Source: Dromiciops gliroides
Lineage: Eukaryota
Reading direction: 5' to 3'
Assembly: GCF_019393635.1 (NCBI RefSeq)
Contig: NC_057861.1
Span: 633,012,827 to 633,076,826 of the forward strand
Length of the DNA stretch: 64,000 bases
In this document: one piece after another, positions 1-64,000 of the stretch
Numbering within the stretch: position 1 is the first letter of the stretch
How the letters are laid out: the number at the start of each line of letters is the position of its first letter
The notes under the pieces: generated by a model
What the model was told of the DNA's origin: nothing
Databases searched by the model: none
What the model saw: only the letters and a program-made list of their open reading frames with translations
Made by a program: the position numbers and the translations under genes

Positions 1-229
1 GTTGTCTACTGTGGTTTCTGCTCCTTTTTCCTGCTGTTTTTCTTGCTTTTTCTGTATGCCTTGGAGGTCTTTTTCCAAGTCTATCTCTCCTTTTGTTTTT
101 AGTCCCTTTCATTATCTCTCCCTAAATTTGTGCCCTCATCTCTTTTTTCCTAGTCTGTCTCTAAGTCTGTCTTTCTGGGACAGATTGCTTCTCCAAGTCT
201 AATTCCCATTCTCTGTGTCTCTGTTTTCG

Positions 230-519
230 TTTCTCCAAGGTTGTCACTGTCTTACCCAGATGGCCTGTCTGTCTCTCTCTGTCTCTTCATCTCTTTTTCT
301 TTCCATCTCAGGTTCTCTCTCCTTCTCTGTCTCTGTCTGTCTGTCTCTTTCTCCCTGTCTCTGCTCTGTATCTCTTGGGGTCCTGGTAATTTTCTCTCTG
401 TGTGTCTCTTTGAGTCTCTCCAACTATCTTTCTGTCTCCATTTCTATGCCTCCAGGTCTTCCTGTTTCTACAAGTCAGTCTCTCTGATCTCTCTCTCTCT
501 AATCTCTTTCTCTCTCTGA

Positions 520-555
<36 letters not shown>

Positions 556-600
556 TCTCTCCAGTTCTTTTTCTGTCTCTAAGTCCCCCCAGCTCTCTTC
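230..600. repeat. CT-rich low-complexity / degenerate (TC)n-(TCTG)n region
   Basis: Homopyrimidine top strand over ~400 bp; yields serine/leucine-rich pseudo-ORFs. Confidence 0.85.
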
Positions 601-1654
601 CCGTCCCATGTTTCTCACCTTCTTTTCTTCAGATACTACACCAGCCTCTGTTCTCATCCGCTTTGAGGTATGATCACTTCAGTGCATGCCGGGAGGGAAC
701 TGAGTGGGGTGGGGTCCCCAGAAGAGCATAAAGAGGGCCCATTTGGGGCAGGCAATTGGGCAACTGTGACCCAACTCCCCCTGCCACCCTCTTCCTCCCA
801 GGTGTTTCTATGGAAACAGGGTGGATGTGGTCACCCGTGGTAAAGAGCCATTTCCTGGGGTGAGGTGGCACCGGAAGAGGGAGTAGTTCTCTGCTCCCCA
901 GTGTGAAAGGTTTTGTTTTGTTTTGTTTTTGCCTCTGTAGTTCTTTTGTTCTCAATTTCCTGATGCTAGAACCTTCTACTTTTTTTCTGGGTGCAGGGTC
1001 TGGGCATTTACTCAGAGGTTAGGAAGGGAAAGCAATCAGATTAGTCCTGAACCTTTGGAGATCCAAGGGCATCATGAGAAATCAGCTTGCCCACTTAATG
1101 GAGGTTGTCCTGCTACATATGTCTCTGCCCACGATGTCCTGTCCTTCCCCTCACCCTGATCCTCCCACTCTCACAAATTCTACTCTGTTCCTGACGCTAA
1201 TCCTCACATTCCCACCTCTCTCCCTCTTGCTTCCCTAAACTCTAGATCAAGTCCTGGTGCTTTGGTTACTGAATGTTCAGGTTTCTAGGAGATGCAACAG
1301 AGAATGTCAGGATTCAGATTAGAGAGAGGTCATAAGATCATAGATTTAGAATTTAAAGGGACCTTAAAGGTGACCTAGTTCAACCCTGTCATTTTACATA
1401 TTGAAGAAACTGAGGCCCAGAAAAAGATTATTTGCCCATACAGGTATTAAGTGCCAGAGTCAGGATTCAAATTCAGGTCCTCTAACTCTATATCCACTGT
1501 TCTTTACACTGTGTTATGATGCTCCACCTCCCAAAGGGCCCTAGCCAACTGTTCTATTCTTTGACAACCTGGAAAAGCTCCAGATTGGATCTGGACCTCA
1601 ATTTGATTTCATCCTGACCCTGGAAGAGTATTCAGCTACCAGTAGCTTCTTCTT

Positions 1655-1808
1655 CTTCTTCTTTTTTTTTTTTTAGTGAGGCAATTGGGGTTAAGTGACT
1701 TGCCCAGGGTCACACAGCTAGTAAGTGTTATGTGTCAGAGGCCAGATTTGAACTCAGGTACTCCTGACTCCAGGGCCAGTGCTTTATCCACTGCGCCACC
1801 TAGCCGCC
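1655..1808 (-). mobile_element. Marsupial tRNA-SINE, minus orientation; TSD taccagtagcttct
   Basis: TACCAGTAGCTTCT at 1638-1651 and 1811-1824. Confidence 0.9.
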
Positions 1809-2430
1809 CCTACCAGTAGCTTCTAATAAAGATAAAATTACCAATAGCTGTTTATTAAGTAAGCATTTACTATATGCACAACTCTGTGCTCAGTGCTGGT
1901 AGGGAAACGCACCTAACCCTAGATGCTGAACTAGTTAATCTCTGGGGCTCTATTGAGCTCTGAAAATCTTACAACTGTGTATGGTTCTGTGGGCCATTGT
2001 GTCCAATATGAAGATAAAAGACACAGCCCTGACCTTTTCAGTACGAGGACCTTTGAGATGTCTTAAAACTAGTCGACGGGGCGGCTAGGTGGTGCAGTGG
2101 ATAGAGCACTTGGAAAACATATTTTCCCTACACATGAACTCTTCATTTTACATGTAATGCAAATGTTTGTTCCCTGATGGTACACATGTATATATTTGGG
2201 GGAGAATGTGTTCCGAGTTTTTTAAGGGCAGAAGAATGTTCTATGGCTACATGTATTAGTTTGCTATTTCATTAAATATCCCTGCTTTAAACTAATTGTG
2301 TCCTCACAATTGACTGACAAGAAAAAAAAAATACATCAATAAGCTCTTACAGTACACATCAAACACATGAGCTCTCATAGTACAAAGATGCAGACCTAGA
2401 GGCTAGCCAAGAGGTGCTCCCTGGAATGCT

Positions 2431-3400
2431 ATGTTCAAGCATGCCCCCTTTGTCCTTGTTGATTACCAGCCCTCTGTCTACTTACATCAGTCCCATGCTA
2501 TCAATCTGCTCTGCAGACTGTTTAACTGCCAGCCTTTCCACATTCAACATGAATTCAGAGGGCTTCTCTCCCTGGAGCTGAAAGATATGGACAAACTGGA
2601 TAGAAGAGTCTTTGCTACGAAAACAACTCTGAGGTACCACCTCAAATCTATCAGATTGGCTAACAGGACAGAAAAGGAAAATGATAAATGTTGGAGGGGA
2701 TGTTGGAAAATTGAGACACTCATACATTGTTGGTGGAATTGTGACCAGATCCAACTATTCTGGAAAGCAATTTGGAACTATGTCCAAAGGGTAATTCCAC
2801 TACTAGATCTGAATACCAAAGAGATAAAGAAAGTGTGTGGAGGGGGGGCAGACTTGTACAAAACTATTTTTAGCAGCTCTTTTAGTGGTGGCAAAGAATT
2901 GGAAGTTATGGGGATACCCATCAATTGGGGAATGAATGAAATACTATTGCACTACAAGAAATGAAGAACAGGTTGATTTCAGAAAAACTTGGAAAGACTT
3001 CTATGAACTGATGGAAATTGAAGTGAGCAGAATCAGGAGAACATTTTTACACAGTAACAGCAACATTGTACAATGACCAACTGTGAATGAGACAATTCCA
3101 AAGGACTCATGAGGAAAAATGCTATTCACATTCAGAAAGAGAACTCTTATAATTGTGAACACAGATTGAAGCATACTATTTTCACTTTTTTTCCATGGTT
3201 TTTTTCTTTTGTTCTGTTTCTTCTTTCATGATATGACTAATATGGAAATATATTTTACATGATTGCACATATGTAACCTATATCAAATTGCCTGCCATCT
3301 TAGAGAAGGGGGAGGTAGAGAAAAAATTTGGAACTCAAAAATGTTAAATGAATCTTAAAATTTGTCTTTATGTATGATTAGAAAAAATAATATTAAAAAT
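2431..3400 (+). mobile_element. LINE-1 3' fragment (ORF2 C-terminal domain remnant plus 3' UTR), + orientation
   Basis: ORF with the CWRGCWK..TLIHCWWNCDQIQLFWKAIWNYVQ motif typical of the L1 ORF2 C-terminus, followed by the marsupial L1 3' UTR signature (TATGGAAATATATTTTACATGATTGCACATATGTAACCTATATCAAATTGC..AAAATTTGGAACTCAAA). Confidence 0.75.
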
Positions 3401-6400
3401 GCAAATTAAGTTTCAAACTAGGAAAAAAGAGCAGTCTTTGCTTTAGCAAATTTTCTATCCAGGATCTGCAATGTGTCCAACACTGTGACCTCAGGATTCA
3501 TTTTATGAGGACATATGAGACCAAATATAAGACAACTCACCCCCCCCCCCCGCCCTGCCTCCAGCTTCTTTCATTAGCCTCTTCCATTTGTCATTGTTGG
3601 ACTACTTCAGTAACATGTCCTATCCAGAACTCAAAGTTTCCTTCCCATGGGGGCAAAGAGGCTGTTCTTCACTTCAGGAAGCAGATCCCTTGTTTTCACC
3701 CTCTCAAGTTTCAGTCCTCTCTCCTCTCCATCTCTGTTACTATTGTCTTTCCTCCTAACAAGCACTTTGTGTCATCTTTGGTTCCACCATCTCTCTGCAG
3801 GAATATTTTAAACTGTCTTGCCAGCTCCTGGTCCTCAATAGAGAGCCTAGTAACTAATTTCCACATATCATCCTCAACTTTTCTCTCCTTATGGATGCCG
3901 GAAATGGCTGTAGCACCAAACGATTGGCAGCCATTATTCCACCATACTTTTTCAGCAGGTCATTTTCCCAAACTGTCTTCCATAATTCCTCCTAAAAGTA
4001 ACAGCCCCTGTAAGGTTTCTGACCCCACCAATGAGTGACACATTTTCAATGATTATTACAGATGCTGCACAGGGAATTGATACTGAAGATTAGCTAGTTC
4101 TGAGTAGTCCTTGATGAATTCAAGTTACCTGGCCCAGATGAACTATACCCCAAGAACTGAAAGACATTTCAAATGTGATTGCTGAACTACTGTCAGTGCT
4201 ATTTGAAAGATTGTGGAGAATGTGATAGATGATTGATTGGACCCCTATTTTATTCCAATCAGTATTAATCAGTTTGCTATGATTCCATAGGGGTAGTGAT
4301 TCTAAGTTCTGCATATCAGGCCCCAGAGCTGCAAACTGCAGATTGTAAATTTTCTTGCTTAATCATAGGAAGCTAACTAGAGGACCTCCACCCTTGTTTT
4401 TGCCTTGTTATAATGACCAAGCCCAGAGTGGCAGAGGTGACTCAATTACACGGAAAGTCCCCCAGCTATTTTTGTTGTCCCTCTTTCCCTTATCATCCCT
4501 CTATTGCCCAACATGGGGAGATGACCATGAGAACATAACCAATGAGTGACCCCAGTTGCCAGATTGAGGCCTGCCCTTCCACCAGCCCATTGACCCATTT
4601 AGATGTTTTGACATCTGTTCATCAGCCCACCTGCTCCTCAGTTTTGGTAGGACCTCCTGGAAGGTCAAGATAGGTCTGATAAGGTCTGCTCTCTAGCCCA
4701 TTTGTGAACCAATGGGATTATGTATTTTGTGTAAACACTTCTGGAGGGACAAAGGCAAGGTCTATCCACCAATGAGATTTTGTATTTTTGGCCTACTTCA
4801 CCAGTATTATCCAAGTAGCACTATAAAAGTAAGGTCCTGCAGGAAGTGGGCATCTCAGATGGTGAAAAAGATCTAAGGGCCACTTAATTAGAAGGGTCCA
4901 TAGACCTTTTAATAAAGTGCCATTGGCTCAGAGCTCTGCCTCAGTATTTTTTCTTGCAGATTGGACAATTTTGAAGAATCTTCACAAGAAAAGAGGTTAA
5001 AGACGGTCAATAAACATTTTTAAACCCCTCCATCATGCCAGACACTGGACTAAGCATTGGGGATACCAAAAAAAAAAAAAAAAAAAGGTATGACAGTCCC
5101 TGCTTGCAAGGAGTTCACAGTCAAATGGATGAGACAACATGCAAACAACTTTGTACAAAAAAGCTAGATACAAAATAAATTGGAAATAATTAACAGAAGA
5201 AAGGCACTAGAATGAAAGGAAACCACAAAAGGAAGCCAGGAGGTGAAGATAAGGAGAAGGAGGAGTCCAGATATTGGGGACAGTCAGAAGAAATGTCCTA
5301 CATATACCAAAAAATGTTCGTGGCATTCCTTTTTTTGTGGTAGCAAAGAACTGGAAACAAAATGGACTCCCATCGATTGGGGAATGTCTAAAGCTTTGGA
5401 CTGAAAACAGATGAAATTCATGGGCATAAATGTTTTAAGCCTGAGTTCAAAAAATCAACTTCAAAAGCACAGAATGGAGAAAGCACAGTTGACTGGCAAC
5501 TCATCTGAAAAAGATCTGAAGGTTTTAGTGGACTACAAGCTCAATGTGAAATAGTGTAAGGTGAGAGCCAAAAAGAGCTGATGTTATATTGCACTACATG
5601 GAAAGGCACAGCTAACAGAAATAATAAGGTGATAATTCATCTGTATTCTGCCCTGGTCAGACCATAACTGAAATTTTGTATCCAGTTCTAGGGGTGACAT
5701 TTTAGGAAGGAAATTGATAAAACTGGAGGACATCTGAAACTGATCAAGCAGGGGAGAGATGGGCCCTGCATCTGTCTGTCCTATATTGATCTGTCGGAGA
5801 GGCTGAAGAAAAGTCTCAGAAGGGACATGATCACTGTGTTTCAGGATTTACAAGGCTGTCTGTCATATGGAGGAGGAATTAGGCTTGTTTTGTTTGGCTC
5901 CAGCAGGTGGATCCAGGAGAAATAGGGGGAAATGGGAAAAGCAGATTTAAGTTGGGTAGAAAGGAAAACTTCCTAACAGTTAACACTATCCAAAAGAGCA
6001 ACGGGCTGCTTCAGTCGGCAGTGAATGGGCTTCTGCCCTTTGGAAGGGGGGAGCTATAGTGGAGGCTCATTCAGGGTAGGAAGGAGTTGTGCTGAATGTC
6101 CACTGGAGTCCCTTCCAACTCTGACATTCTGTGACCTCAAGCACAGCCTTCATTGTATCTTAGTCCAATCTCAATGAGAATGTACTGCAACAATACAGCA
6201 CTATTCAACAATAATAGCAGTTATTAATGCTATAGCAGTGCAGACATATGCTATACCAAATAGAAACTGTACACGCCAAACTGGTTCTTTACATATCCAT
6301 AGGATAAAGAGATATAGTAAAACAACTCTCCTGCTCAGGAAGGATTTCAATGAGAAACAAAACAAAAAACAAAAAACTTTTAACAATCAATTGTTGCCCA

Positions 6401-7358
6401 GAGGAGATAAATAGAAAGAAAGATATATACAGATAGAAATATTGATAGAGATGATATAGATATATTGTCCTTGCAACTTCAATCTAACCCAGTGATCAAA
6501 TTGTCTTTAAAAAAAAAGCTTAAAAATTAAAATTGATCCCAGACAAAACTGTCACATAAATGTAACCAATTCTTTAGGGGTCTATAGGCAAGTCACCTCT
6601 TTACCGGCTACTCCCTGAGACTCTACTCAGGGCCCAGATTCAGGATCTTATAGATTAGCCTAACTCCTACCCCACTAGAAACTTCCTTGTCTTATATACA
6701 TACAGTCATTAAAATATTTAGATATCATATTATAGAAAAGCAAACGTTTTACTTAGATTAGACAGGAAGACAATATTGTTTTTAAAAGTATTAGGCACAG
6801 ATAACACAAACCACAGAAAATGTAATCACCTCCCAAGGTCAAGGTTCTTTTTTGTCTCACTCCCACTCAGGTACTCAAATGACTGGGTTGCTGAGAGTCC
6901 AGAGTCTTCTGATCCAGGGTCCTATAGCTTCAGCAACTTTAATCTAGGGTAAATGGAGCAGATGGGAGTAGGCCTTGCCCATCATTGGGGGGACATGGAC
7001 ATCTTCACAGCCTGCCAGAACATCCCCCCTATGTAGAAGGTAAAGTCTGTGCAGGGGTCTGCAAGAGCACCAGCAGCACTGAGTGTGCACACCAGGCATC
7101 AGCAGGGATAATGAAGCTTGGTCAATAGTAATATCCAACATCCAACCTTGGCAGGAGAGGAGGAGAATTCTCAAAGCCTCCAAAGCCCTGCTCAGCCCAA
7201 GTCTGGCAGTACACGCTCCCCGACTTGCTGCACCCATCATCCTCTCACCCTTTTTCCTTCATTATTACTTGAGAAAATCCATTCCTGTACATGCCACCAA
7301 TCAGAGTCCTCACTGGTTTTTCATCATCAGTTGCTAAGCTCCTGATAAATGGCTTCCA

Positions 7359-7364
<6 letters not shown>

Positions 7365-7420
<56 letters not shown>
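7365..7420. repeat. (TC)n dinucleotide microsatellite
   Basis: ~28 TC units. Confidence 0.95.
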
Positions 7421-7422
<2 letters not shown>

Positions 7423-7470
7423 AGCCTTTTCAACAAGGCTCAGTTTTCATGTCAAAAAAGTGTCATTTTA

Positions 7471-7622
7471 GGGCAGCTAGGTGGCGCAGTAGATAGAGCA
7501 CCGGCCCTGGAGTCAGGAGTACCTGGGTTCAAATCCGACCTCAGACACTTAACACTTACCAGCTGTGTGACCCTGGGCAAGTCACTTAACCCCAATTGCC
7601 TCACTAAAAAAAAAAAAAAAAA
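7471..7622 (+). mobile_element. Marsupial tRNA-derived SINE (SINE1/Mon1-type) with poly-A; TSD aaaagtgtcattt
   Basis: GGGCAGCTAGGTGGCGCAGTAGATAGAGCACCGGCCCTGGAGTCAGGAG...GGGCAAGTCACTTAACCCCAATTGCC + A15; direct repeats on both flanks. Confidence 0.9.
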
Positions 7623-7961
7623 AGTGTCATTTACCTCCATGTGATAACAGTTATACTATTAATAATATCTATAGACTGAGAAAACACATAATACCAAAAA
7701 ACCCCTACTATACATTCTATAATGCTTTTAAATGAATTTGATTAATCGTAATATCTGCAGGGATAGAAACTGTACTTGTGACTGCTCTACCAATTTATGT
7801 CAGCAACTTCTCTACAACTCAGAGACTTAGAAAGCCGTCTAAACTACTGAGTGGTCCAGTGACCTACCTAGAGTCATAGAGATAGCATATGTCAGAATCA
7901 GGAATCAAACTCAGGTCTGGGAGGCTCCCAATCCAGCTTTCTATGGGCTGCAATGCACTAC

Positions 7962-7999
<38 letters not shown>

Positions 8000-8080
8000 G
8001 CAATATAATACTTACATTTGTGAGATACACTATTTATTTGGTTTCTAGATGTTTGTGCTTGCTAAAAAGTCAAAATATTG

Positions 8081-8234
8081 GGGGCAGCTAGGTGGTGCAG
8101 TGGATAGAGCACTGGTCCTGGATTCAGGAGTACCTGAGTTCAAATCCAGCTTCAGACACTTGACATCTACTAGCTGTGTGACCTTGGGCAAGTCACTTAA
8201 CCCTCATTGCCCAGCCCAAAAAACAAACAAACAA
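8081..8234 (+). mobile_element. Marsupial tRNA-SINE copy; TSD aaagtcaaaatattg
   Basis: SINE consensus with 15-bp flanking direct repeats. Confidence 0.9.
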
Positions 8235-8289
8235 AAGTCAAAATATTGATGTTTCCTGTGAAAACAGATTCGGAGACCATGGTGAGACA

Positions 8290-8830
8290 GTAAAGTTTTA
8301 AAATGTTATGATGCTGAAGGTACTATATACATGTTATGATGAATAGGATACTATCAGAAAAACCTGGAAAGACCTACATGAACTGAAGCTGAGTGAAATG
8401 TACTGTATACAAAATAACAGCAATAGTGTAAGATATTCTGCTGGGAAACGTGGTTATTTTCAACAAGGCAATGATCCAATATAACCCTGAAGAACTTATG
8501 AAAATTGCAACCTATTTACAGAGAAAGAACTGATAGTATCTGAAAACAGATGTAAATACATAAAAAAAAAATTTTTTCCTTTTTGACAATTCCTTAATCT
8601 AAAGTTTTGGTTTTTTTTTTTTTTTTTACTGTTTTCTCTCATAACCTAGCTAATGTTGGGAATGTTTTCCATGACTACTGATGTATAACTTATTCTGAAT
8701 TGCTTGAGTTCTTGTGGGTGGGGGATGGGAATGGAGGGAGGAAGAGAAGTTGGAACACAAAGTTTTTTAAAAATCGATGTGAAAATTTGTTTTTACATAT
8801 ATTTTGGAAAATAAAATTCTATTAAGAGAA
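8290..8830 (+). mobile_element. LINE-1 3' UTR fragment, + orientation
   Basis: Same 3' UTR family as 2960-3400, 14340-14640 and 42100-42590 (..GAACTGAAGCTGAGTGAAATG..CAGCAATAGTGTAAGAT...). Confidence 0.6.
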
Positions 8831-8858
8831 AAAGAAAATTTTTAATGTTACGATGCTA

Positions 8859-9015
8859 GGAGCAGCTAGGTGGCGCAATGGATAAAGCACCGGCCCTGGA
8901 TTCAGGAGGACCTGGGTTCAAATTTGGCCTCAGACACTTGACACTTACTAGCTGTGTGACCCTGGACCAGTCACTTAACCCTCATTGCCCTCCAAAAATT
9001 AAAAAATAAAATAAA
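8859..9015 (+). mobile_element. Marsupial tRNA-SINE copy; TSD aatgttaYgatgct
   Basis: SINE consensus plus flanking direct repeat. Confidence 0.85.
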
Positions 9016-9077
9016 ATGTTATGATGCTGTCCATAGTGTCTGCTTTTAGTAGTTCAATATTCCCATCAATAATGTGT

Positions 9078-9204
9078 AGGGCAATTAGGTGGTGCAGCAG
9101 ATAAAGCACTGGCCCTGGAGTCAGGAGGAGTTGAGTTCAAATTTGACCTGACACTTACTAGCTGTGTGACCCTGGGCAAGTCACTTAACCTTAATTGCCT
9201 TAAA
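9078..9204 (+). mobile_element. Marsupial tRNA-SINE copy, 3'-truncated, abutting a second repeat family at 9205
   Basis: GGGCAATTAGGTGGTGCAGCAGATAAAGCACTGGCCCTGGAGTCAGGAGG... Confidence 0.8.
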
Positions 9205-9350
9205 CATTCAGACCCAGATGGCCCTGGAGGAGAGAGTGAAGTTGGTGACCTTGCACAGTCCTCCCTCACTTAAATCCAATACAGTGCAAGTCATGACATC
9301 TGTCATGGTCCCCTCCAGGAATGAAGGACAAACAACAACAATAACATGTA
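9205..9350 (+). repeat. Unclassified interspersed repeat family (GACCCAGATGGCyCTGGAGGAGAGAGTGAgGyTGGTGACyktGCACAGyCCT..CTCACTTAAATCCAAT...GAATGAAGGA); second copy at 30640-30792
   Basis: Two copies in this window (9205-9350 and 30640-30792) share >80% identity over ~140 bp. Confidence 0.6.
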
Positions 9351-9464
9351 AAGGGATGCATTTGCTATTTAAGAGTTTTACAACTTCAAATAACAGTCTT
9401 CCTCTATTCTTCTTCTTCTCAACTATTACTATTGTTCTCTTCCACATTAGAATCCAAATGACAG

Positions 9465-9640
9465 GGGGAAGCTAGGTGGCGCAGTGGAAAGAGCATGGGC
9501 CCTGGAGTCAGGAGGACCTGAGTTCAAATCCAGCCTCAGACACTTAACACTTACTAGCTGTGTGACCCTAGGCAAGTCACTTAACCCCAATTGCCTCTCA
9601 CACACATACAAAAAAAAAATTAAAAAAAAAAAAAGAATCC
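9465..9640 (+). mobile_element. Marsupial tRNA-SINE copy with A-rich tail; TSD agaatccaaatgacag
   Basis: SINE consensus; 16-bp TSD at 9449-9464 and 9641-9656. Confidence 0.9.
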
Positions 9641-10218
9641 AAATGACAGTTTTCTCCCACAACCCTTTTGTATCTCAGCATTCATAGGAGAGGGAAAAGG
9701 GGAAAATTGTAACTCCTTAAAGAAAAGGTCCTATTCTTCTTGGAAGAGCAAGCCCCAAGACTATTAGTGGTTGGTCAAACTAGTCATAGACAATGGAAAT
9801 TCTTTAGGATACTTTCATTATGTGTTTTCGTCTTACCTGAGCAATTTCATTATTTTGCCTTACGCCCTGAATTTGCAGGGAACAAGTGTCCCTGTTTCCA
9901 AAATCATAATAATGCTCAGCTCTACCCAAGAGAAGCAATTTTTGGGGGTAGTTTTCCAGTTCTCATAAATAATTCTCATAAATGGGTTTCTCATCCTAAA
10001 TAGAGATAAAAATAAAAAGGGTGAGCCAATCACTGCCTTGAAATCCCTGAGGAGTTGAAAAAAATTTAAATATCTCTAAGTATACCAGAGATGGGACCTC
10101 TTTTTTGCATAAAAAGGGGAAACTTGAGAGTCATCTTGGAAGGGATTTTGAGCTGCTACCTTCCCTTGCCCCTCTTTCCAGTAGATATTATCAGAGATAG
10201 CAGACCTCATACTGCCTG

Positions 10219-10452
10219 GATAGCTAGGTGGCACGGTGGATAGAGCGCCAGGCCTAGAGTCAGAAAGACCTGAGTCCAAATCTGACCTCAGACACTTAGT
10301 AGCTGGTGACCCTGGGCAAGTCACATAACCCTATTTGTCTCGGTTTCCTCATCTATTAAATGAGCCAGCGAAGGAAATGGCACATCACTCCAATATCTTT
10401 GCCAAGAAAACCCCAAATGGGGTCACAAAAAGTCAGATACAATTGAAAAAAA
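10219..10452 (+). mobile_element. MAR1-type long tRNA-SINE (SINE head + GGTTTCCTCATCT..AAATGAG..GGAAATGGCA..CTTTGCCAAGAAAACCCCAAATGGGGTCAC tail)
   Basis: Composite MIR-like tail characteristic of marsupial MAR1; poly-A at 10440-10452. Confidence 0.8.
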
Positions 10453-10925
10453 AAAAAGACTAAACACCAACAACCTCTACTATCCTAGCAGAGCTACCAC
10501 CATTTCCCTTTTTCTACTCCCTTACCTCCACTGCAACAGCCCTGCAGTCTCAGCTCACAGAAACCCAAATCAAAACCCAGACCAGAAAGGAGGACCTTAT
10601 GTCCAACTATCAGAGACTTCTACTGGCTACTTGGACTTACATCCCCAGAGCCTAACACAGCACAGTGCATGTAATAGGAGCTTGATAGGTACTCGTTGAT
10701 TGATTGATCAATTTCATGTAAGTAGCTAGCCCCTTGGTGTAGTGGTTAGACCATCCGAAATTTTGATACCAATTTAGATTACAATTATTTACTCCCTTTA
10801 GATAGCAATTGCCATTAAATATAGAAAGTAGTATGAATGGGAGCATCTGCTTGATTCGGCCTCCTCTTCAATTACTTTCTGTAAGCCTCAAGAGAAACCA
10901 GGACTTTTAAAAAATGGAGAAAAGC

Positions 10926-11078
10926 GGGGGTGGCTAGGTGGCACAGTGGATAAAGCACCGGCCCTGGATTCAGGAGTACCTGAGTTCAAATCTGGCCTCA
11001 GACACTTGGCACTTAACTAGCTGTGTGACCCTGGACAAGTCACTTAACCCCCATTGCCCCACAAAAAAAAAATGGAGA
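10926..11078 (+). mobile_element. Marsupial tRNA-SINE copy; TSD aaaaatggagaaaa
   Basis: SINE consensus plus flanking direct repeat. Confidence 0.9.
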
Positions 11079-12379
11079 AAAATACTGTGGAAACATATTA
11101 AGAAATAAAACCAAAAACCCCCCTCTTTTTTAAGGCAAAATGACAAATATTAAGAAATAGTTTTTCTTAATACTATCCTTTAAAACACAAATACACATAT
11201 CACCTTTCCAGACTTTCCTGCTGGAAGGAGAATTACTTATAGGACAAAAGTACTTTGTTACAGAAATGGATTATAGTTTTAGAGGAAGAAAAAACCTTCC
11301 CTCTCAAAACTTAGAACACAGTATACTTCTGATCTTTTTGAGATCACTGGCTTTCCCTACTCATGAAGCGACTGGTGTTATGGCCCACCCTTCTCTAGTA
11401 AGAATTAAGAGATCGGTAGAAAAAGTCACTTTGATTATTCCAAGGGAACACTTGAGGGCAGTGATATATGAAGGAACTGAATAGTCACTGTTATTTTGGA
11501 ATGTTAACCTCCAAACTGCTTTTCTTTGTTCAAGATTCTTATAAATATTACTCTAATCATCTTGGGGTAGAAAATCATATTAGAGGGCATGGGGGGAACT
11601 GAGGCAGTTTGGATCTCTCTCTGTCTCTCTGTCTTTCTCTGTCTCTCTTCAGAAATGGTCTGAATATTCAATTAATATTAAATTACATTGTTTCTGGCCA
11701 ACATGTGTCTAAAATGCAGAGTGCAGCATTAATAGTGGTACTAATACGTGAACTCACTGTAATAATTCCATGGTCTTTATAACTCTGGGAATTCACAAAA
11801 CTGCTGATTTAGTTAATCAAGGAGGAAGCTCAGCTAGAGAAACTCAGCTAGAAACTTATACAAAAGTGGCTTATGAAGGCAGGTTCCTAGGAGAGAGAGC
11901 CACCAGGTGAGAGAGGGAAGAGCAGATGTTTGGGGTATCTTGGGCCTGCCCAAAGAGCAGTCTTGTCTTGAGTCTGTGGGCCTATGGCTAGAAAACCAAC
12001 CAAAAAAAAAAGTCCTTATTTTCTCAAAGACCTGGTGTCAAAGGGAAGAGGAAGGGAGTTGGCTGAAAGAGATAAAATAAGCAGCCTGCAGATAGAGGAA
12101 CCAAGAAGAGAAAATAAATTTATAGCTTCTATCCAGATGTGATATGTGGGTATGTGTGCCCCTTTGTGTGTACATTGTGAGACATGGGACACTGCAACAG
12201 AGGCAGTCCAAATAAACGTTGATGTTGCCAAGAGAAAAGACTATGCTGTCACTGTATTTAATTATCCAATGAGGGGTACAATATCTGACATATCCATGAG
12301 GTGACATTTTCCTAGAGCCACCAACCCCAACAGTCATCTTTGGTGCATTAGGTAACATGGCCACCAGAGGGAAGTCAGC

Positions 12380-13451
12380 CTGCAAATGCTTAGACTATTA
12401 TCCCCACCCCCATTCCCAGCTCAGCCTTCAGTGCCAACCAGTCCCAACCACAGCATAACAGGAGACTGGGGCTGCACAGTACCCAGTACCTAGGCAACTC
12501 ACCAGAGTTACAGTGGGTGAAGGGGACCAGACTAGAACCCTGAAAACTCATCACAGCAGGAGGAAGGGTAGTATCAGAAAAGCAAAACATTTATGATCTC
12601 AGAGAACTACTGATAGCCCCATCAGGATCGAGGTGAGCATGTTAGGCTCATAGGCAGGGACAGAGCCAACACTGAGTTCTCCACTGTGCAAGAAAAAGCC
12701 AAGGCCAAGAGCAAGGCCAGGACTAGCCACTAGGAGACAGACAAAATCCAATCATTCCTTTAGAAGAGAGACTCTAGTCTTAGGTACCACTTCCAGAAGC
12801 AAGCAGGGTTTGCCCATACCGTCCAAGAATACTGAAGGAAGCAGAGTCTGGCCCAAACACAAAGACACAATTCAGAAACTAAGGCTAGAGACATGAGTAA
12901 ACACAAGAATAACACCAAACACAATGAAGAAATATCTTGGACTGAGAGAAACCCAAGTGTTAAACTAAAAAAAAAAAAGAATAACTTTTAAAAATCAGTC
13001 CAAGTAGATCCTCAGACAAAAGGACTAACCACAAGGACTACAAGAGTATCTGGAAAAAATGAAACAAGATACAAAATATCATAGTAAAGGAAGCATCTCA
13101 GAAGGAAAGATGGCGAGGAGAATTAATAGCTTAGAACAGATGATCAATATTACTCAAGAATTTAACTCCCTGAAAATTAGAATGACCCAGACAGAAAGCA
13201 ATGCCCCCCTCACACAAGAAATATCAAAGCAAAATAAAAAAATATGGGGGAAATAGAAGATAATATAATTTATATGTTATCAGAGACAACTCACCTAGAA
13301 AACAGGTTAAGGAGAGGTAATCTTAGAATCATCAAACTATCTGAAAATCATAACTAAAAAAATCCTGGCTACTTATTTCAAACAAAACAAAACAAAAACA
13401 AATCATAAATGAAAACTACCTAGATGCATTAGTACTAGAGGATGAAGCCGA

Positions 13452-13511
<60 letters not shown>

Positions 13512-13568
13512 GAGAAAGAAAGAGAGAGAGAAAGAAAGAAAGAAAGAAAGAGAGAAAGAAAGAAAAAG

Positions 13569-13631
<63 letters not shown>

Positions 13632-13672
13632 GAGAAAGAAAGAGAGAGAGAAAGAAAGAAAGAAAGAAAGAG

Positions 13673-13742
<70 letters not shown>

Positions 13743-14640
13743 GAAGGAAGGAAGGAAGGAAGGAAGGAAGGAAGGAAGGAAGGAAAGAAAAGAAAAGAAA
13801 GAATCCATCAATCACTTCACCTCCTGAAAGAAACACCAAAATGAAAACTTCCAGAAACATCATAGCCAAAAGCCAGTGCTTCCAAGTGAAAGAAAAAATA
13901 CTTCAAGCAGTCAACAAGAAAGATATCCAAGTACCAAGGATCACTCAAGGAACTTGAGTCAAGATAAACAAGACTTAGCAACTGCCATTATAAAGAAGAG
14001 AAATTTGGAATATGATAATATAAAAGGCAAAAAAGTCTTTCAAAAAGTTTTTCAAAGCTTTCAATAGCCTTTTGGCAAAACTGAATATAATCCTAAAGGG
14101 GAAAACTGAACTTTTAATAAACAAGAAGACTTCTAAGAATTCCTAACAGGATACATATACCACCACCCCTATTTCTCCCTAGCCTCTGAGCCCCCAAACA
14201 TCAAGCAGTATCAGTGGCTGCATTAAAATTTAAACTAGGGAATAATATCAAATATTGCTCAAAATATTAAAAATAATAAATCCATTGCTGAGCATAATTA
14301 CACATGCTTTTAATCTTTGCTCCTAGGGAGGCCAATGCTGGTGGATCTCCGAGGATCAAGAATTCTGATCTAATTCTCAGTAACACAATGATCTTAGACA
14401 ATTCCAAAGGACTCATGATGAAAAATGTTATACGCCTCCAAAGAAAGAACTAACAGGAGTCTGCAGACTGAAACATACAATTTTTCACTTTCTTTTTTTT
14501 TTCCTTCCGCAAAATGATTAATATGGAAATATGTTTTACATAATTGCACATGTATAACCTACATATTGCTTACTATCTCAGGAAGGGAAGAAGGTAACTA
14601 ATTTGGAACTCAAATTGGGGGGGGTAGAATATAAAAAAAA
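12380..14640 (+). mobile_element. Internally deleted LINE-1 (5' UTR and ORF1 remnant, then 3' UTR), + orientation, interrupted by a (GAAA)n microsatellite
   Basis: ORF 13059.. (MARRINSLEQMINITQEFNSLKIRMTQTESN) and 13800-14070 (IIAKSQCFQVKEKILQAVNKKDIQVPRITQ...) resemble L1 ORF1p; 14340-14640 is the L1 3' UTR signature. Confidence 0.6.
13440..13800. repeat. (GAAA)n/(GGAA)n tetranucleotide microsatellite, ~360 bp
   Basis: Uninterrupted AAAG/AAGG units; this produces the artefactual KERKKERKK and FLSFFLSF ORFs. Confidence 0.95.
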
Positions 14641-16602
14641 ATTTCCATGTGATTGGGGGGGGATTTTTTTTAAGAGTTCTGAGCTATAGTAGAACAAGCC
14701 AATCAGATGTCCAAACTGTGAATCTGCAGGAGAAAGGAGCCACCGGGTTGCCTAGGGAGAGACAGGCCAAGGTTCTTGTGACAGGAGAACTGGCAGTAGG
14801 ACTGGGTCTGTGGATAGCTTTTACACTTCCAGTTTGGGCAAGACCCAGTGTCAAAAAAAGAAAGGAAATTAAATCTATGGTCCCAGTTCCTAATCCACAT
14901 CTGGACTTTATTCTCTCAGCTGAATATTCATGGGACACTGCCCCTCAATGTTCTGTGATCACATAATTTATTGAACACAGAAAAAATGAAAGGAGAAATG
15001 TCAAGCACTCCTATATGCCACCCTCCTTTTCTAATCATTTCCCCAAATTCCTCCCATTTCCCCTCCCAGATCATTGGACTACTGGGAAAAGAGTTCTAAA
15101 AAAAAATAAATTAAAAAAAAAGAGTTCTAAATCTCTCATTCCCATGGATCATAGGAAGGATTAAGAAAGGAGTTTCAAGCCTGAGACCTTTCTTGGGATT
15201 GGGGACTATTAACAAAGAAAAACATAGGAATTGTGGTGGGAAAGAGTGGTCTGATCTTCTGTGTCACCAGCCAACAGAATTTTCCATAGTTGCCAGTCCA
15301 GGCCAGCCTCATCTTAGTCTGTAGGTACTATGGATCATGAGAACGCTGGTTTTGTCTCTTCTGTTCCCCTTCTAGTCTGCAGATAGATCTACAAGTAGAA
15401 TCCCAGACAACAGCAACTTGTGACTTCTGCAGCCAGTCATTCTGAATTCCAAAGCCTCAATTGGATCCCAGTTGTTATGTGTTCTCTATGCCCTTAATGA
15501 CAATCACAAAGCCCCTTGTAAAGGTGACCAAAGGAAAAGAGACCCATGGACCTGTAGGCCTATGCACAGAAAGAAGTACAAGCAAAAAGATTGTTTTGAA
15601 AATAACCTATAGAATTCTTTTAAAGGCAAGAGATCCTTGTTTTCATAGACTCTTTCTGTGTTCTACTGTATATCTGGAAATATCCTCTAAGGAGGGTACT
15701 TTTAAAAAAATTAACTTTTAAGAAGGGAAAGAAAAGAAAGAAAATAGGGTCATTGGACCCTTTATTTTAATATACAGTGGAGTACAAGAGTCACAAAGAT
15801 AATTACAGTGATGCAAGACCGTTTTGAAAGCTACATGTTGATTTTGTTATGTATTTTAAAAGAAATATGTACATAATAGAGATTCACAGTTTTGTGTGCA
15901 ATCCTCTTTTTCTGTTTTATTATTTTATATGGAAATGCTCTTTTATTTCAGTGTTTGATAAAAAAAATATTCTTTAAAAAATGAGCAGTCAAATCCCCAA
16001 ACTACCTTATCTTTATTTCATAAGCTCCTCGAGGACAGGATTTGTTTCATTTTAGTATTTCTGTGTCTAGAACCCAGCACAGTGCCATACATATAGCTAC
16101 TGATAAGAAGAAAGTCCTTATATACATCAAAATATTTATAGCAGAACTTTTTGTGATAGCAAACAAAAAATGGAAATAAAAAGATGCCTATCAACTGGAG
16201 AATGGCTAAACAAACTGTAGACATGAATGTAATGAAATACAATATTACTATAAGAAATGACAAAAGTAATGAATACAGAGAAGCATGGAAAAATCTGCAT
16301 AAACTGATACAGAATGAAATAAGCAGAGCCAAGATAACAAATTTACATAATAGCTAGAACAATGTAAGTGGAAAGAATCACCTCAAAAAAAGTGAATGCT
16401 GAAAAATTACAAAGTGGAAAAAATCACCTTAAAAAATGAATGTTGTAAAAGAACAAGCATGAGTTATGAGAAGACACCCCCAAACCACTCTTTTGAAAAT
16501 GTGGTATATTGCGTATATTTTCAGACCTTTTCAATGTTTATTCATTTACTTGTAGCACCAATTCTTTTCCTCTTCTTTTTTTTGTTTTTAAAAATTGCAT
16601 TT

Positions 16603-16750
16603 GGGGGCAGCTGGGTGTTGCAGTGGATAAAGCATCGGTACTGGATTCAGAAGGACCTGAGTTCAAATGTGACCTCAGACACTTGACACTTACTAACTGT
16701 GTGACCCTGGGCAAGTCACTTACCCCTCATTGTCCTGCAAAAAAAAAAAA
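16603..16750 (+). mobile_element. Marsupial tRNA-SINE copy; TSD aaaattgcattt
   Basis: SINE consensus plus flanking direct repeat. Confidence 0.9.
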
Positions 16751-16869
16751 TTGCATTTCTTGTATGAGATGGAGCTCTAGGAGGGGAAAGAGCAAGAATA
16801 CTGGGGGAAATTATGGTGATATTTAAGAAAAAACAAATGGCATTAACAATTTTTTAAAAGAGTACTATA

Positions 16870-17035
16870 GGGCAGCTAGGATAAAGCACCAGCAGTGGAT
16901 AAAGCACCAACCCTGGATTCAGGAGGACCTGAGTTCAAATCTGGCCTCAGACACTTGACACTTACTATCTGTGTGACCCTGGGCAAGTCACTTAACCCTC
17001 ATTGCCCCACAAAAAAAAAAAAAAGAAAAAAAAAG
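16870..17035 (+). mobile_element. Marsupial tRNA-SINE copy with an internal duplication in the 5' box
   Basis: GGGCAGCTAGGATAAAGCACCAGCAGTGGATAAAGCACCAACCCTGGATTCAGGAGG... Confidence 0.85.
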
Positions 17036-17204
17036 GAGTGCTTGGGATTGTCTTGGATCATTGTATTGCTGAGAGTAAAGTCATTCACAATTGCTCATCC
17101 AACAATACTGCTGTCACTATGCACAATGTCCTCCCAGTTCTGCTCACTTCACTATACATCAGTTCATATGAGTCTTTCCAGGTTTTTCTGGGATCACCCT
17201 GTTT

Positions 17205-17470
17205 GTCATTTCCCAATAGCACAATACCATTTGGAGTCAGAAGACCTGGGTTCAAAGTCCTGTTGTGCTACTTACTACTTGTGTGACCTTACATAAGTGA
17301 ATAACCCCTCTAAGCCTTGGGTTCCTCAACTGAAAAATGAGGGGCTTAGATGGGATTCCTAAACTGGTGGATTGATGTCAGGATATTCATGAAGTAGGAT
17401 GGGATAGGCACTATTAACACAGTACCTGGCACATAGTAGGAGCTTAGTAAATGTTAATTGATTGACTAAT
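17205..17470 (+). mobile_element. MIR/THER-type ancient SINE
   Basis: ...CTGGGTTCAAAG..CTACTTACTACTTGTGTGACCTT...CTCAACTGAAAAATGAGG...ACAGTACCTGGCACATAGTAGGAGCTTAGTAAATGTTAATTGATTGA matches the MIR core. Confidence 0.75.
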
Positions 17471-17609
17471 GAGAAGAATGATTACATTATTCAAATTTGC
17501 TCTGCATATTTCCATTAGGTTGGAACCAATTATAATATTTTACAATAATTTTACATAATTATAACTTTGAATAGAGTAAATTCAAAATACATGGGACCAC
17601 TTCAGGTGA

Positions 17610-17870
17610 CTCATTAGAGGCAGATAAGTAACACAGTGGATAGGGTGCTGGACCCAGAGTCAGGAAGACTTGAATTAAAATCTCAGACATTTACTAGCTG
17701 TGTTACTGGACAAGTCACAACCTCTGCCTACCTCGGTTTCCTCAACTGTGAAATAAGGATAATAATAGTACCTATTTCCCAGGGTTGTTGTGAGGATAAA
17801 GTGAGATAATATTTGTAAAGTACTTAGCACAGTGCCTGGCACATAGTAGGTACTGAACAAATGCTATTTC
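17610..17870 (+). mobile_element. MIR/THER-type ancient SINE
   Basis: CCTCGGTTTCCTCAACTGTGAAATAAGGATAATAATAGTACCTATTTCCCAGGGTTGTTGTGAGGATAAAGTGAGATAATATTTGTAAAGTACTTAGCACAGTGCCTGGCACATAGTAGGTACT. Confidence 0.8.
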
Positions 17871-18445
17871 CTCCCTTCATTATTTGAACTTTGGGGTAGT
17901 TTGTATATAGATTGAGTAGATGAATGGTAATCCAGGAGGAGAAAACTCTAAGGGCTGAGGAAAACAGGAAAGACCTCCTACAGAAGGTGTTGTTTGAGCT
18001 TAGCCTTGAAGGAATCCAGGAAAACTGAGAAGAGGGGGCAGGACCTGAGGGACAGCCAATGCAAAGGAGATGGAACACCATGTTTAACAGGAAGTAGGCC
18101 ACTGTACCTGGATCACAGAGTGTTTGGAAAGGAGTCAACTGAAAATCTGGAAAGATAGGAAGGGGCCAAGTTATAAAGACCTTTAAATGCCAAACAGGAA
18201 AGTTTATATTTGATCCTGAAGGTCACAGAGAGTTCACTGAGCAGGGTCTTGACATGGCTAGATGTACACCCTAGGCAAAACAACAACAAAACACCTTAGC
18301 ATCTGAGCAAAGGATGGATTGGAGTGAGGCAAGGAGACCTGTTAGACTGTGGCAATAGTCTAGGTGAGAGGGGATGAGAACCTGAACTAGTGTTGTGGCT
18401 ATATGAATGAAGGAAAGGGGACTTACATAAGAGATGTCATGTGTA

Positions 18446-18592
18446 GGGGGCAGCTAGGTGGTGCAGTAGATAAAGCACCAGCCCTGGATTCAGGAGGACC
18501 TGACTTCAAATCCAGTCTCAGACACTTGACACTTATTAGCTGTGTGACCCTGGGCAAGTCACTTAACCCTCATTGCCCAGCAAAAATTAAAT
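18446..18592 (+). mobile_element. Marsupial tRNA-SINE copy
   Basis: SINE consensus. Confidence 0.9.
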
Positions 18593-19240
18593 AAATAAAT
18601 GAAAATAAAAAGCCTATGGGACATCCAGTTCTGCATGTACCAAGAGGCAGTTGGCAGCGTGGAATCGTAGCTTAGAAGAGACGTAGCCTAGATATATAAA
18701 TGATGATGAGATCAACAAATCAAACATTTCTGTAGAGAAAGAAGAGAAGAGAACACAGGACAGAGCCTAGGTAGACACCCACGGATCATGGGCATGACAA
18801 TCTAGGACATGATTCCCTATGTAGTGTTAGCAACTGAGATCTCTCAGCCTAGAGTAATGTAATTCCTTGTGTTCTAAATGACTGTGCTGCTGCAGCTGTT
18901 GGGCTGAATTTTGTCCGAGTCACCAACAGATACTTGAGTGCCTGCTAGACCCTAGGCTAGACAGAGGTGGGGTGAGGAGAAGCAGGGGGCTGGATTGCAT
19001 TCCCAAAGTAGGAGTCTGAAGAGGACACAGGCGATGGTAATAAATGGGGTCCTCAGGGGAACAAAGGAAGCCCAAAGTTTGGAAGCCCCAAGGAGACTTC
19101 TCAGGGATGAGGGTAGCTTAATGATATATTCACATCAGAACCAATAGAGCTTCCACATCTAACTTTCTGTGTCTATATCTGGGAGTCTGATCCCCAGATA
19201 TAGACTGAGTCTAGAGGGGTGGGGTAGATTAGAGGGAATA

Positions 19241-19385
19241 TTGGGGCAGCTAGGTGGCACAGTGGATAGAGCACTGGCCCTGGAGTCAGGAGGACCTGAG
19301 TTCAAATCCAGCCTCAGACACTTGACACTTACTAGCTGTGTGACCCTGGGCAAGTCACTTAACCCCAATTGCCTGCAAAAACAAA
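19241..19385 (+). mobile_element. Marsupial tRNA-SINE copy
   Basis: SINE consensus. Confidence 0.9.
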
Positions 19386-19774
19386 AGACAAAGAAACAAA
19401 GAAAAAGAAGGAAACAGAGAGAAGGGGGCAGGAAGAGAACTGTTCTTGTTGCCTAGGCTCTTCCCAGAATTCAGATAGCTAGGACTCAGCCCCATCTCAG
19501 GATCTCTGGGGTGTGGCTGTCTTCTTTGTTGGGGATGGACCTTAGCATAGGCCCCAGATGGTCAGCATGACTAGCCTAGGCAGGTGATATGAGGAGCTGA
19601 GGGGGTGAGAGGCAGGGGAAAGTAGGGGGTAGCTTCTTGAAGGAGGGCTGCCAAGAGGGTGTGTGAAGTGTGATGGCTCCCCAGTCCCAGATGGTCAGCT
19701 TCACCCACATGAACAGATTGTGTACAAGGTACAAGGTACAGGAAGGAGGAAGCTCTCAGTCTAGCTCACTTTTG

Positions 19775-19892
19775 GGGGGGCGGGGCAACAGGGGTTAAGT
19801 GACTTGCCCAGTGTCACACAGCTAATAAGTGTCAAGTGTCTGAGGATGAATTTGAACTCAGGTCCTCCTGTGCCAGTGCTTTATCCACTGCT
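19775..19892 (-). mobile_element. Marsupial tRNA-SINE, 5'-truncated, minus orientation; TSD ctagctcactttt
   Basis: Reverse-complement SINE body flanked by CTAGCTCACTTTT at 19760 and 19890. Confidence 0.85.
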
Positions 19893-20792
19893 AGCTCACT
19901 TTTAAATATGATCCATTCCACCCCCTCCTATTAATCCCTAATAAAATGAAGTAAGGAAAAAACCTCCCAATGCCTTAGCACTTAATAAATGCTTGTTGAC
20001 TGATAATTTTAGTTTCTTCCCATTTTCATTAATTCTCCCTGATCTCCCTCCTGGCTTGCTCCACTCCAGTGGCCCCAGCTCTGGCAACAACAACTCCATT
20101 GCCCTTTCCTCATTCCCTGAGGCACTGGGGCAAGGTGGCTGAAACCCAATGGATTTTAGTTCTTAGTGGTTAATCCTGGAGGAAGGAAGTTTGAGGAGAG
20201 GGAGGAAAGATCTTGCTTACCCCCACCCCCACCCCCACCCCCCCAGGATAATGGGACAGAGGAAAGTTGACTCCTGTTGTCCTGAAGGGTCTGAATCAAT
20301 CCTGGGCCCACCCACAATGAGCCTTAGGCCAGTGCCAGCGGTATAGTAGAAAGAGAGCTAGATTTGGAATTAGGTGATTTAACTCTAACACTGACCAGCT
20401 CTATGACCTTGGGCAAATCAATCCAGGCTTTGGAGCCTCCTTTCCTTATCTGCAAACTAGGGCTAATACCGTTCCAGCTAACTCACAGGGGAGTTGTACC
20501 TTTACAGGATTATAAAAATTTGAGTTGTTATTATCAGCTCAAGTCTGGGTTAAAGCATTCTCTCTGTGAGGATCTAGGCTACATTCTCTTTGGCCAGACG
20601 ATGTCTGTCCCAAGGGCTAGTAAGTAAAATGGGAGCAAAGGAAATGAAGTTGGTGCTGAGTACTCCTTCCCCTTTCTACCCTTATTTCTCTTTTGTCAGC
20701 CTAGACCTCCTCTCTTGCTGTCTTGGGTCCCAAACCAATTCAGTCACTTTGAGGTCAGAGGGATTGAATATACCTTTAAAAACCTAGAGAGA

Positions 20793-20982
20793 GGGGCAGC
20801 TAGGTGTCGAAGTGGATAGAGTACTGGCCCTGGAGTCAGGAGGACCTGAGTTCAAATCTAACCTCAGACACTTGACACTTACTAGCTGTGTGACCCTGGG
20901 CAAGTCACTTAACCTTCATTGCCCTGCAAAAAACAACAACAACAACAACAAAAAACAAAAAACAAACCAAAAAAAAAATACA
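20793..20982 (+). mobile_element. Marsupial tRNA-SINE copy with (CAA)n/A-rich tail; TSD aacctagagaga
   Basis: SINE consensus plus 12-bp flanking direct repeat. Confidence 0.9.
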
Positions 20983-21665
20983 ACCTAGAGAGAAAAGTGA
21001 CTAATGTAAAAGAAGAAATCACTAATGGTGGAATTTCAGGCACTGTGAGAGGCAGGACAGAGTGACCTTTTCCAGTACCTTCAGTGTCATACCATTCAGG
21101 CTGCCCCTTCTTCTGTCTCCCCCTTATACTCTCCTCTCTGCTGACCTCGACTACCCCTACCCTACCATCTTGACTCCTTTTGATCTGAGACCCTGATTCT
21201 GGTCTCCCAGGGCTGAAATCCAAGAGAGGGAGGGGACCACTAAGAGATATCCAGCTAGCTATCTACGCCACACCTGACCCTAATGGCTTTACAGTATTTG
21301 CTCAGGAGGTGAAATTCACATGATAATAAATAGGGGAGGGTCTGGAATTAAGTTAAAAGGACCTGGCTTTTCCCTAAGGTCACACTGCACCAGGACCTGC
21401 AAGGTAAATGGGCATGGGATGCCTGGTCCTGAGTTAGGAGAATGAGTAATCCCTGTAGCTTTGTTAGGGCTATAAATTAGGGGTATGAAGACGTCAGAGT
21501 TAGGAAGGCAGACTGCAGGGGTCTGAGGCAGGGTGTGGGGATACCTGGGTCTGAGGGAGGTGGGTAGGAAGTTTGGGATTGAGTTAAGAAAGCAGGATGA
21601 CTGGGCCTGATGTAAAGAATGGACAGGGTGAAACCACTTCATCTCTTTCCTTCTTGGCTCCTAGG

Positions 21666-21714
21666 ATGTTGGCATTGGCTCTTCTCGCCCTACTCTGTGT
21701 GTCAGCTGAGTCTG
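21666..21714 (+). CDS. ZG16: ZG16 (zymogen granule protein 16, jacalin-like lectin) coding exon 1; signal peptide MLALALLALLCVSAES; donor G|GTAAGT
   Basis: ATG, hydrophobic signal peptide and GTAAGT donor; phase matches exon 2; aligns with the human ZG16 N-terminus as I recall it. Confidence 0.8.
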
Positions 21715-21905
21715 GTAAGTGATCTGTAAGCATAGGATGCCTAGGTCCAGAGAAAGCACCTGGGACTTGAGAGGTGTATGGCATAGACATTTAAGCTTGG
21801 GTCTGGAGAGGACACAGGTCTGTGGGAAGATTCCTAGAGATGGTGACTGAATCTTGGTTGAAGTGCCACCTTCTTTATTCCCTTTATCAATTGTTTTGTC
21901 TCTAG

Positions 21906-22038
21906 TTCAGCCACGGACATCCTCCTACAATGGAGAGTACGGAGGAGGGGGAGGAAAGCGCTTCTCCCACTCAGGCAACCAGCTAGATGGTCCCATCACT
22001 GCCATCCGAATCAGGACCAACAGTTACTACATTGTGGG
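21906..22038 (+). CDS. ZG16: ZG16 coding exon 2 (VQPRTSSYNGEYGGGGGKRFSHSGNQLDGPITAIRIRTNSYYIVG)
   Basis: Six-frame ORF 21854..22042; near-identical to the remembered human ZG16 (SSSYSGEYGSGGGKRFSHSGNQLDGPITALRVRVNTYYIVG); acceptor tctag| and donor GG|GTGAGG. Confidence 0.88.
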
Positions 22039-22139
22039 GTGAGGATCCTGAGTGAGGCTGGCCCTCACTACTTGTCACTTTCTTGTTCTTAGGTCTTCAG
22101 TTACTCTTCCACTCCTCCCTCATCTACCTAGCCTGTTGC

Positions 22140-22245
22140 TTTTTTTTTTTTTTTTTGGTGAGGCAATTGGGTTAAGTGATTTGCCCAGGGTCACACAGCT
22201 ATTAAGCATCAAGTGTCTGAGGCTGGCTATTGCTTTTCAATAAGG
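22140..22245 (-). mobile_element. Marsupial tRNA-SINE, truncated, minus orientation, in ZG16 intron 2
   Basis: T-rich tract, then GGTGAGGCAATTGGGTTAAGTGATTTGCCCAGGGTCACACAGCTATTAAG... Confidence 0.8.
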
Positions 22246-22675
22246 CATCTCCTTCTAGGGATATATTCCAATTTTGAGTCCTATCCTGCCAAGTCACAGG
22301 CATATTTATGAGTCATACTCATTGCTTTACGATTCCTAGTTTTGCTTGTTATTGATATTTTAGGGATTTATGAGTAGATACTTATTATTGGCTTCTATGA
22401 AGTTTGTCTCCTATGAATCTCTGGAAATCTTTATTGCTATACTTCCTATATTGTTGCTATTCTTTATGCTAGCTAGTTTTTTGTGAAGACAGGTAAGCAG
22501 TTTTCTTCTTCCCTCTTCCTTTTTGGCTTTAAGCCTTTTTGATTATATTAGAAAGCTTCCAGTCAAAAATACCCTTACCAGTCCTTCTTAGATGTTCTCT
22601 GTTGCTGGCCAAGATTACCATCTTTCATCTATCTTAAGCTGTGGTCCAGAAACACAAAGCCTATGGCCTGACATC

Positions 22676-22828
22676 TTCTTTTTTTCTTTTTTTTTTGCGG
22701 GGCAATGAGGGTTAAGTGACTTGCCCAGGGTCACACAGCTAGTAAGTGTTAAGTGTCTGAGGCCGGATTTGAACTCAAGTCCTCCTGACTCCAGGGCCGG
22801 TGCTCTATCCACTGTGCCACCCAGCTGC
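22676..22828 (-). mobile_element. Marsupial tRNA-SINE, minus orientation, in ZG16 intron 2; TSD ctgacatcWtc
   Basis: Reverse-complement consensus with flanking repeats. Confidence 0.9.
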
Positions 22829-23219
22829 CCCTCCTGACATCATCTTAACCAGTCAACCAACCAATCAATCTTCAGAAGATGCTCTTATCACTGACTTGGC
22901 TCCCAACTGTTCGAAGGTCCTTCCCTTTCTCTTCTTCTGCTTTCCTGCTTTCAGATACAGGTCAAGATTACCTTCTACCTTTCCAGATCCCTTTCCTTCT
23001 TCATTTTCACCCTGGTTCCCATCTTTCATTCCACAAGGAATATTTCATTCTCTGTGATCACCTGGAGAGAGGAAAAGTTTTCCAGGCCCCTTCACCTTCT
23101 TTTCTTGGAGTTTATTTTGGTTTATTAGAGAAGGAATAAAAACCACTCCAGCATCTTTGCCAACAAAACCCCAAATGGACAAAACTGAAATGAATGAACA
23201 AACAAAATATTGATTTAAA

Positions 23220-23475
23220 GAGGCATCTAGTTGGTGTAGTAAAGGGGGAACTGCATCTGGAGTCAGAAAAACTGGAGTTTAAATTCTGCCTAAGACACTC
23301 ACTAGTTTGTGTGATACTGGGTAAGTTATTTAACATCTCTCAGCCTCAGTTTCCTTATCTGTATAAAATAGGCATAATAATAGCGCCTTCACCTATGTTG
23401 TGAAGATCAAATGAGATAACATATTTGAAGGGCTTGACAAACCTTAAAATGCTATATAAATGCTACCTATCAAAC
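23220..23475 (+). mobile_element. MIR-type SINE in ZG16 intron 2
   Basis: ..TCTCAGCCTCAGTTTCCTTATCTGTATAAAATAGGCATAATAATAGCGCCTTCACCTATGTTGTGAAGATCAAATGAGATAACATATTTGAAGGGCTT.. Confidence 0.75.
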
Positions 23476-24336
23476 CATAGGATCGTAGATTTAAAGTTTG
23501 CAGGGACCTTAGGGGCTATTTGACATTTGACCATTTTACAGATGAGAAAATTGAAAACCAAAGAAAGGTCTCTTTCAGTTGTCAGGGATGAGGGTGGTTG
23601 GAGATGATAATTTCCAACCTCCTCCACTGACAGATGGGAAAACTAAAGCTCAGAGAGGTAACCTGCCCAAGGTTACACAGCTAGTTGGGACTGGAACCCA
23701 GATTTTCTGATTCAACTCAATGCTCTTTCTCATCTTTGTGAGTTAAGCAAGGACATCTATCATTAACCCCATGTAACAGAGAAAAGAACTAAGAGCAAAA
23801 AAGATTATGTGACATACCCAAAGTCACACAGCTAGTATGACTAGCTCTAATGATAATCAGAGACAAGCTCTCAGTATTAAGTCTCTGTTCCCTTTACCAA
23901 TCTCTCTTAGTCTTTACCACAGCTGAGAGGATAGCTGAAATCTTCTACCTTATTAATCATTTTAGTTTATATTAGCATATCACACTTTACAGTTTTCAAA
24001 GCTCTCTCCCAAACATTATCTTATTTTTTGTTACTGACAAAAACGTTGGAGGGAGGCATTATGAGCACCTATTTGACAAATGAGGAAAGATGAAAAGATG
24101 AAGTGACTTGCCCATAGGGACAGCATTAGTGCATGTAAGAGACCAGGAGGACCTGGATATTTTGAGTCCCTTTGTCTCCTTCTTCCTTTCTTCAATACCT
24201 TTCAGCCTTATCATCACCCTGTCTCTCATTCCTCCTCATCAAACCCCTACTATTTACTAAAGCTAATCCCTCTAGACAGTCAACAAGTCAATGAGCATTT
24301 ATTAAACACTTACTGAGTGCCACTCTGCACACACAT

Positions 24337-24491
24337 TTCTTTTTTTTTTTTTTTTTTTGCGGGGCAATGGGGGTTAAGTGACTTGCCCAGGGTCACACAG
24401 CTAGTAAGTGTCAAGTGTCTGAGGCCAGATTTGAACTCAGGTACTCCTGAATCCAGGGCCAGTGCTTTATCCACTGCACCACCTAGCTGCC
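24337..24491 (-). mobile_element. Marsupial tRNA-SINE, minus orientation; perfect 17-bp TSD ctctgcacacacatttc
   Basis: CTCTGCACACACATTTC at 24322-24338 and 24492-24508 flanking T18 plus the reverse-complement SINE. Confidence 0.95.
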
Positions 24492-25093
24492 CCTCTGCAC
24501 ACACATTTCATCGAATTACTTCCTGCCTCCTTCAGGAAATTGCTCTGACAATCATCCCTTTGCTCTCACGCATTGACCATGGCTTGCTTGTCACCAACCA
24601 CTTTCCATCTGCTTCCAAATATTCTCTGTATTTTTTCTTAGGCTGTTCCTAGAATGTCTTCATCACATGTTGAATTCTGGCCCTCCTTTAAGTAAACTCA
24701 ATTATCTCCTTAGTCATAGAATAATAACAGACTCTAAAAAAGAAAAGGGCAGCTAGGGAGGACAGTGGATAGAGCTCCCTCAAATCTAGACTCAGACAGT
24801 TACTAGCTCTGCCTTAGTTTCCTCATCTGTAAGATGGGAATAATAGCACCTATCTCCCAAGATAAGATAATGTTTGTGAAGCACTTTGCAAATCCTAAGG
24901 AGCTATTTAAATGATGATGATGATTATTATTATTGGTGTAATGTTCTATCTAAATACATATCTCCCCCCTTCCTTGCAAAGAATGTCCAGACTCCCAGGC
25001 CAGCACTTCCTACTACATTATTCTGCCTTTCTTGCTAGTGGGATGCTAAATACCTGTCTTTTTCCTTCCTTATTCCTTGTCCCCACCCCCCAG

Positions 25094-25397
25094 ACTGCAG
25101 GTCAAATATGGCAAGGAGTGGAGCGACTATACTGGGGGTAGTCGGGGTGACCTGGAGGAGATTTTCCTGTACCCCGGGGAGTCAATCATCCAAGTGTCTG
25201 GCAAATATAAGAACTATCTTCGGCAGTTGATCTTTGTGACAGACAAGGGCCGCCACCTGGCTTTTGGCAAGGACACAGGCACCAGCTTCAATGCTGCCCC
25301 ACTGTACCCCAACACCGTTCTTCGATTCTTCAGCGGACGCTCTGGCTCCGTCATTGATGCCATCGGCCTACACTGGGATCTTTACCCCAGTGAATGA
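25094..25397 (+). CDS. ZG16: ZG16 coding exon 3 (jacalin domain: LQVKYGKEWSDYTGGSRGDLEEIFLYPGESIIQVSGKYKNYLRQLIFVTDKGRHLAFGKDTGTSFNAAPLYPNTVLRFFSGRSGSVIDAIGLHWDLYPSE*)
   Basis: ORF 25077..25397; strong identity to the remembered human ZG16 C-terminus; acceptor ccccag|A restores the Gly codon split by intron 2; stop TGA at 25395-25397. Confidence 0.9.
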
Positions 25398-25497
25398 AGC
25401 AGCTGCTAACCATCCAGACACAGCAGGCCCAGGGCTGCATCTCCTTGGGAAAGTCTTTGTCCCTTCAAATCCTACCCCCTACCTACTAAAGGGTTAA

Positions 25498-25503
25498 AAT
25501 AAA
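25498..25503 (+). terminator. ZG16: AATAAA polyadenylation signal for ZG16, ~100 nt after the stop
   Basis: AAAATAAAAG hexamer downstream of the ZG16 stop. Confidence 0.55.
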
Positions 25504-26261
25504 AGGACATTGCTGAAGCCAATGTGTGGAAGTGTACTTGTTGCATGCCTCTAACCCAGAGCAGTATGCCTATGTTTGTATTTGTGAATCTCAAAGTTCA
25601 GTAATTCTGTTTAGCATCAGGCCAAAGGATTATCCAACAGTCTTAACCTCTCTAAACCTGTTTTCTCATCTATAGAATAAAGACAATATCTATCTTAATT
25701 TCACAGGGTTGTGGTTGGGTTCAGATGAGATAATGTACATAAAGGAATCCTGAATCTGGACAGCAATGTGACTTAGTAAAAAGAGCACTGAACTGTGAAT
25801 CAGGAAACTAAGGTTCTAGTAACAGTTCTGATACTAAATTTGTGATCTTGGGCAAGGCCCTTCCCCACACTGGGCCTCAGTTTCCCCATAAGTAAAATAG
25901 GGAAATTAGACTGGATGATCTCAAAGTTTCCTTACAGCTCTAACATTTTATGTGTTTATGATTATTCTTCCCAGAACCAGGGCTCTGGCCCTAAGATTAC
26001 TCTCATTCCAGAACTCAGGCACCCTGACCCAAGAAGAGAAAGATGACCAAGGATGATTTTGTAACCCATGACTCAGGGATCTCCAAATTCCAGGTTCACA
26101 AAGACCAGTTCTAATCTTAGGGTCTGGCCCCTAAAAGCAATTTTCTCTTTTGGTTCATACATATCATATGTAGCTGAAATATAGCATATGTCTAGCTTTC
26201 CACAGATACAGATAACAAAATCCCTAGGTATTGTACATTCAAAGGAATAAATGCATGTCTG

Positions 26262-26394
26262 GGGGCAGCTAGGTGGCGCAGTGGATAAAGCACTGGCCCT
26301 GGAGTCAGGAGTACCTCAGACACTTAACACTTACTAGCTGTGTGACCCTGGGCAAGTCACTTAACCCCAATTGCCTCACTAAAAAAAAAAAAAG
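26262..26394 (+). mobile_element. Marsupial tRNA-SINE copy with an internal ~20-bp deletion
   Basis: SINE consensus lacking the GACCTGAGTTCAAATC box. Confidence 0.85.
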
Positions 26395-27539
26395 GATGTC
26401 TGATACAGGATCCCTTTCTGGAAAATCTCCTTTTTTCTTTCTAGAAGGTCTGATTTCCAATACTTGAATTTGGGAATACACTGGCAACTTCCAAGACTGG
26501 TAATACTAGAGAAATCTCCCTTATCGCCTAGAAAACTAGATGAAAGGATCATGCTGTCTAAAAAGTTGGGGTTCAGGAACATTGTCCCTGCACTTCCCTC
26601 TTGAAACATATAGGCAAGCTTATGATTCTTTCTGCAAGAATTCTTGATACTCTACTATGACCCCAGATGCTTCTGTGTCTTGGGCTGGGAAAGTCCACTA
26701 TGAGGAACTCTTCCCTCTGACCAAATGAACAACAAAGCTGCAGGTGAGCACATTGAACTTCTATGTTCCCAGTACTTTTGCATTATGTTTCTCTTCTCTG
26801 TAGAGACTCTGAAGTCCAGGAATCTTTGACAGAGACAAAACAGAATTTGTGAAACACATCAGAATTGAGGCTGCCACAGATGTCAGGGGAAACTGTTCTT
26901 CACTGGATATGTATGTTCTGGAACAGAAAAACAAATGATTGGATGAGGAAGAAGGGAAAGCACTATACATACACTGTAGTGTTTACTTCCTATCTTCCTT
27001 CCATTGATCTTACCATTGTAGGCTTCCACAAGTGAGAGGGAAGCAGGCAAGTACATGGGGACCCTAACTAGCACTAGCCAGCAGGCACAGTGCCAAGAAA
27101 CTAAACTGACTGGAGGCTAGCACATCTGAAACAGCTCCTGATGGGGGCAGAGACAACAGCTGAGAGCCATGCAGAGAGAAAAGATTCAGAGGAGCAGAAA
27201 CTATCAGCTATTTTGAATCCCACTGGACTGGTGAAATAGGAAACTGATTTCACTCATTGTCTTCACTGATTTCCCCTATCTCTAATCTGTGATCCCTGAG
27301 ATAGGAATCATACTGCTCTTTCCCTTGTACTTTTCCCATGAGCCGTAGGCAGTGTGCTCAGGATTTCTGTGAGCCACATCCAAAGATCTGGAATGACAGC
27401 TGGGAAAAATTTTGGGAATTGTCAGGAAAAGGATGCTACCATTCAGGAGTATGTAATACTCTATTATGAATAAGAAACCATAAGATCACAACATGTTGCC
27501 TCTAAATCTATGGATGCAGTATGCAATAAATTGAGGGGT

Positions 27540-27760
27540 GGGAACCCAGATGGCTTAGTGGATAGAGTACTAAGCTTGGAGTCAGGAAGACCCAAGTTCA
27601 AATCCAGCCTTATATACTTATAAGCTGTGTAACCCTGGGCAAGTCATTTTCCTGTTTGCCTTCATTTCCTCAAATGTAAAATGAGCTGGAGAAGGAAATG
27701 GTAAACCATGTCAATATCTTTGCCAAGAAAACCCTAAATGGGGACATGATACAATAACAA
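27540..27760 (+). mobile_element. MAR1-type long SINE
   Basis: ...GGAAATGGTAAACCATGTCAATATCTTTGCCAAGAAAACCCTAAATGGGGACATG tail. Confidence 0.75.
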
Positions 27761-28291
27761 AAGCCTACTTGGGGGTTATGAGCTAGATATAGATGACAGA
27801 TTTATATTTTAATATTTGGAGCAATTTTCCATTTCATTCCCTAGATTAATATTGGATTCGCCAATGAGGAGTTAATCCAAAATGCTGAACAAAAATCAGA
27901 ATCCTGCTGTAGCAAGAACTTTTTTGGGCTGGGGAGGGGAGAGGGGTGGAAAGGATTGAGCAGCCCAGGCATTTGAAGGCTGCAATCCATCTAGTGGCCA
28001 GTGAGGGTACTGCAGCCTCTTTGTCTGGTGATCCTAACCAAGTGCCAGAGAGAAACTGAGAAGGCTGGATTGGTACACTCAAGTTGAGTGTCACCTGCAG
28101 ATAATTTAACTGTTATACTCTCTTGCTATATACTTAGCATAGTGAGACACTGCCTTTCTGTAGCCTTTCTGTAGCCACACAATCCAAGGATCCTTATGGG
28201 TTGTTGTGAGTGAGGATCAGATGGAATAATAAATGTAAAGTGCTTTGCTAACCTTAAAGCAGTATGTAAAGATAGGTTTGGTTTTTTGGGG

Positions 28292-28430
28292 TTTTTTTTG
28301 CAGGGTAATGTGGGTTAAGTGACTTGTCCAGGGTCACACAGCTAGTGTCAAGTGTCTGAGGCTGGATTTGAACTCAGGTCCTCCTGAATCCTGGACTGGT
28401 GCTTTATCCACTGCACTACCTAGCTGCCCC
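28292..28430 (-). mobile_element. Marsupial tRNA-SINE, minus orientation
   Basis: Reverse-complement consensus after a T-rich tract. Confidence 0.9.
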
Positions 28431-30792
28431 AAGATAGTTATTTTTAAATTGGGCACTTTCACCAGTTATGTCCCCCATCCCCAACTTCCATTGTGGTGTA
28501 GTAGGGGGAAAAATACTGAGCTTAAAGTGCCAACACTTACTACATCTTACCTCCTGGGTGATCTTGGGCAACTTAGCCTCTCTGGGCCTCATTTTCTACA
28601 TCTGTAAAATGAGGAGGTGGTTCTCAAAATGTGGTCAGGAGACCTTTGGTAGCCCCCTGAAATTCTTTCGAGGGGTCCTTGAGTCAAAATCATGTTCATA
28701 ATAATAGTAAAATGTTTTCATTTCTAATATGGTAAATATTAATAGAAATAACCATATAAACAAAAGCTCTTTGGGGTCCTCAGTAACTTTTTAAATTTAA
28801 TATGTTCCCCAATTACATGTAAAAACAATTTTAACATTCTTTTAAAAAAATTTTGAGTTTCAAATTCTCTCCTTCCTTTTCTCTTCTCCCCCCTCATTGA
28901 GAAGGCAAGGGATTGCATATAGGTTACATGTGTGCAGTCATGCAAAACATGTTTCCATGTTAGTCAAATTGTGAAAGAAAACATACAAAAACCCCCAAGA
29001 AAAATAAAGGAAAAAGTATGCTTCAATTTGCATTCAGATTCCAGCAGTTCTTTATTTAGAGATAGATAACTATTGCTGAAAATAGCTAAGTCATTCATAG
29101 TTGATCATCATACAATATTGCTGTTACTTTATTCCTGGTTCTGCTCATTTCACTTTGTATCAGTTCATGTAAGTCTTTCCAGGTTTTTCTGAGAGCACGT
29201 CATTTCTTAGAACACAATATGATTCCATTATAATATACCATGACTTGTTCAGCCAACCTCAAATTGATGGGCATCCCCTCAATTTGTAATTCCTTTCCAG
29301 GTCCTCAATAATTTTTAAGAGTGTAAAGGGATCTTGAGATAAAAAAGTTTGAGGACCACTGAACTATATAATCTTTAAGGACCTTTCTAGCTTTAAACCT
29401 TATGAATCCTGACTACCATTTAGTCAGTCAACAAGCATTTATTAGCTGTATGACCAGGGGCAAGCCACTCTCTCAGTCTCAAGTTTCCTCCTCTGTAAAA
29501 TGCAAGTCATATTTACACAGCATACCTCACAGGATTTTGAGGAAATAGTTTTGTAAGTTTTAAAACTGCCATATGAATTAAGTTTATTAAATTTCTAATA
29601 ATGAAGAAAGTGTGGTTTAATGGGGAAAAAAAACCAAAAAACACTGACTGGGAATTCAAAAGAAGTGAGGTCCAGTTGTGACTCTGCCCCTAGCTTGCTT
29701 TGTGACCTTGGCACTGAGCTTGAAGAGAGAAACCCTTTACTTTCATGTTTGGTTCAACTATTTAGTGACTGTGCCATAATAGGAAGGAGGAATTTCTGGC
29801 TAGCCAGTACAGGGCTGCTGCAGGTGACACTAAACTCTGTGGAGGGGTGGTTCCTGACCAATTTGAGCTTAGAAACATCAATCTACTGCCCTATGAGCAA
29901 CGATGATGACAGCCATCAAGGTGCTCCCATCCACTGCTGATTACTTCCCAGGACCTAAGTCTTCTGCTCCCTTGATGTTATTCTTCGATGTGGAGAAGCA
30001 GTCATGCTCTCCTTATGGCATGAATTCAGAAGGTCCCTGGATTGGGCTGGGGGGGGGGGGGCAGGGATTTAATCGGTTCTTTGAGAATGAAGGACAAACA
30101 ACAATTGGTGAGTGGGGCCCCAACTGGCCAGTTTGTTAGATAATGCTGCTGCTGCTCCTTCCTTCCTTCCTTCCTTCCTCCCCTCCCTCCTCTCCCTCCC
30201 TCTGTTCACACAGGGAACCATACCCTTACCTGTAGGTACTCTGCCTAAAGGAATATAAATTTTGGTCCATGAAAACTCACAAGATATCTTGGGGTTTACA
30301 GACTAGATTCCTTTTTTAATGTCCATGCCTTAAACCCAAATCACTCTGGTTCTCATTGACTGGCCAACAATAGGTCCCAGCCCAATCCTCACTTGGTCTG
30401 GGTTCTGATGGCTCAGATAGAAATTGTTTCAGTTCTAGCCAGAAGCCCTAAGGATCTTCCCCTCCAGATTGATTTTTATTTATTTATTTATTTTTACTAG
30501 GTAAAAGAGCCTATTCTTTGCCTCATGTCTTACCTACCCTTAATCACTGAATGGGTGCTGCCTCGGACAAACCGAGAGCTGGGAAAAACCTTAGCTTAAA
30601 AAGGCCAAGGCCTCCTACTGCATCCTGGGCCACGTCCAGGGGTCCTGATTTATATCTTGCTACTGGACCCAGATGGCTCTGGAGGAGAGAGTGAGGCTGG
30701 TGACTGTGCACAGCCCTGTCTCACTTAAATCCAATTCACTTGAAAGTCAAGTCAACATCTTCCTGGTGTGATTGGTCTTCTTCAAGAATGAA

Positions 30793-30945
30793 GGATAGGG
30801 GCAGCTAGGTGGCGCAGTGGATAAAGCACTGACCCTAGATTCAGGAGGACCTGAGTTCAAATCCGACCTCAGACATTTGGCACTTACTAGCTGTGTGACC
30901 CTGGGCAAGTCACTTAACCCTCATTGCCCTGAAAACAACAACAAC

Positions 30946-30975
<30 letters not shown>
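30793..30975 (+). mobile_element. Marsupial tRNA-SINE nested inside the 30640-31010 repeat; TSD aagaatgaaggata
   Basis: AAGAATGAAGGATA occurs at 30783-30796 and again at 30976-30989, on either side of the SINE plus its (CAA)n/A tail. Confidence 0.9.
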
Positions 30976-30976
<1 letters not shown>

Positions 30977-31604
30977 GAATGAAGGATAAACAACAACAAC
31001 AGTCCCAAGCACTGGGCTTTGGGTTTAAGGCATGGACATAGGCTTGTCTCTTTACCTGTGTACTATAATGCATGTCATGGGTAGCTCACCTATTCACTGA
31101 TGCACAATGATCTAAAACCACAACTTTACCCAGAATTAGACAGAAATAGAAGGAGCAGTGGATAGCACTGGGTCTGGAGTCAGGAAGACCTAAGCTTAAA
31201 TCCACCCATAGTTACTTACTAGGTATGTATGTAACAAGTCAGTTAACCTCTGCCTGCCTCAGTTTCTTTATCTGTAAAATGGGGGGTGATAACAATAACA
31301 CTTACCTCTCAGGGTTGTTGTGAAGATAAAAGGAGATATTTGTAAAACGCTTTGCAAATCTTAAAATCGATATAAATCCTAGATAACATCATCTTCATTG
31401 TTGTTGTCGTTTACTAAGTGATTATTACGAGCCAAGTACTGTACTAAGTGTTGGACAAATAAAGAAAATCGAAAACACAGTGTCTGCTCTGGAAAAGCTC
31501 TCAGCCTAATGGGGGACAGCATGCAAACAACTAGGTACAAAGAAGATATAGACAAGATAAATTGAAGATAATTAAGAGAGAAGGCACTAGCATTAAAAGA
31601 GGAT

Positions 31605-31750
31605 GGGGGTGGCAGCTAGGTGGTGCTGTGGATAAAGCATCTTCACTGGATTCAGGAGGACCTGAGTTCAAACCCAGCCTCTGACACCTGACACTTACTA
31701 GCTGTGTGACCCTGGGCAAGTCACTTAACCCTCATTGCCCCGAAAAAAAA
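31605..31750 (+). mobile_element. Marsupial tRNA-SINE copy
   Basis: SINE consensus. Confidence 0.9.
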
Positions 31751-32399
31751 CTATTTTATAATTATAAAAGAGCATGGCGGAAAGGCTTCTTGCAGAAGGA
31801 AGCCAAGAGGTGGAGACAATGGAGAGAATCCCAGACATGGCGGACCGACAGCCAATTAAAATGCATGGAGTCAGGAGATGGAGTGTCTAATGGGAGGAAC
31901 AGAAATGAGGCCAGCGTCACTTGATTTTTGAGTATGCAGAGGAAGGGGGAGAGAGTAAAGTTTAATAAGACTGAAACAGTAGGGGGAGGCTGGTTATGAG
32001 GGGCTTTGAAATGCTAAAGAGTATCTTATATTTGATCCTGGAGGTGACAGAAGACCACCGGAGCTGACTGAAAAGGCGGTAGAGAAGGTGACATGGCCAG
32101 ACTTGTACTTTAGGAAGATCGCTTTGACAGCTGCGTGGAGGATGGACTGGAGTAAGGAGAGACTTGAGGCAGGGAGAACAACCAGCAAGGATGTTGCAAA
32201 AGTCCAGGCGTGAGATGCTCAGGGTCTGCTGGGGGGGTGGGGGGTGGTGGTTACAGGGTCGAAAGAGAGAAAGAGCTGGACACGAGAGGTGTTAAGTTGC
32301 AAAGACAGAAACCACAGGACTTGACAAGGAGTCGAGGAAGACTGGGAAGATAGACGTTATGCTTTCGATATTAATGGGAACGTTAGGAAGAGGGGAGGG

Positions 32400-33500
32400 G
32401 TGGGCGTGGGAGGTTTGCTGAAATTGAGAAGTCCGCGGGACACCCAGTTTCAGAGGTCTAGAAGGCAGCTGGAGGTCGGGACTGGATAAACAGATCTGGG
32501 AGTCGTTTACACGGAAATGACCCCTGAGCGAGGGGAGGGCAAGCACAGAACACAACCTGGGGGCCGTAGCTGGCCCAGCTGCCGGAAGAGCAAGCGTCAG
32601 GGGCGGACAGCCAGGACAGTCGCGACGGTCCGGCCTTCACCGGGCCCAGCAGCCCACCCCCCAGGCACTTGCCCGGAGACTAGACTCGAGGAGCGATAGG
32701 ACGAACTCCTCCCCCAACGCCAAAAACTGGGCCAAGCCAAATGAATTTCTGCCCAGAGGCTGCTGGGGGCGACCCCACCCCTTCCGGTGCCTCAACCAGT
32801 ACGACGCTCACTATTGGTGAAAAGGACCGGAGGAGGCGGAGCCGCCGGGGAATTCGAACGCAGGGAGGGATCAGCTCTGTGGAAAAGGAGTTGGGTTGGG
32901 TGGGGGGGGGCGGAGTGGTGATAACGGCGGAGCGGAAGCCTGAGAGATGGCGGTAGCGGCTGCTGCTACAGGTAGGGGCACTCGGGGCAGCTGCGGTCCG
33001 GGGAAGGCCCTCGCTGCCTCAGCAGAGGTTTGCCTCTCGAGAGTTCCCGGGCTGGCGGATGGACTGAGGGATGGGGAGAGGAGAGGTGGGGTCGATCCCG
33101 CGGTGCAGGCGCAGGCGCAGGGAGAGGCGCGGTGTACGTTCCTTCCGCCGTCCCCGGATCTTTTCCTTTCCCTCTTTCGTCTCGGGTGGGGAGGAAGAAG
33201 GGTGAAGACTGGAAGATGTTTGGTTGGGGTCGAGGCACAGAGAAGAAAGGGCAGGGGGAAGGAGAAGTGGGGAATGGGTTGTTGATGCCTCTCCTCGGGG
33301 TCTGAGACCTGAAGGAGGACCCCTCCGTTCCCCCCACCCCCCAAAGAAAAGCGGCCTTAAGAAGTTGGGAATCAGTTTAGAGCAGAGACTAAAAGGAGAA
33401 CTGATGTGGGAGAGACGGGGGCGGGGGGCGCGGGGCGGAGGTAGTGGAGCAAGACGGGACGCTGTGACCAACCAGGAACCTGTCAGTCAGGAAGCACTGT
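32400..33500. promoter_or_regulatory. KIF22: CpG island / GC-rich promoter region surrounding KIF22 exon 1
   Basis: Abrupt shift to high GC and dense CpG (cgcggg, gcgcag, ccgccgg); lies immediately 5' of and across the KIF22 initiator exon. Confidence 0.65.
32947..32971 (+). CDS. KIF22: KIF22 coding exon 1 (MAVAAAATG), donor CAG|GTAGGG, phase 1
   Basis: ATG preceded by an in-frame TGA inside the CpG island; splicing to 46006 yields [38 protein letters not shown], collinear with the remembered human [40 protein letters not shown]. Confidence 0.55.
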
Positions 33501-34058
33501 TAAGCACCGTGCCAAGTGCCAGGAATACAAAGAAAGGCAACTCTTAAAGAGCTCACTGTCTAATAGGGATGACCACATGAAAACAACTATGTACAAACAA
33601 GATATATTCAGGCTAAATTGAAGATGAACAGTACAGGGAAGGCTACTAGCAATAACTGAATGAAAACTAGTGATGATCAGGTAATTTATATTACCTTTAT
33701 GCACAAAACAAAATAGCCCATTTATCGGGGTTTTAAATTTTCATAGATGTAACATTTTAGAGGATTACTCTTAGCATCACATCGTGATAGAATAAACTGA
33801 AGGGGATTTAGAAACCATCTAAAGCAGTCCCATTCATTTTAGAGATGAGGATCTGAGGCTCAGAGAGGTTTAAGTGACTTGTCAAACACAGATAGTGACA
33901 TCTGGGATTCTTTGTTCCTGGCAGAGAAATTAACTAAGATCTGCATATTTTTTCCTTTAGAAAATTAGGGATTTATCCTTCTACAAAGAAAGTGAAACAA
34001 CATTGGCTCAAAGAAGAAAACAATAGAAAGTAGTGTCAGAAATAAAAAATAATGGGCT

Positions 34059-34215
34059 GGGGGCAGCTAGGTGGCGCAGTGGATAGAGCACCGGCCCTGG
34101 AGTCAGGAGTACCTGAGTTCAAATCCGACCTCAGACACTTAACACTTAGTAGCTGTGTGACCCTGGGCAAGTCACTTAACCCCAATTGCCTCACTAAAAA
34201 AATAAAAAATTTTAA
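34059..34215 (+). mobile_element. Marsupial tRNA-SINE in KIF22 intron 1; TSD aaaaaataatgggct
   Basis: SINE consensus plus 15-bp flanking direct repeat. Confidence 0.9.
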
Positions 34216-34634
34216 AAAATAATGGGCTTTCCCTTTTGGTGAATATATGAAGGCTTTATTACATTCTTGCAAGAATGGGCACACATTATAGAAGGGTGGT
34301 GAGTTTTGCCACAGCAAACTACTCTTTTCCCTAATCTTATTGCAAAGGTCCCTCCTCTCTTCGCTTCATTGGTTGAGGACTAAGAGGTGTATGCTTCAAC
34401 ATATTTCCACTTAACATATGCCTCCTCCCATTAGCAGTCTTCACCTTTGGGGTGTTGGCAGTTAATATGCATAAACTAATTAAGCAAGTGCAGTACAAAC
34501 TAGCATTAACCTTTGGCACACTTGGACTAGCTAACTACTGGCTTTGAAATTCTTTTCTATATCTACTTTTAGGCACCTGCAAGACTGTCTTTTAGCCTTG
34601 AGGTCCCCTTTCTGCAATCCTTTCTTGTTGTTGT

Positions 34635-34797
34635 ATTTTTTTTTTGTTTTGTTTTGTTTTTGTGGGGCAATGGGGGTTAAGTGACTTGCCCAGGGTCACA
34701 CAGCCAGTAAGTTTCAAGTGTCTAAGGTCAGATTTGAACTCAGGAACTCCTGAATCCAGGGCCAGTGCTTTATCCACTGTGCCACCTAGCTGCCCTC
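34635..34797 (-). mobile_element. Marsupial tRNA-SINE, minus orientation, in KIF22 intron 1; TSD ctRcaatcctttctt
   Basis: Reverse-complement consensus with flanking repeats. Confidence 0.9.
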
Positions 34798-37700
34798 TAC
34801 AATCCTTTCTTACCCAGACTCCCTCCCTCCCTCCCTGTCTCATTTTCTGAGATAACGGCATTTTTCTGGTGGGAGATTCTATTTCTATATACCTGTATAC
34901 CTATATATTTCTCTTCTATATACCTATCCAATTTCTCTCAATCCTTCTTTTATTTGTTAATAATGCTGCTTTTCTCACTAATTTCTATAGTACCTTCCAA
35001 TTTCTGTAGCATTTCATGACATAGTTCCTTTGTCTACATGATGTCATATTTTTCTTCTTTGTTGTTGGATTTTCTTAGTACCATAATCTGGACTCCTCTC
35101 AAGTCCCTAATATTTGCTTTTGGTACAGTAGTCACTTGCATTCCTTCTACTGCCCTAGTAATTAAATTCATAAAACATGGGATTAGACATGAAATTAATA
35201 TCAATTCAGAAATGGCACAGAATAGAGTACAAAGAAAACAATTTGTTTCCACCAACTCCTCAGTGAGCCATGATAGTCACCCATTATTCCAAATGGAGTT
35301 CTACTTCTGTATTGGCACATGCACCATTTTTCTCATATTAGTGGCTATTTTCTCACTACACCATTATCAACAGTTTTAGACAACAAGTGCTTAAATTCAG
35401 TTTCCCACACATAGTCTAGGACCAACCTATGCTATAACATACCTTTGTAACGATTGGAATGACGCCACCTGCTGGATACTTACTGTAGAAGAGTTCTGCC
35501 CATGAAGCGAAGGTCTTTGAGGGCAAGACCAGGAGTCTTTTCTTTGGCGGGGAGGAAGTGACGCAGACTAGTGGGAGGAGGAAGGAAGAGACTGGCGCTC
35601 GGTCTGGCTCTCTTTCCTCTGGACTCTGGCGGAGAAGGGAGCTAGAAATGCGCTCTCCCTTTAATAGATAGGAATCTAGACCTTTCTCTCTCTCTTTACC
35701 AAATTCTTATTCTCCTTAATAAATGCTTAAAAGTCTAACTCTTGCTAAAGCTTATAATTTATTGGCGACCACTCATTAAATATTTTAGACAGACTAGCTA
35801 GAATTTTAGCCCTTAACACCTTCCTTCATCTGAGTGACTTAATCTGCTAATAGTTCCAAAGCCATGGCAGTCTGATTGGTTACTATCTGTAACATGGTTT
35901 ACAGTCTCATGAACCTATTCAGAATATGGGTTGAGATTCAATAACCCCAACTCCCATCTTGTGCCCAGGTAGCTGGCCCATAAACCTGAATTATCTCTGT
36001 GGGGGCCATTCATCTCCCCATCCATTAGCATTCCCTATGATAAGTCCTGTATCTGTACTCCTTTTCTATCTTCCTAGCTCTTCATACAACTGAATACCTA
36101 ATCCTGTCCCATGGGTATCTTTCAGGAGGAAAAATTGGGGCCGAATTAACCCAATATAGCATATACCTGTCCAGTTCTCTGGGAGCAGTTTGACCACAAA
36201 TCCAAAAGTGTCCTTTCAAGACTGGTTTTGTGCCTTGGAAAATTCTATCATTATTGTGTTTATGGTAATAACTCCCAGATATAACACAAGGAACAAATGT
36301 CAATAATTACCAAGCATGGTTAACAGCATTAGCTAATATCAAGTCTCTTTGTAATTTCAGTAATGCACTCCCATTGCCCATTCAATTAGCAATTTCATCT
36401 TGGATCTCAGATGTCCTGTATAGTTGTCTGGTCTCTGGAACTCCTTTTCTTGGGACAGTCTGGAAGATGTCTAGTCTCCAGGGCAAATCTTCAGTAGATT
36501 TACTTCTCTGGTTTCAAAATACTTGTAGAGACTCCTCAGCTGTTCCTGTTAAAATCTCTTGAAAAACAGATCTCAGTACAAATTGGTATAGTCTCTCAAA
36601 TTCTACTTCTCCAATAACTAGTCCATGTGGTAAAAACTACCTCAAATCTTATGGTTCCGATCTTATTAACAATATCAAGGTCCCATAGTTTACCTGAACC
36701 TTAAAGAATTTATAACATGAGTGCCCCATGCTGTTTACAGCTTTATCTAACTCTGTATCTAACAAACATTATTAATAACAGGCCAAAGAGTTACCACTAA
36801 CTTGATACATACAAGCCATATAACCTAAATGTTTCAAAATACCACAGAAGGCAGAACTCTTAAATCTTTCCAAATTACATACATATTCACTTGTAGTAAA
36901 GGATTTAGGATGACACCCAGGTAATTAATTTCAAAACAATGCATGTCAAATAAGTTGTCCATAATAAACCATGTTTGTACCACCAAACATGCTCTATAGA
37001 CAGGTGTTATTTCCATATTATGTTATAAACTCAAATGGAATTGACCTTTCCTTAAGTGTAACAAAACATTCTATAAGTCATCCCCTCTAAGAAAATTGGT
37101 TGCATTAAAATTCTCTTACTCAAATACTCTAGCTATTTAGAATATTAAAAAGGACTAGAATTTCTAGGTTAAATAATTTGAATCTCATATCTACATCTCA
37201 CTTACATATTACAGTATTAACCTAAGGGATGAAGAGCCAATATTGTGTTCGTGCTGATCAAATGACATGATTATAGGGATTTGCCATGAAAGAAGGGGGA
37301 CCAAGCTCTCAGGGAGCTTCATGTGCAGAAGTTCTACAGACAGCCAAGTGTATTTAGTCAGGCTCAAAGTCAGCTAGGTGGGATGTGCTTCATATTGGGG
37401 AAATTAAGTCGGGAGAATCCTACTTCAGCCCTTGCCAAAGTCATTCTCCCAGCCTTTCCCATGACAATTCCACCACCTGTGATTCATGCATGTAAAACCT
37501 CTCAGGGTTGTGGCACCATAACTCAGCGGCTCAGGAATATTGCTCGATGATCATACCTGGAGTCAAACTCAGAAGTGTAACAGTTAATGGTCCCATAATA
37601 TCTCAAATAGCAAACTCCAACAATTATTACTTCAAATGAATTCACTTCTCAAGGATCATATATCCTAGGTAGCAGGCATTAACCATACTTGTACTTATGT

Positions 37701-39747
37701 TAAATAGATGCTTTTCATCCTTAAGTTAACATTACACAAATGGATTTGCTCTGAGATGCTTAATAACAAACAAGAGTTGAAGTAAGTGTAAATAATCGTA
37801 TACAGAGAACAGACTAGAAAATGTTTCACATAATAGCAGCTATCAGCCATTTAGGCATAAACATAGGATACTGCCCTCAGAATTCCTTTAAACAATGGGA
37901 AAATCTTTGAGATGACTCAGCTAGTCTGCATGTGTTTCTACACACACTAATTCCAAATAAAGTAACAATCAGAGGTAAACTCATATTTCTCATTAAGGTG
38001 ATATAAGACAGTTCTTAAATTACTATTGTCTACTAACATCTTATATAAATGACAGGTTTGGGCACTAATTTAACTATTAATACCAATAATTCAGATCAAA
38101 ACAGCAAGATCTTTCACAGCTTATTACAGTAATTTAGATGCTTTAGTATTTTAATAACCAGTTAATTCAATATTGCAATAACAACCTTCCACTTTGTCTA
38201 CCCTGATGATAGAAATATATACCCCAAACCTAAGAATGAAACAGAATATTCAGGTTCCCAGAAAAAGCTTGTCCCTCAATTAATAAAGCCTCAGAAATCA
38301 CAGTAGTTTGGACATAACTGTTATCAATATCAAATTGTCATTGCAACAAATAAGCTTACAAATAAGATAGCAGACCTTTGAACATCACACAAATGTTAAT
38401 TGAACATGTACATAATATATCCTGAAAATACCTGTCTTTTGAGAAACAGCTTAAAATTTATCCAGAAAATAAAAAAGAATATTCACCAAACCTTAATGAG
38501 ATTACTTTAAAAATAACAAATATTTCTGTTATTCAATCCTTAAAGCAAAAAAAAAATCTTTAAAATTGGAATTTGTCAAGATTAAGTTGGTGGAAAGTTA
38601 ACTCCACCCTTCTCTCATCCAAATGTCTTTGCCGTGGGGAGGAATTTCAGTTTCTTCTAAACCAAAAAGGAAATACCCAATTAACTTAGCCTTATTAGAA
38701 TAAGAGATTTTATCAGGCCTTTTAAAATGCTCTCATTTTTTTATGTTTCAAATTAGAGTACTCCAAAATATTATAACACAAAGTCAGATAGGCTGATAAA
38801 ATAACCTAACAATTTTCAGCCAGATCAGGTCTTTATCCCTAGTTTTGTTTACCCATCTTTCAATATAAGGAGCCAGTTTCCAAGTCCCATCCCCCTTGGA
38901 ATACCAAGTTGCATCTCACAAAAATCACATAAGACTTCACATAGCTATTTCTCTTGAATTTTTGTTGTTATATCATTGCACTGTGCTCATATTTTCTACT
39001 GACTGCTTGCTCTGATTATAGAAATCTGCTTAAGTGAGACCAAGATCATCCTCTCAGCCTTTTCCCAGATAACTCTATCTGTAACAGCACCTTCCCTTCA
39101 CGTTACTTGTGGCATTCTCTGAAGGAGTAGATTACTGACTTAATGATCCACCAGACAACTATACCAGAATTCAAAACTCAAAACAATATCAAATTACAAT
39201 CCCAAAATATTTTATCACGTTTAAACGTATCCTGGGGAAAGATTGATCATTAAAGATTACTTCCTTATAATAAGCAAACATAAATTCTCAGTAAGACATT
39301 TTATTGTTTAGGAATTTTACAACCCATAGCAAGCTCTTTTCTGGCAAGTTTACACATTAAGTAAGAGGAGTCTTTTTCTGTGTCTTTTCCCATACAATAA
39401 TTTATCAGCTTTCCTCTTCATCTCCAAAATTCTTCCAGCACTTTCCTCTTTGTATCAGAGAAGAAACAAAGCAACTAAAATAGTCGATAACAAATTAACA
39501 TGCACAATTTAAAAGTTACTTTTAAAATACCAGTACTTGACTTTAGTTTGCAAGACTCCACAAATATCCAATTAGATCTTCCAATCAAACTCAATTACTC
39601 TTTTTTTTTTTTACTCATATAGACCTTTTCTCACTTTGTGAGCCAAGAAAGGATTAAGTCGTTCTGTTCAAAAGTAGAAACTTTTTTTTTTCCACCTAGA
39701 GATTTTGCACTGGCTTGGTTCCCAAACCTGCCTCCAGATAACTGTAA

Positions 39748-39895
39748 ACTGATTTTTTTTTTTTTTTTGCTGGGCTAAGTGACTTGCCCAGGGTCACACA
39801 GCTAGTAAGTGGCAAGTGTTTGAGGCTGGGTTTGAACTCAGATCCTCCTGACTCCAGGGCCGGTGTTCTATCCACTACACCACCTAGCTGCCCTT
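39748..39895 (-). mobile_element. Marsupial tRNA-SINE, minus orientation
   Basis: T16 then GCTGGGCTAAGTGACTTGCCCAGGGTCACACAGC... Confidence 0.9.
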
Positions 39896-39956
39896 GCAAA
39901 TCAATTTTTAAAGTGACAGTAAGCTCATCACATTTTTTTCCTCAAAATCTCCAAAT

Positions 39957-40092
39957 TGGGGGCAGCTAGGTGGTACAATGGATAAAGCACCAGCCCTGGA
40001 TTCAGGAGGACCTGAGTCCAGCCTCTGACACTTGACACTTACTAGCTGTGTGACCCTGGGCAAGTCACTTAACCCCAATTGCCTCACCAAAA
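39957..40092 (+). mobile_element. Marsupial tRNA-SINE, plus orientation, forming an inverted pair with 39748-39895; TSD aaaatctccaaa
   Basis: SINE consensus; flanking repeat at 39945-39956 and 40094-40105. Confidence 0.9.
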
Positions 40093-41789
40093 AAAAAATC
40101 TCCAAACTGTTTGCTTTTAAATCTTCTGTTCACACTGTTAGTACAAACAGATTGCAACTTTTTTTTCTGCTCTTCACTCTTATTCCTACATACTTAAACT
40201 TTCTTTCCCTTTAATATAAATCCCTTTTAAAACAGCACAGTCTTGTTTCTTTATTAATCTGCTCTGACACTTCCATTTACTTAAAGCATTTGAACTAGCA
40301 AAATGGTAGTTAAGCCAATATATATTACTTAAACCTTACTTTCCAAACATAGACCCAGGGGATTCCCTTCATTAATCTATTACAAAATTCAGGTGTTCCC
40401 TAGGAACTCCTTGATTACTTACTGAACAATTTTGGAAATTAAAGAATAATACTCCACCCTTATTGTTTTGCAGTTTAGCCTTGTAGGATTGGCACCAATC
40501 ACAGTGCTAAGAACTAATCAGGTGGTACCAATCAGCCAATCAAATTGTATAAAATAAGATGCCAGTCCTTAACCTTATTCTGGGCAAAAATGTCCATTCC
40601 TCAACTAAAATAGTGATGTGTTGACACACATAAACATACAAAACTCTTCAAGAAACAAAACTTAAATCGGGATTTGAACATCAGGGTCACGTGGGAATCA
40701 CCTGGGGCGCCTCAAGGTGAACTCCCAGCTTAACTTGATTCCCATAAAATACAGGCCCTGCTGCGACATAAGTCCCAGGGGCCTTGGCTTGTCAGAGCTT
40801 TGTGTGCTGGGTGACCCCCTACTGGGAAGTTCAGGCAGCAAAGCTGTAGGGCTTGAAACTAAACTTGCTATCTTTAGGGCTCTGAGAAAAGTCCAAATAT
40901 GGTCTTTTCTCTCATATATAAAACAATACTTGCAAGATTCTAATGAAGATCTAATAGGATGATAAACATGAGAGTGTGTTTTTCATTGCAAAATTCCATA
41001 TAAATATATTGTAAACCACTTCAGCTGGAGTCAGAAATATGTGATGTTATACCTGTAGGAATATTTGTCAAGGGCACTGACTGCATATATTAGTAATTCT
41101 GCTGTTAGGAAGATAGTGTTAAGTATTTATCATCCGTAAATGTGTACATAGACCCTTTTTATTATACACTTGAAGACTAGAGGGTACAAGTAATCGTTAT
41201 GTTTCTCTTGTTAGCCCTCACCTCTATTATCTAACTGTTGTAATGTTTCTTGTTTTATTACTTAAAAGTTGTTACTCACTGGGGAGAAAGCATTTCTGAT
41301 TTTACTTAGTCATCAATAGGGATTCCAATTTTTATATTTTCATATTCAGAATCTTAAAACTGGAATGAGCTTTGGATTACAATGTTAGAACACATATTTC
41401 CTTTTTGTAGAGAGGTGGGTGGTTGTGGGTATGGAATATATGGCATGTTGTCAAACTTGATTATCTTGTTGGTGGCTTATGCTGTTTTTTCTACATTATA
41501 AGAAAATTCAGTGAGGGAACAGTATATCAAGAAATGACTATAACATTAAATCAGTTTTTAAATGGAGGAAAAAATAGAATATCAGATCTGGAAAGTGGCT
41601 TAGAAATGATACAGTATCATTTCTAGGAAAGGAGATAAGTATCGAAAAGAACACTGGATTTAGATGCTGCAGAACAGTGAAGCAACTTGCAGATAGCCAC
41701 TGTAAGTATCAGAACCAGCAGACCCAGCTCTTCTGACTCCATAGCTAGAGTCCCCCACCCTTTTTAATTTTGTTTTTTGTTTTTTGTTT

Positions 41790-41937
41790 TTGTTTTTTTT
41801 AGTGAGGCAATTGGGGTTAAGTGACTTGCCCAGGGTCACACAGCTAGTAAGTGTTAAGTGTCTGAGGCCGGATTTGAACTCAGGTACTCCTGACTCCAGG
41901 GCCGGTGCTCTATCCACTGCGCCATCTAGCTGCCCCC
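41790..41937 (-). mobile_element. Marsupial tRNA-SINE, minus orientation; TSD cccctttttaatttt
   Basis: Reverse-complement consensus with flanking repeats. Confidence 0.9.
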
Positions 41938-42099
41938 CCTTTTTAATTTTAATAAACATTTTTATTTAAAGTTTTGAGTTCCAAATTCTACCCCTCCATC
42001 ATTCCCTCACCACTCCCTGAGGTGGCAAGCAATCAGGTATAGGTTATACATGTGCAATTATATAAAACATTACCATGTTGGTCATTTTTTTATAAGATT

Positions 42100-42590
42100 C
42101 TAAAATCCTGGAAAGACTTAAGTGGACTGATGCTGAATGAAGTGAGCAGAACCAGGAGAGCATTGTACACAGTAACAGCAACATTGAATGATGATCAACT
42201 GTGATAGACTTGGCTCTTCTCAGCAATACAGTGATCTAAGACAGTTCCAAAGAATTCATGATGGAAAATGTTCTCCAAATCCAGAAAAAAGAACTGTGAA
42301 TTCTGAATGCAGATTGAACCATACTGTTTCTACTTTTTAGCCATGTTTTTTTTTCTTTTTTGAAGTTTTTCCCTTTTGTTCTGTTTCTTCTTTCACAATA
42401 TGACTAATGCAGAAATATGTGTAATGTGATTGTACATATATAACCTATATCAGATTGCTTGCTGTCTTGGGAAGGGAAGGGAGGGAGGGAGAAAAATTTG
42501 GAACTAAAAATCTTATGAAAATAAATGTTGAAAACTATCTTTACATGCAACTGGAAAATAATAAAATACTTTTATGATAAAAAAGATTCT
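42100..42590 (+). mobile_element. LINE-1 3' UTR fragment, + orientation
   Basis: ..AAGTGAGCAGAACCAGGAGAGCATTGTACACAGTAACAGCAACATTG...TATGACTAATGCAGAAATATGTGTAATGTGATTGTACATATATAACCTATATCAGATTGC..AAAAATTTGGAACTAAAAA. Confidence 0.7.
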
Positions 42591-43639
42591 AATAAAAGAA
42601 AAAATGAAAGAAAGTGAAAAATACCATGCTTCAGTCTGTGTTCAGTCAATATCAGTTCTTTCTTTGGAGGTGAATAGTATGCTTCATCATTAGTCCTTTG
42701 GGATTGTCTTGAATCATTGTATTGCTGAGAATAGCTAAATCATTCACAGTTCTTCATCAAACAATATTGCTGCCACTGTGCACAACATTCTCCTGGTTCT
42801 GTTCACTTCACTATATATCAGTTCATATAATTCTTTCCAGGCCTTTTTGAAATTATCCTGTTTGTCATGTCTTATAACATTCCATTACAATCATGTAATA
42901 ATATTCCATTACAGTCATGTACCACAGCTTGTTTAGCCATTCCCCAATTGATGGGTATTCCTTTGATTTCCAGTTTTTAGCTACCACCAAAAGAGCTGCT
43001 CTAAATATTTTTGTACAAATAGGTCTTTTTCTCTTTTTGGTGATAAAAACCTAGCAGTGGTATTACTGGATTGCAGTTTGATAGCCCTTTGGGCATAGTT
43101 CCAAATTGCTCTCCTGAATGGTTGGACCAGTTCACAACTCCACCAACAATGGATTATTGTCCCAGTTTTCCCATATCCCCTCCAATATCCAACATTTTCA
43201 TTTTTTGTTATATTTGCCATTCTGATAGGTGTGAGGTGATATCTAAAAGTTGTTTTAATTTGTATTTCTCTGGTCTGTAGTGACTTTTAGTGAGCATTTT
43301 TTCATTACTATAGATAGCTTTGATTTATTTGTCAAAAAACTCCCTGTTCAGATCCTTTAACCATTTCTCTATTGGAGATGACTTGTATTTTTATAAATTT
43401 GACTCAGTTCTCTATGTTTGAGAAATGAGGCCTTTATCAGTGATACTTGTTGCAAAAATTCTTTCCCAGTTTTCTGCTTTCCTTATACTTTTGGTTACAT
43501 TGGTTTTGTTTGTGCAAAAGTTTTTTAATTTTATATACTCAAAATTATCTGATTTACATTTTGTATTGCTCTCTGTATCTTCTTTGGTCCTAAATTCTTT
43601 CCCTGTCCATAACTCTGACAGATAAACTATTTCATGCTT

Positions 43640-43795
43640 TCTTTCTTTTTTTTTTTTTTGCGGGGCAATGGGAGTTAAGTGACTTGCCCAGGGTCACACA
43701 GCTAGTAAGTGTCAAGTGTCTGAGGCCAGATTTGAACTCAGGTACTCCTGAATCCAGGGCTGGTGCTTTATCCACTGCGCCACCTAGCCACCCCC
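43640..43795 (-). mobile_element. Marsupial tRNA-SINE, minus orientation, inserted into an L1 fragment; TSD catttcatgctttctt
   Basis: Flanking repeat at 43626-43641 and 43795-43810. Confidence 0.9.
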
Positions 43796-44844
43796 ATTTC
43801 ATGCTTTCTTAATCTGCTTATGGCATCACCCTTTATGCATAAATTGTGTACCCATTTTGACCTTATTTTAATATACACTGTGAGATGTTAGTTTATACCT
43901 AGTTTCTGCTGTTTTCCAGTTTTCCCAGCAGTTTTTGTTCCAAAAGTTTGGATCTTTGGGTTATCATGTACAAGAATACTATAGTCATTTACTGTAGTGT
44001 AATTCATACCTATTCTATTCCACTAATCCACCACTTTATTTCTTAGCCAGTACCAGATGGTTTTGATAATTACTTTATAATACAGTTTGAGATCTGGTAC
44101 AACTAGACCACCTTCACATTTTTTCGTTGATTCCCTTGATATCCTTTAGTTTTTGTTCTTCCAGATGAATTTTATTTTTTCTAGATTTATATAATAATTT
44201 CTGATAGTTTGGTATGACACCAAATAAATAAATTAATTTAGGTAGGCTTGTCATTTTTATTACATTGGCTTGGCCTACCCATTGGCAACTAATATTTTTC
44301 CAAATGTTTAGATCTGACTTTATGTGAGAAGTGTTTTATAGTTGTGTTCATATAGTTCCTGGGTTTGTCTTGGCAGATATACTCCCAAGTATTCTCTATT
44401 GGCTATAGTTATTTTAAATGGAATTTCTCCTAATATGTTGCTACTGAACTTTGTTGGTAATATATAGAAATGCTGGTGATTTATGTGGGTTTATTTTGTA
44501 TTATGCAACTTTACTAAAGTTGTTAATAATTTCAAGTGGTTTTTTAGTTGATTCTCTAGGATTTTCTAAGTACAATCTGCAAAAGTGATATTTTTGTTTC
44601 CTCATTGCCAATTCTGATTCTTTTAATTTCTTTTTCTTATTGCTTTAGCTAACATTTCTAGTACAATATTAAATAATAGAGGTGATAATGGGCATCCTTG
44701 CTTCCCTGCTTGTATTGGGCAGGCTTCTAGCTTATCTCCATTATAGATAATATTTGTTGATGATTTTAGATAAATATTACTTATCACTTTAAAGAAAGCT
44801 CTTTTTATTCCTATTCTCTCTAGTGTTTTTTTTTAATATATATA

Positions 44845-44988
44845 TATTTTTTTAGTGAGGCAGTTGGGGTTAAGTGACTTGCCCAAGGTCACACAGCTAG
44901 TAAGTGTTAAGTATCTGAGGTCAAATTTGAACTCAGGTACTCCTGACTCCAGGGCCGGTGCTCTATCCACTGCGCCACCTAGCTGCCC
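44845..44988 (-). mobile_element. Marsupial tRNA-SINE, minus orientation, inserted into an L1 fragment; TSD ctctctagtgttttt
   Basis: Flanking repeat at 44815-44830 and 44989-45004. Confidence 0.9.
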
Positions 44989-46005
44989 CTCTCTCTAGTG
45001 TTTTTAATAGGAATGGTTGCTGCATTTTTGTCAAAGATTTTCTGCATCTATTGAGATAATCATATGATTTCTGTTGGTTTTGTTATTGATATGGTCAATT
45101 ATGCTGATAGCTTTCCTAATACTGAACCAGCCCTGCATCCCTGGTATAAATAGTGTATGACCACCTGGTCATAGCGTATGATCCTTGTGATGTATTATCA
45201 TGACTGCTGAATACTAACTATATAAGTTAGCAAGTCATTGTCAGATTACCCCATGATCTATTTCCTTGTCTGTAAGATGTAAATTATATTTCCCCCTTTA
45301 TTATCATGAAGTTTAACAGCAAAGATAAACACTTCAATGTATAAAGAAAAGGGGATCCTATGTGAAATTGAACTGTTTTATTCTTCAGCCACTGCTTCCT
45401 TTCAATACAATTCCCAAATCTATATTTCCTGTTCTGACCTCTCTCCTGAGTCCTAGATGAATATCTTCAACTGCCTGCTGGACATGTTCATCTGCATATC
45501 CCACTGGCTTCTCAATTTCATCATATGTAAAACTAAACTCAGCATACCTTTCTGATTCTCTCTGTTGCAGTTACTAACATCTTTCTAGTTACTCAGGCTT
45601 GAAAGCTCAACATCAACTTTGAGTCTTCCCTCTCTAGCACTCTTCATATACAATCAGCAAATAGATCCTCTGTATTCTGCCTCCCCAGGCTACTGAAAAC
45701 TAGGTTGTTTTTCATCCTAACATACTTTTCCCACTTTATCTCCCATAGTGCCTCTATATGTACCTTATTCTGCAAACTGGTCTCCTCTACTGACTGTTCC
45801 CCCAGAGCATCTTGTACTCTCTAAACCCCACATCTTTGCTTATATGTCAGAACAGGGAGAAGTCTTGGAGATCACATAGGGTGAGCCCTCTAATTTTATA
45901 GTTAAAAGGATAGGCCCAAAGGTAACTCAGCCAAACATCAAAACACAAGTGTTGGGAGAGAGCATTAAGTCCCAGTATCCTAATGTTCCATCTTCTCTTC
46001 TTCAG

Positions 46006-46201
46006 GTGCTACACGTAGCCACCTGAGCAAAGGCAGAATCAGCCGACGCCCCGCTGTGGCAAGAGTACGTGTGGCTGTGAGGCTTAGGCCCTTTGTGGAA
46101 GAGACTGGCAGCACCAGTGAGAGTTCCTGTGTCCGGGGCCTGGACAGCTGCTCTTTGGAAATTGCCAACGGGAGAAACAGTCAGGAGACGCTCAAATACC
46201 A
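46006..46201 (+). CDS. KIF22: KIF22 coding exon 2 (N-terminal neck and start of motor domain: ...[47 protein letters not shown])
   Basis: Acceptor ttcttcag|; high identity to the remembered human KIF22 ([47 protein letters not shown]); donor CA|GTAATG. Confidence 0.85.
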
Positions 46202-46269
46202 GTAATGGCCCTGGGCCCCCTTCATTATCTTGCTGCTTCAGAATCCCTAGGACACTCACATTAGCATCA

Positions 46270-46322
<53 letters not shown>
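46270..46322. repeat. (GT)n microsatellite in KIF22 intron 2
   Basis: ~26 GT units; produces the HTHTHT ORF artefact. Confidence 0.95.
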
Positions 46323-46323
<1 letters not shown>

Positions 46324-46433
46324 CACGCGCACACGTCACTGCTACCATATCGCATCTTGGTGCTCTAGGTACTATGCCCTTCTCCTTCTATAGTCTTAAC
46401 TGGCTTGTCTGACTCCCATTTTTCTGGTTATAG

Positions 46434-46561
46434 GTTTGATGCCTTTTATGGGGAAACAAGCACCCAGCAGGACATCTATGCTGGCTTTGTCCAGCCCATC
46501 CTTCGCCACTTGATGAATGGACAGAATGCCAGTGTGCTTGCCTATGGTCCAACAGGCGCAG
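46434..46561 (+). CDS. KIF22: KIF22 coding exon 3 ([42 protein letters not shown]; first half of the P-loop)
   Basis: ORF 46405..46692; kinesin motor motif GPTGAGKT is split by the intron; acceptor ttatag|G. Confidence 0.9.
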
Positions 46562-46671
46562 GTTGGGGAAGAGTGGAATGGGTCTGGGGCTTTGTGCAGA
46601 GGGCAAGAAGAGATAATGAGGCTGTCTTAGAGCCAGTAATTGTACTATTTCCTCTTGTCTTTTTCCTACAG

Positions 46672-46826
46672 GGAAGACATACACAATGCTAGGCAGCCCA
46701 GAGCAGCCTGGAATTATCCCTCGGGCCCTCAAAGACCTCTTGCAGCTAACCTGGGAGGAGGGTGCTGAAGGGCGACCCTGGGCCATTACTGTCTACATGT
46801 CTTATTTGGAAATCTACCAAGAGAAG
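46672..46826 (+). CDS. KIF22: KIF22 coding exon 4 ([52 protein letters not shown])
   Basis: Completes the Walker A motif GKT; near-identical to human; donor AAG|GTGAGG. Confidence 0.9.
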
Positions 46827-47053
46827 GTGAGGCTTCTCCTCAGTCAGGAGAGATGAGAGCAGGAATTTTGAGGCCTAAACCTTTGGGACAGGTAGGAAAA
46901 GTCAAGAAGGGTCTCTTGAGTGAAGAAAAAGAATGGTTGAATGGGAAACTTAAGATCTCATTCAAAGAAAGTGGGTTAGGATGGTAGTGAGGCCCTGCTC
47001 TAGAAGGACAGGATGACACATATAAAGGGTTCTGCCTTGTTTCTGTTTCTCAG

Positions 47054-47263
47054 GTGTTGGACCTGCTTGCCCCAGCTTCAGGGGACCTAGTGATCAGAGA
47101 AGATCGGTGGGGGAACATTCTGATCCCTGGGCTCACCCAAAAACCCATTGCTTCCTTCACTGACTTTGAGCAACACTTCCTGCCAGCCAGCAGAAACCGG
47201 ACTGTGGGAGCCACTCGGCTCAACCAGCGCTCCTCTCGAAGCCATGCTGTGCTCCTGGTCAAA
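47054..47263 (+). CDS. KIF22: KIF22 coding exon 5 ([70 protein letters not shown])
   Basis: ORF 47054..47275; kinesin switch I (NQRSSRSH); donor AAA|GTGGGT chosen so that the junction reads LLVK|VEQRER, matching human LLVKVDQRER. Confidence 0.85.
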
Positions 47264-47362
47264 GTGGGTTTGTGAAGAGGGAGGTTCAAATAGTGTTGCT
47301 ATCATGTTGGGAGTCAGAGGATCCATCTGGGTTTTAGATGGGTGGTAAGAGGCAGAGACAGA

Positions 47363-47512
47363 GGGGCAGCTAGGTGGTGCAGTGCATAAAACACTGGCCC
47401 TGGATTCAGGAGGACCTGAGTTCAAAGCCAGCCTCAGACACTTGACACTTACTAGCTGTGTGACCCTGGGCAAGTCACTTAACCCCCATTGCCCCATGCA
47501 AAAAAAAAAATT
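47363..47512 (+). mobile_element. Marsupial tRNA-SINE in a KIF22 intron (between exons 5 and 6)
   Basis: SINE consensus with A10 tail. Confidence 0.9.
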
Positions 47513-47613
47513 TAAAAACTTTAAAAAGAGGTAGAGACAGCACAGGAAAAAGGTCACCCAAAGCTGGACCTCTGAACTTGCATTCACTCAGTAATTGCAT
47601 TACTCATACACAG

Positions 47614-47844
47614 GTGGAACAGCGGGAGCGAATGGCCCCATTCCGGCAGCGAGAGGGGAAGCTCTATCTGATTGACCTGGCTGGTTCAGAGGACAATCGA
47701 CGTACAGGGAACCAGGGCTTGCGGCTGAAGGAGAGTGGAGCCATCAATGCCTCCCTCTTTGTACTGGGCAAAGTGGTCGATGCATTGAACCAGGGTCTGC
47801 CTCGTGTTCCCTACAGAGACAGCAAGCTCACCCGACTGCTGCAG
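47614..47844 (+). CDS. KIF22: KIF22 coding exon 6 ([77 protein letters not shown])
   Basis: ORF 47578..47925; kinesin switch II DLAGSE; donor CAG|GTCAGG. Confidence 0.9.
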
Positions 47845-48304
47845 GTCAGGTTGCTCTTGGACACAAGGGTCCCTGGGATTCCCATTCTAAAGATGTATAA
47901 AGGATTTGCTCTGATTTCTTCCTGAGGGACAAAGGTTCTCTATTCTTTTACAATCCCTTCTCTTTTCATAGCGCTTTATAGTTTTACATTCTTTCTCTGA
48001 AGCTCACAGTAACTCTTAAGATAGGCCGGACAAATGGCATCCCGATTTTATAGGTGAAGAAAATTAAGCTCAGAGATTAGGTAACTTGTCCAAGGTCACA
48101 AAGCATATAAATAGTAAAACCAAGAGTAGAACCCAAGTCTTTTAACTCCCAAACCAGTGCTCTTTCCACTATCCCAACCTGAGGATTGAGAATGGCCATG
48201 GGAGGGGACAATAAATTGCTGGCAGCTGTACCTTTGAGAATGGGGCAGACCACAGTTGAAGATAGGGTATCTAGGTCCTGACTCACTTTCTCTATCTTCC
48301 CTAG

Positions 48305-48458
48305 GACTCCCTTGGAGGATCAGCCCACAGTGTGCTCATTGCTAATATTGCTCCAGAGAGGCGCTTCTACCTCGATACAGTCACATCACTCAACTTCGCC
48401 TCCAGATCCAAAGAAGTGATTAACCGGCCATTCACCCATAAGAGTTTTCAACCTCTGG
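48305..48458 (+). CDS. KIF22: KIF22 coding exon 7 ([51 protein letters not shown])
   Basis: ORF 48332..48607 in frame; end of motor domain; donor G|GTGAGA. Confidence 0.9.
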
Positions 48459-48619
48459 GTGAGAGAGGTATGGTAGGAACAGGAGAAGGAAGGAAAGGGA
48501 GGGAAGAGCCTGAGACCTTAAGGATCAAGTATTGTGATATCTGTAGTCTGGCTGAGGCTGCTGGAAGCAAAGAGATAACTGGATGTGATATTCTTTTCAT
48601 CATGTAACTTCTATCCCAG

Positions 48620-48737
48620 TGAAGTTGGCCCAAAAGGAATCGCTGGACCCTCCAGAAGCAAAGAGGGTCAGAAGCCAGGACGAATTGGAGGATGGGACAA
48701 GTAGCCCAGAACCCCCACCTAGCTGTCCCAAACGCAG
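48620..48737 (+). CDS. KIF22: KIF22 coding exon 8 (VKLAQKESLDPPEAKRVRSQDELEDGTSSPEPPPSCPKR-)
   Basis: Collinear with the remembered human [30 protein letters not shown]; acceptor cccag|, donor CAG|GTGAGA; phase-consistent. Confidence 0.85.
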
Positions 48738-48894
48738 GTGAGACAGAAGGGATGAGACATCTGTTTGGTCCTCTGTCAAATATCCTTTTTCCCACCTAGA
48801 CAGCTGTGATGTGTTCAGGGCAAGTTTCTTCCTAAAGAAGAACAGTACAATTAGAATTGGTGCATATACAAGCAGACATATTACTAATTTTGTT

Positions 48895-49015
48895 TTTTAA
48901 AGTGAGGCAATTGGGGTTAAGTAACTTGCCCAGGGTCACACAGCTAGTAAGTGTTAAGTGTCTGAGGCTGAATTTGAACGCAGGTCCTCCTGATTCCAGG
49001 GCCAGTGCTCTATCC
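48895..49015 (-). mobile_element. Marsupial tRNA-SINE, 5'-truncated, minus orientation, in a KIF22 intron
   Basis: Reverse-complement consensus. Confidence 0.85.
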
Positions 49016-50646
49016 CATATTACTAATTCTTAAGGCAATGCAAAACAATCAGAGGACATGTGTATGCAGTGTTGTGGTTATCTGCATTTTCTCCCACCAA
49101 ACAGGAATTTGAGAACATTACCCAACTCTCTTTATCCCTGTCCTACCCTGCCATGGTATGCAGGCATTAATAGTAACATTCAGAAATTGGTCTGGGCACA
49201 AGTTCTATCCAGGTTTGCAGTTAGAGATACCAAGTCCAACAACTTTTTCCATGACTTACCTACACAGCAAAGCCTTCTACAACAATGTGACTTTGCAGAG
49301 GAAACATTTAACCCTAATGCATGAAGTACTGAAATAGGGGAAGAATTCAGAGAACATCAAGTTGGGGTGGGGGGGTACATATAAAGTAGAAAAGGGCATG
49401 TTTAATTTCCTCTGACAAAATGGAGAGAAAAAATAACCATAGCCCAGTTAACTTAATGTCTCTTCCTGGATAGTAAGACTATTCAGAGACACTCTAAATT
49501 CTAGTCTTGGCCTCATGAGGCTTATCAGCCCACCCTCGAAATGTAAGAGTAGTTAGTAAAGGTAAAGTTAATAAAGCTTTCTTAAAGTACTTTACATATT
49601 TTTTTATGTGATCCTTATTACAATCCAATGAAGTAGACAGGGCAGATGGTATTATTCCCATTTTATAAATGAGGAAACTGAGGCTCCTAGAAAGTGTAGT
49701 GACATATCAGAAGTCATGTAGTTAAGTGCTAGAGCTTTTGGTTGAAGTGCTGTTCTCACTTCTAGTAGCAAGCAGCACTGGACCTGACCCTAATTCCCTA
49801 AAATGCCTTGCTTTGAACTGCCCTGCAACCTTTGATTGCTGTTGTAAGCACCAGTTGACCCTTTAGCTAGCCTTTTTACCAAATACTTAAGGTCAGTGGA
49901 TTGTACTAGAGCACTGGGCTCAAATAGTCCTAAGGGCTTCCTATCTAAGACCAGCCCTGTTGTACTGAGGATGAAGGAGCTGTCAGTCAGTCCCCAGTGC
50001 TGAATGAGCATGAACTGGGTACAGAATCTCTGGCCTAGGCATTGTAAAACTAGACAAAAAGTAATAAGTAGTCCCTGCCCATGAGGAATTAAGGACATGT
50101 GACAAAGCAAAAACTTGCTATCCCAGTAGTAATGTAAGATGCTATTTTTCCTTGTTTTCCCAAGCGAGTTCTTTCTAAAACCCCACATTGCTTTCCCACT
50201 TAAAAAACAAAACAAAACCTCAATGTAACCCCTATTGTCAACAACTTAAGGTCCAAATGACTTAGCTGGAATTTCTGCTCAGGGTGGCTTACTTGATGCA
50301 TTGCTTCACAGGGCCTTTGTACTGCTCTTTCCAAGCATCAAGTCCTACAATCACAAAACTGTCCCTAACCATCCCAGCTTTTTATAATCCTACCCATGCC
50401 TTAATTCCTATAGTGTTTGTGCCATTCATTGTGGCACAACATGTTTTGTCTGGGGCTTGAGGTTACCTTTTTGTGGCAGTCAGGATTCAAACTACAGTCT
50501 TCAGAGTCCCAATCTAGTACCTTTGACACTAGAAGTTGTTGTACCTACTGAATTGTGGGAAGATGGGGAAGTGAGCTATGGGAGGTAGTTAGTTGTTACA
50601 TGATGAAGGAGAAGGAAGGTAGAAGTGAATTTATTTATCTTCTTAG

Positions 50647-50815
50647 CCCCCTGAAACAACTAAACACTCTAGAACCAGCTGTGCAAGAGCGCCTGCTAAA
50701 CCTGGATCGAATTCTAGACGCCCGAGGGAGCCAAGGAACTTCAATCTTGAGTACACCAAGAAGAGAGCGGACAGCTTTAGAAAAGGCTTTGAAAGAAAAG
50801 GACTCAGAGATTCAG
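50647..50815 (+). CDS. KIF22: KIF22 coding exon 9 (SPLKQLNTLEPAVQERLLNLDRILDARGSQGTSILSTPRRERTALEKALKEKDSEIQ)
   Basis: ORF 50555..50848; matches the remembered human [42 protein letters not shown]...EKDLEIE. Confidence 0.88.
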
Positions 50816-51074
50816 GTACAGACTGGAGACAATTCAAAGCTGGGTTGATGTTTTCCTCACCTCTGTCATGTGTTTCCTTCCTACCTTCTTGCTAGCTCCC
50901 TCATTCTAGACTTCATTTAACTCAGACTCCATTTCCCCACCCTCCAACCAGGATCTTTTGGTCTTATCTCTTCTTGAGACATCCTATTCTAGACCCTTGG
51001 GAAACAAATCTAGGTTAGGCCCTCAGGTGTTTGATACTGACTAGATCACCCTTTTCTTTCACTTATTCCCACAG

Positions 51075-51234
51075 AGGCTGAAGGAAAAGTATAAAGAGCT
51101 GGAGGCCAACAGACTGAGTCAGAGGCACAAGGAATTGGAGGAAGAGAATGGCTCCCTGGCCCCACCCTGTCCCTTTCCCTCCCAAACAGTACCCAACATC
51201 AAACCCCTGAATAGGGTTGTACCCTTTCAGCTAA
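51075..51234 (+). CDS. KIF22: KIF22 coding exon 10 (coiled-coil: RLKEKYKELEANRLSQRHKELEEENGSLAPPCPFPSQTVPNIKPLNRVVPFQL-)
   Basis: Acceptor cccacag|; donor CTAA|GTAAGG; the junction with the next exon gives PFQLIQEQ, matching human PLQLIQEQ. Confidence 0.8.
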
Positions 51235-51355
51235 GTAAGGAAAGGGGAAAGGGGAAAGGGGTGGGGGACTGGAAGTTCTAGATGGGGCAAAGGAAACTAA
51301 AGGGGAGATTGGTGACTGCTTTGACACCATTATTGTCTCCAATCCCCACCTTTAG

Positions 51356-51420
51356 TTCAGGAGCAGACAACATCCCAAAGCAAGACCCAGGTCCTGCAGA
51401 AAGAAAACCGGAAGAGAAAG
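51356..51420 (+). CDS. KIF22: KIF22 coding exon 11 (IQEQTTSQSKTQVLQKENRKRK; basic NLS-like tail)
   Basis: Acceptor ccacctttag|; donor AAG|GTAAGA; aligns to the remembered human [23 protein letters not shown]. Confidence 0.8.
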
Positions 51421-52005
51421 GTAAGACAACCTGAAGGCTTGGATGCTTGGGCCTGTAAGGTGGAGGTTGTGGGGAGGGGGAAAATGAGAAGCCAAAACAC
51501 CTTATTTAGCAAACCATTATCATTCAACATTTATGGAGCTTCTGAGGATATGAGTTAGTCCCCAACTCTAGGAATTTATAGCTAGTTAGTGGGGGGTGAA
51601 AAATATAAACACATGAAAAATTAAACACTAGATGAGGCCTCAGATAAAAGAGATGTCAGGAGGTGGCACGGAAATAATTGCCAAATGGGAGGTCCTCTCA
51701 AGTGCCATGGGAGCTCGGAGAAGGGGGAAAGCTGAGTGGGCTAGAACAGCCAGCTCAGAAAGGTTTCATGGAGGGTGGTACTTGAAGGATGGGTTGATTG
51801 AGGATAGGTCTGAGTCTGGGGTGGGAATGGATAGGGTGTGTTCTGGCAGTAATCAGCCGGGTGCCAGAGAATAGCGGGATAGAGATGAGGGGAAGGGAAG
51901 ACTGGAGCTGGCCAGCCCCTCCACGTGGTGCTGGCTGCCTACCTGCAGCCCGCAGGGAGCCCCTGGAGATCCCCCTCATAGCCTTCTCTCTCCGTCCGGC
52001 TACAG

Positions 52006-52227
52006 CCCGAGCCGCTCCGCGGGCAGCAGGAGGAGCAGGCTGAGGGGCTCCGCACCACCCTGGCGCTGCTGCAGGTGCCCCCAGACCTCCTGGCCGAGAG
52101 CCGCAGGAAGATCCTGGGCTTGCTGAACACGGGCTCGGCCAAGGAGCTTCGCAGGCTGCAGCGCATTGGGGAGAAGAAAGCCCAGCTCATCGTGGGCTGG
52201 CGGGAGCTGCACGGCCCCTTTGCGGAG
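52006..52227 (+). CDS. KIF22: KIF22 coding exon 12 (helix-hairpin-helix DNA-binding region: ...[47 protein letters not shown])
   Basis: ORF 52075..52308; near-identical to the remembered human [47 protein letters not shown]. Confidence 0.9.
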
Positions 52228-52328
52228 GTGAGGCGGGGGCTGGCCCGGGAGGAGGAGGAGGAGGAGGAGGAGGGCGGCGGGTGGCGAGCCTTCCCCAAGG
52301 CAGCGTGATGCGCCTTTCTCCCCCGCAG

Positions 52329-52388
52329 GTGGAGGACCTGGGGCTGGTGGAGGGCATCTCCGACAAGCAGGTGGCCACCTTCCTGAAG
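52329..52388 (+). CDS. KIF22: KIF22 coding exon 13 (VEDLGLVEGISDKQVATFLK)
   Basis: Matches the remembered human [20 protein letters not shown]; acceptor ccccgcag|, donor AAG|GTACGG. Confidence 0.88.
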
Positions 52389-52468
52389 GTACGGAGGTGG
52401 GGGAGGGGGCCGGGGCGGGCAGGGCCGGGCCGATCGCGGCTCTAATTCCCTTCCCTCTCCTTTTCCAG

Positions 52469-52528
52469 GCCAACATCTTGAGTTTCGCCGCCGAGTGCTT
52501 CAGCGCCTTGCCCCGGAGGGACGCCTGA
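52469..52528 (+). CDS. KIF22: KIF22 coding exon 14, terminal (ANILSFAAECFSALPRRDA*)
   Basis: Acceptor ttttccag|; the human C-terminus is ANILGLAAGQRCGAS*; stop TGA at 52526-52528. Confidence 0.8.
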   Translation, partial: ANILSFAAECFSALPRRDA

Positions 52529-52880
52529 GTGCCGCCGGCCGCCCAGGAGCCCCGGCATTCTGTCCGTGTATTATTTGGGGGTGGGGGGAGGGTTTTGTAA
52601 ATAGAGCGTTTTATCCAGTCGCCTCTGCCTGATTCTTGGGGGATGGGGGGCTCCCGGAGCCCGCCGTCTGCGCCTCTGCCCTCGGCTGGGGGAGAGGGGG
52701 GAATGTCATCGCTGTGTACTAGCGCGGGGGCTAATTACCGATGATCTATTTTCCAACATCATTTAACATTCGCCCCCTTTTCTCCAGGGTAATGTAGTCC
52801 CTCTCGGTAAAATGAGCGGGGAGGGCTGACAGCCGCCATCTTTTAGGGAAAAGAGGGGGAGGGGAAGAGCGACAATTGTA

Positions 52881-52886
52881 AATAAA
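52881..52886 (+). terminator. KIF22: Candidate AATAAA poly(A) signal for KIF22, ~350 nt after the stop
   Basis: TGTAAATAAACTCC; the only canonical hexamer between the KIF22 stop and the MAZ promoter. Confidence 0.4.
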
Positions 52887-53515
52887 CTCCTGGGGGGAGG
52901 GACGGTGGCCGAAACACGGCAAAATACATTTGTGAGGCCTGGAGGGCGACGACCGTTAGGCGCGTGCCTAGGGTTTTCTCCGCCCCTCCCATCGATACGC
53001 GCGCGCCCAAGCTCCTCGTTCAGCCAAGGGAGAGACATTATGCGCGTGCGCGCGGAATAACGGCCGCTGGCGGAGAAAGGAGGGGGGGGACTCGGTAGAG
53101 GGAGGGGGAGCCGCCCCATCCCCCGCGTGCCCACCACCTGCACCATCCTAGGCCAATCAGCGCTTGTCTTGAGGGTCTCGCGCTAACGGAGGCTGGGGCA
53201 GCTGGGTGCCTCCCCTCCCCCTCCCCCTCTCGCCCGAGTCCCTCTCTCTCTCTTCCCCCTCCCCCCCTGGACTCGCGCGCCCGCGCTCGCGCTTGCCCGA
53301 GACTCCGTGTGTGTGTCCTCGCGCCCCCCTCCCGCCCGCTCGCCCGCCCTCCCCGCGCGCAGTGTGTGCTCCGCTCCCCCCCCCATCCTCCTCCTCCCAT
53401 CCCTCCCGCCCCGCGCGCCTCCCGCCCGCCCTCCTCCTCCCTCTGGTCCCCCCTCCCCCCACCTCCTCCTCCCGCCCCGGGGTGAGCGCGAGCCGCCTCC
53501 CTCCCTCCCTCCGCC

Positions 53516-53551
53516 ATGGATCCAGGCAACTGGAGCAGCTTCATCTTCCAG
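53516..53551 (+). CDS. MAZ: Candidate alternative MAZ 5' coding mini-exon (MDPGNWSSFIFQ) with donor CAG|GTAACA; phase 0, compatible with the MAZ exon 2 acceptor
   Basis: ATG in strong Kozak context (cgccATGG), 12 codons, then a perfect GTAACA donor; the 54808 acceptor is phase 0. Confidence 0.45.
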
Positions 53552-54484
53552 GTAACAACCCCCCCCTCCCCCCACCCCCCCCACGCCTTCTCCTCCCCCC
53601 CCACCCCATCTCCCTCCCTACACCCCCCTCCCTCCCTTCCGTTCCACCCCCCCCTCCGCGCGCCCGGTGCGCGCGCAGCTGCCCCCCTCCTTCCCTCCCT
53701 CCCTCCCCGAGGCGCAGAGAGGGAGCGCGCGCGGCGGGGGCAGAGGCTTCTCCCTCGCGCTCCCCCCTCCCCCCACCCACCCCGGGGATTCCAACCGCCG
53801 CAGCGTACCGGGCGCCCAGCCCGCCGCCTCGCGCCGCTTCCCGCGTCGTCTCGCCCTCCATTCCCGCTCCCTTCCCGGGTCCTGCCCCTCGGCCCCGCCC
53901 CCCCCTCGGCTCCTGCACCAGCTCTTGCTCCCCACCTGAGGGGACTTTTTCCCCCTCCCGCCTAGGGGGCGTTGCCTCTCTCCGCCTCAGCCTTCCGAGC
54001 GGGTGGGGTGGCAGTTGGTCCTCTCGCCTTCTGGGAGGGGATGTGGATGTGACTGGCCCCCAGCCCCCACTGCCCGGCGCGCTCCCTCAACAATGAGGGG
54101 AGGCGGCCTCCCCAGGTCAAAAACGATTGTTCTCTTGCAGTGAGGAGAGTGGTGTGCCATTGAGGGGGGTCGGGGGGCTGACCCCACAACCCCGGGCTTC
54201 CTGCCACCACCACCCGGCTTCGGCTGGCTTGGCTCTCCCTTCTTCCGGAGCACATTGCCCTTTTGGCCACTTTGGAGGCAATTTGCGGGGCCGTCTCCCC
54301 CCGAGGGGACCTGACCTTTCCCCCCAATTAAGGGGACGGGCACTTTCATGAGGATTACGCTCTTTTTTCCAGTTTTATTGTTTATATGACACTTTTAATC
54401 CAGGGAGCTCAAGAAGCTGTTTTAAGGGGTCGTTACCCCAAGTACTCCTGCCCTCTCTTCCTAACACCTTACTGGCTGGAGGCC

Positions 54485-54676
54485 ATGTTTCCTGTTTTCC
54501 CCTGCACCCTCCTGGCCCCCCCATTCCCTGTATTGGGATTGGATTCCAGGGGGGTTGGCAATCTAATGAACTCTTTTCCCCCACCTCAGGGTCACGCCCA
54601 GAATCCCCTGCAGGTTGGGGCTGAGCTTCAGTCCCGGTTCTTTGCATCCCAGGGCTGCAACCAGAGTCCATTCCAG
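54485..54676 (+). CDS. MAZ: MAZ (MYC-associated zinc finger) coding exon 1 (MFPVFPCTLLAPPFPVLGLDSRGVGNLMNSFPPPQGHAQNPLQVGAELQSRFFASQGCNQSPFQ)
   Basis: In-frame within ORF 54386..54994; almost identical to the remembered human MAZ N-terminus; donor CAG|GTGAGT. Confidence 0.9.
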
Positions 54677-54807
54677 GTGAGTACTCTGAGTACCAGGTGG
54701 AGGTTGGGGGATGAGGGGGTACACAGGATATGGGGTTCTGGGAGATTATCGAGGAGTGGGACACCTTTGTCCCACACGGTCTTTCCGCTCCCTTCTTTCC
54801 CTCTCAG

Positions 54808-55649
54808 GCTGCCCCAGCCCCCCCACCGACTCCTCAGGCCCCATCTGCTGAGCCCCTCCAGGTTGACCTCCTCCCTGTCCTCGCTGCAGCCCAGGAATCT
54901 GCTGCTGTGGCAGCAGCGGCCGCAGCAGCGGCCGCAGCTGCAGCTGCCCCCCCAGCCACTGCCACAGCTTCCACAGTGGACACAGCAGCCCTGAAGCAAC
55001 CCCCTGCACCGCCTCCACCACCCCCTCCGACCTCTGCACCAGCTCCTGAAGCTGCACCTCCAGCTACAATTGCTGCTGCTACTGCCACAGCTGCTGCTGC
55101 CCCAACCTCCACAGCTGTTGTAGCTCCTGTAGCTACTGCTCTGGAGAAGAAATCAAAGAGCAAAGGGCCATATATCTGTGCCCTCTGTGCCAAGGAGTTT
55201 AAGAACGGCTATAATCTTCGACGGCATGAAGCCATCCATACGGGTGCCAAGGCTGGGCGGGCTGGCCCAGGTGCTATGAGGATGCCCACCATGGTGCCCC
55301 TGAGTCTCCTGAGTGTGCCAGCAACACTGGGCGGAGCTGGTGGGGGTGGGGGTGAAGGGGGTGCTGGGGGTGGAGGGGCTGGAGTTGGTGGAGGCGGCGT
55401 GGTAACCACCACAGCCTCTGGGAAGCGGATCCGGAAGAACCACGCATGTGAGATGTGCGGAAAGGCCTTCCGTGATGTCTACCACCTGAACCGGCACAAG
55501 CTGTCACACTCTGATGAGAAGCCGTACCAGTGCCCTGTCTGTCAGCAGCGCTTCAAGCGCAAGGACCGCATGAGCTACCATGTGCGCTCACATGACGGCG
55601 CTGTGCACAAGCCCTACAACTGCTCCCACTGTGGCAAGAGCTTTTCCCG
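54808..55649 (+). CDS. MAZ: MAZ coding exon 2 (poly-Ala/Pro-rich region plus C2H2 zinc fingers 1-4: YICALCAKEF..HACEMCGKAF..YQCPVCQQRF..YNCSHCGKSFSR-)
   Basis: ORF 54730..55782; C2H2 finger signatures and the human-like EKKSKSKGPYICALCAKEFKNGYNLRRHEAIHTG; donor CG|GTGTGC gives SFSR|PDHL continuity with exon 3. Confidence 0.88.
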
Positions 55650-55988
55650 GTGTGCACAGGGATGGGCCACCCACAAGGGGGGGAGGGAGAGATGCCCATC
55701 AGGCAAAGGCTGCTTCCAAGGATGGGGGAGGAGAGAAGGTAGTGTCAATATAATGAGGGCAAAAGGGAGAGGCCTCACCTAAAGGAGACCTCAAGAAAAG
55801 GGATGACCTCACAGAGGGAAGAGAAGTCTTGCATGAGGGGAGGGATTTCTGGGTAAATAACAGTTGCTGGACTTCAAAAAAGAATGCACTCTCTAATGGG
55901 AAGAAACACAGTACAGAGTAGGGGAGGTGGGGTCACCCCCACCTTTAAGGCCAAAGGCCTAACCCCTTCCCCTAACAAATTCCCCCAG

Positions 55989-56052
55989 GCCAGACCACCT
56001 CAACAGCCACGTCAGACAGGTGCACTCAACAGAACGGCCCTTCAAATGTGCG
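55989..56052 (+). CDS. MAZ: MAZ coding exon 3 (-PDHLNSHVRQVHSTERPFKCA)
   Basis: Acceptor tcccccag|; matches the remembered human PDHLNSHVRQVHSTERPFKC; donor GCG|GTATGG. Confidence 0.85.
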
Positions 56053-56335
56053 GTATGGAGACCTTGATGTACTGATACTTTTTTCATTATTTAAACCCCT
56101 TTTTTATCTATCTAGACTCAAGCCTCTCAGATCTCATTCTCTCAGAATTCTTGTTTCTAGTTGGCCTTTAATTCAATTCTTATTCCTTCTTAAAGGCTTA
56201 ATCTTTTCATTCCTATTTGTCTATGGCTCTAAGATCCCATACTCCACATTTCTGGGGCTCTGACTTTATTCCCCCATCCCCAATACCCCTCCCCTCTAAC
56301 AACTCTTAATTTCTCCTCTGACTTCTCCATCCCAG

Positions 56336-56507
56336 ACATGTGAAGCAGCATTTGCTACCAAGGACCGACTTCGAGCACATACAGTGAGGCATGAAGAAAA
56401 GGTGCCATGCCACGTATGTGGCAAGATGCTGAGCGCAGCCTACATCTCTGACCACATGAAGGTGCACAGCCAGGGGCCTCACCACGTCTGCGAACTCTGC
56501 AACAAAG
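56336..56507 (+). CDS. MAZ: MAZ coding exon 4 (TCEAAFATKDRLRAHTVRHEEKVPCHVCGKMLSAAYISDHMKVHSQGPHHVCELCNKG-)
   Basis: Acceptor atcccag|; near-identical to the remembered human zinc fingers 5-6; donor AAAG|GTAGGG (phase 1). Confidence 0.9.
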
Positions 56508-57590
56508 GTAGGGAGGGAAGACACTGGAAGGGACTAGGGGAGAAATAGCAAAGGGCTCACTACACTGTTGAATTCCATCACAAAGGTAGGACTGTAGCAG
56601 AGGGGAATGGTTTCCTGATGTATGGTTCAAAGGATCAGTTAGGTTCCCCTTGGATAAAAAGAGTGTAGCTACATCTGGGTAAACACAGAAGCTTAATAAG
56701 ACCTAAAGTTAGCAGAACCATATTTATAAGGGAGAAAGCAGTTTACTTCTGAGAAGTGAAGCTCCCATCTTCTAAGTCTTAGTGCAGAAAAGGTGGCTGA
56801 GACTCAGTTACCTCTGGGAAAGAAGTAGCCAAGTAGCAAAAACTTCATGGGAAATTGAGAACTGGTTTCCCTCATTGTTGAGAAACAGAGGACACAACTT
56901 CTTCTGCAAGAGGGATACAATCCACTGAGAACAAGTTGACTGGATATAATGGGCCCATCAGAGTTTGGGGAAGAATATGCAACAACTAGTACTTGTGGAA
57001 GGACACACCAGGCAGAGAATACTAAACCCTTTGGGTGACAGTAACTCTTAACTGGAATGGGGGGTTGGGGAGTAACAGATGCAAAACCTGCATCTGAGAG
57101 ATATTATGGGTAGCTCTGGGGAGGAATACTTGAATAGAACAAGCTTCCTTTAAATGAAGTTTCCTCAGGGAACCAAATCCTTAGGGTTTGGGGGGGTTGG
57201 GGGACACAGCCGTCTCTGGGGAAGGATACATTCACTTAGGATTCCTAATTACTCAGGGCATTTATTCTATCTATCTCCTGCCACCTCTGGAGAGGGTTTT
57301 GCCAGTTGGGAAGAATCAGCTCTATGGGTCCTGGAGAGAGAGGTCACAGCTATCTCTGGGAAGGAATATCTTGCCAAATAGACAAAGTTCTAAGTTTGGG
57401 GAATGAAAAGATAATACCACCTCTGGGCAGAAGACCACAACCTGAATAGAAAAATATTTCCCAGGTTGTTGGGTATAGCTGACCTAACTATTACTGGGGA
57501 AGTGAGTTCCCAAACTAGGAGAAAATCCCCGTCTCCGGGGTCTCCACTTAGCTGATCCCTGTCCCTGTCCCCATCCCGGTCACCCCGTAG

Positions 57591-57808
57591 GCTTCACTAC
57601 GGCGGCATACCTGCGCGTCCATGCGGTGAAGGACCACGGGCTCCAGGCCCCCCGGCCCGACCGGCTCCTGTGCAAGCTCTGCAGTGTGCACTGCAAGACC
57701 CCCACCCAGCTGGCTGGCCACATGCAGACCCACCTCGGGGGGGCCGCACCCCCTGTCCCTGGAGACGCCCCCCAGCCACAGCCACCACCGCCGCAGCCCA
57801 CCTGCTGA
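57591..57808 (+). CDS. MAZ: MAZ coding exon 5, canonical terminal (-FTTAAYLRVHAVKDHGLQAPRPDRLLCKLCSVHCKTPTQLAGHMQTHLGGAAPPVPGDAPQPQPPPPQPTC*)
   Basis: ORF 57626..57808; acceptor caccccgtag|; the remembered human ends ...GDAPQPQPTC*. Confidence 0.88.
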
Positions 57809-58231
57809 GGGAAACCCCTGCACCCACCAGGCAAGGCTCGGCGCACGGCTGGTGGGGCATGGGGGGTTGAGGGGTGGAAGGGGATCAGAGGACCCCATGG
57901 GTAGGATAGGGGTATTTAGGAAGGCCCGAGGGCAGGATAGGTTACTAGGGAATATAGGCTAGGGAGGATACTTGGGGTAGGGAGGGCCTTTGAGGAGAAC
58001 TTTTGAAGTGTCTCCAAGGGAAAGAAGACAGGCTGGAAAGAGAAAACCTGAACCTCTGGAGAGGAAGCAGGAAATGTGCAACGGCTGTGTCCCAGGGGAG
58101 GGAATGGTAGAAGAAACAGCTTCCCAGGCAGAGAGGGGAAGCAGCTACCAGGGAGAAAGATCTTGCCACAGGTTCCACAATAACTCTTTCTCTCTCTTTT
58201 CCCCTTCTCTTCCCCTCCCTATTCGATGCAG

Positions 58232-58392
58232 GTACAGGTGAGGTTTGTCCTATGGCAGCAGCAGCATCAGCAGCGGCGGCGGCGGCAGCAGCAGCAGCAG
58301 TTGCAGCAGCTACCCCCACAGCTGTGGGCTCCCTTTCTGGGGCAGAGGGTGTCCCTGTGAGCTCTCAGCCACTTCCCTCACAGCCCTGGTGA
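58232..58392 (+). CDS. MAZ: Candidate alternative MAZ 3' terminal exon (-TGEVCPMAAAASAAAAAAAAAAVAAATPTAVGSLSGAEGVPVSSQPLPSQPW*), joined from exon 4 and skipping exon 5
   Basis: Acceptor gatgcag| in phase 1, matching the exon 4 donor; poly-Ala tail and C-terminus resemble a human MAZ splice isoform as I recall it; the minus-strand ORF 57945..58319 is its mirror image. Confidence 0.5.
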
Positions 58393-59333
58393 GCCCTGAG
58401 GTGGGGGTTGGGGTATAGAGGAAAGGCCTCAGTCCCCTCTCTCCTCTCCCACCCCTTTCCCACCAACTCAGTTCCTTCCCCCCCACCAACCAAGGAGCCA
58501 CCAGAAGGAAGGAGTGAAGAAATGTTTTCTTAGGGGAATTCACTAGATTTTAAACATTTGTTTCTCTTCTCTCTCCCCTCTCCCCGTATGAACCCCATTG
58601 TTCCTCTGATGATTTGGGGGCCCCCTAGACTGATATCAGGGGTGGCAGAGGACATGCCAGCTGTTTCATTGCCCTCTCCATCACCCTTCCCATGCTCTCC
58701 CAGGGATTCAAGAACCTTTTTCCCTTAAAGGTCCTCTTCCTTCCCACCTTTCCAGTTCCCTATTTGCCTACTGTCTGCTGCCCATCCCTGGGGAGTTGGT
58801 GCTGTTTAAATGGGGGGGGAGGGGCAGGATAAGAGTGCAGAGGAAGAAAGAAGAAAAATCAAAGATTCTGTCCTGGATGTGGGGAGGAGAGATTTAGAAA
58901 GAGACTGAGGTGAGGGACAAACAATAAAGGACTTAGTGTCACAAGTGGAGGTTTGTTTGGGGTCCTTGGCCCTAATTTTATCCTTCTGGAATGTGTCATA
59001 AAGAAGACTGGGCGAGCGAGGGAATAAAACATTTTGGGGAGAAGGCAGAGTAAGAGGCAGGACCTTGGGAGAGGGGAGTAGGGTAAGTAAAGGACAGAAT
59101 GAGAGGATAGAGTTTTGGGGGGTGCCAGAAAATAAAGGTGCTTCCCAGGGGGGGAATGCAGCAGCAGTATTTCCCCCATCCCCTCTCATCTCAACTGTAG
59201 CTCTGTCTTTTTTTTTATCCCTTTTTTCCCCTCCTCTCCCCAACAGAAATTGTGGCCCTAGCCATGACATCGTGTTCCTGTGTCCCCTGCATGTTCCCCA
59301 CCCTTCACCCCTTCCCTTTGCGGACCCCATTAC

Positions 59334-59339
59334 AATAAA
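59334..59339 (+). terminator. MAZ: AATAAA poly(A) signal, likely end of the MAZ 3' UTR
   Basis: CATTACAATAAATTTTAAAC, ~1.5 kb after the canonical stop, before the PRRT2 CpG island. Confidence 0.5.
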
Positions 59340-59899
59340 TTTTAAACAAAAACAGATACCTGATTCTGGCTATTTGTCTCTTACCCCACTACCATCAATC
59401 ACACGGAGACACCTACAGCTGCCAACCTGGGGTCAACAGCAGCAGCCCCCACTGCCATCCTCCCACCCACCCAGACACCAGAGTCTGTTTCCTTCTTCCT
59501 TTGGGCCCTGATCCCAGACTCAGTTCTCTATTTAATCTCCCTCCTCGGCCGAGGACACCAGTGGTTGCAGCCCAGATGCAGGGTGGAGCAGGGAGGATCC
59601 AGTGTCTGTGGCTAGCAAGCTCCAGGACTCCTAGGTCTCTGGGGAAATCCCTGCCCTGGGGAAGCAAATCACTATTCGAGGCTGCTGCTAGACCTTCGCG
59701 GGCTATCTGCTCCCTTTAGGGCAGAGTCAGCTCCCCCCAGCATCCCTGCCAAAGGGCATAATCTTGGGACCCCACAGTCAAATACCTGCAAAGTCATGTC
59801 ATCGATGCAAGCTGGAACAGTGGCAAGGCTGGGGAAAGTCTGAGAGCCCCAGTACGGGGTGGGTGGGGCCAGCGAAGAGGGGAAGTTGCAGTTGGCCCC

Positions 59900-60700
59900 T
59901 ACCGACACCCAATTCCTGCCTTTACCTCCCTTGGAGCTCACCAGCCTTCCCTGAGGTGCTCCTTCACAGCCCCTTTACCTGCGTCCCACCTCCCAATCCC
60001 TTCCTTTCCACGTCCTTGTCACTCTCTCGGACCCTTTCCGGCTGCTCCTGGTCCACCTCTCAGCGAGGAAAGGGGGAACCCTTTCTTCTCGCGCTCCCCT
60101 GTGGGTCCTTTCCCTCTCCCACCGCCCATACCCTGACCCCGCAGCCTAGCCTGTCCCCCCGTCTCCGGACACAGCCCCGGTTCCCCTCCCCTTCCCCCCA
60201 TGCCAGCCTCTCCCGTCTGGTCTCACACCCCGCACCGCAGCCCTTCAAGCTGAGGGAGGGGGAGGGGAAGTTCGGTGACCGTTGGGCAGGAGGGGGGGCG
60301 CGAGGGCCTGGGGGGTTCGCTGGGTGAGGAGGGGTGGGGGCGCGAGGCAACCTGCTGGTTGCCAGGGTAACTCAGGGCCCCAGCGCGCGAGGCTCCCCCG
60401 AGTCCAGGATGGGAGGGGAGGCGATGGAGTGCAGGGGGGGCGGGGGCGGTGCGCGCAAGGCGGGGTGGAAGGAGGGAGGGGGGACCGCTGCCTTGCTCGC
60501 TCGCTCGCTGGCTCGCACGCTTGCTCCCGGGCTGCTGCAGCAGCGGCGGCGGCGGCAGGAACATCCCCCAGGGCTCTGGGAAAAGAAGAGAAGGTGAGCT
60601 GAGGGTGTTTCGGAAGGCCTGGGGGCCTGGGGGCCGGGGGAGGCTAGGAGGGGAAGAGATTCACTATATGAATGTAGGGTGCATGGACTCACGGAGCCCC
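59900..60700. promoter_or_regulatory. PRRT2: CpG island / likely PRRT2 promoter and non-coding first exon (candidate donor AGAAG|GTGAGC near 60594)
   Basis: GC- and CpG-rich block (gctcgctcgctcgctggctcgcacgc, (GCG)n) ~1.2 kb upstream of the PRRT2 ATG; GTGAGC donor after cagcagcggcggcggcggcagg. Confidence 0.45.
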
Positions 60701-61815
60701 GGCACAAGAATGCGGGGTCTCTGCGGGTGGGAGGGAGGTACCGAGGCTCTGGATGGGGCTTGAGAAGCTGGGGGGGGGGGGAGGATACTTGCGAAACCAA
60801 GATGTTAAAGGGAATGTAAAGGCACGGAGATCTGAGGGGGAAAGGCAGCAGGGAGGGTGACGCTCCCCTGGGAGAAGGGATTGGAGACAGATAAGGAAGG
60901 GATTCCCCCTTCTCTAGGGGAGGGGGCTCCATATGCACGCAGTAAGAAAACCACCAGTCTGAGCTGGGGGGGGGGGGGAGTGTGAGGAAGGGAGGAAGAA
61001 GGGATGGAGAGAGTTACCAAACGAGGGAGATTGGAGCCAGTTTGAGGGGAAATGGAGGAAGGAGGGGAGAGCGCAGGGTGACATAGAAAGGAAGAATGTC
61101 CATCTGCCTGGGAGTGGGCTCATCGGCGTGCCTGTGAGACTGTATTTGCTAGGCAAGGTGGTGAGTGACTGCCTGCCTGACTGCCTGCCTCCCTGCCTGC
61201 CTCCTTATGCCTCAGCGTCTGGATCTGTCTATGCGTGTCTGCATCTCTGTCCATGGCTGAGTTTCTCTGGATGATACAGGGAAGGGGGGACCCTCAAGAA
61301 AGTGAGGGTGGGTGGAGAGCTGAAGGAAGGCTAGCTTTCTGCTCCTGGTACCCAAAGGGTTAACCCAGGTCTCTCCAGAACTATAGACAGCTGAGTGAAA
61401 GAGAACCTCACTTTCTAAGGCACCCCATTGCCTTCCTCATTTCCAGCATCGCAGCACCACCTCCCCACCTTAAACCCCACCCCACCCCCACTTCACTGCT
61501 GTCCCACCTGGAGGGAAGGAAAGTCTCAGCTCTTTCTATTACTTACCCAATGCTGCTAACCTACCCTCTAGCCCAGAGGAGAAAGCGGGCATCTCTTGAG
61601 GTCCTTCCCTCTGAGTCTGTTAACACTTAGCCACTACCTTGGCCCTCTTCAGAGTCAGAGGTGCCTCTGTTCAGAGCCAGCTGAGGCTCCTGGGCTCCAT
61701 ATTCTATACTTTCCCTTCCCCAGACCCAGCTGTGTCTCCTCTTATTCCAGGATATCCTGTTGCTGCTCTCTCCCCTTCCCCCCACTATCCTATCCCTCCC
61801 CTATCCTATCTCAAG

Positions 61816-62895
61816 ATGGCATCCAGTGGCTCTGAAGGGACAGAGATGAAGGGGGATGAGGAGGGTACCTCAGCCCAGGGCGAAGGGACTGGAACAACTC
61901 CTGGAGCAGAGACTACCCTTCCCCAGACTCCAGCTGGGGCCCAGGACATCACAGAGGCCCCCCAAATGGGTTCAGATTCCACCAGACCCTCCGATAAAGG
62001 CCCAGAAGTGGGGACATCTGAACGGGCAATAAAAACTTCAGAGGCACTAGAAGGGACCCCAAACCCAGCCAAGGACACAGACTCCATACCAGACCCAGGA
62101 AGTTCACAGACAGAACAGACCCCTGCAGCAGACTCACATTCTCAGCTAACACCACAATACTACAAAGAATCTGTCCCAGCTCCAGGAGGGAGCAAAGAGT
62201 CTGCCCCAGAAGAGAGTAAAAAGCCAGCCCCAGAAGAGAGCAAAAAGCCAGCCCCAGAAGGGAGCAAAGAGCCAGCCCCAGAAGGGAGCAAAGAGCCAGC
62301 CCCAGAAGAGAGCAAAAAGCCAGCCCCAGAAGAGAGCAAAAAGCCAGCCCCAGAAGGAAGCAAAGCGCCTACCCCAGTCCTAGAAGTAAACAAAGAACCA
62401 TCTCCAACCACAGGCCCAGAGGCAGAACAGGGGACTAAGCAGGAAGCAGTGTCTGACCTCAGGCCTGTCCCCCAGCCTACATCTCCTGTCCAAAAGGCAA
62501 TGCCCATCTCCACAACCCCTGAGGACCTAACAGAGGACCTGATGGAGAAACAAGAGAATGGAGCTGTAGTGCCAATGAAGGCTGGAGAAGGGGACAAGAG
62601 CACAATCTCTCAGCCCCACTCTCCTCCTGCACCCAAGGGCCCTCCAGCCAATGGGGCACCCCCAAAGGTGCTACAGCAGTTGGTGGATGAGGAGAGAGGA
62701 ATTGGGGGGCATGGTACAAAGTCTGGCTCCCCCCGAGGCAGCCTGAGCCGCCAGCCCAGCTCCCTGCTGGGGGGGCCAGGAGGTGAGGGGGGTGAAGGGG
62801 TCCCAAAGCCACGGGACTACATCATCATCGCCATCCTTTCCTGCTTCTGCCCAATGTGGCCTGTCAACATTGTGGCTTTTGCTTATGCCATCATG
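61816..62895 (+). CDS. PRRT2: PRRT2 (proline-rich transmembrane protein 2) major coding exon ([17 protein letters not shown] ... [29 protein letters not shown])
   Basis: ORF 61639..62973; C-terminal part near-identical to the remembered human PRRT2 ([40 protein letters not shown]...[29 protein letters not shown]); donor ATG|GTGAGT. Confidence 0.9.
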
Positions 62896-63326
62896 GTGAG
62901 TTTTTGGGAATCCCTACCTTCCCTTTGCCCTAGCTCCCTTATACTACTGGTCAAGTGCTGTTCATGTGCCTGACTTGGAAACCCCAGGTATGAGGGGGAT
63001 GGGAATTGGGGAGGGGGGAGGGGGTTTGGGACACGTCCTCATGGACCCTGAGGACCACATCTCCAAAAAATCCTAGGGCTCTTCCTTTAGATTTCTGTCC
63101 ACTTATTCTCCTTTGATCTCATCTCTCCCTGGCCCTTGTATCCCAGAAACTTTCTCCAAGACCCTCTCCTTCCCAGGGAGGAGAAAAGGAAGAGTCTTTG
63201 ACCTTCTATTGACAATATGCCATCTTTTTATCCTCCTTCCCTCTCCTCTATATACATTCTGACTGAAACTCCGGCTGGATGATGATGGTCACCTGACCCA
63301 CACCCCCTTGTTGCTGACTACCCCAG

Positions 63327-63459
63327 TCTCGGAACAGTCTACAGCAGGGTGATGTGGATGGAGCTCAGCGCTTGGGACGGGTGGCCAAGCTGCTGAGTAT
63401 CGTGGCATTGGTTGGAGGGGTCCTCATCATCATTGCTTCCTGTATCATCAACTTTGGAT
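63327..63459 (+). CDS. PRRT2: PRRT2 coding exon ([44 protein letters not shown]; second TM helix)
   Basis: Acceptor ccccag|; essentially identical to the remembered human [44 protein letters not shown]; donor T|GTGAGT. Confidence 0.88.
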
Positions 63460-63713
63460 GTGAGTATGAGCATGGGTTGGTTGGGGAGTGGGGGTGGGGA
63501 TGGGGTAGGGGGTTGGGTGAATGGTGGGTGTTTATGGTAGAACCTGGAAGTTTCTAGTTAGATAACTGAATGGGTGGAGATGGGTTGTGTTTCTTTAAAG
63601 AGCTGTGGCTCTGTGGAAATAGAACTAGATTTTGAAGAAAAGTGGAACTGGTTGTTAGTGGAGGCCTAGCATCAACTAACCTCATGTACCTGCTCTCTCT
63701 GTCTGTTTCTCCC

Positions 63714-63719
<6 letters not shown>

Positions 63720-63811
<92 letters not shown>

Positions 63812-63812
63812 T
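63720..63812. repeat. (TC)n microsatellite in PRRT2's last intron, immediately 5' of the putative terminal acceptor
   Basis: ~46 TC units followed by CCCTTCCCCCCCAACCCCTTTCTCTCCTCTGAACAG. Confidence 0.95.
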
Positions 63813-63843
63813 CCCCCCCAACCCCTTTCTCTCCTCTGAACAG

Positions 63844-63854
63844 TATTTAAATGA
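63844..63854 (+). CDS. PRRT2: Putative PRRT2 terminal micro-exon (-LFK*) after a long polypyrimidine tract
   Basis: (TC)n...CCCTTTCTCTCCTCTGAACAG| acceptor; phase-1 joining gives ...INFGLFK*, versus the remembered human ...INLGVYK*. Confidence 0.4.
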
Positions 63855-64000
63855 GAGGTTCTACCCTGTGCCCCTACGACTTTTTCTTCTGAACTACCAG
63901 GGGTCCATCTCTTACCTGGGGTGAGGCCTAATGATGGCCCCTACCACCAGCCCTTGATCCTACAAAGACTAAGGGAACTGGAACAGGGCCTTGTTTACAG

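What the first reader, a model, noticed from the sequence alone, without database searches (positions are those of the whole stretch)
53516..53551. Possible conserved alternative first coding exon of MAZ (MDPGNWSSFIFQ) embedded in the C-rich promoter island
A 12-codon ORF in strong Kozak context (cgccATGG) ends exactly at a consensus donor CAG|GTAACA. Its phase 0 matches the phase-0 acceptor of MAZ exon 2 at 54808. It would replace the canonical N-terminal 64 aa. Human MAZ (also called SAF) has described splice variants; I recall, with uncertainty, an N-terminally distinct SAF-3 isoform of this kind. Such a short exon is easily missed by annotation.
Basis: partly seen in the sequence, partly recalled or inferred. 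Interest (0 to 1): 0.6.

Follow-up and report, generated by a model that had tools for sequence, protein, structure and literature searches.

The report
Known SAF-3/MAZ-3 first exon of MAZ

Summary
ATG 53516 to CAG 53551 encodes MDPGNWSSFIFQ in a strong Kozak context and is followed by gtaaca. It is under protein-level selection: the exon and its phase-0 boundary are kept from shark to marsupial, and 7 of 8 variable sites in a six-species alignment are third codon positions (p≈0.003), while the flanks become unalignable.

It is not new. The human SAF-3 primer CCGCCATGGATCCCAGCAACTGGAGCAGC matches the window in 27 of 29 bases. Tammar wallaby RefSeq isoform X4 starts with the identical peptide.

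The proposed junction is probably wrong. The human SAF-3 junction primer (CATCTTCCAG|GGTCAC), the human isoform lengths (454 vs 477 aa), and the wallaby, Peromyscus, alligator, turtle and lizard models all join the exon to an acceptor inside canonical exon 1 (window 54590, FIFQ|GHAQNPLQ). This replaces 35 residues, not 64. Direct joining to exon 2 (54808) is in frame and cannot be excluded as a minor form.

One extra point emerged. MD(x)xW(S/T)xF(I/L)FQ is the usual N-terminus of MAZ in amphibians, fish, sharks and hagfish, and of the paralog VEZF1. The "alternative" exon is therefore the ancestral one. The MFPVFPC start was found only in mammals.

Novelty: already known. Interest is low.

The parts
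53039..53515 (+). Conserved upstream promoter / 5' leader block of the SAF-3-type transcript (CpG island, CCAAT-like ggccaatcag at ~53153, many CCCTCCC tracts). The TSS is not determined.
   Evidence: Window 53039-53583 aligns to jaguarundi L003 6760-7284 at 78.7% over 559 bp. CpG o/e is ~0.8, and 17 of the window's 64 GGGAGGG/CCCTCCC motifs lie in 53001-54000. Apart from a 6-codon ORF at 53040, no ATG precedes 53516.
53516..53551 (+). Coding part of the upstream alternative (ancestral) first exon of MAZ: MDPGNWSSFIFQ, phase 0 at its 3' end.
   Evidence: sequence. Identical peptide at the start of wallaby isoform X4, P0008. Orthologous exons found in wallaby, cat, alligator, crane, frog and shark DNA. 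Codon-position bias p=0.0026. The human SAF-3 primer matches.
53552..53557 (+). 5' splice site gtaaca (CAG|GTAACA).
   Evidence: GT and the exon boundary are conserved: gtaaca (wallaby, cat), gtaacg (alligator), gtaccg (crane), gtaatg (frog), gtgaga (shark).
53552..54589 (+). Inferred intron of the SAF-3-type transcript (1038 nt). Its last 105 nt (54485-54589) also encode residues 1-35 of the canonical isoform.
   Evidence: Inferred from wallaby X4 (FIFQ|GHAQ), the human junction primer CATCTTCCAG|GGTCAC and the isoform lengths. Usage in this species was not observed.
54485..54589 (+). Canonical-isoform-specific N-terminal coding segment (MFPVFPCTLL...NSFPPPQ, 35 aa). It contains the polypyrimidine tract and AG (ctcttttcccccacctcag) of the internal acceptor.
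   Evidence: There is no counterpart in lizard or alligator, where in-frame stops lie just upstream of the homologous acceptor.
54590..54676 (+). Segment shared by both isoforms (GHAQNPLQVGAELQSRFFASQGCNQSPFQ). It is a separate cassette exon in reptiles and ends at CAG|gtgagt.
   Evidence: Reptile proteins read MDPSNWSSFIFQ|SHTQNPLQ....
54808..55649 (+). MAZ exon 2 (AAPAPPPTPQ... through the first zinc fingers).
   Evidence: A direct join from the alternative exon is in frame (424 aa). That architecture was found only in species where no cassette was found (crane, amphibians, fish).
55989..58392 (+). Remaining MAZ coding exons: 55989-56052, 56336-56507, the optional MAZ-2/SAF-2-type exon 57591-57808, and the last exon 58232-58392.
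   Evidence: The gene model translates to a 476-aa MAZ, 98% identical to wallaby MAZ.

Best explanation
The ORF is the coding part of the upstream first exon of the MAZ gene in a marsupial, orthologous to the exon that gives human SAF-3/MAZ-3. Transcription from an upstream start site in the CpG island would produce an mRNA whose first AUG is 53516. The exon is spliced at 53551|53552, most probably to the AG at 54588-54589 inside canonical exon 1. The product would be a 453-aa MAZ in which MDPGNWSSFIFQ replaces the first 35 residues (MFPVFPC...PPPQ) of the 476-aa canonical protein. The zinc-finger DNA-binding part is unchanged. The isoforms therefore differ only in the N-terminal regulatory region and in which promoter drives them.

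Shown here: the sequence features, codon-level purifying selection, conservation of the exon boundary from shark to marsupial, an identical annotated isoform in wallaby, and the match to published human SAF-3 primers.

Inferred: that this species uses the exon and the 54590 acceptor, where the TSS lies, and any functional difference. For human SAF-3 the literature reports stronger transactivation and expression during inflammation.
For: Sequence.

Human literature. SAF-3 starts ATG GAT CCC at a BamHI site. The SAF-3 forward primer is CCGCCATGGATCCCAGCAACTGGAGCAGC, against window ccgccATGGATCCAGGCAACTGGAGCAGC. The junction primer is CATCTTCCAG|GGTCAC. Amplicons are 271 bp (SAF-1) and 208 bp (SAF-3) with a shared reverse primer. 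MAZ-3 is 454 aa against 477 aa for MAZ-1, with a distinct short N-terminus. MAZ-3 arises from a different TSS.

Annotation. Wallaby X4 reads MDPGNWSSFIFQ|GHAQNPLQ, and Peromyscus X3 reads MDPSNWGSFIFQ|GHAQ. Alligator X1-X3, turtles, tuatara and lizards read MDP(S/G)NWSSFIFQ|SH(A/T)QNPL.

DNA. Orthologous exons with the same phase-0 boundary occur in six other species. Changes are mostly synonymous and flanks are diverged. Synteny is KIF22-MAZ-PRRT2.
Against: No transcript, CAGE or peptide data exist for the species of the window, so use of the exon and choice of acceptor rest on homology. The donor has a non-consensus +5 C. Human MAZ-3 mRNA is reported as very low in TCGA gastric samples, so the isoform may be minor. 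The exact window protein models (453, 424 and 476 aa) are not in the protein collection. The window's species was not identified; it is ~84% identical to wallaby over 10 kb.
Confidence: 0.9

Rival explanations
1. The exon splices directly from 53551 to exon 2 at 54808, skipping all of canonical exon 1, and gives a 424-aa protein in which 64 residues are replaced.
For: The join is in frame, and the 54808 acceptor has a strong polypyrimidine tract. The same architecture (N-terminal exon joined directly to the exon-2 equivalent) is the annotated form in crane, amphibians, fish and sharks.
Against: In those species no cassette was found: there is no tblastn match in the crane locus, and it is absent from the amphibian and fish proteins. 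Every mammalian and reptilian model recovered with this N-terminus includes GHAQ/SHTQNPLQ... after FIFQ. The human junction primer and the isoform lengths fit only the internal acceptor. No mammalian protein with FIFQ|AAPAPP was seen, but the search shows cluster representatives only, so a minor isoform could be hidden.
Confidence: 0.08
2. The ATG at 53516 acts only as an upstream ORF or leader element of long 5'UTR transcripts. Unspliced, it opens a 149-codon ORF ending at 53965. It would modulate translation of canonical MAZ rather than encode a protein N-terminus.
For: The unspliced ORF exists, and the region is part of the promoter/5' leader.
Against: Conservation stops exactly at the donor. 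Downstream sequence is 25-33% identical in crane and frog, and the read-through peptide is low-complexity proline-rich sequence. Selection acts on the 12 codons at the amino-acid level. SAF-3 mRNA has been amplified by RT-PCR in human cells (primers and the original cDNA are from Ray et al. 2009, which I could not read), and MAZ-3 has been expressed as a protein from constructs.
Confidence: 0.02
3. It is a chance ORF plus a chance GT in a C-rich CpG island, with no function.
For: The bare pattern is common: 14 instances on the + strand of this window.
Against: Deep conservation of the peptide, codon phase and exon boundary across vertebrates.
Confidence: 0.005

Closest known systems
Human SAF-3 / MAZ-3 (Ray et al. 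2009, FEBS J 276:4276, PMID 19583771; 454-aa isoform described in PMC5622404)
   Same: Same position upstream of the canonical MAZ start in the GC-rich promoter. Same start ATG GAT CC- with a BamHI site. Peptide MDP(S/G)NWSSFIFQ. Same length relation to the canonical isoform: 23 aa shorter (454 vs 477 in human, 453 vs 476 here). Junction ...CATCTTCCAG|GGTCAC.
   Different: One residue differs (Gly4 here, Ser4 in human, judged from the primer sequence). Nothing is known here about expression or activity. The original paper could not be read, so functional statements come from papers that cite it.
Notamacropus eugenii MAZ isoform X4 (XP_072455283.1, P0008)
   Same: The exon is nucleotide-identical and the first 60 residues inspected are identical. 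It joins to the internal acceptor. The gene order KIF22-MAZ-PRRT2 is the same.
   Different: It is a Gnomon prediction from another marsupial. The window is only ~84% identical to wallaby over the 10-kb locus, and the 468-aa X4 differs from the 453-aa window model elsewhere in the protein.
Standard N-terminus of non-mammalian MAZ and of the paralog VEZF1
   Same: The motif M(D/E)xxW(S/T/G)x(F/Y)(I/L)(F/Y)(Q/P) is encoded by a short first coding exon that ends in phase 0. Examples: frog MDANWSSFIFQ|gtaatg; shark MEAAWSSFIFP|gtgaga; fish MDAAWSNFLFQ; hagfish MDANWTSYLYQ; VEZF1-like MEATWGAFIFQ and MEASWTAFLFQ.
   Different: In those genes it is the only or main N-terminus, and it joins directly to the exon-2 equivalent. 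In mammals it competes with a downstream start (MFPVFPC...) and is followed by a cassette found here only in amniotes.

Membership tests
SAF-3/MAZ-3-type alternative first coding exon of MAZ | Lies within the MAZ locus, upstream of the canonical MFPVFPC start, on the same strand | tested here: met
   The exon at 53516-53551 lies 934 nt upstream of the canonical ATG at 54485. The full MAZ gene model was recovered downstream. Synteny is KIF22-MAZ-PRRT2.
SAF-3/MAZ-3-type alternative first coding exon of MAZ | Encodes MDP(S/G)NWSSFIFQ starting at ATG GAT CC- (BamHI site) | tested here: met
   The window reads ccgccATGGATCCAGGCAACTGGAGCAGC. The human SAF-3 primer reads CCGCCATGGATCCCAGCAACTGGAGCAGC, so 27 of 29 bases match.
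SAF-3/MAZ-3-type alternative first coding exon of MAZ | Functional 5' splice site directly after the Gln codon, phase 0 | tested here: met
   GT is present and the boundary is conserved in wallaby, cat, alligator, crane, frog and shark. Actual splicing in this species was not observed.
SAF-3/MAZ-3-type alternative first coding exon of MAZ | Spliced to the acceptor inside canonical exon 1 (FIFQ|GHAQNPLQ), replacing 35 residues | tested here: inconclusive
   The acceptor ctcttttcccccacctcag|GGTCAC is present at 54590 in phase 0. Wallaby X4, Peromyscus X3 and the human junction primer use it. No RNA data exist for the window's species.
SAF-3/MAZ-3-type alternative first coding exon of MAZ | Transcribed from a separate upstream promoter/TSS | not testable with these tools
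   Only indirect support: a promoter block conserved with cat at 78.7% over 559 bp, and a CpG island. Human reporter data are in PMC6340948.
SAF-3/MAZ-3-type alternative first coding exon of MAZ | Isoform has altered (higher) transactivation and is induced in inflammation | not testable with these tools
   Reported for human only, as cited in PMC6340948.

The most novel reading that the evidence does not exclude
The so-called alternative exon is the ancestral first coding exon of the MAZ/VEZF1 family, present at least since the vertebrate ancestor. The evidence suggests a stepwise history. The GHAQNPLQ...SPFQ segment arose as a cassette exon in amniotes. In the mammalian lineage, before the marsupial-eutherian split, the intron sequence just upstream of that cassette gained an ATG and its own promoter, giving the 'canonical' MFPVFPC N-terminus. 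As a result, 105 nt now serve both as the 3' end of the SAF-3 intron (polypyrimidine tract and acceptor) and as coding sequence of MAZ-1. I found no paper stating this, although it is implicit in public annotations.
Probability: 0.8. Interest if true: 0.3.

Novelty: already known. Interest (0 to 1): 0.12.

Why it matters
For annotating this marsupial genome, it means MAZ should carry a SAF-3/MAZ-3-type transcript with the junction 53551->54590. For MAZ biology, the modest added value is the evolutionary reading. The little-studied, low-abundance human MAZ-3 N-terminus is the deeply conserved one, shared with VEZF1. The N-terminus of the well-studied MAZ-1 was found only in mammals. This suggests that the conserved 11-12-residue motif has a function, such as a partner-binding or stability motif, that studies on MAZ-1 alone would miss.

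Tried and rejected
1. A 72-aa N-terminal query against the protein collection returned only 11 candidates. It missed the identical wallaby protein, so the word index has poor recall for short queries. It did give one useful hit, Podarcis MDPSNWSSFIFQQSHTQ.... The full-length query worked.

2. The look-up of encoding contigs failed for isoforms that are not the longest product (P0008, P0007, P0047). It worked with the longest isoforms taken from the cluster lists.

3. The tamarin locus L002 looks like a degraded or odd copy, with a stop inside the exon-1 homolog and no alternative exon, so I did not use it. In the lizard locus L001 the alternative exon was not found, either because of an N gap at 7463-7562 or because it lies further upstream. 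In the cat locus an N gap at 7291-7690 hides canonical exon 1.

4. Exact look-up of the three window protein models found nothing, so the species stays unidentified.

5. The original SAF-3 paper is not held.

6. Literature searches for the peptide string and for MAZ/VEZF1 N-terminal homology found nothing relevant.

7. ORFs on the minus strand and in other frames across 53300-53800 are low-complexity products of the GC-rich sequence, and I ignored them.

Full report
**1. Observation**

Window 53516-53551 reads ATG GAT CCA GGC AAC TGG AGC AGC TTC ATC TTC CAG (MDPGNWSSFIFQ). It is preceded by tccgcc and followed by gtaaca.
- The Kozak context is strong, with G at -3 and G at +4.
- An in-frame stop lies 33 nt upstream.
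- Apart from a 6-codon ORF at 53040, no other ATG occurs in the ~480 nt before it. Any transcript starting in that interval would meet this AUG first.
- The donor matches MAG|GTRAGT at 7 of 9 positions, with C at +5 and A at +6. It is good but not 'consensus'.
- Left unspliced, the frame runs on for 149 codons of proline-rich low-complexity sequence.

The canonical MAZ start (MFPVFPCTLL...) is at 54485. Canonical exon 1 ends at 54676 (CAG|gtgagt) and exon 2 starts at 54808. The full gene model gives a 476-aa MAZ.

**2. Is it more than chance?**

The bare pattern is not. ATG followed by 10-60 open codons ending at AG|GTRA occurs 14 times on the + strand of the window, although only once in the 1.5 kb before the canonical ATG. 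Conservation settles the question. I recovered the orthologous exon from genomic DNA of six other species:

| Species | Locus and position | Difference from the window |
|---|---|---|
| Tammar wallaby | L004 4001-4036 | nucleotide-identical |
| Jaguarundi | L003 7221-7256 | 1 synonymous |
| Alligator | L005 3001-3036 | 2 synonymous |
| Whooping crane | L006 3001-3036 | 5 synonymous, 1 non-synonymous codon |
| Frog *Hymenochirus* | L007 2001-2033 | 4 synonymous, 1 non-synonymous, one codon shorter |
| Zebra shark | L008 5473-5505 | not tallied |

- In all of them the exon ends at the same codon, directly followed by GT.
- In crane and frog the 36 nt on either side are only 25-33% identical to the window.
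- In the six-species alignment (all of the above except the shark), 7 of 8 variable sites are third codon positions (binomial p=0.0026).
- The peptide itself is therefore under purifying selection, not just the promoter DNA.

**3. What it is**

The literature describes exactly this exon in human.

PMC6340948 states the following:
- The SAF-3 start codon lies at a BamHI site (ATG GAT CCC).
- The SAF-3 primer of Ray et al. 2009 is CCGCCATGGATCCCAGCAACTGGAGCAGC. The window has ccgccATGGATCCAGGCAACTGGAGCAGC, a 27 of 29 match. The two differences change Ser4 to Gly and one synonymous Pro codon.

PMC5622404 describes MAZ-3 as 454 aa against 477 aa for MAZ-1, with a short N-terminal sequence found in no other isoform.

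PMC12102611 attributes the distinct N-terminus of MAZ-3 to a different transcription start site. It finds MAZ-3 mRNA at very low abundance in gastric tumours.

In the protein collection, tammar wallaby MAZ isoform X4 (XP_072455283.1) starts MDPGNWSSFIFQGHAQNPLQ..., identical to the window. Gene order is KIF22-MAZ-PRRT2, as in wallaby and cat. The window comes from a marsupial that is not the wallaby: it is ~84% identical over the 10-kb locus, and its exact proteins are not in the collection.

**4. Where it splices**

That join is in frame and would give 424 aa, but the comparative evidence points elsewhere.
- A strong acceptor, ctcttttcccccacctcag|GGTCAC, lies inside canonical exon 1 at 54590, also in phase 0. 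Using it gives 453 aa.
- That is 23 residues fewer than canonical, which is exactly the human difference (454 vs 477).
- The human SAF-3 junction primer CATCTTCCAG|GGTCAC reads IFQ|GH.
- The published amplicons (271 vs 208 bp with a shared reverse primer in exon 2) differ by ~63 bp. My own arithmetic predicts ~66 bp for the internal acceptor and ~153 bp for an exon-2 join.
- Wallaby X4 and Peromyscus X3 read FIFQ|GHAQNPLQ. Alligator X1-X3, turtles, tuatara and lizards read FIFQ|SH(A/T)QNPLQ.

I therefore take 53551->54590 as the likely junction. The exon-2 join cannot be excluded as a minor form, because only cluster representatives and a few cluster members could be inspected.

**5. Mechanism**

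This is alternative promoter use combined with an alternative first exon. An upstream TSS in the CpG island gives an mRNA whose first AUG is 53516. Splicing removes 53552-54589. The product has the same zinc fingers as canonical MAZ, with MDPGNWSSFIFQ in place of the first 35 residues.
- A promoter block, 53039-53583, is 78.7% identical to cat. It is rich in CCCTCCC tracts.
- Sp1 and MAZ itself are reported to repress this promoter in human.
- Shown here: the sequence anatomy, the conservation and the orthology.
- Inferred: use in this species, the TSS, and any functional consequence. In human, SAF-3 is reported as the stronger activator and as expressed during inflammation, as cited.

**6. 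Beyond the finding**

Among the 126 relatives inspected, the motif M(D/E)xxW(S/T/G)x(F/Y)(I/L)(F/Y)(Q/P) is the N-terminus of MAZ in several groups:
- amphibians: MDANW(S/T)SFIFQ|TPPPPP...
- ray-finned fish: MDAAWSNFLFQ
- sharks: MEAAWSSFIFP and MDATWSSFIFQ
- hagfish: MDANWTSYLYQ
- VEZF1-like proteins: MEATWGAFIFQ, and coelacanth MEASWTAFLFQ

MFPVFPC was seen only in mammals, including both marsupials. In lizard and alligator DNA the segment homologous to GHAQNPLQ...SPFQ is a separate cassette exon. It is preceded by an acceptor with in-frame stops just upstream, so no MFPVFPC-type extension exists there. No cassette was found in the crane locus, and it is absent from the amphibian and fish proteins.

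The simplest reading has three steps:
1. The 'alternative' exon is ancestral.
2. The cassette is an amniote addition.
3. The canonical mammalian start is a later extension of that cassette into the former intron.

I found no paper stating this.

**7. Verdict**

The feature is already known in human and already annotated in a related marsupial. Novelty: already known. Interest: low.

Noticed in passing
window 54386-54484: An in-frame ATG lies 33 codons upstream of the canonical start (MTLLIQGAQEAVLRGRYPKYSCPLFLTPYWLEA-MFPV...). Wallaby Gnomon isoforms X1-X3 start at the equivalent ATG. However, 6 of these 33 residues differ between window and wallaby, while the following 64 are identical, and the Kozak context is weak (gtttatATGA). 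It is probably 5'UTR rather than coding.
   Followed up: partly
window 54485-54589: This stretch has a dual use. These 105 nt encode residues 1-35 of canonical MAZ and also carry the polypyrimidine tract, a likely branch site (ctaat at ~54564) and the AG of the SAF-3-type intron. In lizard and alligator the homologous stretch is plain intron with in-frame stops.
   Followed up: partly
window 57591-57808: The optional MAZ-2/SAF-2-type exon is present (GFTTAAYLRVHAVKDHG...PQPTC*, two extra zinc fingers). It lies in its own GC-rich patch and aligns to alligator and crane at ~79-81%.
   Followed up: partly
window 53001-54000: 17 of the window's 64 GGGAGGG/CCCTCCC motifs fall in this 1 kb, almost all as CCCTCCC on the + strand, with a strong negative GC skew. 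These are Sp1/MAZ-type sites, consistent with the reported repression of the human promoter by Sp1 and MAZ itself.
   Followed up: no
window 49404-52400 and 61508-63496: The flanking genes are the 3' end of KIF22 (kinesin) upstream and PRRT2 (CD225 domain) downstream. I inferred this from colinear alignment with the annotated wallaby locus L004. The arrangement matches the cat locus L003.
   Followed up: partly
window 56050-56340 (exon 3/4 junction): The fifth zinc finger reads FKCATCEAAF in the window model. From memory, human has FKCEKCEAAF. The C-x2-C spacing is kept.
   Followed up: no
protein P0075 (Eptatretus burgeri, UniRef A0A8C4QXE7): A hagfish 'MAZ' model joins MEGNWNGYMYQ directly to a BTB domain (PF00651) followed by MAZ-like zinc fingers. 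This resembles PATZ1/MAZR and hints that this N-terminal exon may predate loss of the BTB domain in MAZ/VEZF1. It could equally be a fused gene model.
   Followed up: no
L006 (Grus americana locus) and P0020 (ostrich): The cassette GHAQ/SHAQNPLQ...SPFQ gave no tblastn match in the gap-free crane locus, yet it is present in the ostrich protein. It may have been lost or have diverged strongly in some birds.
   Followed up: partly

Follow-up and report, generated by a model that had tools for sequence, protein, structure and literature searches.

The exon that starts at position 58232 on the plus strand is very probably the single terminal exon of MAZ (Myc-associated zinc finger protein) in this marsupial, Dromiciops gliroides, with the coding sequence at its start (58232-58392, +). 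This coding part supplies the last 52 residues of a MAZ-1-type protein of 476 aa, together with the stop codon. The poly-alanine tail it encodes is the C-terminus of MAZ-1, a known and ordinary protein end that is already annotated in wallaby and in many vertebrates. Conservation, together with gene models and contigs of other species, suggests that the junction from 56507 to 58232 is used in this marsupial.

We rebuilt the gene in the window (the whole 64,000-nt stretch of DNA that was analysed) from splice sites and reading frame. Exons 1-4 lie at 54485-54676, 54808-55649, 55989-56052 and 56336-56507, and with the terminal exon they enclose four introns with GT-AG boundaries. Exons 1-3 (54485-56052, +) supply the reading frame that continues into the 58232 exon, and exon 4 (56336-56507, +) encodes zinc fingers 5 and 6 and the CxxC half of a further finger. 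Exon 4 aligns both to positions 698-874 of a primate cDNA-type contig (L001) and to the MAZ locus of the cat (L002). Because exons 1-4 sum to 1270 nt (3x423+1), the intron after 56507 is of phase 1 (donor ACAAAG/gtaggg; the slash marks a splice boundary), and exon 4 ends one base into a glycine codon. Exon 2 is rich in proline and alanine. By Pfam zf-C2H2 matches, translation and AlphaFold2, the protein has six C2H2 zinc fingers, a proline-rich region and alanine tracts, the features with which MAZ has been described (PMC5356707).

A protein search with the spliced 476-aa protein gave tammar wallaby MAZ isoform X3, 98% identical along the entire length (E=2e-298, 100% coverage). The other top matches were all vertebrate MAZ proteins, with VEZF1 scoring lower, so that the assignment of the gene to MAZ in the preliminary description is borne out. 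None of the entries returned for the full-length protein was named human reference MAZ, and a protein search with the last 89 residues gave 13 short fragments only, none of them named human. The four isoform sequences derived from the window had no exact match in the protein collection searched. A PDB sequence search with the window MAZ retrieved generic C2H2 proteins only, with no MAZ structure and no match to the tail.

The surroundings of the gene were compared with the cat genomic locus, which was fetched via a cat MAZ gene model. The window is collinear with it between 50.6 and 63.5 kb, where a kinesin gene, MAZ and a CD225-family gene keep their order and orientation; the two neighbours of MAZ in the window carry Pfam Kinesin (upstream) and CD225 (downstream) domains. 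This order fits the human one at 16p11.2. The conserved flanking blocks lie at 50634-52390 and 60332-63465 (+), the former covering 3' exons of a KIF22-type kinesin gene and the latter belonging to a PRRT2-type CD225-family gene. The locus is thus an intron-containing, orthologous MAZ gene of a marsupial. An origin as a retrocopy or paralogue was considered separately and is ruled out by the introns and the synteny.

Several observations concern the N-terminal half of the gene. An in-frame upstream ATG (MTLLIQGAQEAVLRG...) lies at 54386-54484 (+), 33 codons ahead of the conserved MFPVFPC start; the NCBI wallaby models X1-X3 begin at this upstream ATG, and the eutherian MAZ entries retrieved begin at MFPVFPC. 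There is also a short alternative first coding exon at 53516-53551 (+), reading MDPGNWSSFIFQ/gtaaca. Wallaby MAZ isoform X4 has a matching N-terminus, and so do many MAZ entries from reptiles and amphibians (a MAZ-3/SAF-3-type start). The short exon would splice to the acceptor cctcag/GGTCACGCC inside exon 1, between 54589 and 54590. Zinc finger 5 (56045-56052 and 56336-56341, +) reads PFKCATCEAAF here and in wallaby, which differs by two substitutions from the PFKCEKCEAAF of eutherian MAZ-1, and reptiles have PFKCETCEAAF; the variable residues sit between the two zinc-binding cysteines of the finger.

At the terminal exon, positions 58215-58245 read ctccctattcgatgcag/GTACAGGTGAGG, a strong AG acceptor of phase 1 at 58232 that is preceded by a polypyrimidine tract of about 45 nt. 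Joining 56507 to 58232 produces the 476-aa protein ending CELCNKGTGEVCPMAAAASAAAAAAAAAAVAAATPTAVGSLSGAEGVPVSSQPLPSQPW, with 53 codons up to the TGA at 58390-58392. The phase match to the exon 4 donor, the translation and the stop agree letter for letter with what had been described before. The tail begins with GTGEVCPM, followed by the poly-alanine tract and by a conserved 23-residue peptide ending in QPW. The tract is encoded by an imperfect GCN trinucleotide repeat at 58255-58310 (+), for which TRF gives period 3, 18.7 copies and 84% matches, and it holds 17 alanines in 19 residues. The peptide, AVGSLSGAEGVPVSSQPLPSQPW, is encoded by 58321-58389 (+) and contains a casein-kinase-2-type site, SGAE. 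The 53-aa tail gave no Pfam match, hence no zinc finger is encoded by the 58232 exon.

The remainder of this exon is the 3' UTR (58393-59355, +), with an AATAAA at 59334-59339 and a 3' end probably near 59355. Blocks conserved with L001 (to 58803) and with the cat (57506-58807 and 59117-59353) cover parts of the UTR, and the signal at 59334, which lies within a cat-conserved block, is the sole conserved poly(A) signal. We note that the context of the stop, CCCTG/GTGAGC (58384-58395, +), conforms to the 5' splice-site consensus. The tail of wallaby isoform X3 stops at ...SQP and lacks the final W, which matches the product expected of a 3'-UTR intron starting from 58389, with the stop rebuilt as TG/A.

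A second exon is available to the same donor. The acceptor at 57591 (ccccgtag/GCTTCAC), which is identical in the cat, is also in phase with exon 4 and opens a 240-nt alternative cassette exon of MAZ-2/SAF-2 type (57591-57830, +). It encodes GFTTAAYLRVHAVKDH...LLCKLCSVHCKTPTQLAGHMQTH...PTC and reaches a TGA at 57806-57808, giving a protein of 495 aa; the two window isoforms have 424 residues in common and then tails of 52 and 71. The cassette-containing C-terminus has two Pfam zinc-finger matches (residues 31-54 and 66-85). The first of these fingers completes the CxxC half finger left by exon 4 and the second is added to it. The cassette stop lies 22 nt before a GC donor, CAG/gcaagg (57829-57836, +), that is base-for-base identical in the cat.

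Since both the 57591 and the 58232 exon follow exon 4 in phase with open frames, the sequence from 57591 onward could be read as the canonical terminal exon 5, and the 58232 exon as an alternative 3' terminal exon of a minor 'isoform 2', as in the preliminary description. Which exon is called canonical depends in part on convention, for MAZ-2 mRNA slightly exceeded MAZ-1 mRNA in one data set from gastric cancer (PMC12102611). However, the 57591 exon ends in the cat-identical donor, and the sequence from there to 58232 contains neither AATAAA nor ATTAAA. Moreover, the cat gene model splices its 57591-type exon to the 58232 acceptor, as seen in the frameshifted tail ...APTR/YR of P0045, which corresponds to ...CCACCAG/GTACAGG. 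The conserved donor, the lack of a poly(A) signal and the splice in the cat together make the 58232 exon the single terminal exon, with its poly(A) signal at 59334, rather than an alternative one. In the literature, too, the 57591-type exon is an internal exon that is retained or skipped, and the protein with the alanine tail is MAZ-1 (PMC12102611, PMC5622404). The supposed canonical exon 5 is therefore the alternatively included MAZ-2/SAF-2 exon, and we regard the reading with two competing terminal exons as very unlikely. The non-consensus GC donor fits the cassette being the regulated exon.

The cassette exon is flanked by conserved intronic sequence. A block in intron 5, GCAACGGCTGTGTCCCAGGGGAGGGA (58078-58103, +), is identical at 26/26 positions between marsupial and cat and lies ~130 nt upstream of the terminal acceptor. 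Another block, upstream of the cassette exon (57515-57555, +; CTAGGAGAA..CCCCGTCTC.GGGGTCTCCAC), is strongly conserved between the same two species. The introns around both blocks are otherwise hardly alignable to the cat, and on this comparison the blocks are candidate splicing-regulatory elements. When the region of the second block was folded as RNA, no significant structure resulted (z = -0.84).

The two protein ends would follow from a simple splice choice. If the cassette is skipped, exon 4 would join 58232 and give the six-finger, MAZ-1-type protein (476 aa in the marsupial, 477 aa in human). If it is included, the half finger would be completed and one more finger gained; the MAZ-2/SAF-2-type product would have 495 aa in the marsupial, against 493 aa in human, and the 58232 exon would then be pure 3' UTR. 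A stop codon nearer to the last exon junction than 50-55 nt does not make an mRNA a target of nonsense-mediated decay. As the cassette stop is only 22 nt before the last junction, the cassette-included mRNA should escape decay by this rule.

This scheme is the one known from human, where MAZ-1 and MAZ-2 have 427 residues in common and only their C-terminal tails differ (PMC5622404). There, MAZ-2 results when a 225-nt exon is retained, which introduces a premature stop and adds two zinc fingers; MAZ-1 has been the subject of most functional work, and PUF60 influences the isoform switch (PMC12102611). The tail isoform therefore lacks two fingers relative to MAZ-2, and not one as had been proposed. 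MAZ-2/SAF-2 comes from the same locus via 57591-57830, as the other isoform, with the stop inside the exon and two extra fingers. The marsupial exon is 15 nt longer than the human one through a five-codon PPPPQ insertion, which also appears as a 15-nt gap in the alignment to the cat.

Human and mouse MAZ-1 (SAF-1, Pur-1, ZF87) use the same junction of exon 4 to the terminal exon as the window, and their tails follow the same plan of GTGEVCPM, poly-alanine and AVGSLSGAEGVPVSSQPLPSQPW. The window protein differs from MAZ-1 in being one residue shorter and in the length and interruptions of the alanine tract (AAAASA10VAAATPT here). The 477-aa human form is presumably the UniProt canonical P56270-1. 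The marsupial tail is equated with that of human MAZ-1 on the basis of published descriptions, of primate and other eutherian sequences and of this entry. The earlier suggestion that the tail resembles that of a human splice isoform was thus right as to the match, which is to a primate-type MAZ C-terminus, but the form in question is MAZ-1 and not 'isoform 2'.

Support for use of the frame comes from L001, a contig of 1510 nt that was assembled from a public sequencing run. It is free of introns, and its alignment to the window falls into four successive blocks (exon 2, exon 3, exon 4 and 58230-58803), with exon 4 joined to the 58232 exon exactly at AACAAAG/GTAC. The product of L001 is identical to macaque MAZ at 287/288 residues up to CELCNKG and departs from the macaque MAZ-2 form exactly at the junction; by these alignments it is a primate MAZ-1 mRNA-type sequence. 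Within the GCN tract L001 has a frameshift, for which an assembly error is the simplest explanation.

Between the window and L001 there are seven base differences in the last 23 codons plus the stop. Every one of them is synonymous in the claimed frame, and every one would be non-synonymous if either of the other two frames were read. The first nine codons of the exon (GTGEVCPMA) are likewise kept through synonymous changes. Comparison with the cat gives a similar picture by region: identity is 91% over the first part of the coding sequence (58232-58254), 73% over the GCN tract and 90% over the last part (58311-58392), and falls to 28% over the 100 intronic nt immediately ahead of the exon.

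These comparisons bear on a further reading, in which the cassette is constitutive in this marsupial, 58232-58392 is only 3' UTR and its frame is a relic held open by the GCN repeat. GCN repeats do open frames on both strands. However, an identical 23-residue peptide with its stop, and seven synonymous against zero non-synonymous differences across the split between marsupials and eutherians, argue for selection on the protein frame. Conservation of the 5' part (GTGEVCPM) through synonymous changes also speaks against a relic, as do the NCBI wallaby models, which include the tail isoform. We consider it highly improbable that the frame is a relic, and take 58232-58392 as coding sequence of the terminal exon.

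Some of the retrieved sequences with this tail were irregular. The 136-aa predicted protein P0122 (a Logan contig in the cluster of P0001) jumps straight from the alanine tract of exon 2 to the C-terminal alanine tract and tail, and is almost certainly an assembly collapse through two GCN repeats. Five eutherian 'MAZ-like' or low-quality entries (P0003, P0004, P0006, P0139 and P0141) have the exon-4-to-tail junction together with many scattered substitutions or internal deletions, and look like retrocopies of MAZ-1 mRNA.

There is also a long frame on the other strand. An ORF of 124 aa runs at 57945-58319 (-), antisense to the GCN tract and to the purine-poor intron 5. Such a frame does exist and could in principle be the real gene, with the plus-strand frame incidental to it. 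It has no Pfam family match, and only its first ~22 codons overlap the 58232 exon. The remaining codons, about 100, lie antisense to intron 5, which is poorly conserved (49% identical to the cat, with 90 gapped alignment columns), and all substitutions in the overlap of ORF and exon fit the plus-strand frame. We therefore give a minus-strand gene practically no credence; the ORF is spurious, as the preliminary description had already supposed.

The tail was then followed across the retrieved MAZ proteins. In wallaby isoform X2 (XP_072455263.1) the tail differs by a single additional alanine, and wallaby isoforms X1 and X4 carry the tail of the cassette exon. The wallaby model and entries from whale, hamster and capuchin have the 23-residue peptide unchanged; a vole fragment differs only at the last residue (W to G). 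Together with the synonymous differences from L001, this comparison across mammals upholds the view that the C-terminal peptide is conserved.

Beyond mammals, the ...QPW end persists as far as sharks, and isoform pairs with the two tails are found among mammals, reptiles, birds, amphibians and sharks. The aligned tails have in common the elements CxxCNKG-TGE-x-CP, a short alanine-rich stretch and ...EG-P...Q-LP-QPW. Among the retrieved MAZ proteins a long alanine run is confined to mammals, and its length varies between species: there are 17 alanines in the window tail, one more in wallaby, about 4-7 in reptiles and none in frogs. Judged from these alignments, the tract is a lineage-specific (mammalian) GCN expansion between two old and constrained peptide elements.

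A similar pair of tails is found in a different gene. The skate VEZF1-like paralogues P0062 and P0071, known from predicted proteins only, have the same tail pair, reading ...CNKDTAEVC...SPPW versus ...CNKGFTTAAYLRVH..., without a poly-alanine tract. On the evidence of these predicted proteins, the splice switch may predate the duplication that gave rise to MAZ and VEZF1.

A structural model of the protein was built with AlphaFold2 on 24 tail-bearing homologues. The six fingers form six beta-beta-alpha units, and their block means of pLDDT range from 73 to 93. For the half finger and GTGEVCP the model gives pLDDT of 56-67 and shows no secondary structure; the alanine tract (residues 430-449) is a low-confidence helix (pLDDT about 56) and the conserved peptide (449-474) is unstructured, with pLDDT <50. 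An end that is disordered and yet strongly conserved fits a short linear motif. From the model we infer that the tail is probably a disordered regulatory region with such a motif, including a reported CK2 site. Human S460 is phosphorylated by casein kinase II (PMC5622404). The serine of SGAE, residue 459 here, would correspond to it by position and agrees with S-x-x-E, the consensus for casein kinase 2.

The half finger invites one other interpretation. In MAZ-2 the cassette exon completes the CxxC half finger of exon 4 canonically with HxxxxxH, and in MAZ-1 the half finger is followed by GTGE-x-CP, whose cysteine and proline hardly vary from sharks to mammals. The half finger with GTGE-x-CP might form a non-canonical zinc knuckle (His/Cys-Cys-Cys), or some other structured element for docking, that splicing can switch. 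In the AlphaFold2 model neither the half finger nor the tail peptide is ordered, which gives no positive support for a zinc knuckle, and we think one very unlikely. Were it true, the alternative splice would swap the chemistry of one metal site besides adding fingers.

In terms of exon naming, it is 57591-57830 and not the 58232 exon that is regulated. With this corrected, marsupial MAZ keeps a vertebrate-wide switch between a six-finger protein with an alanine-containing tail and an eight-finger protein. The tail peptide and the splice switch date back at least to cartilaginous fishes, and both are already visible in existing annotations.
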